IMG/VR virus record: IMGVR_UViG_3300045988_071311
Coordinates: 1 to 29,313 of that record
Reading direction: 5' to 3' (one strand)
From: a virus
Lineage: Duplodnaviria > Heunggongvirae > Uroviricota > Caudoviricetes
Length of the DNA stretch: 29,313 bases
The translations under genes were made by a program, and so were the position numbers. Positions within the stretch are counted from its first letter, which is position 1; the number at the start of each line of letters is the position of its first letter. This document shows positions 1 through 29,313 of this stretch, piece by piece. A model generated the notes under the pieces. That model was not told where the DNA came from. It ran no database searches and saw only the letters and a list, made by a program, of their open reading frames with translations.

Positions 1-181
1 CACGTCGCTTATCTTTTTTTTCACCAAGCCACGGCTTTTCAATTGTTTGGTCTTTTATATATCGCTCAAATGCCAGTGCTTCCCCTTTAGTTGCAAACAG
101 GCGGCGCACACGCCGCCCATCCCTACCGTTGGGGAAGACCTGAGCCTGCCACTTACCATTAGCGAGTTTTGTTACAGCCAC
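1..181 (-). CDS. int: Tyrosine integrase, N-terminal about 60 aa only (continues beyond window start)
   Basis: Not in the ORF track. Reverse-strand translation from a GTG at 181 gives MAVTKLANGKWQAQVFPNGRDGRRVRRLFATKGEALAFERYIKDQTIEKPWLGEKKDKRR, which closely resembles my recollection of the P2 Int N-terminus (MAIKKLDDGRYEVDIRPTGRNGKRIRRKF...AVAFEKY). Putative SD aaagg sits 8 nt upstream. Confidence 0.65.
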   Translation of the reverse strand, partial: MAVTKLANGKWQAQVFPNGRDGRRVRRLFATKGEALAFERYIKDQTIEKPWLGEKKDKRR

Positions 182-186
182 GTTTT

Positions 187-735
187 TTACCTTTGCGTGA
201 TTAACTCTTTAGCAAATATTGATAAACCGGGCTTACCTTCTTCAAGGTAACAGCACTTTTCAAATGCTGTGCTCCATTCACCATTGGCGGACATTAACTG
301 GTCTTCATTCAATATATTGCTGTGTTTGCGGAGTAAATTCATTGCCTGCTTTTTTGTAATGCTAAAATCATATTTATCTTGCGTCATATACTCCACCTTT
401 CGAGGTTGGGGAGTAATTGAAATTGGTAATACTGTGACTTTAACCCTGTCTGAAGGTGTTTGGTACAAAGTACGATATGCGGCGTAAATGGCTGCCTTGT
501 CTGATTCGTACTTAATATCTTTCGTTGAACTCCCTGATAAAGTGCGCGGTGAGATTTGGATGTGTAAAGGCTTTTCAGACAAAATTTTGAAAGATGGAAA
601 ATCCTTACCGTCTACGGTATAAGTTGGATAATCATTATAGTTTTCCATCAAGTCATTAATGTTTTTGAATTGTTCAGGTGCTGCAATTGCAGCAAATGAT
701 GACAAAATTAAAGCGCCTGTGACTAAAACTCTCAT
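187..735 (-). CDS. Secreted/periplasmic protein of unknown function (moron between cI and int)
   Basis: 182-aa ORF with ATG start and SD AGGAG 5 nt upstream. N-terminal signal peptide MRVLVTGALILSSFAAIAAP with no lipobox cysteine. Visibly AT-rich compared with flanking phage genes. Its TAA stop is 5 nt from the int GTG start. Confidence 0.7.
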   Translation of the reverse strand: MRVLVTGALILSSFAAIAAPEQFKNINDLMENYNDYPTYTVDGKDFPSFKILSEKPLHIQISPRTLSGSSTKDIKYESDKAAIYAAYRTLYQTPSDRVKVTVLPISITPQPRKVEYMTQDKYDFSITKKQAMNLLRKHSNILNEDQLMSANGEWSTAFEKCCYLEEGKPGLSIFAKELITQR

Positions 736-759
736 TTATTCTCCTTACGATATTTAATA

Positions 760-1374
760 TCAGTCCACGTTATCTATTTTGCTTGCCACTTTCCCTAAAA
801 CTTTTACATCAGAGGCCGCACATTCAAATGATGCTGGTCCGTTTTCGACACGAACTCGCCCGCCAGGCAGACGGTAAACCTGTCTGATGCTCGCAAAACC
901 ATCTATCTCAATCAGCCAGGTGCCGTCGTTGATCTCGCCTTTATATTCACTGACGAGATACGTCGTCGATTCAAATTTGACGAGAAACGGATCTGTGGTG
1001 TTTTGAGGTATTAGGCGTAGGTCATAACGAATCAAGGTTACGTTGTTTAAAATCCCATTTGTGATTTCATTTAATTGCAAAGTCAATCCGTGATCTTCAT
1101 TTGGCATGGCTTCTGGGGTGCCCTTACCAGTAGTTAGCCAAATCAAGGGTATACCTGTGTCCAGATGGCAGGCTATAAGCCAGTCATATGGAAAAGTGTC
1201 ACGCATCCAGCGGTTAGCCATTGTGCTTTGAGATACGCCGAGATGATCACATAGAGCTTGCCTTGTGCTAAATCCATAAGCCTGCAGAATGCGTGTTATG
1301 GCCTCTCTCCCCCCACTTTGAGATGGAAAATTGAATTTTGAAATTTCATTGAGGGTTTTTTTTGTGTTTGACAT
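760..1374 (-). CDS. cI: 186-type CI-like immunity repressor
   Basis: 204 aa, divergent from the early operon. N-terminal HTH-like segment (AYGFSTRQALCDHLGVSQSTMANRW) resembles my recollection of the phage 186 CI N-terminal domain. Length fits 186 CI (about 190 aa), not P2 C (99 aa). Confidence 0.7.
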   Translation of the reverse strand: MSNTKKTLNEISKFNFPSQSGGREAITRILQAYGFSTRQALCDHLGVSQSTMANRWMRDTFPYDWLIACHLDTGIPLIWLTTGKGTPEAMPNEDHGLTLQLNEITNGILNNVTLIRYDLRLIPQNTTDPFLVKFESTTYLVSEYKGEINDGTWLIEIDGFASIRQVYRLPGGRVRVENGPASFECAASDVKVLGKVASKIDNVD

Positions 1375-1474
1375 ATCTCAATTGTGATCCTATTATCGAT
1401 TTTGTGGTGTTCGGTATATGTGCGAATACATCCGAATAGTGAATTTTTAAACACAAACTGAGGAATAGTGCATC
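1375..1474. promoter_or_regulatory. Immunity switch region (expected lytic and lysogenic promoters and operators)
   Basis: 100-bp AT-rich intergenic region between divergent cI and apl/cox-like genes. Contains a CGAATA direct repeat spaced 10 bp apart (cgaatacatccgaatagtg). Individual promoter elements not confidently assigned. Confidence 0.4.
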
Positions 1475-1711
1475 ATGAAAAGTAATTTTTCAATGCGCCC
1501 CAGCATCAATCTTGTGATATCTGAGCCATTCATCACACTGGATGAGTTCTGTCGCCGTACTGGTTACAAGCCTAGCTATGCCCGTCAAATGATCCGGGAA
1601 AACCGTCTGCCCATCAGGAAAAAAGCCGGAGTTAACAGCCTTATCGAAATCAACATGTTCGCGTTGACGATGGAAGCGGCCCAAGGCTGCGAAGTCGCAA
1701 TGCAAGCCTGA
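1475..1711 (+). CDS. Apl/Cox-like excisionase and transcriptional regulator
   Basis: 78-aa first gene of the rightward early operon, directly opposite cI; SD gagga upstream of the ATG. Size and position match Apl (186) or Cox (P2). Confidence 0.6.
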   Translation: MKSNFSMRPSINLVISEPFITLDEFCRRTGYKPSYARQMIRENRLPIRKKAGVNSLIEINMFALTMEAAQGCEVAMQA

Positions 1712-1745
1712 TAGTTCCATTTTGGGATAGAAAAGGGTTTACATC

Positions 1746-2255
1746 ATGTTTGATTATCGTGTTTCCAAACATCCGCATTTTGATGAAGCCTGCCGGGCTT
1801 TCGCACTGCGTCACAACATGGCGAAGCTGGCAGCACGCGCGGGAATGAACGTCCAGACGCTGCGTAACAAGTTGAACCCGGAACAATCGCATCAGCTCAC
1901 GCCGTCAGAAATCTGGCTGCTTACCGATCTGACTGAAGATTCAACGCTGGTAGATGGTTTTCTGGCGCAGATTCACTGCCTGCCATGTGTACCGATTAAT
2001 GAGGTAGCAAAAGAGAAACTGCCGCATTACGTCATGAGTGCAACCGCAGAGATCGGGCGTGTTGCTGCAGGTGCGGTATCTGGCGATGTAAAAACCAGTG
2101 CAGGCCGTCGTGATGCGATCAGCAGCATTAACTCTGTTACACGACTGATGGCACTGGCTGCTGTTTCATTGCAGGCCCGTTTACAGGCTAATCCTGCGAT
2201 GGCGAGTGCAGTTGATACCGTGACTGGCCTCGGTGCTTCATTTGGTTTGCTGTGA
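1746..2255 (+). CDS. cII: CII-like lysogeny establishment activator (186 type)
   Basis: 169 aa, the same length as 186 CII. N-terminus MFDYRVSKHPHFDEACRAFALRHNMAKLAARAGMNVQTLRNKLNPEQ resembles my recollection of 186 CII. Confidence 0.7.
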   Translation: MFDYRVSKHPHFDEACRAFALRHNMAKLAARAGMNVQTLRNKLNPEQSHQLTPSEIWLLTDLTEDSTLVDGFLAQIHCLPCVPINEVAKEKLPHYVMSATAEIGRVAAGAVSGDVKTSAGRRDAISSINSVTRLMALAAVSLQARLQANPAMASAVDTVTGLGASFGLL

Positions 2256-2262
2256 GGTGCTT

Positions 2263-2463
2263 ATGCTAACGAAAGAACCATCATTTGCATCGCTGCTGGT
2301 AAAACAAAGCCCGGCAATGCATTACGGTCACGGCTGGATCATGGGGGAGGATGGTAAACGCTGGCATCCATGTCATTCACAAGATGAATTGCTGGCAGAA
2401 ATATCAACGAAAAAACGGGGGAACAAATGGCTATTGAAGGCGCTGCGGCGACTGTTCCATTAA
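2263..2463 (+). CDS. Hypothetical early protein (position of fil in 186)
   Basis: ORF-track ORF 2233..2463; internal ATG at 2263 is preferred because of SD gaggtg just upstream. Basic C-terminus. Function not recognised. Confidence 0.45.
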   Translation: MLTKEPSFASLLVKQSPAMHYGHGWIMGEDGKRWHPCHSQDELLAEISTKKRGNKWLLKALRRLFH

Positions 2464-2768
2464 GCCCCGGTGAACGCCTGAATGGACTTAATCATATCGC
2501 GGAGTTAAGGGCGAAAGTTTTTGGCCTTAATATTGAGTCAGAGCTTGAGCGGTTTATTAAAGATATGCGTGATCCACGGGATATTAATAATGAACAAAAT
2601 AAACGGGCACTGGCTGCCATATTCTTTATGGCAAAAATTCCAGCTGAACGTCATAGCATCAGCATTAATGAGCTGACCACTGACGAAAAGCGGGAGCTGA
2701 TTAAAGCAATGAATCATTTTCGTGCAGTGGTGAGCTTATTTCCCAGACGGCTAACCATGCCGAATTAA
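2427..2768 (+). CDS. Hypothetical early protein
   Basis: 113-aa ORF in the early operon with SD ggggga upstream. No recognisable motif. Confidence 0.5.
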   Translation: MAIEGAAATVPLSPGERLNGLNHIAELRAKVFGLNIESELERFIKDMRDPRDINNEQNKRALAAIFFMAKIPAERHSISINELTTDEKRELIKAMNHFRAVVSLFPRRLTMPN

Positions 2769-2835
2769 CCAATTAATGAAATTCATGGCGTAAACCCGCC
2801 GGGCATCCCTTTATCTAAATTCAGGAGAATTGATT

Positions 2836-3069
2836 ATGCGTAATATTGAAACCCACACCACTAAAACCGGACCGGATGACGCAGGGCTTAATATTTTACT
2901 GACAGAGGTTCGTCTGGAAGAACGCCGGGCAAGGGCTGAGGCAATGGCTGCCCGCCTTGATAGTCTGGCGTGTCATATCACATCCCGCCAGCTAAACCAC
3001 GTCGAAGCAGCAGAACTGCTGCGTGTGACCGCTGAAGCAATCCAGAACGAAGCGCAGGAGATCCACTAA
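2836..3069 (+). CDS. Hypothetical early protein
   Basis: ORF-track start at 2830 is a TTG; ATG at 2836 has SD aggag 7 nt upstream. Stop overlaps the start of the next gene. Confidence 0.5.
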   Translation: MRNIETHTTKTGPDDAGLNILLTEVRLEERRARAEAMAARLDSLACHITSRQLNHVEAAELLRVTAEAIQNEAQEIH

Positions 3070-3296
3070 TGGCTGATGCAATGGATCTCGTACAGCAGCG
3101 CGTTGAAGAAGAACGCCAGCGCCACATCCGTGCTGCCCGTGCCAAAACGCCGGGCGTGTCCCGCGTGCTTTGCATTGAGTGTGAAGCGCCAATTCCGCCA
3201 GCACGCCGCCGCGCCATTCCGGGAGTGCAGCTTTGCATTACCTGTCAGGAAATAGCAGAGCTGAAAGGTAAACATTACAACGGAGGTGCTGTATGA
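3069..3296 (+). CDS. TraR/DksA-family C4 zinc-finger protein
   Basis: 75 aa with CIECEAPIPPARRRAIPGVQLCITCQ, a CxxC-N17-CxxC motif typical of the TraR/DksA family, which is found upstream of gene A in P2-like phages. Confidence 0.75.
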   Translation: MADAMDLVQQRVEEERQRHIRAARAKTPGVSRVLCIECEAPIPPARRRAIPGVQLCITCQEIAELKGKHYNGGAV

Positions 3297-4150
3297 GCAC
3301 CATCCTGAAATGGGCGGGTAATAAAACTGCCATTATGTCCGAACTGAAAAAATACCTTCCTGCTGGCCCGCGACTGGTTGAACCTTTCGCGGGTTCCTGT
3401 GCAGTGATGATGGAGACGGATTATCCCAGCTATCTGATTGCGGATATTAATCCTGATTTAATCAACCTCTATAAAAAGATTGCCGCTGATTGTGAATCGT
3501 TTATATCTCGCGCCAGAGTTTTATTTGAGAACGCAAACAGGGAGATGGATTATTACAACATAAGGCAGGAGTTTAATTACTCAACTGAAATTACTGATTT
3601 CATGAAAGCGGTATATTTCCTGTATCTCAATCGCCACGGTTACCGTGGGTTATGTCGCTATAACAAGAGCGGGCATTTCAACATTCCCTACGGTAATTAT
3701 AAAAATCCGTATTTTCCTGAAAAAGAAATGCGTGCATTTGCAGTAAAAGCCCAGCGGGCAACGTTTATCTGCGCCAGCTTCGATGAAACGCTGGCGATGT
3801 TGCACGCGGGGGATGTTGTGTATTGCGATCCGCCTTATGACGGTACGTTTTCCGGCTATCACACTGATGGCTTCACTGAAGATGATCAGTATCACCTGGC
3901 ATCCGTTCTTGAACATCGATCATCTGAAGGTCATCCGGTCATTGTTTCTAACAGTGACACATCCCTGATCCGTTCGCTGTATCGCAATTTCACTCACCAC
4001 TACATCAAGGCAAAACGCAGCATCGGCGTGTCGGCTGGCGAGAGTAAATCTGCAACAGAAATCATTGCTGTTTCTGGGGCGCGCTGCTGGGTGGGATTTG
4101 ATCCTTCGCGTGGCGTGGATAGTTCTGCTGTGTACGAGGTGCGTGTATGA
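3293..4150 (+). CDS. dam: DNA adenine methyltransferase (Dam family, probably GATC-specific)
   Basis: 285 aa. N-terminus LKWAGNK...[11 protein letters not shown] and catalytic motif VVYCDPPY are colinear with E. coli Dam as I recall it (FLKWAGGK...LVEPFVGAGSV...VVYCDPPY). Confidence 0.9.
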
Positions 4151-6561
4151 GTCATGACGATATGAGCAACTCTAGCGGCTTTAACGAGGCCGCTGCATCA
4201 TTTTCATGGAACGGCCCGAAAAAGGCCATTAACCCTTATCTGGATCCGGCGGAAGTTGCGCCGGAGTCTGCACTTTCAAACCTGATCACTCTGTACGCTG
4301 CCGATAACGAACAGGAACAACTGCGCCGCGAGGCACTGAGTGAGCAGGTCTGGGAGCGTTATTTCTTTAATGAATCCCGTGATCCTGTCCAGCGCGAAAT
4401 GGAGCAGGATAAGCTCATTAGCCGGGCAAAGCTGGCGCATGAGCAGCAGCGTTTTAATCCAGACATGGTCATTCTGGCGGACGTAAACGCCCAGCCTTCC
4501 CATATCAGCAAGCCGCTGATGCAACGTATTGAATACTTCAGCAGCCTGGGCAGGCCAAAGGCTTATTCCCGCTATTTGCGTGAGACGATTAAGCCATGTC
4601 TGGAACGACTGGAGCATGTACGCGACAGTCAGCTATCCACTTCTTTTCGCTTTATGGCAAGCCATGAAGGGCTGGACGGCCTGCTGATCCTGCCTGAAAT
4701 GAGTCAGGATCAGGTGAAACGCCTGTCTACTCTTGTCGCTGCGCATATGAACATGTGTCTTGATGCCGCTTGTGGTGATTTGTACGCCACCGATGATGTT
4801 AAGCCAGAAGAAATCCGCAAGACATGGGAAAAGGTGGCAGCGGAAACCCTGCGTCTGGATGTCATCCCACCTGCGTTTGAGCAACTCCGCTGGAAAAGAA
4901 ACCGCCGTAAACCCGTGCCCTATGAACTCATTCCGGGTTCGCTGGCGCGTATGTTGTGCGCCGACTGGTGGTATCGGAAATTATGGAAGATGCGTTGCGA
5001 ATGGCGGGAAGAGCAGTTGCGCGCTGTCTGCCTGGTTAGCAAAAAAGCATCTCCTTATGTCAGCTATGAAGCCGTGATGCATAAACGTGAGCAGCGCCGT
5101 AAGTCGCTGGAGTTTTTCCGTTCTCATGAACTGGTGAACGAAGACGGCGACACGCTGGACATGGAGGATGTGGTAAACGCCAGCAGCAGCAACCCTGCGC
5201 ATCGCCGCAATGAGATGATGGCCTGTGTTAAAGGTCTGGAGCTTATCGCGGAAATGCGCGGTGACTGCGCCGTTTTCTACACCATCACCTGTCCGTCACG
5301 TTTCCATTCCACGCTAAATAACGGCAGGCCCAACCCAACCTGGACAAATGCGACGGTAAGACAAAGTAGTGATTATCTGGTCGGCATGTTTGCTGCATTT
5401 CGTAAGGCGATGCACAAAGCCGGATTGCGCTGGTATGGCGTGCGGGTGGCTGAGCCGCATCATGACGGTACAGTTCACTGGCACCTGTTGTGTTTTATGC
5501 GCAAAAAAGACCGCCGCGCCATCACTGCATTACTGCGTAAGTTTGCCATCCGTGAAGACCGCGAGGAGCTGGGCAATAACACTGGGCCGCGCTTTAAGTC
5601 TGAGTTGATTAACCCGCGCAAAGGTACGCCAACAAGCTACATCGCGAAATACATCAGTAAGAACATTGACGGGCGTGGTCTGGCTGGCGAGATCAGTAAG
5701 GAAACGGGTAAATCCTTGCGTGATAACGCTGAATACGTTAATGCCTGGGCGTCTCTGCATCGTGTACAGCAATTCCGCTTCTTTGGTATTCCGGGACGTC
5801 AGGCTTACCGTGAACTTCGCTTGCTGGCTGGTCAGGCGGCAAGGCAACAGGGTGACAAAAAAGCAGGTGCGCCGGTACTGGATAACCCGCGTCTTGATGC
5901 CATTCTGGCTGCTGCTGATGCTGGTTGTTTTGCCACCTACATCATGAAGCAGGGCGGCGTACTGGTTCCCCGTAAATATCACCTCATCAGAACCGCTTAT
6001 GAAATCAACGAAGAGCCGACCGCCTATGGCGATCACGGTATTCGTATTTATGGCATCTGGTCACCCATTGCAGAGGGCAAGATCTGCACTCATGCAGTGA
6101 AGTGGAAAATGGTTCGTAAAGCCGTTGACGTTCAGGAGGCGGCAGCCGACCAGGGCGCTTGCGCCCCTTGGACTCGTGGCAATAACTGTCCCCTTGCTGA
6201 AAATTTGAACCAACAGGAGAAAGATAAATCAGCAGATGGGGATACCAGAACTGATATTACCTGCATGGATGACAAGGAATTGCACGATTACCTGCATAGT
6301 ATGAGCAAAAAAGAGCGCCGGGAACTGGCAGCAAGGTTACGCCTGGTTAAACCGATACGGCGTAAAGACTACAAACAGCGAATTACAGACCATCAACGAC
6401 TGCAGCTCGTCTATGAGCTGAAGTCCAGAGGATTTGATGGCAGCGAGAAAGAGGTCGATTTACTGCTTCACGGCGGCAGTATTCCGTCAGGAGCAGGCCT
6501 GCGTATCTTCTATCGGAACCAGCGTTTGCAGGAAGATGATAAGTGGCGGGATCTGTATTAA
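4147..6561 (+). CDS. A: Replication initiation endonuclease A (rolling-circle, HUH superfamily)
   Basis: 804 aa. HUH motif GTVHWHLL and tyrosine motif YIAKYISKN present. Position after the early genes, as for P2 gpA. Start overlaps the dam stop (ATGA). Confidence 0.9.
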
Positions 6562-6629
6562 TTACGCGGGTTAACAATTCGTGCTCTTAATAATACCAGG
6601 TATATCAGGCTGATGATCGTAAAAAAACG

Positions 6630-6657
6630 TTTTACATCAGTAAGATTATTATATACT
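6630..6657 (+). promoter_or_regulatory. Candidate sigma70 promoter (TTTTAC-16 bp-TATACT) overlapping a LexA box
   Basis: -35-like ttttac at 6630..6635 and -10-like tatact at 6652..6657, directly upstream of the 6714 ORF. Confidence 0.45.
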
Positions 6658-6673
6658 GTAAATATAAACAGTG
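6654..6673. promoter_or_regulatory. LexA box (SOS operator)
   Basis: tactgtaaatataaacagtg fits the CTGT-N8-ACAG core and matches the consensus TACTGTATATATATACAGTA at about 17 of 20 positions; it overlaps the -10 element. Confidence 0.75.
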
Positions 6674-6713
6674 GTTATGTATACAGTATTGCTTTGGTGT
6701 CATAGGAGGAAAG

Positions 6714-6902
6714 ATGCAGGACTATTTTTTGGAGTCTTTGAAGCTCCAGCGCATTGATTTTTTTCTTAAGCTTGTAGCGGCTAGTGAGTGTAGTGATGAA
6801 GAGAAGGGGCTGGCTTTGCAGTGGGTTTCTGAATTGACTGATGAACTCATGGCAAAAATCAGAAGCCACGAATACAACCGCTCAATGGATGTCATCAGCT
6901 GA
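6714..6902 (+). CDS. Small SOS-regulated protein, candidate Tum-like antirepressor (by position only)
   Basis: 62-aa ORF with SD aggagg 4 nt upstream of the ATG, immediately downstream of the LexA box and promoter. Confidence 0.5.
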   Translation: MQDYFLESLKLQRIDFFLKLVAASECSDEEKGLALQWVSELTDELMAKIRSHEYNRSMDVIS

Positions 6903-6912
6903 GGTGACTTTT

Positions 6913-7146
6913 ATGCGCATTGAAATAATGATCGATAAAGAGCAGAAGATTAGCCAGTCTACCCTGGACACCCTTGAATCCGAGCTTTACCGCAATCTGC
7001 GCCCCCTGTATCCCAAAACGGTAATTCGCATTCGCAAAGGTAGCTCTAACGGTGTGGAACTAACCGGACTGCAACTGGATGAAGAAAGAAAACAAGTGAT
7101 GAAAATTATGCAGAAGGTGTGGGAGGACGACAGCTGGCTGCATTAA
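6913..7146 (+). CDS. DinI-like protein
   Basis: 77 aa from ATG 6913, with SD gaggtg upstream. MRIEIMIDK...LESELYRNLRPLYP...WEDDSWL aligns with E. coli DinI (MRIEVTIAK...LAGELSRRIQYAFPD...WESADDW). The ORF-track version starting at 6841 is probably an over-extension. Confidence 0.8.
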   Translation: MRIEIMIDKEQKISQSTLDTLESELYRNLRPLYPKTVIRIRKGSSNGVELTGLQLDEERKQVMKIMQKVWEDDSWLH

Positions 7147-7276
7147 TGAACGTTGCTGGCGCCAGGACTTGATTCTGACGCCAGCGAGGTTGAACTACGA
7201 GCAGGGCGAGGCGCTAGCCAATGGTTGGTGAGGCATTAATTAATCATAGATTGAGAATGGTTTCTAATTTTAGATA

Positions 7277-8008
7277 TTAACTCATGAGAGAGAAATCTAA
7301 AGAATATTTAACAATGGACTTTTCTGCTTTATACCATTTAACATGTGACCATTCTTTTCCTGAAAGTAAAGAACGTATCTCTTCTTTACTTTCTTCACTG
7401 GTTCTCAAACCAAAAGCTATAGAGTTTATTGCTTTGGGCTCAAACTTTAATGCACCAGAATCTAACTTTATAAGTCTCCGCTCACGTTCATATCTCCAAC
7501 CGGAATATTTAGTTCCCAAGATTGAGTGAATTATATCACCAGCAATATTATGTAAGTTATTTTCGTTAGGGTGGTTCTCAAAAAAGTTGAGTCTGTCAAT
7601 GATGCCTTGATAAGGGTAGTTGCTTTGATACGTAATGTCTATGGCATGTATTTTTGAGCCTTCATATCTTAATTCCTTCTCTTTAAACCCAATGCAGAAC
7701 CCTCTATGTTCATCAGCGTAGTGGGACCACATTAATTGGTTCTTACGTGCCCGGCTTAAAGCGCAAACACCATATGTGCTTATTGACTCTTTTAGAGCTT
7801 CCTCAAATTTCAATTTCAAATCCAACGGTAGTTCTTTACGGGCCCATACTGCGGCTAAAACATCAGGAAAGGAAGTTTCAGCTTCGAAGGGGTCATTAAA
7901 GTTATCTGCAGTAGCGAACCATAATTCACGATTGCGAAGAACACGCAGTCCATCGTCTTTGCAGTTTCGATATTTAAATAAAATTCCATTTTTTACCGTG
8001 GTGTTCAT
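7277..8008 (-). CDS. Uncharacterised 243-aa cytoplasmic protein in the A-to-Q accessory hotspot; candidate anti-phage defence protein (possibly DUF2971-like)
   Basis: Long ORF on the strand opposite to all neighbours, strongly AT-rich by eye. No signal peptide or TM segment. Motifs LWFATADNFNDPFE and MWSHYADEHRGFCIGF resemble what I recall of the DUF2971 family; family call is tentative. Possible extended -10 (TGnTATAAA) around 8075..8080 on the minus strand. Confidence 0.75.
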   Translation of the reverse strand: MNTTVKNGILFKYRNCKDDGLRVLRNRELWFATADNFNDPFEAETSFPDVLAAVWARKELPLDLKLKFEEALKESISTYGVCALSRARKNQLMWSHYADEHRGFCIGFKEKELRYEGSKIHAIDITYQSNYPYQGIIDRLNFFENHPNENNLHNIAGDIIHSILGTKYSGWRYERERRLIKLDSGALKFEPKAINSIAFGLRTSEESKEEIRSLLSGKEWSHVKWYKAEKSIVKYSLDFSLMS

Positions 8009-8341
8009 TTTTGATTTATCCCCTTTTCAAACTGAATGAACATATTTTCTCATGCATCGAGAACTGGCACGGCATTTATACACCAAATGTGCAGCAGTCG
8101 CATTATGCCCGCAACAACAATTCTGTTATAGCCAATTTAGCTACAGTCTATAAAGTACACACTACATTAGTAAACTAAAAAGCTAGGACGTTAGACGGTT
8201 TTTGTTTTGGGGAGCACTGCATGTCTATGCCGCATGAATCCGCATGATCGTTTGAGGATCGTTTTTGCTGAGGCCCGCCAGAACTGGCGGGCTTTTGCTT
8301 ATGTCATGCAGGTGCATGAAAATCACTGCATAAAGCGGGCA

Positions 8342-8360
8342 GGCGTGGCGGGGATACGAG
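8342..8360. other. cos: Candidate cos site (cohesive-end sequence)
   Basis: ggcgtggcggggatacgag matches the first 13 nt of the 19-nt cohesive end I recall for 186 (GGCGTGGCGGGGAAAGCAT) and P2 (GGCGAGGCGGGGAAAGCAC). Located between the accessory island and portal gene Q, as in P2. Confidence 0.55.
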
Positions 8361-8522
8361 CGCGCGCAACGGGGTAAAATGGCCAAAATCCGGCACAGCC
8401 TCTGGCCCGCTGGCGGCCTCATTTAGTGGAGAGGGGGGAAGATGTCAGGGCAAAAAGAAACGCCCCGCAGAATGCTGCTGAGGCGTTGTGAGAGTTGGTC
8501 GGTTATTGATGTTATGAGTATG

Positions 8523-9566
8523 TCAGCCTCGTTTGCCCTTAAGTCCTAAGTCATAAGCTTCAAAACGGATCACCTCTTCATCCAGCCAGTCATTCAGCTC
8601 CTGCAGTCGCTTTTGCAATGGCATCAGTTCATTGCGGACGAAGACACGGCTCGCTTTTTCCACATCACCAAAGCCGCCAGTATTGTTGGGAATGATGCCC
8701 ATCATTTGCGGCGGTACGCGGTGAGCCGCCATCATGTCATCGCGGCTGACGTTCTTGATGTTCAGAAATTCATCCTTCGCCGCGACTTCCGACAACGGGA
8801 TAATCTGAATGCCATCTTTTTTGCCGTTAGGCGAGTACATAAACAGGTTGCGAAAGTTGCCGGGTCCTTTAGCACTTTTCATTGCCTTGCGGATGTTGTT
8901 CACATCCTCCTGGTTCTGCGCGGCATCGGTCATATACATGATGAAGCCAGCATGGCTGCCGTTAATGTAATACTTACGACGGAACAACGTGGCGGACTCG
9001 TTGAGCAGAGCTGACGGAATGGCAGAAAGGTAACCCGGCAGACCATAAATCTCCTGGTTGATATCCGGCTCCATCAGGTGGAAGACGTTACCTTTTGTGA
9101 ACTGATACGGCTGTGTAGTCAGGCTGTATTGCACAAACCAGTATGTTTCAAGGTCAAGCCCGCGTCGGGTGTATTTTGCCAGTGCAGGCTCCAGCGAAAT
9201 AACTTCACCAAAGCGGTTCGTGCGTTTCTCCAGGTAGGCGTTACCAAAAACCAGATAGTCCTGCACAAAACGGGTAAATGCCTGCTGGCTGAGAAGGCGA
9301 TGTGGAATATAGGTACTGCTGATAATGTCACGCTTAACACTGATCGGGGAGCTGTGGTGCACGGCGGCGCGGAAGGTGCGCGCCAGTCCGTCAAAGCTGA
9401 CGGGCGGCTCATACCAGCGATCCATCTGTACGCATTCCACATAGTCCAGCAGTTCGCGGCGGTCCAGTACGGGGATGGGATCACCAAAGCTGAAAGCCTC
9501 CGCAACGGTTTTTTTAGTTTCTTCTGCAGTTACGGTTTCGCCTGGCGCGATATGTTCTTTCATCAA
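8523..9566 (-). CDS. Q: Portal protein
   Basis: 347 aa (P2 gpQ about 344 aa), first gene inward from cos, followed by and co-oriented with the large terminase. Confidence 0.85.
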   Translation of the reverse strand: MMKEHIAPGETVTAEETKKTVAEAFSFGDPIPVLDRRELLDYVECVQMDRWYEPPVSFDGLARTFRAAVHHSSPISVKRDIISSTYIPHRLLSQQAFTRFVQDYLVFGNAYLEKRTNRFGEVISLEPALAKYTRRGLDLETYWFVQYSLTTQPYQFTKGNVFHLMEPDINQEIYGLPGYLSAIPSALLNESATLFRRKYYINGSHAGFIMYMTDAAQNQEDVNNIRKAMKSAKGPGNFRNLFMYSPNGKKDGIQIIPLSEVAAKDEFLNIKNVSRDDMMAAHRVPPQMMGIIPNNTGGFGDVEKASRVFVRNELMPLQKRLQELNDWLDEEVIRFEAYDLGLKGKRG

Positions 9567-11329
9567 AAAATCTCCACAATATTGCTGGTATTGGCGGACT
9601 CGCCCTGCAGCGGTTCGTTAAACAGTGCGTGCATTGTTGCCCAGGCCAGATCGGCATGGCTGGCTTCTTCGCTGCGGCTGGCTTCATAGGTCGGGCGGTT
9701 GCCGCTGGCGGTGGTGGCGCGACGGATTGCCATGAATGACTGCGCTATGTCGGTGTGCCCGGCGTCAAACTCCAGACGGCGGTGGCTGATAATGTCGTAG
9801 GCCTTGAGTACCAGGGCGTTTTTAACGTTGGGGTTGTAGACAAACTCCCGGACGGCAGGAAAGAACGCTTTCACGTTCTCGTAAACCCCGTGGCCGACGC
9901 CAGTTGAGTCGATGCCGATGTATGTCACGTTGTACTGTTCGGTCAGTTTTTTGATGGCGTCAGCCTGGGCGCGGAAGTCCATCCCGCGCCACTGGTGACG
10001 CTCAAGAATGCGGAACTTACCGCCCGGCACGGCTGGCGGAGCCACCACCACGCATCCGGCGCTGTCGCCGTTCTGCGTACCTTTTGCCGGGTCATAACCG
10101 ATCCAAACCTCGCGCCAGCCAAACGGGCGCAGCGCCAGTGCATGAAAGTCGGTCCAGACTTCCCAACTGTCCACCATGCACGCCTGCAGCTCGCTGAGCG
10201 GGAACACGGACGCGAGATCGTCCACGAACTCACACATCAGCAGGTTCTGGTATTCGTCCGGGCTGTACTCCATGCGCAACTGGTCGAGATCGAACAGGTT
10301 ACAGCCGCCGCGCACCGCATCTTCCACAGTGACTATCTGGCGGTACTGCCCGTCTGCGCACAGCAGGCCGGGGGCCAGATTGCTGTGGGACAGGTCGATG
10401 TCCACCCTATCGGCTTTGTTGCGCCCTCGGTTGAACAGCGCACCGGACCAGAACGGATAAGCACTGTGTGTCAGGCTGGATGGTGTGGAAAAATAGGTTT
10501 GTCGCCATTTCTTGTGAATCGCCATACCGGAAGCCACTTTGCGCAGCTCCTGGAATTTCGGTATCCAGAAATATTCATCCAGATACAGGTTGCCGTGGTA
10601 ACTCTGGGCCGTGCGGGCATTGGTGCCGAGGAAATACAGTGTGGCCCCGTTGGGAAGCACCATCGGATCGCCTTTCAGCTCCACCTCCACTTCTTTGGCA
10701 AAGTCGATGATGTACTGCTTGAAGACGTGGGCCTGTGCCTTACTGGCAGAAAGGAAAATCTGGTTACGTCCGGTCAGCAGGGCGTCAATCAGGGCTTCAC
10801 GGGCAAAATAGAAGGTCGCGCCGATCTGGCGTGACTTCAGCAGGTTGCGGATGCGGTTGGTTTTTCCGGCTTCCCACCAGTGGCGCTGATAGTTGAACAT
10901 GGAGGAATGGAAGATTTCTTCCAGCTTCTCAATCTGTTCATCGGTGAAAACGTTCTTTTCCGGCTGACGGCGCGGGCCTTTGTTGCGGTTGGCGACGTTA
11001 GGGTTTAAGTCGGCTTCGTTGCCGCCATTGTTAAACTTGCCGATCCGCGCGTGGCGCTCAGACTGGCGCGCCAGCAGGTCAATCTCTTTGAAATCTTTCC
11101 CTTCTTTGTGCTCCTTCATAATGAGCTGGCAGTAGCGTGCGGCGGTGGTGAGCTGCATCTGATCCAGCGGCCCATAGTCACCCCACTTGTCGCGTTTTTT
11201 CCAGCTGTGAACGGTTGCAACTTTCTCGCCCAGCATTTCAGCAATGCGGGCTACGCGGTATCCCTGAAAGTACAGCAGCATGGCCTGCCGACGGGGATCG
11301 AGATCTGCGGGTGTCAGTGTGGTGTTCAT
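9563..11329 (-). CDS. P: Terminase large (ATPase) subunit
   Basis: 588 aa (P2 gpP about 590 aa). N-terminus ...AMLLYFQGYRVARIAEMLGEKVATVHSWKK is typical of P2-family gpP. Overlaps Q by 4 nt. Confidence 0.9.
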   Translation of the reverse strand: MNTTLTPADLDPRRQAMLLYFQGYRVARIAEMLGEKVATVHSWKKRDKWGDYGPLDQMQLTTAARYCQLIMKEHKEGKDFKEIDLLARQSERHARIGKFNNGGNEADLNPNVANRNKGPRRQPEKNVFTDEQIEKLEEIFHSSMFNYQRHWWEAGKTNRIRNLLKSRQIGATFYFAREALIDALLTGRNQIFLSASKAQAHVFKQYIIDFAKEVEVELKGDPMVLPNGATLYFLGTNARTAQSYHGNLYLDEYFWIPKFQELRKVASGMAIHKKWRQTYFSTPSSLTHSAYPFWSGALFNRGRNKADRVDIDLSHSNLAPGLLCADGQYRQIVTVEDAVRGGCNLFDLDQLRMEYSPDEYQNLLMCEFVDDLASVFPLSELQACMVDSWEVWTDFHALALRPFGWREVWIGYDPAKGTQNGDSAGCVVVAPPAVPGGKFRILERHQWRGMDFRAQADAIKKLTEQYNVTYIGIDSTGVGHGVYENVKAFFPAVREFVYNPNVKNALVLKAYDIISHRRLEFDAGHTDIAQSFMAIRRATTASGNRPTYEASRSEEASHADLAWATMHALFNEPLQGESANTSNIVEIF

Positions 11330-11375
11330 GGCACAAACCTACAGCCTTGAATGAAGGCTTTCCCCGCCTGCGGTT

Positions 11376-11393
11376 TGTGTGGTTGTCGGTACA
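11376..11393. promoter_or_regulatory. Ogr-type late promoter activator site (TGT-N12-ACA), probably serving PO
   Basis: tgt gtggttgtcggt aca in the P-O divergent intergenic region; placing this site near -55 puts the start about 30 nt upstream of the O ATG. Confidence 0.6.
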
Positions 11394-11471
11394 AATACCG
11401 CGCATTGTTTCACTGCCCTCATCACCGCAACCATAAGGCTCCAGTAAGTTTTTTCTAACGGAGCACGGCTC

Positions 11472-12305
11472 ATGACAGTGAAAACAAAGCGTTTTCGCAT
11501 CGGGGTGGAAGGTGCCACCACCGACGGACGCGAAATCCAGCGTGAATGGCTGGAACAGATGGCAGCCAGCTACAACCCGGCGGTGTATACCGCGCTGATT
11601 AACCTTGAGCACATCAAGTCTTATCTGCCGGACAGCACCTTTAACCGCTATGGCAAGGTGACGGCGCTGTTTGCTGAAGAAATCACGGAAGGTCCGCTGG
11701 CAGGCAAGATGGCGCTGTATGCCGACGTTGAGCCAACGGAGTCCCTGGTGGAACTGGTGAAAAAAGGCCAGAAATTATTCACCTCTATGGAAGTCAGCCC
11801 GAAGTTCGCTGATACGGGCAAAGCTTACCTGGTCGGCCTGGCTGCCACTGATGACCCTGCCAGTCTGGGTACGGAAATGCTGACATTCAGCGCCAGTGCA
11901 GCCCATAACCCGCTGGCAAACCGCAAGCAGAATCCCGCCAATCTTTTTACCGCTGCAGAGGAAACGGTGATCGAACTGGAAGAAATCCAGGATGACAAAC
12001 CGTCCCTGTTTGCCCGTGTCACGATGCTGTTCACCAAAAAAGAGCAGTCCGATGACGCCCGGTTCTCTGATGTGCATAAGGCCGTGGAACTGGTCGCCAC
12101 TGAGCAGCAGAACCTGAGTGCGCGCACCGAAAAATCCCTGTCTGAGCAGGAAGAACGCCTGTCTGAGCTGGAGACTGCCCTGCAGGCACAGCAGACCGCC
12201 TTTAACGAACTGGTGGACAAGCTGAGCCAAGAAGACAGCCGCCAGGACTACCGCCAGCGTGCAACAGGCGGTAACGCCCCCGCTGACACTCTGACCAATT
12301 GCTGA
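11472..12305 (+). CDS. O: Capsid scaffolding protein
   Basis: 277 aa (P2 gpO 284 aa), SD ggag 8 nt upstream, first gene of the rightward head operon. Confidence 0.85.
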   Translation: MTVKTKRFRIGVEGATTDGREIQREWLEQMAASYNPAVYTALINLEHIKSYLPDSTFNRYGKVTALFAEEITEGPLAGKMALYADVEPTESLVELVKKGQKLFTSMEVSPKFADTGKAYLVGLAATDDPASLGTEMLTFSASAAHNPLANRKQNPANLFTAAEETVIELEEIQDDKPSLFARVTMLFTKKEQSDDARFSDVHKAVELVATEQQNLSARTEKSLSEQEERLSELETALQAQQTAFNELVDKLSQEDSRQDYRQRATGGNAPADTLTNC

Positions 12306-12321
12306 TGGAGCACAAAACCTG

Positions 12322-13380
12322 ATGAAGAAGAATACCCGCTTTGCTTTTAACGCTTACCTGCAGCAACTGGCGCGTCTGAACGGTGTGGCAGTTGAAGAAC
12401 TGTCCAGCAAGTTCACCGTAGAGCCGTCCGTGCAGCAGACGCTGGAAGACCAGATCCAGCAGTCCGCCGCTTTCCTGACGCTGATTAACGTCACGCCTGT
12501 GACTGAGCAGTCCGGCCAGCTGCTGGGGTTGGGAGTTGGCAGCACCATTGCCGGAACCACTGATACCACCGCGAAAGAGCGTGAGCCTGTCGATCCGACG
12601 CTGATGGTCGATGTGGAATATAAATGCGAGCAGACCAACTTTGACACGGTGCTGACCTACGCGAAGCTGGATCTGTGGGCGAAGTTTCAGGATTTCCAGG
12701 TGCGCATCCGTGACGCCATCGTGAAACGTCAGGCACTGGACCGCATCATGATCGGCTTTAACGGCGTGAAGCGTGCGAAAACCTCCAACCGTAGCGAAAA
12801 CCCGCTGCTGCAGGATGTGAACAAAGGCTGGCTGCAGAAAATCCGTGAGGATGCACCGGATCACGTCATGGGCAGCACCACCACGGGCGGTGAAACCACT
12901 CCGGGGGCGGTGAAAGTCGGGAAAGGTGGCGAATATGCCAACCTGGACGCCGTGGTGATGGATGCCGTTAATGAGCTTATCGACGTGGTCTACCAGGACG
13001 ATGACGATCTGGTGGTGATTTGTGGTCGTGAACTGCTGTCTGACAAGTATTTCCCGCTGGTCAACAAAGAGCAGGAAAACAGTGAAAAACTGGCTGCCGA
13101 TATGATCATCAGCCAGAAACGCATGGGTGGCCTGCAGGCCGTGCGTGCGCCATTCTTCCCGCCGAATGCGCTGCTGATCACCCGTCTGGATAACCTGTCC
13201 ATCTACTGGCAGGAAGACACCCGCCGCCGTTCAGTTATCGACAACCCGAAACGTGACCGGATTGAAAACTTTGAATCCGTTAACGAAGCCTATGTGGTTG
13301 AGGACTACCGCTGCGCCGCACTGGTGGAAAACATCCAGATTGGCGACTTCAGCGCCGCCGCAGCAGAAACCGGAGCGTAA
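12322..13380 (+). CDS. N: Major capsid protein
   Basis: 352 aa (P2 gpN 357 aa), position after O. Confidence 0.85.
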   Translation: MKKNTRFAFNAYLQQLARLNGVAVEELSSKFTVEPSVQQTLEDQIQQSAAFLTLINVTPVTEQSGQLLGLGVGSTIAGTTDTTAKEREPVDPTLMVDVEYKCEQTNFDTVLTYAKLDLWAKFQDFQVRIRDAIVKRQALDRIMIGFNGVKRAKTSNRSENPLLQDVNKGWLQKIREDAPDHVMGSTTTGGETTPGAVKVGKGGEYANLDAVVMDAVNELIDVVYQDDDDLVVICGRELLSDKYFPLVNKEQENSEKLAADMIISQKRMGGLQAVRAPFFPPNALLITRLDNLSIYWQEDTRRRSVIDNPKRDRIENFESVNEAYVVEDYRCAALVENIQIGDFSAAAAETGA

Positions 13381-13383
13381 TCC

Positions 13384-14034
13384 ATGAGCCTGAGTCCCGC
13401 ACGGCAGCATCGCCTGCGCGTTCAGGCTGAACAGGCCGCCCGTGAGGGTGGCAGTGTTCGCCACGCGTCGGGCTATGACCTGATGCTGCTGCAACTGGCA
13501 GAAGACCGCCGCCGTCTCAAGGGCGTTCAGTCCACGGTGAAAAAAGCGGAAATCAAGGTGGAGCTGCTGCCGAAATATGCCGCCTGGGCGGAGGGCGTCC
13601 TGGCTGCCGGAGGCGCTCAACAGGATGACGTGCTGATGTACGTGATGCTGTGGCGCATTGATGCCGGAGATTATGCCGGGGCGCTGGAGATCGGGCGTCA
13701 TGCCCTGCGTCATGGCTGGGTGATGCCGCTGGGTAACCGCAACGTGCAGACCGTGCTGGCAGAGGAAATGGCAGACGCCGCGCAGAGCGCAATACTTGCC
13801 GCCACCGGCTTTGATGTCGATCTGTTGATGCAGACGCTGGAGCTGACAGACGGTCTGGATATGCCGGACCAGTCACGGGCGCGTCTGCATAAAGCGATTG
13901 GCGCTGTCCTGAGTGAAAGCAATCCGGCTTCCGCCCTTAATCATCTCAACCATGCGTTACAGCTCGATCCCCGCTGTGGCGTGAAAAAAGACAAACAGCA
14001 GCTGGAGCGCAGACTGCGCAATGACAGCCGCTGA
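13384..14034 (+). CDS. M: Terminase small (endonuclease) subunit
   Basis: 216 aa, position after N as in P2. Confidence 0.8.
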   Translation: MSLSPARQHRLRVQAEQAAREGGSVRHASGYDLMLLQLAEDRRRLKGVQSTVKKAEIKVELLPKYAAWAEGVLAAGGAQQDDVLMYVMLWRIDAGDYAGALEIGRHALRHGWVMPLGNRNVQTVLAEEMADAAQSAILAATGFDVDLLMQTLELTDGLDMPDQSRARLHKAIGAVLSESNPASALNHLNHALQLDPRCGVKKDKQQLERRLRNDSR

Positions 14035-14129
14035 CAGAACGTGCCCCCGCGCACGGGCGGCACGGGGTGGCGAAAGGCACTGCCACATCAAAACCCCGTC
14101 CACCGCCCTCTATTTCAGGAGAAAGCAGC

Positions 14130-14594
14130 ATGAAGTTTGTTGCGCCAGAACAGGCACCGGAACAGGCGGAAATCATCAGAAATACGCCGTTCTGGCCTGA
14201 TGTGGACCTGTCGGAGTTTCGCAGTGTGATGCGCACTGACGGCACGGTGACGCAGCCGCGTTTAAAGCAGGTTGCGCTGTCGGCAATTTCGGAGGTCAAC
14301 GCAGAGCTGTATGAGTTTCGCAGGCGCCAGCAGATGCTGGGGTATGCCTCGCTGGCAGAGGTTCCGGCGGAACAGCTGGACGGCAAAAGTGAGCGCATTC
14401 AGCACTATTTTAACGCGGTTTACTGTTGGGCACGCGCCATGCTCAACGAACGATACCAGGACTATGACGCCACGGCATCCGGTGTGAAGCGAGGCGAGGA
14501 ACTGGCAGAAGCCAGCGGTGATTTGTGGCGTGACGCCCGCTGGGCCATCAGCCGGGTACAGGATGCGCCGCACTGCACAGTGGAGCTTATCTGA
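14130..14594 (+). CDS. L: Head completion/stabilisation protein
   Basis: ORF-track 14067..14594; ATG at 14130 (MKFVAPEQ...) has an SD and aligns with P2 gpL (...AELYEYR...DELWRDMRWA...). Confidence 0.8.
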   Translation: MKFVAPEQAPEQAEIIRNTPFWPDVDLSEFRSVMRTDGTVTQPRLKQVALSAISEVNAELYEFRRRQQMLGYASLAEVPAEQLDGKSERIQHYFNAVYCWARAMLNERYQDYDATASGVKRGEELAEASGDLWRDARWAISRVQDAPHCTVELI

Positions 14595-14797
14595 TGAAAG
14601 TGCGTGCGCATCAGTATGACACGGTGGACGCGCTTTGCTGGCGTCATTACGGGCGCACGCAGGGTGTCACGGAGCAGGTACTGAAGGCAAATCCGGGGCT
14701 TGCCGAATACGGCCCCTTTTTACCTCACGGGCTGCAGGTGGAGCTGCCGGACATTCCGACCACCACCACCGTGCAGACCGTCCAGCTATGGGACTGA
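14594..14797 (+). CDS. X: Tail protein X (LysM-like)
   Basis: 67 aa, identical length to P2 gpX; ...YGRTQGVTEQVLKANPGLAE...LPHG..VELPD fits the gpX pattern. Confidence 0.85.
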   Translation: MKVRAHQYDTVDALCWRHYGRTQGVTEQVLKANPGLAEYGPFLPHGLQVELPDIPTTTTVQTVQLWD

Positions 14798-14800
14798 ATT

Positions 14801-15016
14801 ATGACGCTTGAGCGAATCAGCGCCTTTATCACGTATTGCATCGCCGTCGTGCTGGCCTGGCTGGGCGATTTGTCCATCAAGGATGCCTCAACGCTGGGCG
14901 GCCTGATGATTGGTGTGCTGATGCTGGCTATCAACTGGTACTACAAACACAAAGCCTACCAGCTTCTGCGCGACGGGCAGATCTCGCGGGAGGACTATGA
15001 ATCCATCAATCGTTAA
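14801..15016 (+). CDS. Holin, 2-TMD (pinholin-like)
   Basis: 71 aa with two hydrophobic segments (ISAFITYCIAVVLAWLG, LGGLMIGVLMLAINWYY) and a charged C-terminal tail. Sits immediately upstream of the endolysin. Confidence 0.7.
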   Translation: MTLERISAFITYCIAVVLAWLGDLSIKDASTLGGLMIGVLMLAINWYYKHKAYQLLRDGQISREDYESINR

Positions 15017-15509
15017 ACGCTGCCTTGTCGGGGCCGTGCTGGCTATTGCTGCCACGCTGCCGGGTTTTCAGCAACTTCACACATCCGTGGAGGGGCTGAA
15101 ACTGATTGCCGATTACGAAGGCTGTCGTCTGCAGCCGTATCAGTGCAGCGCAGGTGTCTGGACCGATGGCATTGGTAATACGTCGGGCGTCATTCCCGGC
15201 AAAACTATTACGGAGCGACAGGCAGCGGAAGGGCTGATCTCCAACGTGCTGCGTGTGGAGCGGTCACTGGAAAGGTGTGTGAAGCAACAGCCACCGCAGA
15301 AGGTGTATGACGCGGTGGTGTCATTTGCCTTCAACGTGGGAACGGGCAATGCCTGCAGCTCCACGCTGGTGAAATTGCTCAATCAGCGGCGCTGGGCGGA
15401 TGCGTGCCGACAGTTGCCGCGCTGGGTTTATGTAAAAGGTGTGTTTAATCAGGGGCTGGATAACCGCCGTGCGCGGGAGATGGCCTGGTGTTTACAGGGA
15501 GCAAACTGA
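14997..15509 (+). CDS. SAR endolysin (lysozyme, P1 Lyz type)
   Basis: 170 aa. N-terminal weakly hydrophobic Gly/Ala-rich SAR segment containing Cys (KRCLVGAVLAIAATLPGF). Catalytic region LKLIADYEGCRLQPYQCSAGVWTDGIGNT is nearly the same as P1 Lyz (LELIGNAEGCRRDPYMCPAGVWTDGIGNT). Confidence 0.85.
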   Translation: MNPSIVKRCLVGAVLAIAATLPGFQQLHTSVEGLKLIADYEGCRLQPYQCSAGVWTDGIGNTSGVIPGKTITERQAAEGLISNVLRVERSLERCVKQQPPQKVYDAVVSFAFNVGTGNACSSTLVKLLNQRRWADACRQLPRWVYVKGVFNQGLDNRRAREMAWCLQGAN

Positions 15510-15510
15510 A

Positions 15511-15888
15511 ATGAAAAAGAAATTAATCAGCGGACTGTTTCTGATGTTATGGATGGCGCTGTTAATCGCAGCAATGGTGTATCCGCAGGGGATTTTTCCG
15601 GTACTGGCAGCGTCCGGTGTCTGGGTAGCCTGTCTGCTGACATGGGTGGCAATTCCGGTAGCACTGGCTGCGTTAATTAAGAACGGCCCGCTCTGGCAGG
15701 ATTTGAGGGCATCTTTGCTGAAGACCATTACCCGAAAAGAAAACGTATTTATCAGCTGGGTGATGCGATTGCTGATTGTTGTCAGTCTCGCCTGGACGGG
15801 GGGGACCATTACCCTGGTCCTTTATCTGCTGACCGTTATTGCCTTCTGGATCACCCGTAACCAGATGGCGCAACAGGTAGCAGCATGA
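15511..15888 (+). CDS. lysA: LysA-like membrane protein (lysis timing)
   Basis: ORF-track 15439..15888; ATG at 15511 follows the endolysin stop. Multiple TM segments. Position as P2 lysA. Confidence 0.6.
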   Translation: MKKKLISGLFLMLWMALLIAAMVYPQGIFPVLAASGVWVACLLTWVAIPVALAALIKNGPLWQDLRASLLKTITRKENVFISWVMRLLIVVSLAWTGGTITLVLYLLTVIAFWITRNQMAQQVAA

Positions 15889-16313
15889 ACCGGTTGCTGC
15901 TGGTTGTGCTGGCGTTATTACTGGTGGCGCTGGGCTGGCAGACGTGGCGGCTGGCTGATGCCAGCCGGACCATCAGCACGCAGGCGGACGAGCTGCAGAG
16001 CAAAAGCCAGGCACTGGCAAAGAGCAACAGCCAGCTTATCAGCCTGTCCATTCTGACTGAAACCAATAACCGGGAGCAGGCGCGGCTCTATGCCGAAGCA
16101 GAACAGACCAGCGCACTGCTGAGACAACGACAACGCCGGATTGAGGAACTGAAACGTGAGAACGAGGATTTACGCCACTGGGCTGATACTCCTTTGCCTG
16201 TTGACATTATCCGGCTGCGGGAACGTCCGGCACTCACCGGAGGTGCAGCTTACCGTCAGTGGTTGTCCGCGAGTGACGCCGTGTCGGCTGGAGCAGGCAG
16301 CACCGCGCACTAA
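15885..16313 (+). CDS. lysB: Inner-membrane spanin (Rz-like)
   Basis: 142 aa with N-terminal TM (LLLVVLALLLVALGW) followed by a coiled-coil-like periplasmic domain. Position as P2 lysB. Confidence 0.75.
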   Translation: MNRLLLVVLALLLVALGWQTWRLADASRTISTQADELQSKSQALAKSNSQLISLSILTETNNREQARLYAEAEQTSALLRQRQRRIEELKRENEDLRHWADTPLPVDIIRLRERPALTGGAAYRQWLSASDAVSAGAGSTAH

Positions 16314-16446
16314 CGGTGATCTGAATGCGTTGCTGGATGAAACGGAGGCCGCCTGGGCGGTCTGTGCAGACAAAGTGGACATGATTATTGCGTGTCAGGA
16401 GCGAAACAGTGAACAAACCACAATCCCTGCGCCACGCCCTCAATAA
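16156..16446 (+). CDS. lysC: Outer-membrane lipoprotein spanin (Rz1-like)
   Basis: GTG start inside lysB in a different frame. Lipoprotein signal with lipobox LLTLSGC. Overlapped arrangement typical of P2 lysB/lysC. Confidence 0.7.
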   Translation: MRTRIYATGLILLCLLTLSGCGNVRHSPEVQLTVSGCPRVTPCRLEQAAPRTNGDLNALLDETEAAWAVCADKVDMIIACQERNSEQTTIPAPRPQ

Positions 16447-16840
16447 AGCGGTGCCTTATGTCCGCAATAACCCGGACAAACTGCATCTGTTTGTGGATAA
16501 CGGTTCGCTGGTTGCCACGGGGGCCAGCTCCATGTCATGGGAGTACCGCTACACCCTGAACGTGGTGATTGAGGATTTCAGCGGCGACCAGAATCTGCTG
16601 ATGGCCCCGGTTTTGCTGTGGCTGCGTGATAACCAGCCCGATGCCATCAATAACCCGGCGTTACGGGAAAAGCTATTCACCTTTGAGGTGGATATTCTGC
16701 GCAACGATGTCTGTGATATCAGCCTCAACCTGCAACTGACGGAGCGTGTGCTGGTCAGCACTGACGGCAGTGTGTCGAGCGTTGAGGCTGTAGCAGAACC
16801 CGATGAACCTGAAGAAATGTGGACGGTGAAACGTGGCTGA
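16409..16840 (+). CDS. R: Tail completion protein R
   Basis: ORF-track 16388 (TTG); GTG at 16409 has SD aggag 7 nt upstream. ...NPDKLHLFVDNGS...RYTLNVVIEDFSGD...LLWLRDNQPD aligns with P2 gpR. Confidence 0.8.
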   Translation: MNKPQSLRHALNKAVPYVRNNPDKLHLFVDNGSLVATGASSMSWEYRYTLNVVIEDFSGDQNLLMAPVLLWLRDNQPDAINNPALREKLFTFEVDILRNDVCDISLNLQLTERVLVSTDGSVSSVEAVAEPDEPEEMWTVKRG

Positions 16841-17279
16841 ACTGCAGAAGGTGGACGACTGGCTGAGTGCCTTGCTGGCGAATCTGGAGCCAGCCGCAAG
16901 AAGCCGCATGATGCGTCAGCTGGCGCAGGAACTGCGCCGGACACAGCAGCAGAATATCAGGATGCAGCGCAACCCTGACGGCAGCAGCTATGAACCTCGA
17001 CGGGTAACAGCACGCAGTAAAAAGGGGCGCATCAAACGTCAGATGTTTGCAAAGCTGCGTACCACAAAATACCTGAGAACTGCCGCCAGCGCCGATTCTG
17101 CCAGCGTACAGTTTGAAGGTAAGGTGCAGCGTATTGCCCGTGTTCATCACTACGGCCTGCGCGATCGCGTCAGTCGCAAAGGACCGGAGGTCCGCTATGC
17201 AGAGCGCCGCCTGCTGGGTGTAAATGATGATGTTGAGGCAATGACCCGCGACATGATTCTGCAATGGCTGGCGGGATGA
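16833..17279 (+). CDS. S: Tail completion protein S
   Basis: 148 aa (P2 gpS 150 aa), GTG start overlapping the R stop. Confidence 0.8.
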   Translation: MAELQKVDDWLSALLANLEPAARSRMMRQLAQELRRTQQQNIRMQRNPDGSSYEPRRVTARSKKGRIKRQMFAKLRTTKYLRTAASADSASVQFEGKVQRIARVHHYGLRDRVSRKGPEVRYAERRLLGVNDDVEAMTRDMILQWLAG

Positions 17280-17283
17280 TCTT

Positions 17284-17301
17284 TGTATCAGCACTGATAC
17301 A
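17284..17301. promoter_or_regulatory. Ogr-type late promoter site for PV, perfect 18-bp palindrome
   Basis: TGTATCAGCACTGATACA is TGT-N12-ACA and fully palindromic, about 45 bp upstream of the V start codon. Confidence 0.7.
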
Positions 17302-17347
17302 AGTTGCAGCACTGCCGCCTTTCTTCCCCTGATGGCAACCTTTCCCT

Positions 17348-17926
17348 ATGAACGCACAATTAACCGAAATCATGCGCCTTATCACCAATCTGATCCGCAC
17401 AGGTGTAGTCACCGAAGTGGACCGGGAAAACTGGCTTTGTCGGGTGAAAACGGGCGACCTTGAAACCAACTGGATTAACTGGCTGACGCTGCGCGCGGGT
17501 AATGCCCGCACATGGTGGAAACCATCGGAAGGTGAGCAGGTGGTGCTGCTGAGTCTGGGCGGCAATCTGGAGACTGCCTTTGCGTTGCCCGCCATCTATT
17601 CGAATCAGTTCGCTCCACCGTCGACGTCGGCGGACGCCTGCGTGACAGAACATCCTGACGGCGGCTGGTTTGAATATGAACCCGCCACCGGGCGCTGGTA
17701 TGTCAGGGGCATCAAATCAATGGTCATTGAGGCCGCTGACAACATCACCATGAAAACCAGTGAGTTTGTGCTGGAGGCTGACCGCACGCGTATTAACAGC
17801 GAAGTGGTGATCAATGGTGGCGTTACCCAGGGCGGCGGTGCAATGAGTTCTAACGGAATTGTGGTTGATGCGCATCAGCATACTGGCGTCCTGAAAGGCG
17901 GCGATACAACTGGAGGCCCGGTATGA
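17348..17926 (+). CDS. V: Baseplate spike/assembly protein V
   Basis: 192 aa (P2 gpV 211 aa), first gene after the PV site. Confidence 0.85.
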   Translation: MNAQLTEIMRLITNLIRTGVVTEVDRENWLCRVKTGDLETNWINWLTLRAGNARTWWKPSEGEQVVLLSLGGNLETAFALPAIYSNQFAPPSTSADACVTEHPDGGWFEYEPATGRWYVRGIKSMVIEAADNITMKTSEFVLEADRTRINSEVVINGGVTQGGGAMSSNGIVVDAHQHTGVLKGGDTTGGPV

Positions 17927-18282
17927 CGCTTTATAGCGGGATGAACAATACCAGCGGTAAAGCCATTACTGATATTGACCATCTGCGCCAGTCGGTGCGG
18001 GACATTTTGCTGACGCCGCAGGGTAGCCGCATTGCCCGCCGGGAATATGGTTCCCTGCTGTCGGCACTGATAGACCAGCCACAAAATCCGGCGTTACGCC
18101 TGCAGGTCATGTCGGCAGTGTATGTGGCGCTGAGTCGCTGGGAGCCACGGCTGACGCTGGATTCCATCACCATCAACAGCCATTTTGACGGTTCAATGAT
18201 GGTGGAGCTGACCGGGCGACGTAATAACGGTGTGCCTGTTTCCCTTTCCGTATCAACAGGAGCAGAGAATGGCAGTGATTGA
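17923..18282 (+). CDS. W: Baseplate protein W
   Basis: 119 aa (P2 gpW 115 aa), 4-nt overlap with V. Confidence 0.85.
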   Translation: MTLYSGMNNTSGKAITDIDHLRQSVRDILLTPQGSRIARREYGSLLSALIDQPQNPALRLQVMSAVYVALSRWEPRLTLDSITINSHFDGSMMVELTGRRNNGVPVSLSVSTGAENGSD

Positions 18283-19177
18283 CCTTTCGCAGTTGCCTGC
18301 GCCGCAGATTGTCGATGTGCCAGACTTTGAGACGCTGCTTGCCGAACGCAAGGCAGAATTTGTGGCGCTTCATCCGAAAGATGAGCAGGAAGCAGTGATC
18401 CGCACGCTGGAACTGGAATCTGAACCCGTCACCAAATTGTTGCAGGAGAACGCTTACCGTGAGTTGCTTCTGCGCCAGCGTATTAACGAAGCCGCGCAGG
18501 CGGTGATGGTGGCTTATGCGATGGGCGGCGATCTGGACCAGCTCGCTGCCAACTACAACGTGAAACGCCTGACGGTGACGCCTGCTGATAATGACGCTGT
18601 GCCGCCCGTTGCGGCTGTGATGGAAAGCGATGAAGCGTTACGCCTGCGTGTGCCTGCAGCCTTTGAAGGACTTTCAGTTGCGGGGCCAACTGCCGCTTAT
18701 GAATTTCATGCACGAAGCGCCGACGGTCGGGTGGCGGATGCCAGTGCAACCAGTCCGGCACCTGCAGAGGTGGTGCTGACTGTCCTTAGCCGCGAAGGCA
18801 ACGGAACAGCAGAAAAAGACCTGCTGGATGTGGTGGAGAAAGCCCTGAACAGTGAGAACGTCCGCCCGGTGGCTGACCGTCTGACGGTTCGCAGCGCAGA
18901 AATCATCCCGTACCGCGTGGAAGCCACCATTTTTCTCTATCCGGGGCCGGAAGCAGAACCGGTAATGGCAGCGGCAAAAGCCAGCCTGCAGAAGTACATC
19001 GCCAGTCAGACGCGGCTTGGTCGGGATATTCGCCGTAGCGCCATCTTTGCCGCCCTGCATGTTGAGGGTGTTCAACGTGTGGAACTGGCTTCCCCGCAGG
19101 CGGATGTGGTCCTGAACAAAACGCAGGCGGCATCATGTACGCAGTGGAGCGTGACCAACGGGGGAACGGATGAATAG
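18269..19177 (+). CDS. J: Baseplate protein J
   Basis: ORF-track 18230; ATG at 18269 with SD aggag (MAVIDLSQLP...). About 302 aa, matching P2 gpJ. Confidence 0.85.
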   Translation: MAVIDLSQLPAPQIVDVPDFETLLAERKAEFVALHPKDEQEAVIRTLELESEPVTKLLQENAYRELLLRQRINEAAQAVMVAYAMGGDLDQLAANYNVKRLTVTPADNDAVPPVAAVMESDEALRLRVPAAFEGLSVAGPTAAYEFHARSADGRVADASATSPAPAEVVLTVLSREGNGTAEKDLLDVVEKALNSENVRPVADRLTVRSAEIIPYRVEATIFLYPGPEAEPVMAAAKASLQKYIASQTRLGRDIRRSAIFAALHVEGVQRVELASPQADVVLNKTQAASCTQWSVTNGGTDE

Positions 19178-19775
19178 TCTGCTGCCTCCGGGTTCAACGC
19201 CACTGGAGCGCCGACTGGCGCAAGCGTGCAGCGGGATTTCTGATTTGCAGGTACCGCTGCGTGACCTGTGGGATCCGGCTACCTGTCCGGTCAGTTTCCT
19301 GCCTTATCTCGCCTGGGCGTTCTCTGTGGATCGATGGGACGAGGGCTGGACGGAAAGCGTCAAACGCCAGGTGGTGAAGGATGCTTTTTATATTCATCAG
19401 CATAAAGGAACCACCAGTGCCGTGCGGCGGGTGGTGGAGCCGTTCGGCTTTCTGATCCGCATTATTGAGTGGTGGCAGACCGGAGAAACACCAGGCACGT
19501 TTCGCCTGGATATCGGCGTGCAGGACCAGGGCATCACTGAAGATACCTATCTGGAACTTGAGCGACTGATAAGCGATGCCAAACCATGTAGCCGTCACAT
19601 GATCGGCATGTCCATCAATCTGCAGACCAGCGGCCCGCATTGGGTGGGAGCCGCCAGTTATCTTGGCGAAGAAATCACGATCTATCCGTATATCAACGAA
19701 ACAATTATTTCCAGCGGCACCGCGCATGAAGGCGGGGCGGTCCATGTTATTGACACAATGAGAGTGAATCCATGA
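19170..19775 (+). CDS. I: Baseplate/tail fiber attachment protein I
   Basis: 201 aa, position after J. Confidence 0.8.
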   Translation: MNSLLPPGSTPLERRLAQACSGISDLQVPLRDLWDPATCPVSFLPYLAWAFSVDRWDEGWTESVKRQVVKDAFYIHQHKGTTSAVRRVVEPFGFLIRIIEWWQTGETPGTFRLDIGVQDQGITEDTYLELERLISDAKPCSRHMIGMSINLQTSGPHWVGAASYLGEEITIYPYINETIISSGTAHEGGAVHVIDTMRVNP

Positions 19776-21286
19776 GCACAAAATTTTATACCCTGCTGAC
19801 GGATATTGGCGCGGCGAAACTTGCCAGCGCCGCCGCGCTCGGTGTGCCTTTAAAAATTACCCATATGGCGGTCGGCGATGGCGGCGGAACATTGCCAACG
19901 CCGGACGCAAAGCAGACAGCATTGGTAAATGAGAAACGCCGGGCTGCGCTGAATATGCTCTATATCGACCCGCAGAACAGCAGCCAGATTATTGCTGAAC
20001 AGGTGATCCCTGAAAACGAGGGCGGTTGGTGGATACGTGAAGTGGGCCTGTTTGATGAGTCCGGGGCATTGATTGCCGTGGGCAACTGCCCGGAAAGCTA
20101 TAAGCCGCAACTGGCTGAAGGCAGCGGGCGCACCCAGACCGTGCGCATGGTGCTGATTACCAGCAGTACGGACAATATCACCCTGAAAATCGACCCTGCT
20201 GTAGTACTGGCAACTCGCAAGTATGTGGATGATGAAGTCCTGGAATTAAAGCTATATGTGGATGACCAGATGAGAAACCACATTGCCGCACAAGATCCTC
20301 ATACCCAGTATGCGCAGAAACATAATCCGACATTTACCGGAGAACCAAAAGCGCCGACGCCTGCAGCAGGAAATAACACCACGCGGATTGCGACCACTGA
20401 GTTTGTTCAGGCCGCTATTACTGCTCTGATTAACGGCGCGCCAGCCACGCTGGACACACTGAAAGAAATTGCCGCAGCCATTAACAATGACCCGAAATTC
20501 AGTACCACCATTAACAATGCGCTGGCACTAAAAGCACCGTTGTCGAGTCCGGCACTCACCGGAACGCCAACAGCCCCCACGGCGGCGCAATCGGTCAACA
20601 ATACACAGATTGCCACTACCGCTTTTGTGAAATCGGCAATTGCAGCAATGGTTGGTTCTGCACCTGCTGCACTGGATACATTGAACGAGCTGGCAGCGGC
20701 GCTGGGGAATGATCCGAACTTTGCCACTACAATGTTGAATGCTCTGTCAGGTAAACAACCGCTGGACAATACGCTGACTAATTTGAGTGGAAAGGATGTT
20801 GCTGGTCTTCTCGCGTACCTTGGTTTGGGAGAAGGTTCAGCATTACCTGTAGGTATCCCTGTTCCGTGGCCTTCTTCCACTCCGCCGACAGGCTGGTTGA
20901 AATGCAATGGTGCTGCCTTTGATAAGGTGAAATATCCCCGACTTGCTACAGCATATCCATCAGGAAAAGTACCCGATCTTCGTGGCGAGTTTATTCGTGG
21001 CTGGGATGACGGGCGTGGAGTGGACAGTGGGCGAGCGTTATTGAGTGCTCAGAGCGATACGCTGCAAAATATTACAGGGAGCTTTTTGGATATGACCACG
21101 GGGCCAAATAATAATACTGTCGGCGTATTTACCTCTTCAACATTGACACCAAATCTCGCATCAATTGCAACAGGTGGTACATATAAACAGGCGAATTATT
21201 ATTTTGATGCATCACGTGTTGCCAGAACATCAACGGAAACACGTGCGCGAAATATTGCATTTAACTATATAGTGAGGGCTGCATAA
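19772..21286 (+). CDS. H: Tail fiber protein H
   Basis: 504 aa. Conserved N-terminus MSTKFYTLLTDIGAAKLA... typical of P2-family gpH. Internal duplicated segments of about 45 aa and a divergent C-terminal region. Confidence 0.85.
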   Translation: MSTKFYTLLTDIGAAKLASAAALGVPLKITHMAVGDGGGTLPTPDAKQTALVNEKRRAALNMLYIDPQNSSQIIAEQVIPENEGGWWIREVGLFDESGALIAVGNCPESYKPQLAEGSGRTQTVRMVLITSSTDNITLKIDPAVVLATRKYVDDEVLELKLYVDDQMRNHIAAQDPHTQYAQKHNPTFTGEPKAPTPAAGNNTTRIATTEFVQAAITALINGAPATLDTLKEIAAAINNDPKFSTTINNALALKAPLSSPALTGTPTAPTAAQSVNNTQIATTAFVKSAIAAMVGSAPAALDTLNELAAALGNDPNFATTMLNALSGKQPLDNTLTNLSGKDVAGLLAYLGLGEGSALPVGIPVPWPSSTPPTGWLKCNGAAFDKVKYPRLATAYPSGKVPDLRGEFIRGWDDGRGVDSGRALLSAQSDTLQNITGSFLDMTTGPNNNTVGVFTSSTLTPNLASIATGGTYKQANYYFDASRVARTSTETRARNIAFNYIVRAA

Positions 21287-21888
21287 TGGATAATGCTGTA
21301 TTAAATAGCGAGTTTATTGCCACGAAGGCGGGGAATATTGCTGTCTATAATTATAATGGTGAAACACGAGAATATATTTCCACATCAACTGAATATCTTG
21401 CCGTTGGTGTCGGTATTCCGGCATGTTCCTGTTTAGATGCACCAGGAACATATAAAGCTGGTTATGCCATCTGCCGCTCTGCGGATTTAAACTCATGGGA
21501 ATATGTGCCAGACCATCGCGGTGAAACTGTCTATAGCACCGAAACGGGAGATGCCAAAGAAATCACAAATCCGGGTGATTACCCTGAAAATACAACCAAT
21601 ATCGCCCCGTTAACGCCATATGATAAATGGGATGGTGAGAAATGGGTGACGGATACCGAAATACAACATCGCGCCGCAGTAGAAGCGGCAGAAACACTGC
21701 GTCGGTCACTGATTGATACTGCAATGGCTTCCGTTAGTTTGATTCAACTGAAATTACGGGCCGGAAGAAAATTAACTGATGCAGAAACAGTAAAACTTAA
21801 TGCTGTTCTTGACTACATCGATGCAGTGACGGCAACAGATATCAGCACTGCCCCTGATATTGCCTGGCCCGAACTACCAGAATTTTAA
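21286..21888 (+). CDS. G: Tail fiber assembly chaperone G
   Basis: 200 aa immediately after H with overlapping stop and start. Confidence 0.8.
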   Translation: MDNAVLNSEFIATKAGNIAVYNYNGETREYISTSTEYLAVGVGIPACSCLDAPGTYKAGYAICRSADLNSWEYVPDHRGETVYSTETGDAKEITNPGDYPENTTNIAPLTPYDKWDGEKWVTDTEIQHRAAVEAAETLRRSLIDTAMASVSLIQLKLRAGRKLTDAETVKLNAVLDYIDAVTATDISTAPDIAWPELPEF

Positions 21889-21895
21889 ATTCCTG

Positions 21896-21918
21896 CCCCG
21901 CGTCTGCGGGGATTTTTT
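21896..21918 (+). terminator. Rho-independent terminator after G
   Basis: Hairpin ccccgc-gtct-gcgggg followed by atttttt. Confidence 0.7.
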
Positions 21919-21929
21919 CACCTTGCCGT

Positions 21930-21947
21930 TGTGCCATTTTCCATACA
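21930..21947. promoter_or_regulatory. Ogr-type late promoter site for PF (TGT-N12-ACA)
   Basis: tgt gccattttccat aca, about 75 bp upstream of the FI start codon. Confidence 0.65.
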
Positions 21948-22022
21948 AGCCACATCGCGTGCACCCTGCGCGTATCAACCAGAACATAGGCAGACCCCCT
22001 CTACTACCGGAGAGACTGCCTT

Positions 22023-23195
22023 ATGGCTCAGGATTACCACCACGGGGTGCGCGTTGTTGAAGTCAACGAAGGCACCCGATCCATTACCACGGTGAGCACC
22101 GCCATTGTGGGTATGGTCTGCACGGGCGATGATGCCGATGCAAAAATGTTTCCTCTTAATAAACCCGTGCTGATCACTGATGTGCTGACTGCCAGCGGTA
22201 AAGCGGGTGAGTCCGGCACGCTGGCCCGTTCGCTGGATGCCATCGCTGACCAGGCAAAACCCGTGACCGTTGTTGTGCGTGTGCCGCAGGGTGAAACGGA
22301 AGAAGAAACCACGACTAATATCATCGGCGCAGTGACCGCTGAAGGTAAAAAAACAGGCATGAAAGCCCTGTTATCTGCCCAGACACAGCTCGGCGTTAAA
22401 CCGCGCATTCTCGGCGTACCAGGTCACGATAACAAAGCCGTTGCGACTGAGTTGCTGAGCGTGGCGCAAAGCCTGCGTGGGTTTGCTTACCTGTCAGCGT
22501 ATGGCTGCAAGACGGTACAGGAGGCGATCACTTACCGTGAAAACTTCAGCCAGCGCGAAGGAATGCTGATCTGGCCTGATTTTACTGGCTGGGACACGGT
22601 GCTGAATGCCGAAGCAACGGCATACGCCACCGCGCGTGCGCTTGGCCTGCGCGCCAAAATTGACGAGCAGACCGGATGGCACAAAAGCCTGTCCAACGTG
22701 GGCGTGAACGGTGTCACCGGAATTTCTGCTGATGTGTTCTGGGATCTGCAGGACCCGGCAACAGATGCAGGTCTGCTTAACCAGAACGACGTTACCACGC
22801 TTATCCGCAAAGACGGTTTTCGCTTCTGGGGTTCCCGCTGTCTGAGTGATGATCCGCTTTTTGCCTTTGAGAACTACACCCGCACGGCGCAGGTACTGAT
22901 GGACACGATGGCAGAAGCGCACATGTGGGCGGTGGACAAACCGCTGAACCCGTCGCTGGCCCGCGACATTATCGAAGGTATCCGCGCCAAAATGCGCAGC
23001 CTGGTCAGTCAGGGCTATCTCATTGGTGGTGATTGCTGGCTGGACGAGTCGGTGAACGATAAAGACACGCTGAAAGCCGGAAAACTCACCATCGATTACG
23101 ACTACACGCCAGTACCGCCACTTGAAAACCTGATGCTGCGCCAGCGCATCACCGATCAGTACCTGGTGAATTTCTCCAGCCAGGTCAGCGCGTAA
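22023..23195 (+). CDS. FI: Tail sheath protein
   Basis: 390 aa (P2 FI about 396 aa), position and order. Confidence 0.9.
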
Positions 23196-23204
23196 GGGGA
23201 CAAC

Positions 23205-23720
23205 ATGGCTTTACCACGTAAATTAAAACACCTGAACCTGTTTAACGACGGGAACAACTGGCAGGGGATCGTTGAGTCGCTGACGCTGCCGAAATTTACC
23301 CGCAAATATGAGAAGTATCGCGGCGGCGGAATGCCGGGTGCGGTGGATGTGGATCTGGGGCTGGATGACGGCGCACTGGATACTGAATTTTCCATTGGCG
23401 GTACTGAGCTGCTGCTGTTTAAGCAGATGGGCAAAGCTACGGTGGATGGCATCCAGCTGCGCTTTACCGGCTCTATCCAGCGTGACGATACCGGGGAAGT
23501 GCAGGCCGTGGAGCTTGTGGTGCGTGGACGTCACAAAGAAGTGGATTCCGGCGAGTGGAAGACGGGCGAAAGCAACACCACCAAAGTGACCAGTACCAAC
23601 AGCTACGCGAAGCTGACCATCAATGGTGAGGTGCTCTATGAAGTGGACCTTATCAACATGGTGGAAATTGTGGACGGTGTGGACCTGATGGAAGCGCACC
23701 GCAACGCCCTCGGCCTCTGA
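23205..23720 (+). CDS. FII: Tail tube protein
   Basis: 171 aa (P2 FII 172 aa). Confidence 0.9.
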   Translation: MALPRKLKHLNLFNDGNNWQGIVESLTLPKFTRKYEKYRGGGMPGAVDVDLGLDDGALDTEFSIGGTELLLFKQMGKATVDGIQLRFTGSIQRDDTGEVQAVELVVRGRHKEVDSGEWKTGESNTTKVTSTNSYAKLTINGEVLYEVDLINMVEIVDGVDLMEAHRNALGL

Positions 23721-23774
23721 TCTATCTGAACGGCGCGGGATACCGCGCCAGAACCCAATTTACAGGACAACAAA

Positions 23775-24077
23775 ATGAGCGATAAGCAGACTGAAAAGAC
23801 CATTCAACTGGATACTCCCATCATGCGCGGTAAAACAGAAATTACCGAAATTGTGCTGCGTAAACCGCAGTCCGGTGCGCTGCGCGGTACACGTCTGCAG
23901 GCCATTATGGATATGGATGTGAACGCGATGATGACCGTGCTCCCCCGCATTTCCAGTCCGGCACTGACTTCACAGGAAATTGCAGAGATGGACCCGGCAG
24001 ATCTCACCGCCATGTCGGTTGAGGTTGTCACTTTTTTGTTGAAGAAGTCGGTGCTTGCCGGTTTACCGACAGCCTGA
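23775..24077 (+). CDS. E: Tail assembly chaperone E
   Basis: 100 aa, directly upstream of the tape-measure gene; contains a slippery site near its 3' end. Confidence 0.85.
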   Translation: MSDKQTEKTIQLDTPIMRGKTEITEIVLRKPQSGALRGTRLQAIMDMDVNAMMTVLPRISSPALTSQEIAEMDPADLTAMSVEVVTFLLKKSVLAGLPTA

Positions 24078-24211
24078 CAGTTGACGATCTGGTGGCAGAT
24101 ATCGCCACCATTTTTCACTGGCCGCCATCCGTTACTGACGTTATGCCGCTGACCGAAGTGCTGGAATGGCGGTATAAAGCGATTCAGAGAAGCGGGGCCA
24201 ACGATGAGTGA
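23775..24211 (+). CDS. E': E+E' fusion made by programmed -1 frameshift (slip at 24032..24038)
   Basis: Slippery heptamer T TTT TTG in the E frame. I translated the -1 frame by hand from 24038 and it stays open to TGA at 24209..24211, overlapping the T start. Same arrangement as P2 E/E'. Confidence 0.7.
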
Positions 24212-27200
24212 TAATAACCTGCGCCTGCAGGTCATTCTTAATGCGGTTGACAAACTCACCCGCCCATTCCGTGCTGCACAGGCCAGTTCGAAAGAGCTGG
24301 CTGGCGCAATTCAGAATACCCGAAACAGCCTCAAAGAACTGAATAAGCAGGCTGGCAGAATTGATGAATTTCGCAAGACGCGCTCGCAACTAGCCATAAC
24401 AGCCAACAACCTGATCGCAGCCCGCGAAGAGGCGGCAAAACTCGCCACACAATTTGCTGCCACTAACAGGCCAACCGCCGCGCAGGCAAAGTTATTCAGT
24501 CAGGCCAAAACACGAGTACAGGAACTTCAGCAGACCTATAACGGCTTGTTGGGGGCGGTCCAGAGACAACGTCAGGCACTTAAAGAATCAGGGATTGATA
24601 CCAGACAACTCAGTAGTGCCCAGCGAGAACTTAAGAAAAATGCTGAAGAAACAAGGCAGGCACTGGAGGGCCAGCAAAAAGCACTTAAACGTCTGGGTGA
24701 ACAACAGGCACGGATGAACGCTGCCAGAGAACAATACTCAAGACGGCTTGAAGTGCGCGATCGCATCGCAGGAGCCGGAGCCACCACCACGGCTGCAGGG
24801 CTGGCAATGGGCGCACCAGTGATGGCGGCAGTAAAAAGCTATACCAGCATGGAAGATGCCATGAAAGGTGTGGCAAAGCAGGTCAATGGTCTGCGTGACG
24901 ATAATGGCAACCGCACTGCACGTTTTTATGAAATGCAGGATGCCATCAAAGCTGCCAGCGAACAGTTGCCGATGGAAAACGGTGCGGTGGACTTCGCTGC
25001 ACTGGTTGAAGGTGGGGCGCGCATGAACGTCGCAAACCCTGACGACAGCTGGGAAGACCAGAAACGTGACCTGCTGGCCTTCGCCAGCACGGCGGCAAAG
25101 GCGGCAACAGCCTTTGAGCTGCCAGCGGATGAACTGTCAGAAAGTCTGGGGAAAATCGCCCAGCTCTACAAAATCCCTACCCGCAATATTGAACAGCTTG
25201 GTGATGCGCTGAACTATCTGGATGATAACGCCATGTCGAAAGGGGCGGACATCATTGATGTCATGCAACGCCTGGGCGGTGTGGCTGACCGTCTGGATTA
25301 TCGTAAAGCGGCGGCGCTGGGTTCCACCTTCCTGACACTGGGCGCTGCGCCGGAGGTTGCTGCCAGTGCAGCAAACGCGATGGTGCGTGAATTATCCATT
25401 GCCACCATGCAGAGCAAGAGTTTTTTTGAAGGGATGAATCTGCTGAAACTCAATCCTGAAGTGATTGAAAAACAGATGACGAAGGATGCGATGGGAACTA
25501 TCCAGCGCGTGCTGGAGAAGGTGAATGCACTGCCGCAGGACAAGCGCCTGTCTGCCATGACCATGTTGTTTGGTAAAGAGTTTGGCGATGACGCGGCGAA
25601 ACTGGCAAACAACCTGCCGGAACTGCAGCGCCAGCTAAAACTGACAGCGGGCAATGATGCGCTCGGCTCCATGCAGAAAGAATCCGACATTAACAAGGAT
25701 TCACTTTCTGCGCAGTGGTTGCTGGTCAAAACCACTGCACAGAATACCTTCAGCAGCCTGGGCGAAACGCTGCGCCAGCCGCTGATGGATATTCTGTACA
25801 CGGTGAAAAGCGTCACGGGGGCGTTGCGTCGCTGGGTGGAAGCTAACCCGGAACTGACGGACACACTGATGAAAGTAGCAGCGGTTGTGGCTGCCGTTAC
25901 CGTAGGCCTCGGCACCCTGGCTGTGGTGTTGGCTGCAGTGCTGGGGCCGCTGGCAGTCATCCGTCTGGGATTCTCTGTGCTGGGTATCAAAACGTTACCT
26001 TCCGTTACGGTAGCAGTAACACGAACCAGCAGCGCGTTGTCCTGGTTAGCTGGCGCACCATTGGCACTGCTGCGACGCGGGCTTGCTTCATCGGGCAACG
26101 CAGCGGGTTTACTTACTGCGCCGTTGTCGTCTTTGCGCCGCACAGCATCACTGACGGGGAATGTCCTGAAAACTGTAGCAGGTGTGCCGGTTGCACTGTT
26201 GCGGTCTGGATTATCCGGTTTACGTGCGGTTGCTGTGATGTTTATGAATCCACTGGCGGTACTGCGCGGTGGACTGGCTGCCGCAGGCGCGGTGCTTCGT
26301 GTGCTTGCATCCGGCCCGCTGGCGATGCTGCGCGTTGCCCTGTATGCCATATCTGGTCTGTTAGGTGCTCTGCTCAGTCCGATAGGTCTTGTGGCTACTG
26401 CTCTGGCGGGTGTGGCGCTGGTTGTCTGGAAATACTGGCAACCCATCACCGCATTTCTCGGTGGTGTGGTCGAAGGATTCAAAGCGGCGGCAGGTCCCAT
26501 CAGTGCAGCGTTCGAACCTCTTAAGCCAGTGTTCCAGTGGATTGGCGACAAAGTGCAGGCGCTGTGGGGCTGGTTTACTGATCTGCTGGCGCCCGTTAAG
26601 TCGACCTCTGCCGAACTGCAGAGCGCAGCGGCAATGGGGCGACGATTCGGGGAGGCGCTGGCGGAAGGGCTGAATATGGTTATGCATCCGCTGGATTCCC
26701 TCAAATCCGGAGTTTCCTGGTTGCTGGAGAAACTCGGCATTGTCAGTAAAGAGGCTGCAAAGGCGAAACTGCCGGAAAGTGTGACGCGTCAGCAACCTGC
26801 GACGGTGAATGCGGACGGTAAAGTGATGATGCCATCGGGTGATTTTCCGTCATGGGGATATGGCTTTGCGGGGATGTATGACAGCGGCGGGTATATCCCG
26901 CGCGGGCAGTTTGGAATCGTCGGTGAAAACGGGCCGGAAATTGTTAACGGCCCGGCAAACGTGACCAGCCGGAGAAGTACCGCTGCACTGGCTGCCGTTG
27001 TTGCCGGGATGATGGGCGTTGCTGCCGCGCCTGCAGAGATTCCACCGTTGCATCCTTTGGCGCTTCCCGCGAAAGGCGGCGAAGCGATGGTGAGTCGCGC
27101 AGCCACTGTGCCTCCTGTTTACCGGATTGAGGCACCGACGCAGATCATCATCCAGACGCAGCCAGGACAAAGTGCGCAGGATATTGCGCGGGAGGTGGCA

Positions 27201-27281
27201 CGCCAGCTTGATGAACGTGAACGCAGGCTGAAGGCAAAAGCCAGGAGTAACTACAGCGATCAGGGGGGATACAACGCATGA
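24204..27281 (+). CDS. T: Tail tape measure protein
   Basis: 1025 aa. Coiled-coil-like N-terminal part, then a Gly/Ala/Leu-rich hydrophobic repeat region. Position after E/E'. Confidence 0.9.
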   Translation: MSDNNLRLQVILNAVDKLTRPFRAAQASSKELAGAIQNTRNSLKELNKQAGRIDEFRKTRSQLAITANNLIAAREEAAKLATQFAATNRPTAAQAKLFSQAKTRVQELQQTYNGLLGAVQRQRQALKESGIDTRQLSSAQRELKKNAEETRQALEGQQKALKRLGEQQARMNAAREQYSRRLEVRDRIAGAGATTTAAGLAMGAPVMAAVKSYTSMEDAMKGVAKQVNGLRDDNGNRTARFYEMQDAIKAASEQLPMENGAVDFAALVEGGARMNVANPDDSWEDQKRDLLAFASTAAKAATAFELPADELSESLGKIAQLYKIPTRNIEQLGDALNYLDDNAMSKGADIIDVMQRLGGVADRLDYRKAAALGSTFLTLGAAPEVAASAANAMVRELSIATMQSKSFFEGMNLLKLNPEVIEKQMTKDAMGTIQRVLEKVNALPQDKRLSAMTMLFGKEFGDDAAKLANNLPELQRQLKLTAGNDALGSMQKESDINKDSLSAQWLLVKTTAQNTFSSLGETLRQPLMDILYTVKSVTGALRRWVEANPELTDTLMKVAAVVAAVTVGLGTLAVVLAAVLGPLAVIRLGFSVLGIKTLPSVTVAVTRTSSALSWLAGAPLALLRRGLASSGNAAGLLTAPLSSLRRTASLTGNVLKTVAGVPVALLRSGLSGLRAVAVMFMNPLAVLRGGLAAAGAVLRVLASGPLAMLRVALYAISGLLGALLSPIGLVATALAGVALVVWKYWQPITAFLGGVVEGFKAAAGPISAAFEPLKPVFQWIGDKVQALWGWFTDLLAPVKSTSAELQSAAAMGRRFGEALAEGLNMVMHPLDSLKSGVSWLLEKLGIVSKEAAKAKLPESVTRQQPATVNADGKVMMPSGDFPSWGYGFAGMYDSGGYIPRGQFGIVGENGPEIVNGPANVTSRRSTAALAAVVAGMMGVAAAPAEIPPLHPLALPAKGGEAMVSRAATVPPVYRIEAPTQIIIQTQPGQSAQDIAREVARQLDERERRLKAKARSNYSDQGGYNA

Positions 27282-27763
27282 TGATGGTGCTGGGATTGTA
27301 CGTGTTTATGCTGCGCACCGTACCGTATCAGGAGCTGCAGTATCAACGCAGCTGGCGACATGCGGCAAACAGTCGGGTAAATCGTCGTCCGTCCACGCAG
27401 TTTCTGGGACCGGACAACGACATGCTGACGCTTTCTGGTGTTCTTATGCCGGAGATAACAGGCGGCAGGCTGTCGTTGCTGGCACTGGAGCAGATGGCAG
27501 AACAGGGGAAAGCATGGCCCCTGATTGAAGGCAGCGGCACGATTTATGGCATGTATGTGATTGAGGGACTGAATCAGACTAAAACGGAGTTTTTCCGCGA
27601 TGGTATGCCGCGCCGGATTGAGTTCACCCTGTCGCTCAAACGGGTGGATGAATCCCTGTCCGATATGTTCGGTGATCTCAGTGCGCAGCTGAATAATCTG
27701 CAGGATACGGCAACGTCTGCATTAAGCGATATCAGTAAAACGGTGGGAGGGCTGCTGTCGTGA
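27278..27763 (+). CDS. U: Tail protein U
   Basis: 161 aa (P2 gpU 159 aa), overlaps the T stop. Confidence 0.85.
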   Translation: MMMVLGLYVFMLRTVPYQELQYQRSWRHAANSRVNRRPSTQFLGPDNDMLTLSGVLMPEITGGRLSLLALEQMAEQGKAWPLIEGSGTIYGMYVIEGLNQTKTEFFRDGMPRRIEFTLSLKRVDESLSDMFGDLSAQLNNLQDTATSALSDISKTVGGLLS

Positions 27764-28860
27764 ATTTCAGCTCTGAACTGCTTAACAAAGGCAACAAAAC
27801 TCCGGCATTCAGCATCAGTATTGAAGGCAGGGATATCACCACTGTGCTGGACAACCGCCTGATGGGGCTGACGCTGACGGATAACCGGGGCTTTGAAGCG
27901 GACCAGCTTGATCTGGAGCTGGACGACGCCGATGGAAAAATCGTGCTGCCGCGCCGTGGTGCGGTCATTACGCTGGCGCTGGGCTGGAAGGGGCAGCCGC
28001 TTTTCCCGAAAGGGGCATTCACGGTGGACGAGATTGAACACACTGGCGCACCGGACCGCCTGACTATCCGGGCGCGAAGTGCTGATTTTCGTGAAACGCT
28101 GAATACCCGTCGTGAAAAGTCGTGGCACAAGACCACCGTTGGGGAAGTGGTGAAGGAAATAGCTGCGCGGCACAAACTGAAGATGGCATTGGGTAAAGAC
28201 CTGTCAGATAAACCCGTGGAACATATAGACCAGACAAATGAGAGTGACGGCAGTTTTCTGATGCGGCTGGCGCGACAGTACGGTGCCATCGCGTCGGTGA
28301 AAAATGGCAATCTGTTATTCATCCGGCAGGGGCAGGGCAAAAGCGCCACTGGTAAACCACTACCGGTGATCACTATCACACGCAAGGACGGCGACAGTCA
28401 CCGATTTACCCTGGCAGATCGCGGAGCCTACACGGGCGTAATTGCCAGCTGGTTGCATACCCGCGAACCTGCGAAGAAAGAAAGCACCACGGTGAAGCGT
28501 AAGCGCAGGACCAAGAAGCAGAAGAAAGAGCCGGAAGCGAAGCAGGGCGATTACTTGGTGGGTACGGATGAAAACGTGCTGGTACTTAATCGCACTTATG
28601 CCAACCGGAGCAACGCCGAACGAGCGGCGAAAATGCAGTGGGAACGCCTGCAACGCGGCGTTGCGTCATTCTCGCTACAACTGGCGGAAGGACGGGCAGA
28701 TCTCTACACGGAAATGCCAGTGAAAGTCAGTGGCTTTAAACAGCCGATAGATGATGCGGAATGGACTATTACCACCCTGACGCATACTGTCAGCCCGGAT
28801 AACGGTTTTACGACGAGTCTGGAGCTTGAAGTGAGGATTGATGATTTCGAAATGGAATGA
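27760..28860 (+). CDS. D: Tail protein D (late control gene D product)
   Basis: 366 aa with GTG start and SD gggagg; last tail gene before ogr as in P2. Confidence 0.85.
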   Translation: MNFSSELLNKGNKTPAFSISIEGRDITTVLDNRLMGLTLTDNRGFEADQLDLELDDADGKIVLPRRGAVITLALGWKGQPLFPKGAFTVDEIEHTGAPDRLTIRARSADFRETLNTRREKSWHKTTVGEVVKEIAARHKLKMALGKDLSDKPVEHIDQTNESDGSFLMRLARQYGAIASVKNGNLLFIRQGQGKSATGKPLPVITITRKDGDSHRFTLADRGAYTGVIASWLHTREPAKKESTTVKRKRRTKKQKKEPEAKQGDYLVGTDENVLVLNRTYANRSNAERAAKMQWERLQRGVASFSLQLAEGRADLYTEMPVKVSGFKQPIDDAEWTITTLTHTVSPDNGFTTSLELEVRIDDFEME

Positions 28861-28930
28861 AATGTTCACAAAATAAATGTCTCGTGTATCATTATGTGAT
28901 TGCACAATTTTGTGAGGGAGTTATGCGGAT

Positions 28931-29149
28931 ATGATGAATTGCCCGAAATGCGGACACGCGGCACATACACGAAGTAGCTTTCGAGTATCTGAGCAAACTA
29001 AAGAGCGTTATTGCCAATGCCAAAACATAAATTGTGGTGCTACTTTTGTTACTCATGAGACGGTTGTGCGTTACATAGTTACTCCCAATTTAATCGACAT
29101 TGCTCCTCCTCACCCTTCTACATGTGGTCAAGGACACATGAATTTTTGA
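28931..29149 (+). CDS. ogr: Ogr late-gene transcriptional activator (zinc finger)
   Basis: 72 aa. MMNCPKCGHAAHTRSS...KERYCQCQNINCGATFVTHETVVRYIV closely resembles P2 Ogr (MFHCPLCQHAAHARTS...KERYHQCQNVNCSATFITYESVQRYIV). Confidence 0.9.
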   Translation: MMNCPKCGHAAHTRSSFRVSEQTKERYCQCQNINCGATFVTHETVVRYIVTPNLIDIAPPHPSTCGQGHMNF

Positions 29150-29157
29150 CGAAACTA

Positions 29158-29179
29158 ACCCGCTACGGCGGGTTTTTTC
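29158..29179 (+). terminator. Rho-independent terminator after ogr
   Basis: Hairpin acccgc-tacg-gcgggt followed by a T-run. Confidence 0.7.
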
Positions 29180-29199
29180 TTGGTTTTTTTTAAAATTCT

Positions 29200-29221
29200 G
29201 CTGCCATTTTGCTGCCATTTT
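29200..29221. repeat. Tandem direct repeat, 2 x 11 bp (gctgccatttt)
   Basis: Exact tandem duplication between the ogr terminator and the tRNA 3' end; possible integrase arm-type or accessory-factor site. Confidence 0.5.
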
Positions 29222-29232
29222 GGTTATGGACA

Positions 29233-29260
29233 ACAAAAAAGCCGCTCTAGTGAGCGGCTT
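29233..29260 (-). terminator. Rho-independent terminator on the minus strand, downstream of the tRNA
   Basis: Inverted repeat aagccgctc/gagcggctt; on the minus strand it is followed by a T-run. Confidence 0.5.
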
Positions 29261-29285
29261 AATTGTATGATTTTATTGGTTAATT

Positions 29286-29313
29286 TGGTGGCCCCTGCTG
29301 GACTTGAACCAGC
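29286..29313 (-). tRNA. 3' end of a tRNA gene (T-arm, acceptor stem, CCA); isotype not determined
   Basis: Minus-strand reading is GCTGG-TTCAAGT-CCAGC AGGGGCC A CCA, i.e. T-stem/loop, 7-nt acceptor strand, discriminator and CCA. The 5' part is beyond the window. Confidence 0.55.

Follow-up and report, generated by a model that had tools for sequence, protein, structure and literature searches.

The lysogenic operon of 186/P2-family prophages carries, between cI and int, a gene for a predicted exported protein and candidate superinfection exclusion factor

INTRODUCTION

Prophage genes that are coexpressed with the repressor are the main route by which temperate phages alter their hosts. In phage lambda, the accessory genes rexA and rexB are cotranscribed with the repressor gene in lysogens and exclude other phages. 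RexA is cytoplasmic and RexB is located in the inner membrane, and the two proteins make up a two-component abortive-infection system. In Vibrio cholerae phage K139 (P2 family, Longwoodvirus), the gene order on the mapped PL operon is cI-orf2-glo-int, and Glo is annotated as a "periplasmic protein; involved in phage exclusion." Orf2 of K139 reportedly helps prevent superinfection, and glo mutants are said to be attenuated in mice as well.

Envelope superinfection exclusion (Sie) proteins, among them T4 Imm and Sp, P22 SieA, HK97 gp15, T5 Llp, phi80 Cor, and TP-J34 Ltp, are encoded by phages or prophages, are targeted to sites outside the cytoplasm, and act by preventing receptor use or the entry of DNA (PMC3952083). 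Glo, as a soluble periplasmic protein, is unusual among Sie proteins (PMC3952083). The cI-int interval of K139-like Vibrio prophages was described by Rousset et al. as a defense hotspot (PMC9122126), and in a 2026 survey the integrase-primase interval was found to hold 8% of the defense systems of P2-like prophages (PMC13586616). Envelope exclusion proteins are far less catalogued than cytoplasmic defense because they are small, encoded by single genes, and without recognizable domains.

Here, we analyze a gene for a predicted exported protein in a 29,313-nucleotide stretch of viral DNA (IMG/VR record IMGVR_UViG_3300045988_071311), which we refer to as the window. We use the name X for the 182-codon open reading frame (ORF) between cI and int. 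A first-pass annotation of the same DNA had called X a secreted-protein moron inserted in the lysogenic cI-int operon and had pointed to lambda rexAB as the precedent.

RESULTS

X occupies a 186/P2-family lysogenic operon

The window starts within the left arm of a 186/P2-family prophage (Table 1). The repressor contains the Pfam domains Phage_CI_repr (E value of 1.9e-27) and Phage_CI_C (E value of 4.3e-21), and its counterpart in E. coli PSS-07 is annotated as "phage repressor protein CI." As in a 186-type lysogenic operon, a tyrosine integrase gene is found downstream on the same strand. The 60-codon fragment of int within the window matches PHROG integrase 11531 (E value of 5.7e-21) in an alignment that begins at profile position 1; the fragment is 98% identical to the N terminus of the integrase annotated in E. 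coli PSS-07, where the start codon is identical. For the early genes on the plus strand, an E. coli locus with 95.9% identity gives the annotations apl-like, cII, fil, DUF5347, DUF2732, TraR/DksA zinc-finger, and dam.

Table 1 Features at the left end of the window
Feature	Position	Strand	Remarks
int, 5' part	1..181	-	First 60 codons, GTG start at 181-179; continues past the left edge of the window
X-int spacer	182..186	-	5 nt, AAAAC; X stop to int GTG; read from the sequence
X	187..735	-	ORF, 182 aa, ATG at 735-733, TAA at 189-187; precursor of a predicted exported protein of an uncharacterized family
X codons 1-18	682..735	-	Predicted Sec signal peptide (MRVLVTGALILSSFAAIA, followed by APEQ...); hydrophobic core and AxA site
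cI-X intergenic spacer	736..759	-	24 nt; without a terminator-like hairpin
Shine-Dalgarno sequence for X	741..746	-	AAGGAG, 5 nt before the X ATG; read from the sequence
cI	760..1374	-	Immunity repressor, 204 aa, TGA at 762-760; first gene of the lysogenic operon
Candidate pR	1368..1396	+	Early lytic promoter, TTGACA, 17 nt, TATTAT (11/12 consensus match); convergent with pL, arrangement as in phage 186
Candidate pL	1465..1493	-	Lysogenic promoter, TTGAAA, 17 nt, CACTAT (weak, 8/12 consensus match); overlaps the start of the apl-like gene, placement as for the annotated pL of phage 186
apl-like gene	1475-1711	+	Early lytic operon; ORF and E. coli PSS-07 annotation
cII	1746-2255	+	Early lytic operon; ORF and E. 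coli PSS-07 annotation

The first-pass annotation had placed X, at 182 aa, between cI and int and on the same strand as these, and its coordinates agree with ours to the base; the two distances it gave, from the cI stop to the X ATG and from the X stop to the int GTG, are both exact. Its description of X as AT-rich also holds: the GC content is 37.7% in X, 44.4% in cI, and 52.7% across the window.

No terminator-like site was found in positions 1 to 1800, no minus-strand promoter with more than an 8/12 consensus match was found inside cI-X-int, and no Rfam RNA family was found in positions 1 to 3000. In the annotation of phage 186, "the lysogenic operon" is driven both by pL and by the CII-dependent pE, which is situated in the apl-cII region, and it ends at a terminator on the far side of attP. 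On the layout of the window and the annotations of 186 and K139, cotranscription of X with cI is the default reading. Given this position in the lysogeny operon, lysogens probably produce X protein constantly. The short spacer between X and int fits translational coupling of int to X.

X is a conserved gene with a predicted export signal

A word-indexed protein search identified 17 homologue clusters with 47 to 96% identity to X, all 175 to 186 aa in length and all named "hypothetical protein." Their sources are Serratia, Cronobacter, Citrobacter, Pseudescherichia, Salmonella, and Plesiomonas. The exact X protein is recorded from E. coli (46 contigs), and its 90% cluster also spans Enterobacter, Citrobacter, Cronobacter, Serratia, and Salmonella, where one variant is found on 910 contigs. 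The cluster of P0008, which is 62% identical to X, includes a copy from Klebsiella. The dN/dS ratio was 0.17 when X of the window was compared with its E. coli PSS-07 counterpart and 0.15 for two Yersinia-type copies, while more distant pairs had saturated synonymous sites and pN values of 0.25 to 0.46. By these sequence comparisons, X is under purifying selection (dN/dS of about 0.16). An AlphaFold2 model built from an 18-sequence alignment gave an alpha/beta protein with a mean pLDDT of 88.6 and a pTM of 0.83.

As the first-pass annotation had noted, the N terminus of X resembles a signal peptide, with a charged MR, a hydrophobic run (16 residues), and an AxA site that reads A-I-A/A-P (the slash marks the predicted cut). 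Across X and its 17 close relatives (18 sequences), A18 is invariant and P20 is nearly so, and in the model pLDDT values below 50 are confined to residues 1 to 16. X has no second hydrophobic segment. No lipobox was found in the signal region of X or of the 17 close relatives, and X accordingly lacks the lipobox with Cys at +1 that characterizes lipoprotein superinfection exclusion proteins of the Cor, Llp, and Ltp type. One relative, P0015, has a Cys inside the hydrophobic core, outside any lipobox context. The overall pattern looks like a Sec signal peptide cut by signal peptidase I, which would leave a mature protein of ~164 aa, and from it we infer export. Very probably, this accessory protein is expressed from the lysogenic transcript and exported.

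X holds a fixed position between repressor and integrase genes

X was found in the repressor-to-integrase slot in 33 of 33 prophage copies examined. The copies include those of E. coli PSS-07 (L001), Salmonella (L002 and L003), Plesiomonas (L004), and two metagenomic contigs (L005 and L022); X is flanked by same-strand repressor and int genes in L001, L002, L004, L005, and L022. GTDB genomes were scanned with the close-relative alignment of X as the query, and from these genomes and IMG/VR viral contigs 25 further loci were obtained. X occupied the slot in all 25, with 42 to 99% identity. A CI-type repressor gene lies 18 to 60 nt upstream of X in these loci (stop codon counted), and the gap between X and int is 4 to 7 nt (7 to 10 nt with the stop codon) in 24 of them, the exception being a Plesiomonas metagenome-assembled genome (MAG; L025). 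Close homologous loci have the same 24-nt spacer between cI and X (27 nt with the stop codon). In Yersinia P2-like prophages, X copies of ~30% identity lie between int and a short repressor (122 aa) of the HTH_31 type, so that the slot is held across two unrelated repressor types.

The Plesiomonas MAG is the sole locus among the 25 with extra DNA after X. Its gene order is cI-X-orf2-int, and the gene that follows X encodes a full-length homologue of K139 Orf2 (33% identity, E value of 2e-53). In another Plesiomonas locus, a small YdcA-family gene follows X. Klebsiella phage 4LV2017 carries an unrelated gene in the cI-int slot, encoding a 349-aa protein of unknown function.

Phages 186, SopEPhi, and RE-2010 and Klebsiella phage ST15-OXA48phi14.1 have no gene between cI and int; the two genes are separated by 1 to 2 nt in the last three and overlap by 1 nt in the annotation of 186. 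Since cI is joined straight to int in these prototype phages, X is an accessory gene. No match was found in 50,697 phage records, K139 included, either for X (tblastn) or for the int-X-cI segment (megablast), yet positions 4200 to 29000 of the window are 94 to 95% identical to known phages, e.g., Escherichia phage 500465-1. The immunity module is therefore a mosaic replacement. The first-pass annotation had regarded absence of the ORF from close relatives as evidence against its proposal. The nearest relatives of the structural genes do lack X, but they have other immunity modules, which makes the comparison uninformative. X is rare in E. coli, being present in 2 of 5,426 complete genomes; in both, the structural genes of the prophage are gone and what is left of it retains int-X-cI intact.

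The extent to which X has diverged along with its neighbors was assessed relative to the E. coli PSS-07 locus, whose X is 96% identical to that of the window. Identities for X, cI, and int were 60%, 56%, and 84% in Salmonella (L002); 55%, 53%, and 77% in Plesiomonas (L004); 51%, 38%, and 51% in the metagenomic locus L005; and 47%, 36%, and 54% in the metagenomic locus L022. X identity thus follows cI identity, and int is better conserved in the closer loci. X was not flanked by direct or inverted repeats of the kind that would mark a recent insertion. Because its identity tracks that of cI, X is an old, codiverging resident of the immunity module and not a recent insertion. The "inserted moron" of the first-pass annotation consequently stands as far as accessory status is concerned, given the direct joining of cI to int in prototype phages; the recent insertion that it implied does not, since X has codiverged with cI, has no flanking repeats, and has kept its spacing of 24 nt and 5 nt across the close relatives.

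X belongs to an uncharacterized extracytoplasmic domain family

The first-pass annotation did not recognize the sequence of X, and database searches gave the same result: X alone matched no family in Pfam, PHROGs v4, NCBIfam, or PADLOC 2.0. When 59 diverse relatives were searched against Pfam, PADLOC, and PHROGs, no consistent match was found, with isolated single-member matches at E values of ≥9.5e-4. A sequence-profile search of the PDB with X gave no match at an E value below 0.68, and a Foldseek search of the X model against the PDB and BFVD gave nothing at an E value of ≤1e-3.

An exhaustive profile search identified 226 representative clusters related to X, 136 of them at an E value of ≤1e-10. 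In nearly all of the 188 family members listed, the domain comes after a signal peptide, a lipobox, or a membrane anchor at the N terminus, the lipobox being present in some distant members. Ten long multidomain relatives contained no Pfam domain. Nor did they show an informative partner domain, except for a 2,706-aa Ig-repeat protein; its matches were limited to profile positions 81 to 128, and we regard these matches as spurious. On these sequence features, the X family is an uncharacterized extracytoplasmic domain family.

Most members of the family are found outside prophages. Because they span many nonphage contexts and phyla, the basic activity of the family is not phage specific. Nonprophage relatives occur in cassette or island arrays with SIR2, ThsB-TIR, Mrr, RelA/SpoT, and toxin-antitoxin genes. 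In the locus of one distant relative (L016/L017), each of six successive genes is followed by an attC-like hairpin repeat (GCCCAAC...GTTGGGC; z scores down to -7.6); at least one nonprophage copy of the family is thus an integron-type cassette. The array of the L020 relative is probably integron-like, and cassette-type repeats were not found in L013, L014, L015, or L021. X of the window has neither the flanking repeats nor the hairpins of an integron cassette.

DISCUSSION

A tentative model for X

We regard X as an accessory "moron" that is now a stable part of the 186/P2-family lysogenic operon. Of the functions considered, periplasmic superinfection exclusion seems the most likely, and we put it forward as a plausible but tentative proposal. 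We infer this anti-phage role by analogy, from the position, compartment, precedent, and neighborhood of X. The defense genes found near X relatives in integron arrays are weak evidence, as such arrays carry many kinds of cargo. X is also homologous neither to Glo nor to any PADLOC or PHROG family, the pL candidate is weak, and the family extends into many nonphage contexts and phyla; these observations count against the proposal.

In established lysogens, pL would yield a transcript that covers X as well as cI and int; during establishment, the CII-activated pE may contribute as well, as the example of phage 186 suggests. It would be translated from its own strong ribosome-binding site, with int translationally coupled to the X stop codon. 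The precursor is predicted to be exported by Sec and cut after Ala18, yielding a soluble alpha/beta protein of ~164 aa in the periplasm, where it would most likely work by binding rather than catalysis. There, mature X might block an early postadsorption step of infection by other phages, namely, the passage of the tail tip or DNA across the periplasm and inner membrane. X would then be a superinfection exclusion factor and a functional analogue of K139 Glo.

Alternatively, X could act in lysogenic conversion, protecting or modifying the envelope for purposes unrelated to phage, a possibility that we consider real but doubtful. It might then be an orphan protein of the periplasm that gives immunity to, or inhibits, agents of periplasmic attack, such as type VI secretion system (T6SS) or CDI effectors, bacteriocins, lysozymes, or proteases, or it might be a host-interaction or virulence factor. 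The breadth of the family, its extracytoplasmic nature, and its occurrence mainly outside prophages are in keeping with a conversion role, as are the reported attenuation of K139 glo mutants and the retention of int-X-cI in the E. coli prophage remnant after deletion of the structural genes. Single-gene cassettes of the family also occur in arrays with polymorphic-toxin and toxin-antitoxin genes (Tox-MPTase3 in L014, CcdAB, and PIN/MazE), and the products of integron cassettes have been described as in many cases predicted to be secreted and to function on the cell surface (PMC10963911). However, in the loci examined, no cognate toxin gene is consistently found beside family members, no known immunity or inhibitor family was matched in Pfam, and the strict placement between repressor and int, together with the one co-occurrence with a K139 Orf2 homologue, favors phage-phage conflict.

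It is improbable that X serves the life cycle of its own phage, whether by tuning int translation through coupling or by acting in establishment or induction. The conserved spacing by which int begins 5 nt past the X stop and the codivergence of X with the immunity module would be expected of such a role, but integration and regulation take place in the cytoplasm, beyond the reach of an exported protein, prototype phages work with cI joined straight to int, and homologues occur as stand-alone cassettes without a phage.

Still less probable is a periplasmic enzyme, e.g., a PD-(D/E)XK-like nuclease that breaks down DNA as it enters. The leading subthreshold structural matches of X recurrently included PD-(D/E)XK proteins (Cas4, HincII, cap-snatching endonucleases, UL24, and Exo5), and there is a precedent in IdeA, a periplasmic endonuclease of a Vibrio integrative and conjugative element (ICE) that blocks DNA entry (PMC12378983). 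The fold matches are insignificant, however, and a second acidic residue and a His of the wider family are replaced in X by Ser and Gln. Because D35 is the only conserved acidic residue that X retains, a nuclease is unlikely, and binding is likelier than catalysis.

Finally, that X is a spurious ORF or a decaying remnant without function, as its AT richness, lack of a known domain, and bare "hypothetical protein" annotation might suggest, is effectively refuted already by dN/dS values of 0.15 to 0.17, a length kept over 47 to 96% identity, a confident AlphaFold model, 226 related clusters, and a strong ribosome-binding site.

Implications

Speculatively, X could found a new family, with a fold that has no recognizable relative, of single-gene anti-phage factors that block entry and are either soluble in the periplasm or anchored in the envelope. 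These factors would move between the repressor-integrase slot of P2/186 prophages and integron cassettes, and in the prophages they would codiversify with the repressor, adding a second layer of "immunity" at the envelope. We consider this broader scheme possible but doubtful.

X is a clean test case in that its position is fixed across two repressor types and its model is confident without a known relative. Its family of ~226 clusters is missing from Pfam, PHROGs, and PADLOC and ties the lysogeny modules of P2-family phages to integron cassettes. If X blocks phage entry, it would provide a new family for defense-annotation tools and would be relevant to phage therapy against lysogens of Salmonella, Enterobacter, Citrobacter, Cronobacter, Serratia, and E. 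coli. If it has another role in the envelope, X would still be a widespread lysogenic-conversion gene.

Comparison with known systems

Phage 186, whose operon is cI-int-orf69, is like the window in its CI family, its apl/cII/fil early genes, its convergent pR/pL layout (candidate promoters in the window), and the location of int downstream of cI, and the two repressors are ~31% identical (as measured on the PSS-07 copy, which is 93% identical to cI of the window). Phage 186 differs in that cI and int overlap, with nothing between them.

Lambda rexAB, the precedent chosen in the first-pass annotation, is apt insofar as it consists of accessory genes beside a repressor; K139 glo and orf2 are closer, since they occupy the identical cI-int slot in a P2-family phage. 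An exported soluble protein, as predicted for X, is not encoded by rexAB, and no relationship in sequence was seen, X matching no Pfam, PHROG, or PADLOC family. The envelope proteins T4 Imm and Sp, SieA, gp15, Llp, Cor, and Ltp are membrane-anchored proteins or lipoproteins, whereas X has neither a lipobox nor a second hydrophobic segment, and none of them matches X in sequence or fold.

The genes for Glo and X have the same position in the lysogenic operons of their P2-family prophages, lying between cI and int and sharing their strand. The two proteins are small and have an N-terminal signal peptide (predicted in X) without a lipobox. They differ in length (137 aa for Glo and 182 aa for X) and in gene order, as glo follows orf2 and is the last gene before int whereas X comes directly after cI. 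Homology between the two was considered and rejected, given an hhalign probability of 0.3% with a 59-sequence profile and a BLASTP E value of 12. K139 Orf2 likewise shares the cI-int slot with X, and an Orf2 homologue adjoins X in the Plesiomonas prophage. Orf2 is unlike X in being a cytoplasmic BRCT-domain protein; it is unrelated to X and missing from the window. It shows a weak match to the PADLOC candidate PDC-S48.

The slot itself resembles the hotspots of P2-like phages (old/tin between gpA and gpQ, Z/fun, and the K139-like cI-int interval) in that variable cargo is found at a fixed position. In contrast to the rapid swapping of diverse systems at those hotspots, the slot in the Enterobacterales 186-like prophages examined is usually occupied by X, which codiverges with cI. 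As a kind of element, X is not without precedent: morons that encode exported proteins are already known from the lysogeny operon of P2-family phages, in the interval between cI and int. The new component is the family to which X belongs, which is unannotated, has no fold relative, and is common to prophages and integron cassettes.

Mosaic structure of the prophage

The prophage in the window is a mosaic. The replication, structural, and lysis genes (positions 4200 to 29000) share 94 to 95% identity over >90% of their length with known phages, including Escherichia phage 500465-1 and several Klebsiella phages, whereas the int-X-cI-pR/pL module (positions 1 to 1500), which carries X, the 182-aa predicted exported-protein gene, matched nothing in the phage collection at the nucleotide level. 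Within the control region of this module, a 28-nt imperfect inverted repeat (1361 to 1388 and 1430 to 1457; 71% complementary) has its arms flanking the interval from the cI start to the start of the apl-like gene, across the pR and pL candidates. The repeat may be an operator arrangement.

A second AT-rich island (6600 to 8400; GC content, 0.37 to 0.44) is located between gpA and the portal gene. This interval is the classical P2 defense hotspot, and the genes in and beside the island are listed in the table together with the E. coli prophage described below.

Features of the second AT-rich island and of the decayed X-carrying prophage
Feature	Location	Strand	Remark
gpA, replication gene	4147-6561		Left neighbor of island
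DinI-like gene	6841-7146	+	Within island
DUF2971 protein, 243 aa	7277-8008	-	Match to PADLOC candidate defense family PDC-S31, E 1e-47
Portal gene	8523-9566		Right neighbor of island
Decayed X-carrying prophage, E. coli PSS-07	NZ_AP027673.1 653018-666518		Adjoins tRNA-Ile gene, near mug/rpoD

X in other genomes

X was present in 2 of 5,426 complete E. coli genomes, only in a decayed prophage. In strain PSS-07, the fusion of dam with a truncated tape-measure gene indicates that most of the structural genes have been deleted, but int, X, cI, and the early genes remain intact. Between nfeF and int, the opposite strand at this locus carries a 444-aa hypothetical gene. The CI repressors of more distant X-carrying prophages (L005, L022, and L044 to L047) are 282 to 294 aa long, compared with 204 to 216 aa, implying an extra N-terminal segment.

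A distant relative of X was seen in an integron-like array on a metagenomic contig (ERZ25039599 contig_3573; L016/L017). Entire cassettes are duplicated there as 300-nt repeats with 100% identity. The X relative is among the duplicated genes, and a RelA/SpoT-domain gene comes after each of its two copies. The array's attC-like hairpins have the ends GCCCAAC...GTTGGGC in common.

Other cargo of the lysogenic operon

SopEPhi (L006, 4630 to 5841) and RE-2010 (L007, 4641 to 5846), two 186-like phages without X, carry a co-oriented gene of ~400 aa, function unassigned, directly after int, so cargo of the lysogenic operon can also lie downstream of int. In Klebsiella phage 4LV2017 (L008, 3552 to 5370), the cI-int slot is occupied by a 349-aa protein that is unrelated to X and has no match in Pfam or PADLOC, and ~770 bp of unannotated DNA separates its gene from int. 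A Plesiomonas sp. locus (L004, 5615 to 5797) has a 60-aa gene between X and int, for which a precomputed Pfam match to YdcA (PF27300) was not recovered in a fresh Pfam scan (E ≤ 0.01).

Two cargo genes, X and then an Orf2 homologue, share the repressor-integrase slot of a Plesiomonas metagenome-assembled genome (L025, 3438 to 6065). The homologue, a 317-aa BRCT protein, is 33% identical to Orf2 of the Vibrio phage K139 (E 2e-53) and weakly matches PADLOC candidate PDC-S48. The gene order at this locus is cI-X-orf2-int, whereas that of K139 is cI-orf2-glo-int.

Follow-up and report, generated by a model that had tools for sequence, protein, structure and literature searches.

In phage 186, the SOS operon lies after gene A and is transcribed from p95, a promoter whose -10 hexamer (TACTGT) sits inside the LexA box. 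The Tum protein of this operon is encoded by one fused frame of 146 aa under a single SOS box. The frame contains nested in-frame starts, the last of which (a GTG) yields a DinI-like product of ~76 aa that is annotated as modulating SOS induction, and the operon then continues into orf97. Tum reportedly binds the CI repressor and blocks its binding to DNA, a result attributed to Shearwin et al. 1998. In PSP3 (NC_005340), tum is split in two, again after gene A and with a LexA box at the -10. The upstream gene, tumA, is annotated as 'similar to 5' end 186 tum; UV induction of prophage' and the downstream gene, tumB, as 'similar to dinI and 3' end of 186 tum'. The two PSP3 genes share a reading frame with a TAG between them, and their single SOS box carries 1 mismatch. 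The Fels-2 record likewise gives its DinI-like gene as similar to PSP3 TumB, and the primary source for the split of tum in Fels-2 is said to be Bunny et al. 2002.

A later publication describes tum as split in two in both Fels-2 and PSP3, citing the 2002 work and a personal communication, and relays second-hand, also as a personal communication, that antirepressor activity in PSP3 resides in the upstream gene (Lemire et al. 2011, PMC3121763). The same study concerns the dinI-gfoA/gftA operons of Gifsy-1/-2, which, as in the locus analysed here, combine a LexA-controlled DinI homologue with a small antirepressor that acts on a non-cleavable repressor (PMC3121763). The Gifsy antirepressors act across prophages (Lemire et al. 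2011, PMC3121763). However, the Gifsy operons belong to lambdoid phages, their gene order is reversed and their antirepressors and repressors are unrelated to those described below. Experimental evidence comes from DuoHS, a prophage of E. coli HS, in which a 62-aa gene (ECHS_RS04495) lies upstream of a DinI-like gene (ECHS_RS04500). An in-frame deletion of ECHS_RS04495 ('tum') abolished both MMC-induced lysis and virion foci, and lexA(Ind-) likewise abolished both (Phollow, Nat Microbiol 2025, PMC12055606).

Here, we analysed a stretch of 29,313 nucleotides of viral DNA (Caudoviricetes; IMG/VR record IMGVR_UViG_3300045988_071311), hereafter the window, in which a two-gene cassette had been proposed from the sequence alone to be an SOS-induction module. 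The cassette is very probably the tumA-tumB SOS-induction operon of a Fels-2/186-like (Peduoviridae) prophage. This operon is already known, through the PSP3 annotation, the published split in Fels-2 and PSP3 and the DuoHS deletion phenotype; that the split had been published was missed by the original prediction.

Identity and prophage context of the cassette

The cassette lies directly downstream of the replication gene A (gpA, 4147-6561; PF05840, E = 1.2e-127) in a phage with a 186-type CI/Apl/CII region, an arrangement also found in 186, PSP3 and Fels-2. The cI gene (760-1374, minus strand; PF07022 and PF16452) encodes a 186-type immunity repressor that matched the crystal structure of 186 CI (2fjr) at E = 2e-29, and TumA, given its homology to 186 Tum, is presumed to act on this repressor. 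An Apl-sized (Apl-like) ORF is located at 1475-1711 and CII at 1746-2255 (PF06892). The original prediction of a 186-like SOS module placed after the replication gene was supported by this context, by the homology of both ORFs to Tum and by the need for an identical small protein in the induction of DuoHS.

The cassette was found to be nearly identical to that of DuoHS, with 62/62 identical residues between the window TumA and ECHS_RS04495 and 76/77 between TumB and ECHS_RS04500. The -35 hexamer, both SOS boxes (described below) and the position after gene A were also the same in DuoHS, whereas the cargo genes further downstream differed from those of the window. The Fels-2 counterparts (STM2728/STM2726.1) were 97% (TumA) and 99% (TumB) identical to the window proteins, and those of SopEPhi (orf10/orf11) 90% and 87%. 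Both of these phages (Felsduovirus) carry the same double SOS box as the window, but their CI types differ from the window CI.

The first gene, tumA (6714-6902, plus strand), encodes a 62-aa protein and is preceded by the Shine-Dalgarno sequence AGGAGG (6704-6709, plus strand), which is kept in the relatives. TumA was assigned as a homologue of the N-terminal half of 186 Tum, and its putative role as an antirepressor follows from this homology. Pairwise BLASTP of the window TumA against 186 Tum and against PSP3 TumA gave no match, so the homology between TumA and Tum depends on profiles. The window TumA matched phrog_698 at E = 5.9e-38 and further matched phrog_8554, which corresponds to a Yersinia phage protein annotated 'tum', and phrog_1993, which corresponds to PSP3 TumA. 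Residues 1-70 of 186 Tum also matched phrog_698 (E = 5.9e-6). In addition, a TumA family profile built from 28 sequences, representing diverse members retrieved by an exhaustive phmmer search, aligned with Tum residues 3-44 using hhalign (94.9%, E = 4.5e-8). The same profile gave a weak match to PSP3 TumA (8.6%, E = 0.004). Thus, with PSP3 TumA in PHROG 1993 and the window TumA in PHROG 698, the two are connected at the profile level only, via 186 and the PHROG cross-matches.

The phmmer search, which covered 1.84 billion representatives, returned only 67 small stand-alone TumA clusters (50% identity) and did not reach the fused Tum proteins; the TumA family consisted almost wholly of stand-alone proteins of 50-100 aa. 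AlphaFold2 modelled TumA confidently (pLDDT 88) as a helical hairpin, with helices at residues 2-23 and 28-61. Searches of TumA against Pfam, NCBIfam, PADLOC and PDB sequences gave no match, and phrog_698 is listed as 'unknown function'. Among the cassette-bearing E. coli genomes, RefSeq labels TumA 'hypothetical protein' in every annotated row listed, and one source labels it 'levan regulatory protein'.

The second gene, tumB (6913-7146, plus strand), encodes a 77-aa DinI-family protein homologous to the C-terminal half of 186 Tum. Residues 14-76 matched the complete PF06183 profile (positions 1-63 of 63) at E = 3.6e-22, scoring 78.9 bits against a cut-off of 24.2. TumB was 40% identical to residues 71-145 of 186 Tum and matched the E. 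coli DinI structure 1ghh at E = 1e-5 over residues 1-75. Its C-terminus (KVWEDDSWLH) resembles the acidic tail of DinI. The score against the NCBIfam DinI equivalog (40.4 bits) fell under the 111-bit cut-off, indicating that TumB is a member of the family and not the chromosomal dinI. Membership of the DinI family, together with the 186 annotation, suggests that TumB may bind RecA filaments and modulate their co-protease activity. The original prediction had recognised the 62-aa ORF and the DinI-like ORF and had named alignment with 186 Tum and with DinI-family HMMs as the way to check them; for both proteins the outcome agreed with its proposal.

Two genes and their junction

The original prediction left two alternatives, a split or frameshifted tum homologue and a true two-gene operon. 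It had also pointed out that the combined length of the two products is close to that of 186 Tum, which our data reproduced (139 aa versus 146 aa). In line with the first alternative, the cassette could be a single tum gene that an error in sequencing, or an inactivating frameshift of recent date, has split, which would leave a pseudogene in a non-inducible prophage. This reading gains from the similar lengths, from the different frames of the two ORFs and from both frames being open over 6841-6902, an overlap that the original prediction had seen.

However, the same two-gene layout, with a base-identical junction, was present in DuoHS, Fels-2, 813R9, KP12 and ST15phi14.1. The cassette was detected in 1125/5426 complete E. 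coli genomes, with two genes in all annotated rows listed, and it also occurred in phages of Salmonella, Klebsiella and Yersinia. A separate ribosome-binding site precedes each cistron, and the 62-aa family exists as stand-alone proteins across the 67 clusters mentioned above. Both genes were under purifying selection relative to their homologues at dS ~1, with a dN/dS of 0.07-0.09 for tumA, its tail included, and ~0.08 for tumB. Finally, the gene for an identical TumA is functional in DuoHS. Against this evidence, a broken gene is very improbable.

A second way to join the two frames would be a programmed +1 frameshift, for example at GCA-AAA-A (6852-6858), which would fuse TumA and TumB into a Tum-like antirepressor. 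Consistent with this, no stop interrupts the tumB frame as far upstream as 6841, and the A5 run in the overlap is kept in DuoHS and Fels-2. The relatives, however, differed in how the two genes are registered. Relative to tumA, the tumB frame was offset by 1 in the window, Fels-2, DuoHS, 813R9, KP12 and ST15phi14.1, by 2 in SopEPhi and ST437phi4.1 and by 0 in MLG42 and PSP3. This variation rules out a sequencing indel and a conserved programmed frameshift alike as explanations of the layout, and, with junction sequences that also differ, a common recoding signal is impossible. Moreover, 186 too makes its DinI-like half separately, from the internal GTG. The open frame itself is unremarkable, as the 24 stop-free codons upstream of the ATG at 6913 would be expected by chance about 1 time in 3. 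Recoding is thus just as hard to credit as a broken gene. Of the original alternatives, the two-gene operon stood, with each gene homologous to one half of Tum; a frameshift or homopolymer indel did not, given the frame offsets, the dN/dS values and the occurrence in 1125 genomes.

The real start of tumB is plausibly the ATG at 6913, which lies behind the Shine-Dalgarno sequence GAGGTGA (6901-6907, plus strand) and gives the 77-aa protein; the relatives carry their own SD-like purine runs at this position. A 101-aa form starting from the ATG at 6841 was rejected as merely the mechanical longest ORF. A terminator-like scan identified a stem-loop (GTCATC-N6-GGTGAC; 6891-6908, plus strand; -9.4 kcal/mol) followed by UUUUAU. 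Both the stop codon of tumA and the ribosome-binding site of tumB lie within this stem-loop, which was identical across the Fels-2 clade. It may couple tumB translation to that of tumA, or it may serve as a weak attenuator. Translational coupling, as suggested by this junction hairpin, could make the tum deletion in DuoHS partly polar on tumB.

Downstream of tumB, the terminator scan found no canonical terminator. A strong hairpin without a U-tract was located 3' of tumB at 7153-7187 (plus strand; fold of 7140-7250, -38.3 kcal/mol, z = -2.6), and it may end or stabilise the transcript; it lies at the edge of a variable cargo region. Homology to some Klebsiella relatives ends at ~7147, and an Rfam scan of 6400-8600 gave no credible match. 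In the window, the slot for variable cargo that separates tumB from the portal gene holds a gene for a 243-aa DUF2971 protein (7277-8008, minus strand), which matched the PADLOC defence candidate PDC-S31 at E = 1.5e-47. This gene was considered as a continuation of the SOS operon and rejected: it lies on the opposite strand, and its product is unrelated to 186 orf97 and Fels-2 STM2726 despite their equal length, these two being unrelated to each other as well. Unlike 186, the window has no counterpart of orf97.

A double SOS box at the tumA promoter

The promoter upstream of tumA was assigned by comparison with the annotated p95 of 186, of which it is the equivalent, and by conservation. It comprises a -35 hexamer TTTACA (6631-6636, plus strand), a 17-nt spacer and a -10 hexamer TACTGT (6654-6659, plus strand), compared to TTCACA, 18 nt and TACTGT in p95. 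In the diverged relatives SopEPhi, MLG42 and ST437phi4.1 (ST437-OXA245phi4.1), the spacer sequence has wholly changed, whereas its 17-nt length and both hexamers are retained. This pattern of conservation gives good support to the call of a promoter, as judged from sequence comparison. A generic sigma-70 consensus scan made no call at the tumA promoter, because TACTGT is a poor match to the -10.

The -10 hexamer is also the left arm of a LexA (SOS) box, box 1 (TACTGTAAATATAAACAGTG; 6654-6673, no strand assigned). The original prediction of a LexA box overlapping the -10 of this promoter proved correct. Box 1 is the only site in the 29.3-kb window with no more than 3 mismatches to the 20-nt LexA consensus, and a comparable site occurred in 0/100 dinucleotide shuffles. 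Its 3 mismatches all fall outside CTG/CAG, leaving CTGT-N8-ACAG intact. Box 1 was invariant in DuoHS and Fels-2, and its CTGT-N8-ACAG was retained in SopEPhi, MLG42 and ST437phi4.1.

A second, degenerate LexA box, box 2 (CAGTGGTTATGTATACAGTA; 6669-6688, no strand assigned), overlaps box 1 by 5 nt and was missed by the original prediction. It has 5 mismatches to the consensus, including GTG for CTG. Nevertheless, box 2 was found at a fixed spacing in all Fels-2-type relatives compared, while it was absent from 186, PSP3 and the Yersinia phage Yen0616. The promoter core was identical in the window, DuoHS and Fels-2 over its whole span from the -35 to the end of box 2.

Two overlapping boxes with the core CTGT-N8-(A/C)CAGTGGTTAT-N4-TACAG are also the layout of colicin operators (colicin N, E1-like). 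An 82-nt query of the Fels-2 promoter matched 1124 plasmid records, mostly of small mobilizable plasmids, over ~47 nt at 81-85% identity. In the 2 plasmid records examined, the match was positioned ~40 nt upstream of a colicin gene, encoding colicin N in one and a colicin E1-like pore-former in the other. The 35-nt core (ACTGTA...CAGTGGTTAT...TACAGTAT) was identical at 31/35 positions to the colicin E1-like operator and could be aligned with the colicin N operator. The colicin operators differ from that of the window in that they drive a toxin rather than a prophage antirepressor, and the -35 region and 5' leader are unrelated. On this basis, boxes 1 and 2 form a colicin-type double overlapping SOS operator, both halves of which would be occupied by LexA.

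At the colicin double boxes, two LexA dimers are bound cooperatively, resulting in very tight repression, late induction and few cells expressing (PMC2994835). By analogy, LexA would bind the tumA operator cooperatively as two dimers, resulting in tight repression and late induction. We found no description of a double SOS operator at tum in the searchable literature, which does not cover Bunny et al. 2002. This operator is one of two modest, testable additions of the present analysis, the other being the relationship between TumA type and the N-terminal domain of CI.

TumA, the CI repressor and prophage induction

Across nine phages, TumA was 82-100% identical, whereas their CIs fell into six types with 37-62% mutual identity. 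The CI N-terminal DNA-binding domains of the same nine-phage group were 63-100% identical (median 72%), while the median identity of the C-terminal domains was 34.5%. The CI N-terminal domains of 186, PSP3 and Yen0616 were only 38-49% identical to those of the group, and these phages pair them with divergent TumA/Tum N-halves. In comparison, the C-terminal domain of the window CI was ~30% identical to those of 186, PSP3 and Yen0616, which is the same as within the group. The type of TumA therefore appears to track the type of the CI N-terminal domain, a correlation across a dozen genomes that would fit TumA contacting that domain.

Collectively, a route from DNA damage to prophage induction can be proposed. 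In an undamaged lysogen, LexA would sit on the double SOS operator over the -10 and the transcription start, keeping the promoter shut. Upon DNA damage, RecA would become active, LexA would cleave itself and tumA-tumB would be transcribed. TumA would then bind the prophage CI, most likely at the conserved N-terminal DNA-binding domain; 186 Tum serves as the model for direct binding, and the correlation with the CI N-terminal domain points to the site. With CI off its operators, the lytic promoter would fire and the prophage would be induced. TumB, translated from its own ribosome-binding site, would modulate the RecA filament and so tune the SOS signal, rather than act as the trigger. Of the layers of this scheme, the sequence anatomy, homology, conservation and selection are established here. 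The literature adds, for an identical TumA behind an identical promoter core, that the gene and a cleavable LexA are both needed for MMC induction. The window CI and the DuoHS CI are 42% identical overall, with values of 66% for the N-terminal and 31% for the C-terminal domain, so the action of TumA on the window CI is extrapolated.

Alternatively, TumA might belong to another class of small SOS-induced proteins, for instance toxins, inhibitors of division or modulators of RecA or LexA; its effect on induction would then be indirect and would not involve binding of CI. A conserved host target would also suit a TumA that is nearly invariant while CI varies widely, and we found no published data on direct CI binding by a Fels-2-type TumA. 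The Phollow legend, for its part, names only 'pro-lysogenic regulators' as being inhibited by the tum product (PMC12055606). In the same study, however, the host SOS reporter was still induced in the DuoHS tum deletion strain (PMC12055606), which places the action of TumA downstream of LexA. Furthermore, the profile homology of TumA covers a portion of 186 Tum that the truncated DinI-like products lack, and TumA type follows the type of the CI N-terminal domain. An indirect role is thus unlikely, although less remote than either frameshift reading, and we retain TumA as a putative CI antirepressor.

The cassette is an ordinary SOS-induction operon that had been characterised before, in a prophage family that is very common, and the value of identifying it is corrective. 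It settles an annotation gap and reveals no new system: the antirepressor is still 'hypothetical' almost everywhere. Recognition of TumA marks P2-like prophages that bear the cassette as SOS-inducible, and a call of SOS-inducibility matters for predicting the mobilisation of prophages by genotoxic antibiotics.

Both the double SOS box and the tracking of the CI N-terminal domain by TumA type also yield simple hypotheses, open to testing, on the induction threshold and on cross-induction. Taken together, they raise the tentative possibility, which we hold at somewhat less than even, that prophages of the Fels-2 type combine a colicin-style double operator, with very tight, late and bimodal firing, with a near-invariant TumA that recognises the N-terminal domain of many heteroimmune CIs. 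If TumA contacts this domain, cross-induction is predicted among heteroimmune Fels-2-like prophages. Should the combination be true, a single TumA could trigger several heteroimmune P2-like prophages, within one cell or across a population, and the induction threshold of this common prophage family would be set as in colicins, and not as in 186.

Operator and junctions of the tumA–tumB operon

The operator of tumA, which encodes the predicted antirepressor, comprises two overlapping predicted LexA boxes, box 1 (6654–6673) and the degenerate box 2 (6669–6688). Judged from its sequence, this region (6654–6688) is a double overlapping SOS box of the colicin type, and its core matched the operator preceding a colicin E1-like gene at 31/35 positions. 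In contrast, 186, PSP3 and a Yersinia relative each carry a single SOS box. In Klebsiella phage ST15-OXA48phi14.1, the right arm of box 1 (~7255–7275 in that locus) reads ACAT, compared to ACAG in other relatives, a substitution that could weaken LexA repression in this phage.

Both the tumA stop codon and the Shine-Dalgarno sequence of tumB, the DinI-family gene, are buried in a predicted stem-loop (GTCATC-N6-GGTGAC, 6891–6908) followed by UUUUAU. This structure, which was identical throughout the Fels-2 clade whilst junctions differed in other clades, may couple tumB translation to that of tumA, or may serve as a weak attenuator. No canonical terminator closing the tumA–tumB operon was found; a strong GC-rich hairpin lacking a U-tract (7153–7187) lies immediately 3' of tumB.

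Variant cassettes and database naming

Escherichia phage ESSI2_ev040 carries a solitary TumA-like gene (8453–8713, 49% identical) without a DinI-like partner, so some lineages can do without the DinI half. There, a small convergent regulator follows the TumA-like gene. In Escherichia phage 500465-1, the cassette copy (4381–5013) has a tumA dN/dS of ~0.9 and an IS21-family insertion nearby; this record is probably a decaying prophage or a poor assembly. The 62-aa TumA protein is labelled hypothetical in RefSeq and 'levan regulatory protein' in some database entries (e.g. P0021, H37), and the latter label is misleading and has propagated.

Genes neighbouring the cassette and cI

A variable cargo slot lies between tumB and the portal gene (8523–9566, minus strand). 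In the window, this slot holds a gene for a 243-aa DUF2971 protein (7277–8008, minus strand) matching phrog_1762 and PDC-S31 (E = 1.5e-47), a candidate defence family in PADLOC. In relatives, the slot is occupied by TIR-domain, Hypoth_Ymh or other genes. Adjoining cI (760–1374), the immunity repressor gene, a 182-aa ORF (187–735, minus strand) with a signal-peptide-like N-terminus had neither a Pfam nor a PADLOC match and is probably a moron expressed in lysogeny.

Conservation of TumA and its presumed target

Identity of TumA (6714–6902 in the window) among nine compared phages was 82–100%, compared to only 37–62% for their CI repressors. Conservation of CI was confined to the N-terminal domain (median identity 72%, versus 34.5% for the C-terminal domain). 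The near-constancy of TumA, together with conservation of this CI domain only, points to the N-terminal domain as the likely target of TumA, and cross-induction of heteroimmune prophages by TumA is conceivable from these comparisons.

Follow-up and report, generated by a model that had tools for sequence, protein, structure and literature searches.

The 29,313-nucleotide stretch of DNA analysed here (the window) belongs to a P2/186-type E. coli prophage, and its gpA-gpQ hotspot carries a one-gene, horizontally acquired and selectively maintained module. The gene of this module (7277..8008, minus strand) has an ATG start and encodes a soluble protein of 243 aa that belongs to the DUF2971 and PDC-S31 families and has a predicted ART-like (DarT-like) fold. 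It is a credible anti-phage gene from an already catalogued family, and its chemistry is predicted. We lean, with moderate confidence, towards the reading that the protein is a stand-alone effector of the abortive-infection type, carried as prophage cargo, with an NAD-dependent ADP-ribosyltransferase (ART) fold, which is triggered by phage and restrains itself in the meantime.

The position of the gene is clear from its flanks. Replication gene A (4147..6561, plus strand; PF05840, E = 1e-127) is the left landmark and portal gene Q (8523..9566, minus strand; PF04860, E = 4e-19) is the right one, and Rousset et al. (PMC9122126) defined the slot between gpA and gpQ, next to cos, as a defence hotspot. 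To its left lies a DinI-like gene of the prophage backbone (6913..7146, plus strand; PF06183, E = 7e-22), which is also found in prophages with an empty slot and is annotated there as 77 aa. The edges of the insert were set by blastn against the empty-slot prophage of E. coli APEC O18. Homology to this prophage ended at 7218 and restarted at 8218, and the empty slot has 7 bp between these two points. The cargo itself is a 999-bp insert (7219..8217) with a GC content of 0.37, made up of a single gene and its upstream region, and it is followed by conserved backbone (8218..8522). The backbone is 95-97% identical to E. coli prophages.

The initial annotation had placed the gene in the A-to-Q hotspot of P2, and the two landmarks agree with this. 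The slot boundaries that it gave, 7147..8220, are essentially right since homology to the empty slot breaks at 7218 and restarts at 8218. It had also described a 243-aa minus-strand gene as the only gene in the slot, convergent with the neighbouring cassette, more AT-rich than the backbone and coding for a cytoplasmic product, and all of this was borne out. The gene is in the ORF list and is the sole supported ORF of the insert. The DinI-like gene, on the opposite strand, is convergent with it, and Q and P share its orientation. Its GC content is 0.373, whereas the window has 0.527 and genes A and Q have 0.52; its GC3 is 0.33, against 0.56 in gene A. Hydropathy of the protein (Kyte-Doolittle, averaged over 19 residues) peaks at 0.52, and no signal peptide or secretion signal was found in its sequence. 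The exact protein is already public: 55 contigs carry it under the name 'DUF2971 domain-containing protein [Escherichia coli]'. The dN/dS ratio was 0.075 with the orthologue of K. aerogenes and 0.128 with that of Leclercia, and the overall range is about 0.08-0.17. By this measure 7277..8008 is under strong purifying selection. Because dN/dS is low, it is a real gene, and its reading as a non-functional ORF was rejected.

The non-coding part of the cargo upstream of the gene (8009..8217, minus strand) contains a good Shine-Dalgarno sequence, AAAAGGGG, at 8020..8027 and one weak sigma-70-like site. The latter, ATAACA-16-CATAAT at 8129..8102, matches at 9/12 positions and is the only such match on the minus strand. 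The annotation had given the gene a putative promoter of its own. A candidate site is thus present, but promoter-like sites upstream are no commoner than in shuffled sequence (5 vs 4.2 +/- 2.1), and therefore an own promoter stays unproven; the terminator scan was likewise no better than shuffles. About 190 bp upstream of the gene are kept in the K. aerogenes locus, and only the proximal ~50 bp in Leclercia. No meaningful tandem or direct repeats turned up in the insert with Tandem Repeats Finder or a repeat search, and an Rfam scan of the insert gave no match. Three small ORFs (8011..8178, 8207..8377 and 8225..8422) were considered as hidden partners and had no support; the last two fall in conserved backbone.

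Across related E. coli prophages the DUF2971 gene alternates with recognised defence systems, which is what the comparison of A-Q slots proposed in the annotation was meant to reveal. The flanks of the slot were found in about 1,260-1,300 of 5,426 E. coli genomes, and none of these has the 7219..8217 insert. The same slot holds retron St85, retron Ec67, DprA, TIR, PIN or HEPN genes in related prophages, and further cargo includes GmrSD/DUF262, AIPR, an OLD-type nuclease and SieB. In another E. coli prophage, DarT followed by a macro-domain gene (DarTG) fills the identical slot. The cargo gene is present in some and absent from other prophages that are otherwise 94-96% identical. Because its presence varies and bona fide defence genes replace it, the gene does not belong to the lytic programme. 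A similar case is Rst_DUF4238 (Rousset et al. 2022, PMC9122126), also a single DUF protein, from the gpA-gpQ slot in P2-like prophages. Its protein family is unrelated to DUF2971. It has been validated, and it shows that one-gene cargo of this slot can be active defence. The main text of PMC9122126 does not list DUF2971 as one of the P2-hotspot systems that were validated.

Close homologues hold the same slot in prophages of K. aerogenes, Leclercia and E. coli. The K. aerogenes and Leclercia loci keep the same lone gene with differing neighbours, and the same-slot E. coli homologue is adjoined by PDC-M18A/B. Other homologues are found at a prophage end (K. quasipneumoniae), in a P2-like remnant next to an AAA_15 ATPase (Providencia), in islands with integrase, AlpA and resolvase genes (Citrobacter) and next to an AbiP/AbiC-like gene (Serratia).

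The tentative link to DUF2971 made in the annotation proved right when the HMM search was run. Pfam DUF2971 (PF11185) scored 46.6 bits, above the cut-off of 22 (E = 9e-12), and the match spans residues 93-179 of the protein and the entire 89-position model. Both motifs quoted in support of the link are present, LWFATADNFNDPFE starting at residue 29 and MWSHYADEHRGFCIGF starting at residue 93. Moreover, four of the five PDC-S31 models of PADLOC-DB matched the protein (PDLC04990, E = 1e-47; PDLC04994, E = 4e-33; PDLC04991, E = 6e-30; PDLC04992, E = 5e-14). All of the 142 diverse homologues (142/142) match both PF11185 and PDC-S31, and no NCBIfam family was found for the 243-aa protein. In line with the single-gene criterion of PDC-S31, the insert has one supported ORF and the neighbours vary between orthologous loci. 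The protein had been regarded as one that could not be assigned to a characterised defence system and that may be undescribed. This view has to be given up, since the protein is a member of PADLOC PDC-S31 and the DUF2971 domain is also found in the validated system Aristaios. PDC entries (Payne et al., bioRxiv 10.1101/2024.01.29.577857) are untested candidates whose source genes lie within BREX, DISARM or type I RM loci. The window protein is a direct member of PDC-S31 by HMM, whereas its gene lies in the P2 gpA-gpQ hotspot, which is a defence context independent of those source loci. In the searchable literature there is no anti-phage phenotype either for the window protein or for another Enterobacterial member of DUF2971.

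Aristaios is a validated, Abi-like single-gene system from the lactococcal plasmid pUCCL641_199 (PRJNA1086404; Grafakou et al. 2024, PMC11381338). It has a predicted ART-like fold and blocks phage transcription and protein production (PMC11381338, PMC13064643, PMC12967558). DUF2971 (PF11185) is the sole recognised domain of both free-standing proteins, and they also share a predicted ART-like fold, a single gene, carriage on a mobile element and the absence of an antitoxin. Aristaios differs in having 316 aa and in coming from a Gram-positive plasmid, while the window protein has 243 aa and comes from an Enterobacterial P2-type prophage. The link between the two is a shared Pfam domain and not a sequence alignment, and they may be distant because DUF2971 is a very large family, with 34,206 clusters at 50% identity. 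A tblastn search against plasmids gave 750 DUF2971 records, and among the matches listed there was none from Lactococcus.

The predicted fold of the window protein is of the NAD-dependent ADP-ribosyltransferase type, and the model is closest to DarT (PDB 7YK3, 7OMV, 7OMU and 8BAQ) and to Tpt1/KptA (7YW4, 9LD3 and 7YW2), enzymes that modify nucleic acids. All matches in a library of viral folds were phage proteins that are unnamed or uncharacterised. A bioinformatic study described DUF2971 as a family of DarT-like ADP-ribosyltransferases (PMC12522546), and the likeness that we found to DarT is one of predicted three-dimensional fold. A DarT profile of 30 sequences, built from an E. coli prophage DarT and its homologues, was compared by hhalign with a shallow and a deep DUF2971 profile, and the probabilities were only 0.23% and 0.54%. 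As these alignments are not significant, the protein was not filed as DarT. The DarT family PF14487 gave no Pfam match even at E<=1, and a search of all PDB sequences with the shallow DUF2971 profile returned nothing at E<=10. The structures differ as well. Only ~136 of the 243 residues of the window protein align with DarT, and the window protein adds two large helical inserts (residues ~47-76 and ~133-164) and an extra C-terminal beta-alpha-beta-beta unit (~194-243). The NAD-binding loop of DarT with its catalytic Arg (R51/R52) has no evident counterpart, and the motif I His of DarT is apparently replaced in the K12/R14 region. DarT is the highly toxic toxin of a toxin-antitoxin (TA) system and ADP-ribosylates bases of ssDNA (PMC11543638). 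It stops DNA replication, whereas Aristaios stops gene expression. The scan of early-region and flanking ORFs gave no hit to a macro (DarG) or NADAR antitoxin domain. As for the RNA 2'-phosphotransferases Tpt1/KptA, the PDB profile search gave no sequence similarity, and Tpt1 has a housekeeping role and is not carried as mobile cargo. The catalytic set of Tpt1 is Arg/His-based, unlike the invariant N, D, W, Y, K, W, E and R of the window protein.

Conservation was scored over the 142 diverse homologues, which have a mean identity of ~28% to the 243-aa query. Ten positions are invariant and a further nine reach at least 90% conservation, most of them N, D, H, Y, K, E, R or W. Because the conserved residues are dominated by these types, the set N38/D39, W94/H96/Y97/H101, K167, W171, E174-x-E176 and R178 has, at the level of sequence, the signature typical of an enzyme active site. 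In ADP-ribosyltransferases of the H-Y-E and R-S-E classes, motif I is a His or Arg on the first core strand, motif II is an aromatic (Tyr) or S-T-S element that touches nicotinamide, and motif III has a catalytic Glu (E or ExE) where the strand after the ARTT loop begins. The conserved set of the window protein falls into three elements. The N38-D39-P40-F41 codons (7886..7897, minus strand) encode a loop after strand 28-33 that is a candidate NAD/nicotinamide-binding element. N38 and D39 are the same in all of the homologues, P40 is at least 90% conserved, and within the close subfamily F41 does not vary either. NDPF is also the only stretch that hhalign paired with the invariant NPFDG of DarT, in a pairing that is not significant.

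The W94-S-H96-Y97-A-D-E-H101-R-G103 codons (7700..7729, minus strand) encode a short helix and are a candidate for ART motif II. W94, Y97 and G103 are invariant, and H96 and H101 are at least 90% conserved. The helix (95-98) carries the invariant Tyr Y97 and lies between core strands 80-85 and 104-109. Motifs I and II can be mapped by eye in two alternative ways, and for motif II F41 in the NDPF loop is an alternative candidate to Y97 in this helix; the motif II Tyr has been described as strictly conserved in DUF2971 (PMC12522546). The K167-Y-S-G-W171-R-Y173-E174-R-E176-R-R178 codons (7475..7510, minus strand) are of the ExE type and are a candidate for ART motif III with the catalytic Glu. 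K167, W171, E174 and R178 are invariant, and Y173 and E176 are at least 90% conserved. A core strand that starts at residue 176 follows the long helical insert, and the pattern, by sequence alone, fits motif III; an ExE motif III is conserved in DUF2971 (PMC12522546). For motif I, no conserved His or Arg is evident on strand 28-33. On strand 9-14, K12 reaches at least 90% conservation, and R14 is conserved in the close subfamily alone. Poor conservation of the motif I His has also been noted for DUF2971 (PMC12522546).

In the mechanism that we favour, the parts outside the core (the two helical inserts, the C-terminal unit or both) would keep the protein inactive in the lysogen. A superinfecting phage would activate it, and the activated protein would transfer ADP-ribose from NAD+ to a target on which phage gene expression depends. 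This target would more probably be RNA or the machinery of transcription and translation than DNA, judging by Aristaios, which blocks phage transcription and protein production. The infection would be halted, and the infected cell would pay with growth arrest.

Four other readings were weighed against this one. The protein might be a defence effector of the same family that acts as an NAD+ glycohydrolase and depletes cellular NAD+, like SIR2 or TIR effectors. NAD+ hydrolysis is also compatible with an ART fold and an ExE-type motif, and NADase activity is seen in many ART-fold toxins. NAD-depleting Abi effectors are typically free of antitoxins, and one DUF2971 homologue, in Vibrio, is adjoined by a SIR2_2 gene. 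However, the best structural matches, DarT and Tpt1, are true transferases on nucleic acids. Aristaios is reported to hit phage transcription and protein production specifically, although global loss of NAD+ could have this effect too. We therefore regard NAD+ depletion as rather unlikely. An ART-like enzyme that serves the prophage or its host in a role other than defence, such as modification of host RNA polymerase or other proteins during lytic growth (like T4 Alt, ModA or ModB), lysogenic conversion, virulence or stress, is similarly unlikely, if not slightly more so. DUF2971 genes are present in virulent or plasmid-like phages (Cyrano, SSU5, pJN2-26 and Bacteroides BS-TP3), which allows roles outside defence, and in the 750 plasmid records. 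About 18% of DUF2971 proteins are predicted to be secreted effectors (PMC12522546), the P2 hotspot also carries genes without a defence role, for example partition systems and cytolethal distending toxin (PMC9122126), and some homologues lie among housekeeping genes in no defence neighbourhood (Azotobacter). But the window protein is soluble and has no signal peptide or secretion signal, and its gene comes and goes among nearly identical prophages where bona fide defence genes replace it. Moreover, the family was independently recovered from BREX, DISARM and RM loci, and a protein with the same domain is proven defence.

An addiction module is the least probable of the four. In this case the protein would be the toxin of a TA pair that mainly stabilises the prophage, with an antitoxin that is unlinked or is a small RNA or peptide in the insert. 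The structurally closest family, DarT, is such a toxin, a DarT and macro pair fills the same slot in another prophage, and in Citrobacter a homologue shares 4 bp with the gene upstream of it, which encodes 260-295 aa and could be a partner. The insert, however, has one supported ORF, no tandem repeats or Rfam match and no macro or NADAR domain, the lone gene is kept in K. aerogenes and Leclercia beside differing neighbours, and the Aristaios gene works by itself on a high-copy vector, where it is tolerated. Hardly more probable is a non-catalytic ART-like scaffold (a pseudo-enzyme, binding protein or decoy) or a function unrelated to NAD. The active-site signature formed by the invariant and highly conserved residues across the 142 sequences argues against it, and so does the low dN/dS. 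The phage-triggered, self-restrained ART effector is the reading that we favour.

The only DUF2971-domain protein with a phenotype so far is Aristaios of Lactococcus. If the protein of the window is active, it would be the first Enterobacterial and genetically tractable example of DUF2971/PDC-S31. It raises the question of what keeps a DarT-like toxin fold harmless without a DarG or NADAR antitoxin, and the genuine DarTG in the identical prophage slot of another E. coli strain is the natural comparison. A bolder proposal, which we put forward only tentatively, is that DUF2971 proteins form a mechanistically new single-chain immune class of DarT-like ADP-ribosyltransferases that act on nucleic acid, probably RNA, without an antitoxin. 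An antitoxin would then be unneeded because the helical inserts and the C-terminal unit would shut the active site until a phage component opens it. If this were true, DUF2971 would be among the largest uncharacterised NAD-dependent defence families (>34,000 clusters at 50% identity), and the E. coli P2-hotspot allele would be a handy model for finding trigger and target. Judged from its sequence, the product of 7277..8008 adds a member with a predicted activity to a known family of candidate defence proteins, and a 'DUF2971 domain-containing protein' in P2-type hotspots may reasonably be flagged as a candidate ART-type defence protein.

Nearly all of a P2-family prophage lies in the window, and its early region is of the 186 type. 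The early genes encode a CI repressor (760..1374, minus strand), a Cox/Apl-like protein (1475..1711), CII/CP76 (1746..2255), a Fil-like cell-division inhibitor (2233..2463), a DUF5347 protein, a DksA-like zinc-finger protein, a Dam methylase (3293..4150) and gpA (4147..6561), followed by a 62-aa PHROG-698 protein and a DinI-like protein. Portal Q (8523..9566) and terminase P (9563..11329) are on the opposite strand to gpA and the DinI-like gene, and structural genes follow up to gpD. The mechanical ORF of the DinI-like gene is 6841..7146 (plus strand, 101 aa), but since homologues are annotated at 77 aa, the true start is probably the ATG at 6913 (6913..7146), with GAGG just 5' of it. Since the gene at this position in phage 186 is the SOS-induced antirepressor Tum, the DinI-like gene directly adjoining the cargo may be the induction switch of the prophage. 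There is a second AT-rich orphan gene at 187..735 (minus strand, 182 aa, GC 0.377) directly downstream of cI, a position occupied by the integrase in the K. aerogenes relative. Its product has a clear Sec-type signal peptide (MRVLVTGALILSSFAAIAA, followed by PEQ) and no match in Pfam, PADLOC or PHROGs. We regard the gene as probably a moron of unassigned function with a secreted or periplasmic product.

In blastn against an E. coli prophage with an empty slot, homology ended at 7218 and restarted at 8218, with 7 bp between in the empty slot, and thus the cargo is a 999-bp insert (7219..8217) with one gene inside. The initial annotation described this gene well: the ORF (7277..8008, minus strand, 243 aa) starts with ATG, faces the DinI-like gene and has 37% GC (GC3 33%) where the backbone has 52-53%, and the product, proposed to be cytoplasmic, has no hydrophobic segment or signal peptide. 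Both quoted motifs were found in the product, within the conserved residue pattern of a 142-sequence alignment. The weak point was the claim of its own promoter. One sigma-70-like site (8129..8102, 9/12 match) is present, the only one on the minus strand of the scanned region, but such sites are no commoner than in shuffled sequence. The gene has a good Shine-Dalgarno sequence, and conservation with K. aerogenes extends over ~190 bp upstream. Comparison of the gene with its orthologues in K. aerogenes and Leclercia gave dN/dS values of 0.075 and 0.128, respectively, which indicate strong purifying selection. No tandem arrays, direct repeats or Rfam matches were found in the insert. The 3' part of the coding sequence contains an inverted repeat (7362..7393, GAAAGTAAAGAA / TTCTTTACTTTC) with perfect 12-nt arms and 8 nt between them, which may be due to chance in AT-rich DNA.

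Rousset et al. (PMC9122126) place the P2 hotspot next to cos, between gpA and gpQ, and count 1,650 arrangements among 18,150 loci. Of 5,426 complete E. coli genomes, ~1,260-1,300 carry the flanks of the window's slot (90-97% identical), and the insert is absent from all of these loci. The initial annotation had placed the gene in a variable hotspot, and in a spread sample of the E. coli flank-bearing loci the slot was indeed empty or held other cargo, including known defence systems. The cargo comprised HNH endonuclease, DUF6236, retron St85 or Ec67, DprA, TIR, PIN, HEPN, DUF262/GmrSD, AIPR, an ATP-dependent (OLD-like) nuclease, an AAA ATPase with S8 peptidase, SieB, HipA, a KAP P-loop NTPase and DarTG.

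The DinI-to-portal slot also houses homologues in K. aerogenes and Leclercia, and the extra cargo differs between the two. In K. aerogenes, an additional pair of genes (3453..4765 of that locus) separates the orthologue from the portal gene. Their products, one of 324 aa and one of 112 aa (DUF4325/STAS-like), have only weak PADLOC matches (PDC-M65A at 3e-3, DrmA region at 8e-7). The E. coli slot survey also turned up a 'STAS-like domain-containing protein'. A 57%-identical allele is in the gpA-gpQ slot of 19 of the 5,426 complete E. coli genomes, flanked by a PDC-M18A/B pair. In E. coli CP163594.1, this pair (2694..4344; 380 and 158 aa, with E=9e-41 and 3e-19) shares the slot with the allele and a 139-aa gene (5597..6016) that PADLOC does not match, and thus this slot stacks several candidate systems. 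Elsewhere, the homologue is at a prophage end adjoining tail-fibre genes (K. quasipneumoniae), in a P2-like remnant beside an AAA_15 ATPase pair (Providencia), in integrase/AlpA/resolvase islands (Citrobacter), or next to an AbiP/AbiC-like gene (Serratia), SIR2_2 (Vibrio) or an HNH gene (Shewanella). One Azotobacter copy has no defence context. At three Citrobacter loci, an upstream gene of 260-295 aa (~7014..8004), with no Pfam or PADLOC match, overlaps the homologue by 4 bp, and the system may exist there in a two-gene form. More distant DUF2971 genes were found by tblastn in 750 plasmid records, many of the matches being on ~110-kb plasmids of E. coli and Klebsiella. Genes with ~30% identity over the core are also present in Escherichia phage Cyrano (OV696614.1), SSU5 (JQ965645.1) and pJN2-26 (MZ779062.1), which are phage or phage-plasmid genomes of ~100-110 kb. 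Judging from these copies, the family is not confined to temperate P2-type cargo.

Pfam confirmed the tentative DUF2971 assignment: residues 93-179 match PF11185 at 46.6 bits, above the cut-off of 22. The protein belongs to PHROGs family 1762 (unknown function, E=4e-59), has no family in NCBIfam, and falls firmly in PDC-S31 of PADLOC-DB (E=1e-47, four models matched). PDC entries are 145 untested 'phage defence candidates' from genes embedded in BREX, DISARM or type I RM loci (bioRxiv 10.1101/2024.01.29.577857). The lactococcal plasmid protein Aristaios (316 aa), whose sole recognised domain is DUF2971, shields against lactococcal phages with an Abi-like phenotype, and its AlphaFold model resembles an ADP-ribosyltransferase (ART) (Grafakou et al., PMC11381338). 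In later accounts, its block falls on phage transcription and the production of structural proteins rather than on DNA replication (PMC13064643, PMC12967558). A survey of ART families (PMC12522546) places DUF2971 in the H-Y-E clade as a new family resembling DarT, AbiGi and Tox-ART-HYD1; its motif II Tyr is strictly conserved and its motif I His poorly so, motif III is ExE, and there are large helical inserts. Because of the PDC-S31 listing, the validation of Aristaios and the published ART/DarT-like nature of the domain, the suggestion that the gene might be an undescribed system was dropped. An identical protein is already public on 55 contigs ('DUF2971 domain-containing protein [Escherichia coli]'), and near-identical copies occur in the Enterobacter cloacae complex.

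A word-indexed search found 103 clusters of close relatives (~240 aa) across Gammaproteobacteria, with identities of 96% in K. aerogenes, 89% in Leclercia, and then 62% or less. At E<=1e-3, an exhaustive profile search of 1.84 billion representatives gave 34,206 clusters; the stricter thresholds of E<=1e-10 and E<=1e-30 left 22,352 and 1,983. Most of the best 150 matches listed cover the full length of free-standing proteins of ~240-290 aa. In an alignment of 142 sequences (mean ~28% identity to the cargo protein), N38, D39, W94, Y97, G103, K167, W171, E174, R178 and G200 are invariant, and K12, P40, G80, H96, H101, C105, Y127, Y173 and E176 are at least 90% conserved, as is M1, the start codon. 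This pattern looks like that of an active site and reproduces the published Tyr and ExE motifs. Since all 142 homologues match both DUF2971 and PDC-S31 and none matches any other ART or Abi family, the two are in effect one family.

AlphaFold2 with a 50-sequence alignment gave a confident model (pLDDT 87.4, pTM 0.84). Foldseek against the PDB returned one significant match, M. tuberculosis DarT in the DarTG complex (7yk3_C, E=6e-4, probability 0.99), and a weak tail of other ARTs (cholera toxin A, NarE, CARDS toxin). The match is distant, with ~136 of 243 residues aligned at ~10% identity. Given these matches, an ART-superfamily fold is a consistent assignment for the predicted model, whose nearest neighbours are nucleic-acid-modifying members. 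Two helical inserts (47-76, 133-164) are predicted, along with an additional beta-alpha-beta-beta unit at the C terminus (~194-243). The ExE motif is exactly at the start of the predicted strand 176-181, the expected site of ART motif III.

From its model, the cargo protein would work like DarT, or at least fold like it. The identical slot holds DarTG itself in E. coli O22:H8 RM10809-3 (NZ_CP023165.1, 3490..7995), where DarT (193 aa) and the macro-domain DarG directly follow the DinI-like gene, and then come an IS5 fragment, three hypothetical genes (368, 144 and 221 aa) and a frameshifted portal gene. A 30-sequence profile built from this DarT has invariants including Y14, H15, T17, R33, R52, N69-P-F-D-G73, K141 and M145-A-E147. 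Neither the shallow nor the deep DUF2971 profile matched this DarT profile significantly (probability 0.23% and 0.54%), and the sole stretch paired was NDPF(E/D) with NPFDG. The scanned ORFs, which covered the early region and flanks and few of the structural module, included no macro or NADAR gene. Since the protein is outside the DarT sequence family and no cognate antitoxin gene was seen in these ORFs, it was not filed in the DarTG family.

The gene is single, mobile, selectively maintained and in a defence-type neighbourhood. Its product has an enzyme-like core of invariant residues and a predicted ART-like fold closest to DarT and Tpt1, and no antitoxin gene was found with it in the ORFs scanned. 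We propose that the cargo protein uses NAD+ and would be held inactive by the family-specific inserts or the C-terminal unit. A superinfecting phage would activate it, and the protein would then abort the infection by ADP-ribosylating a target that phage gene expression needs. Going by Aristaios, this target would more likely be RNA or the transcription/translation apparatus; going by DarT, DNA would be the alternative. We lean towards this overall picture of a NAD+-using, self-restrained, phage-triggered ADP-ribosylating effector. Within it, the defence role is the part we consider probable, genuine ADP-ribosyl transfer is evenly balanced, and a nucleic-acid target is rather doubtful.

An NADase that defends by depleting NAD would keep the same role and is an unlikely version. 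It is improbable that the protein is an ART with a role other than defence in the service of phage or host. A non-catalytic or unrelated function is very improbable. Least probable is a toxin-antitoxin or addiction toxin, whose antitoxin would have gone unrecognised. For the proposed phage-triggered effector, this allele and the whole family pose the question of how a fold predicted to be DarT-like is tolerated without an antitoxin.
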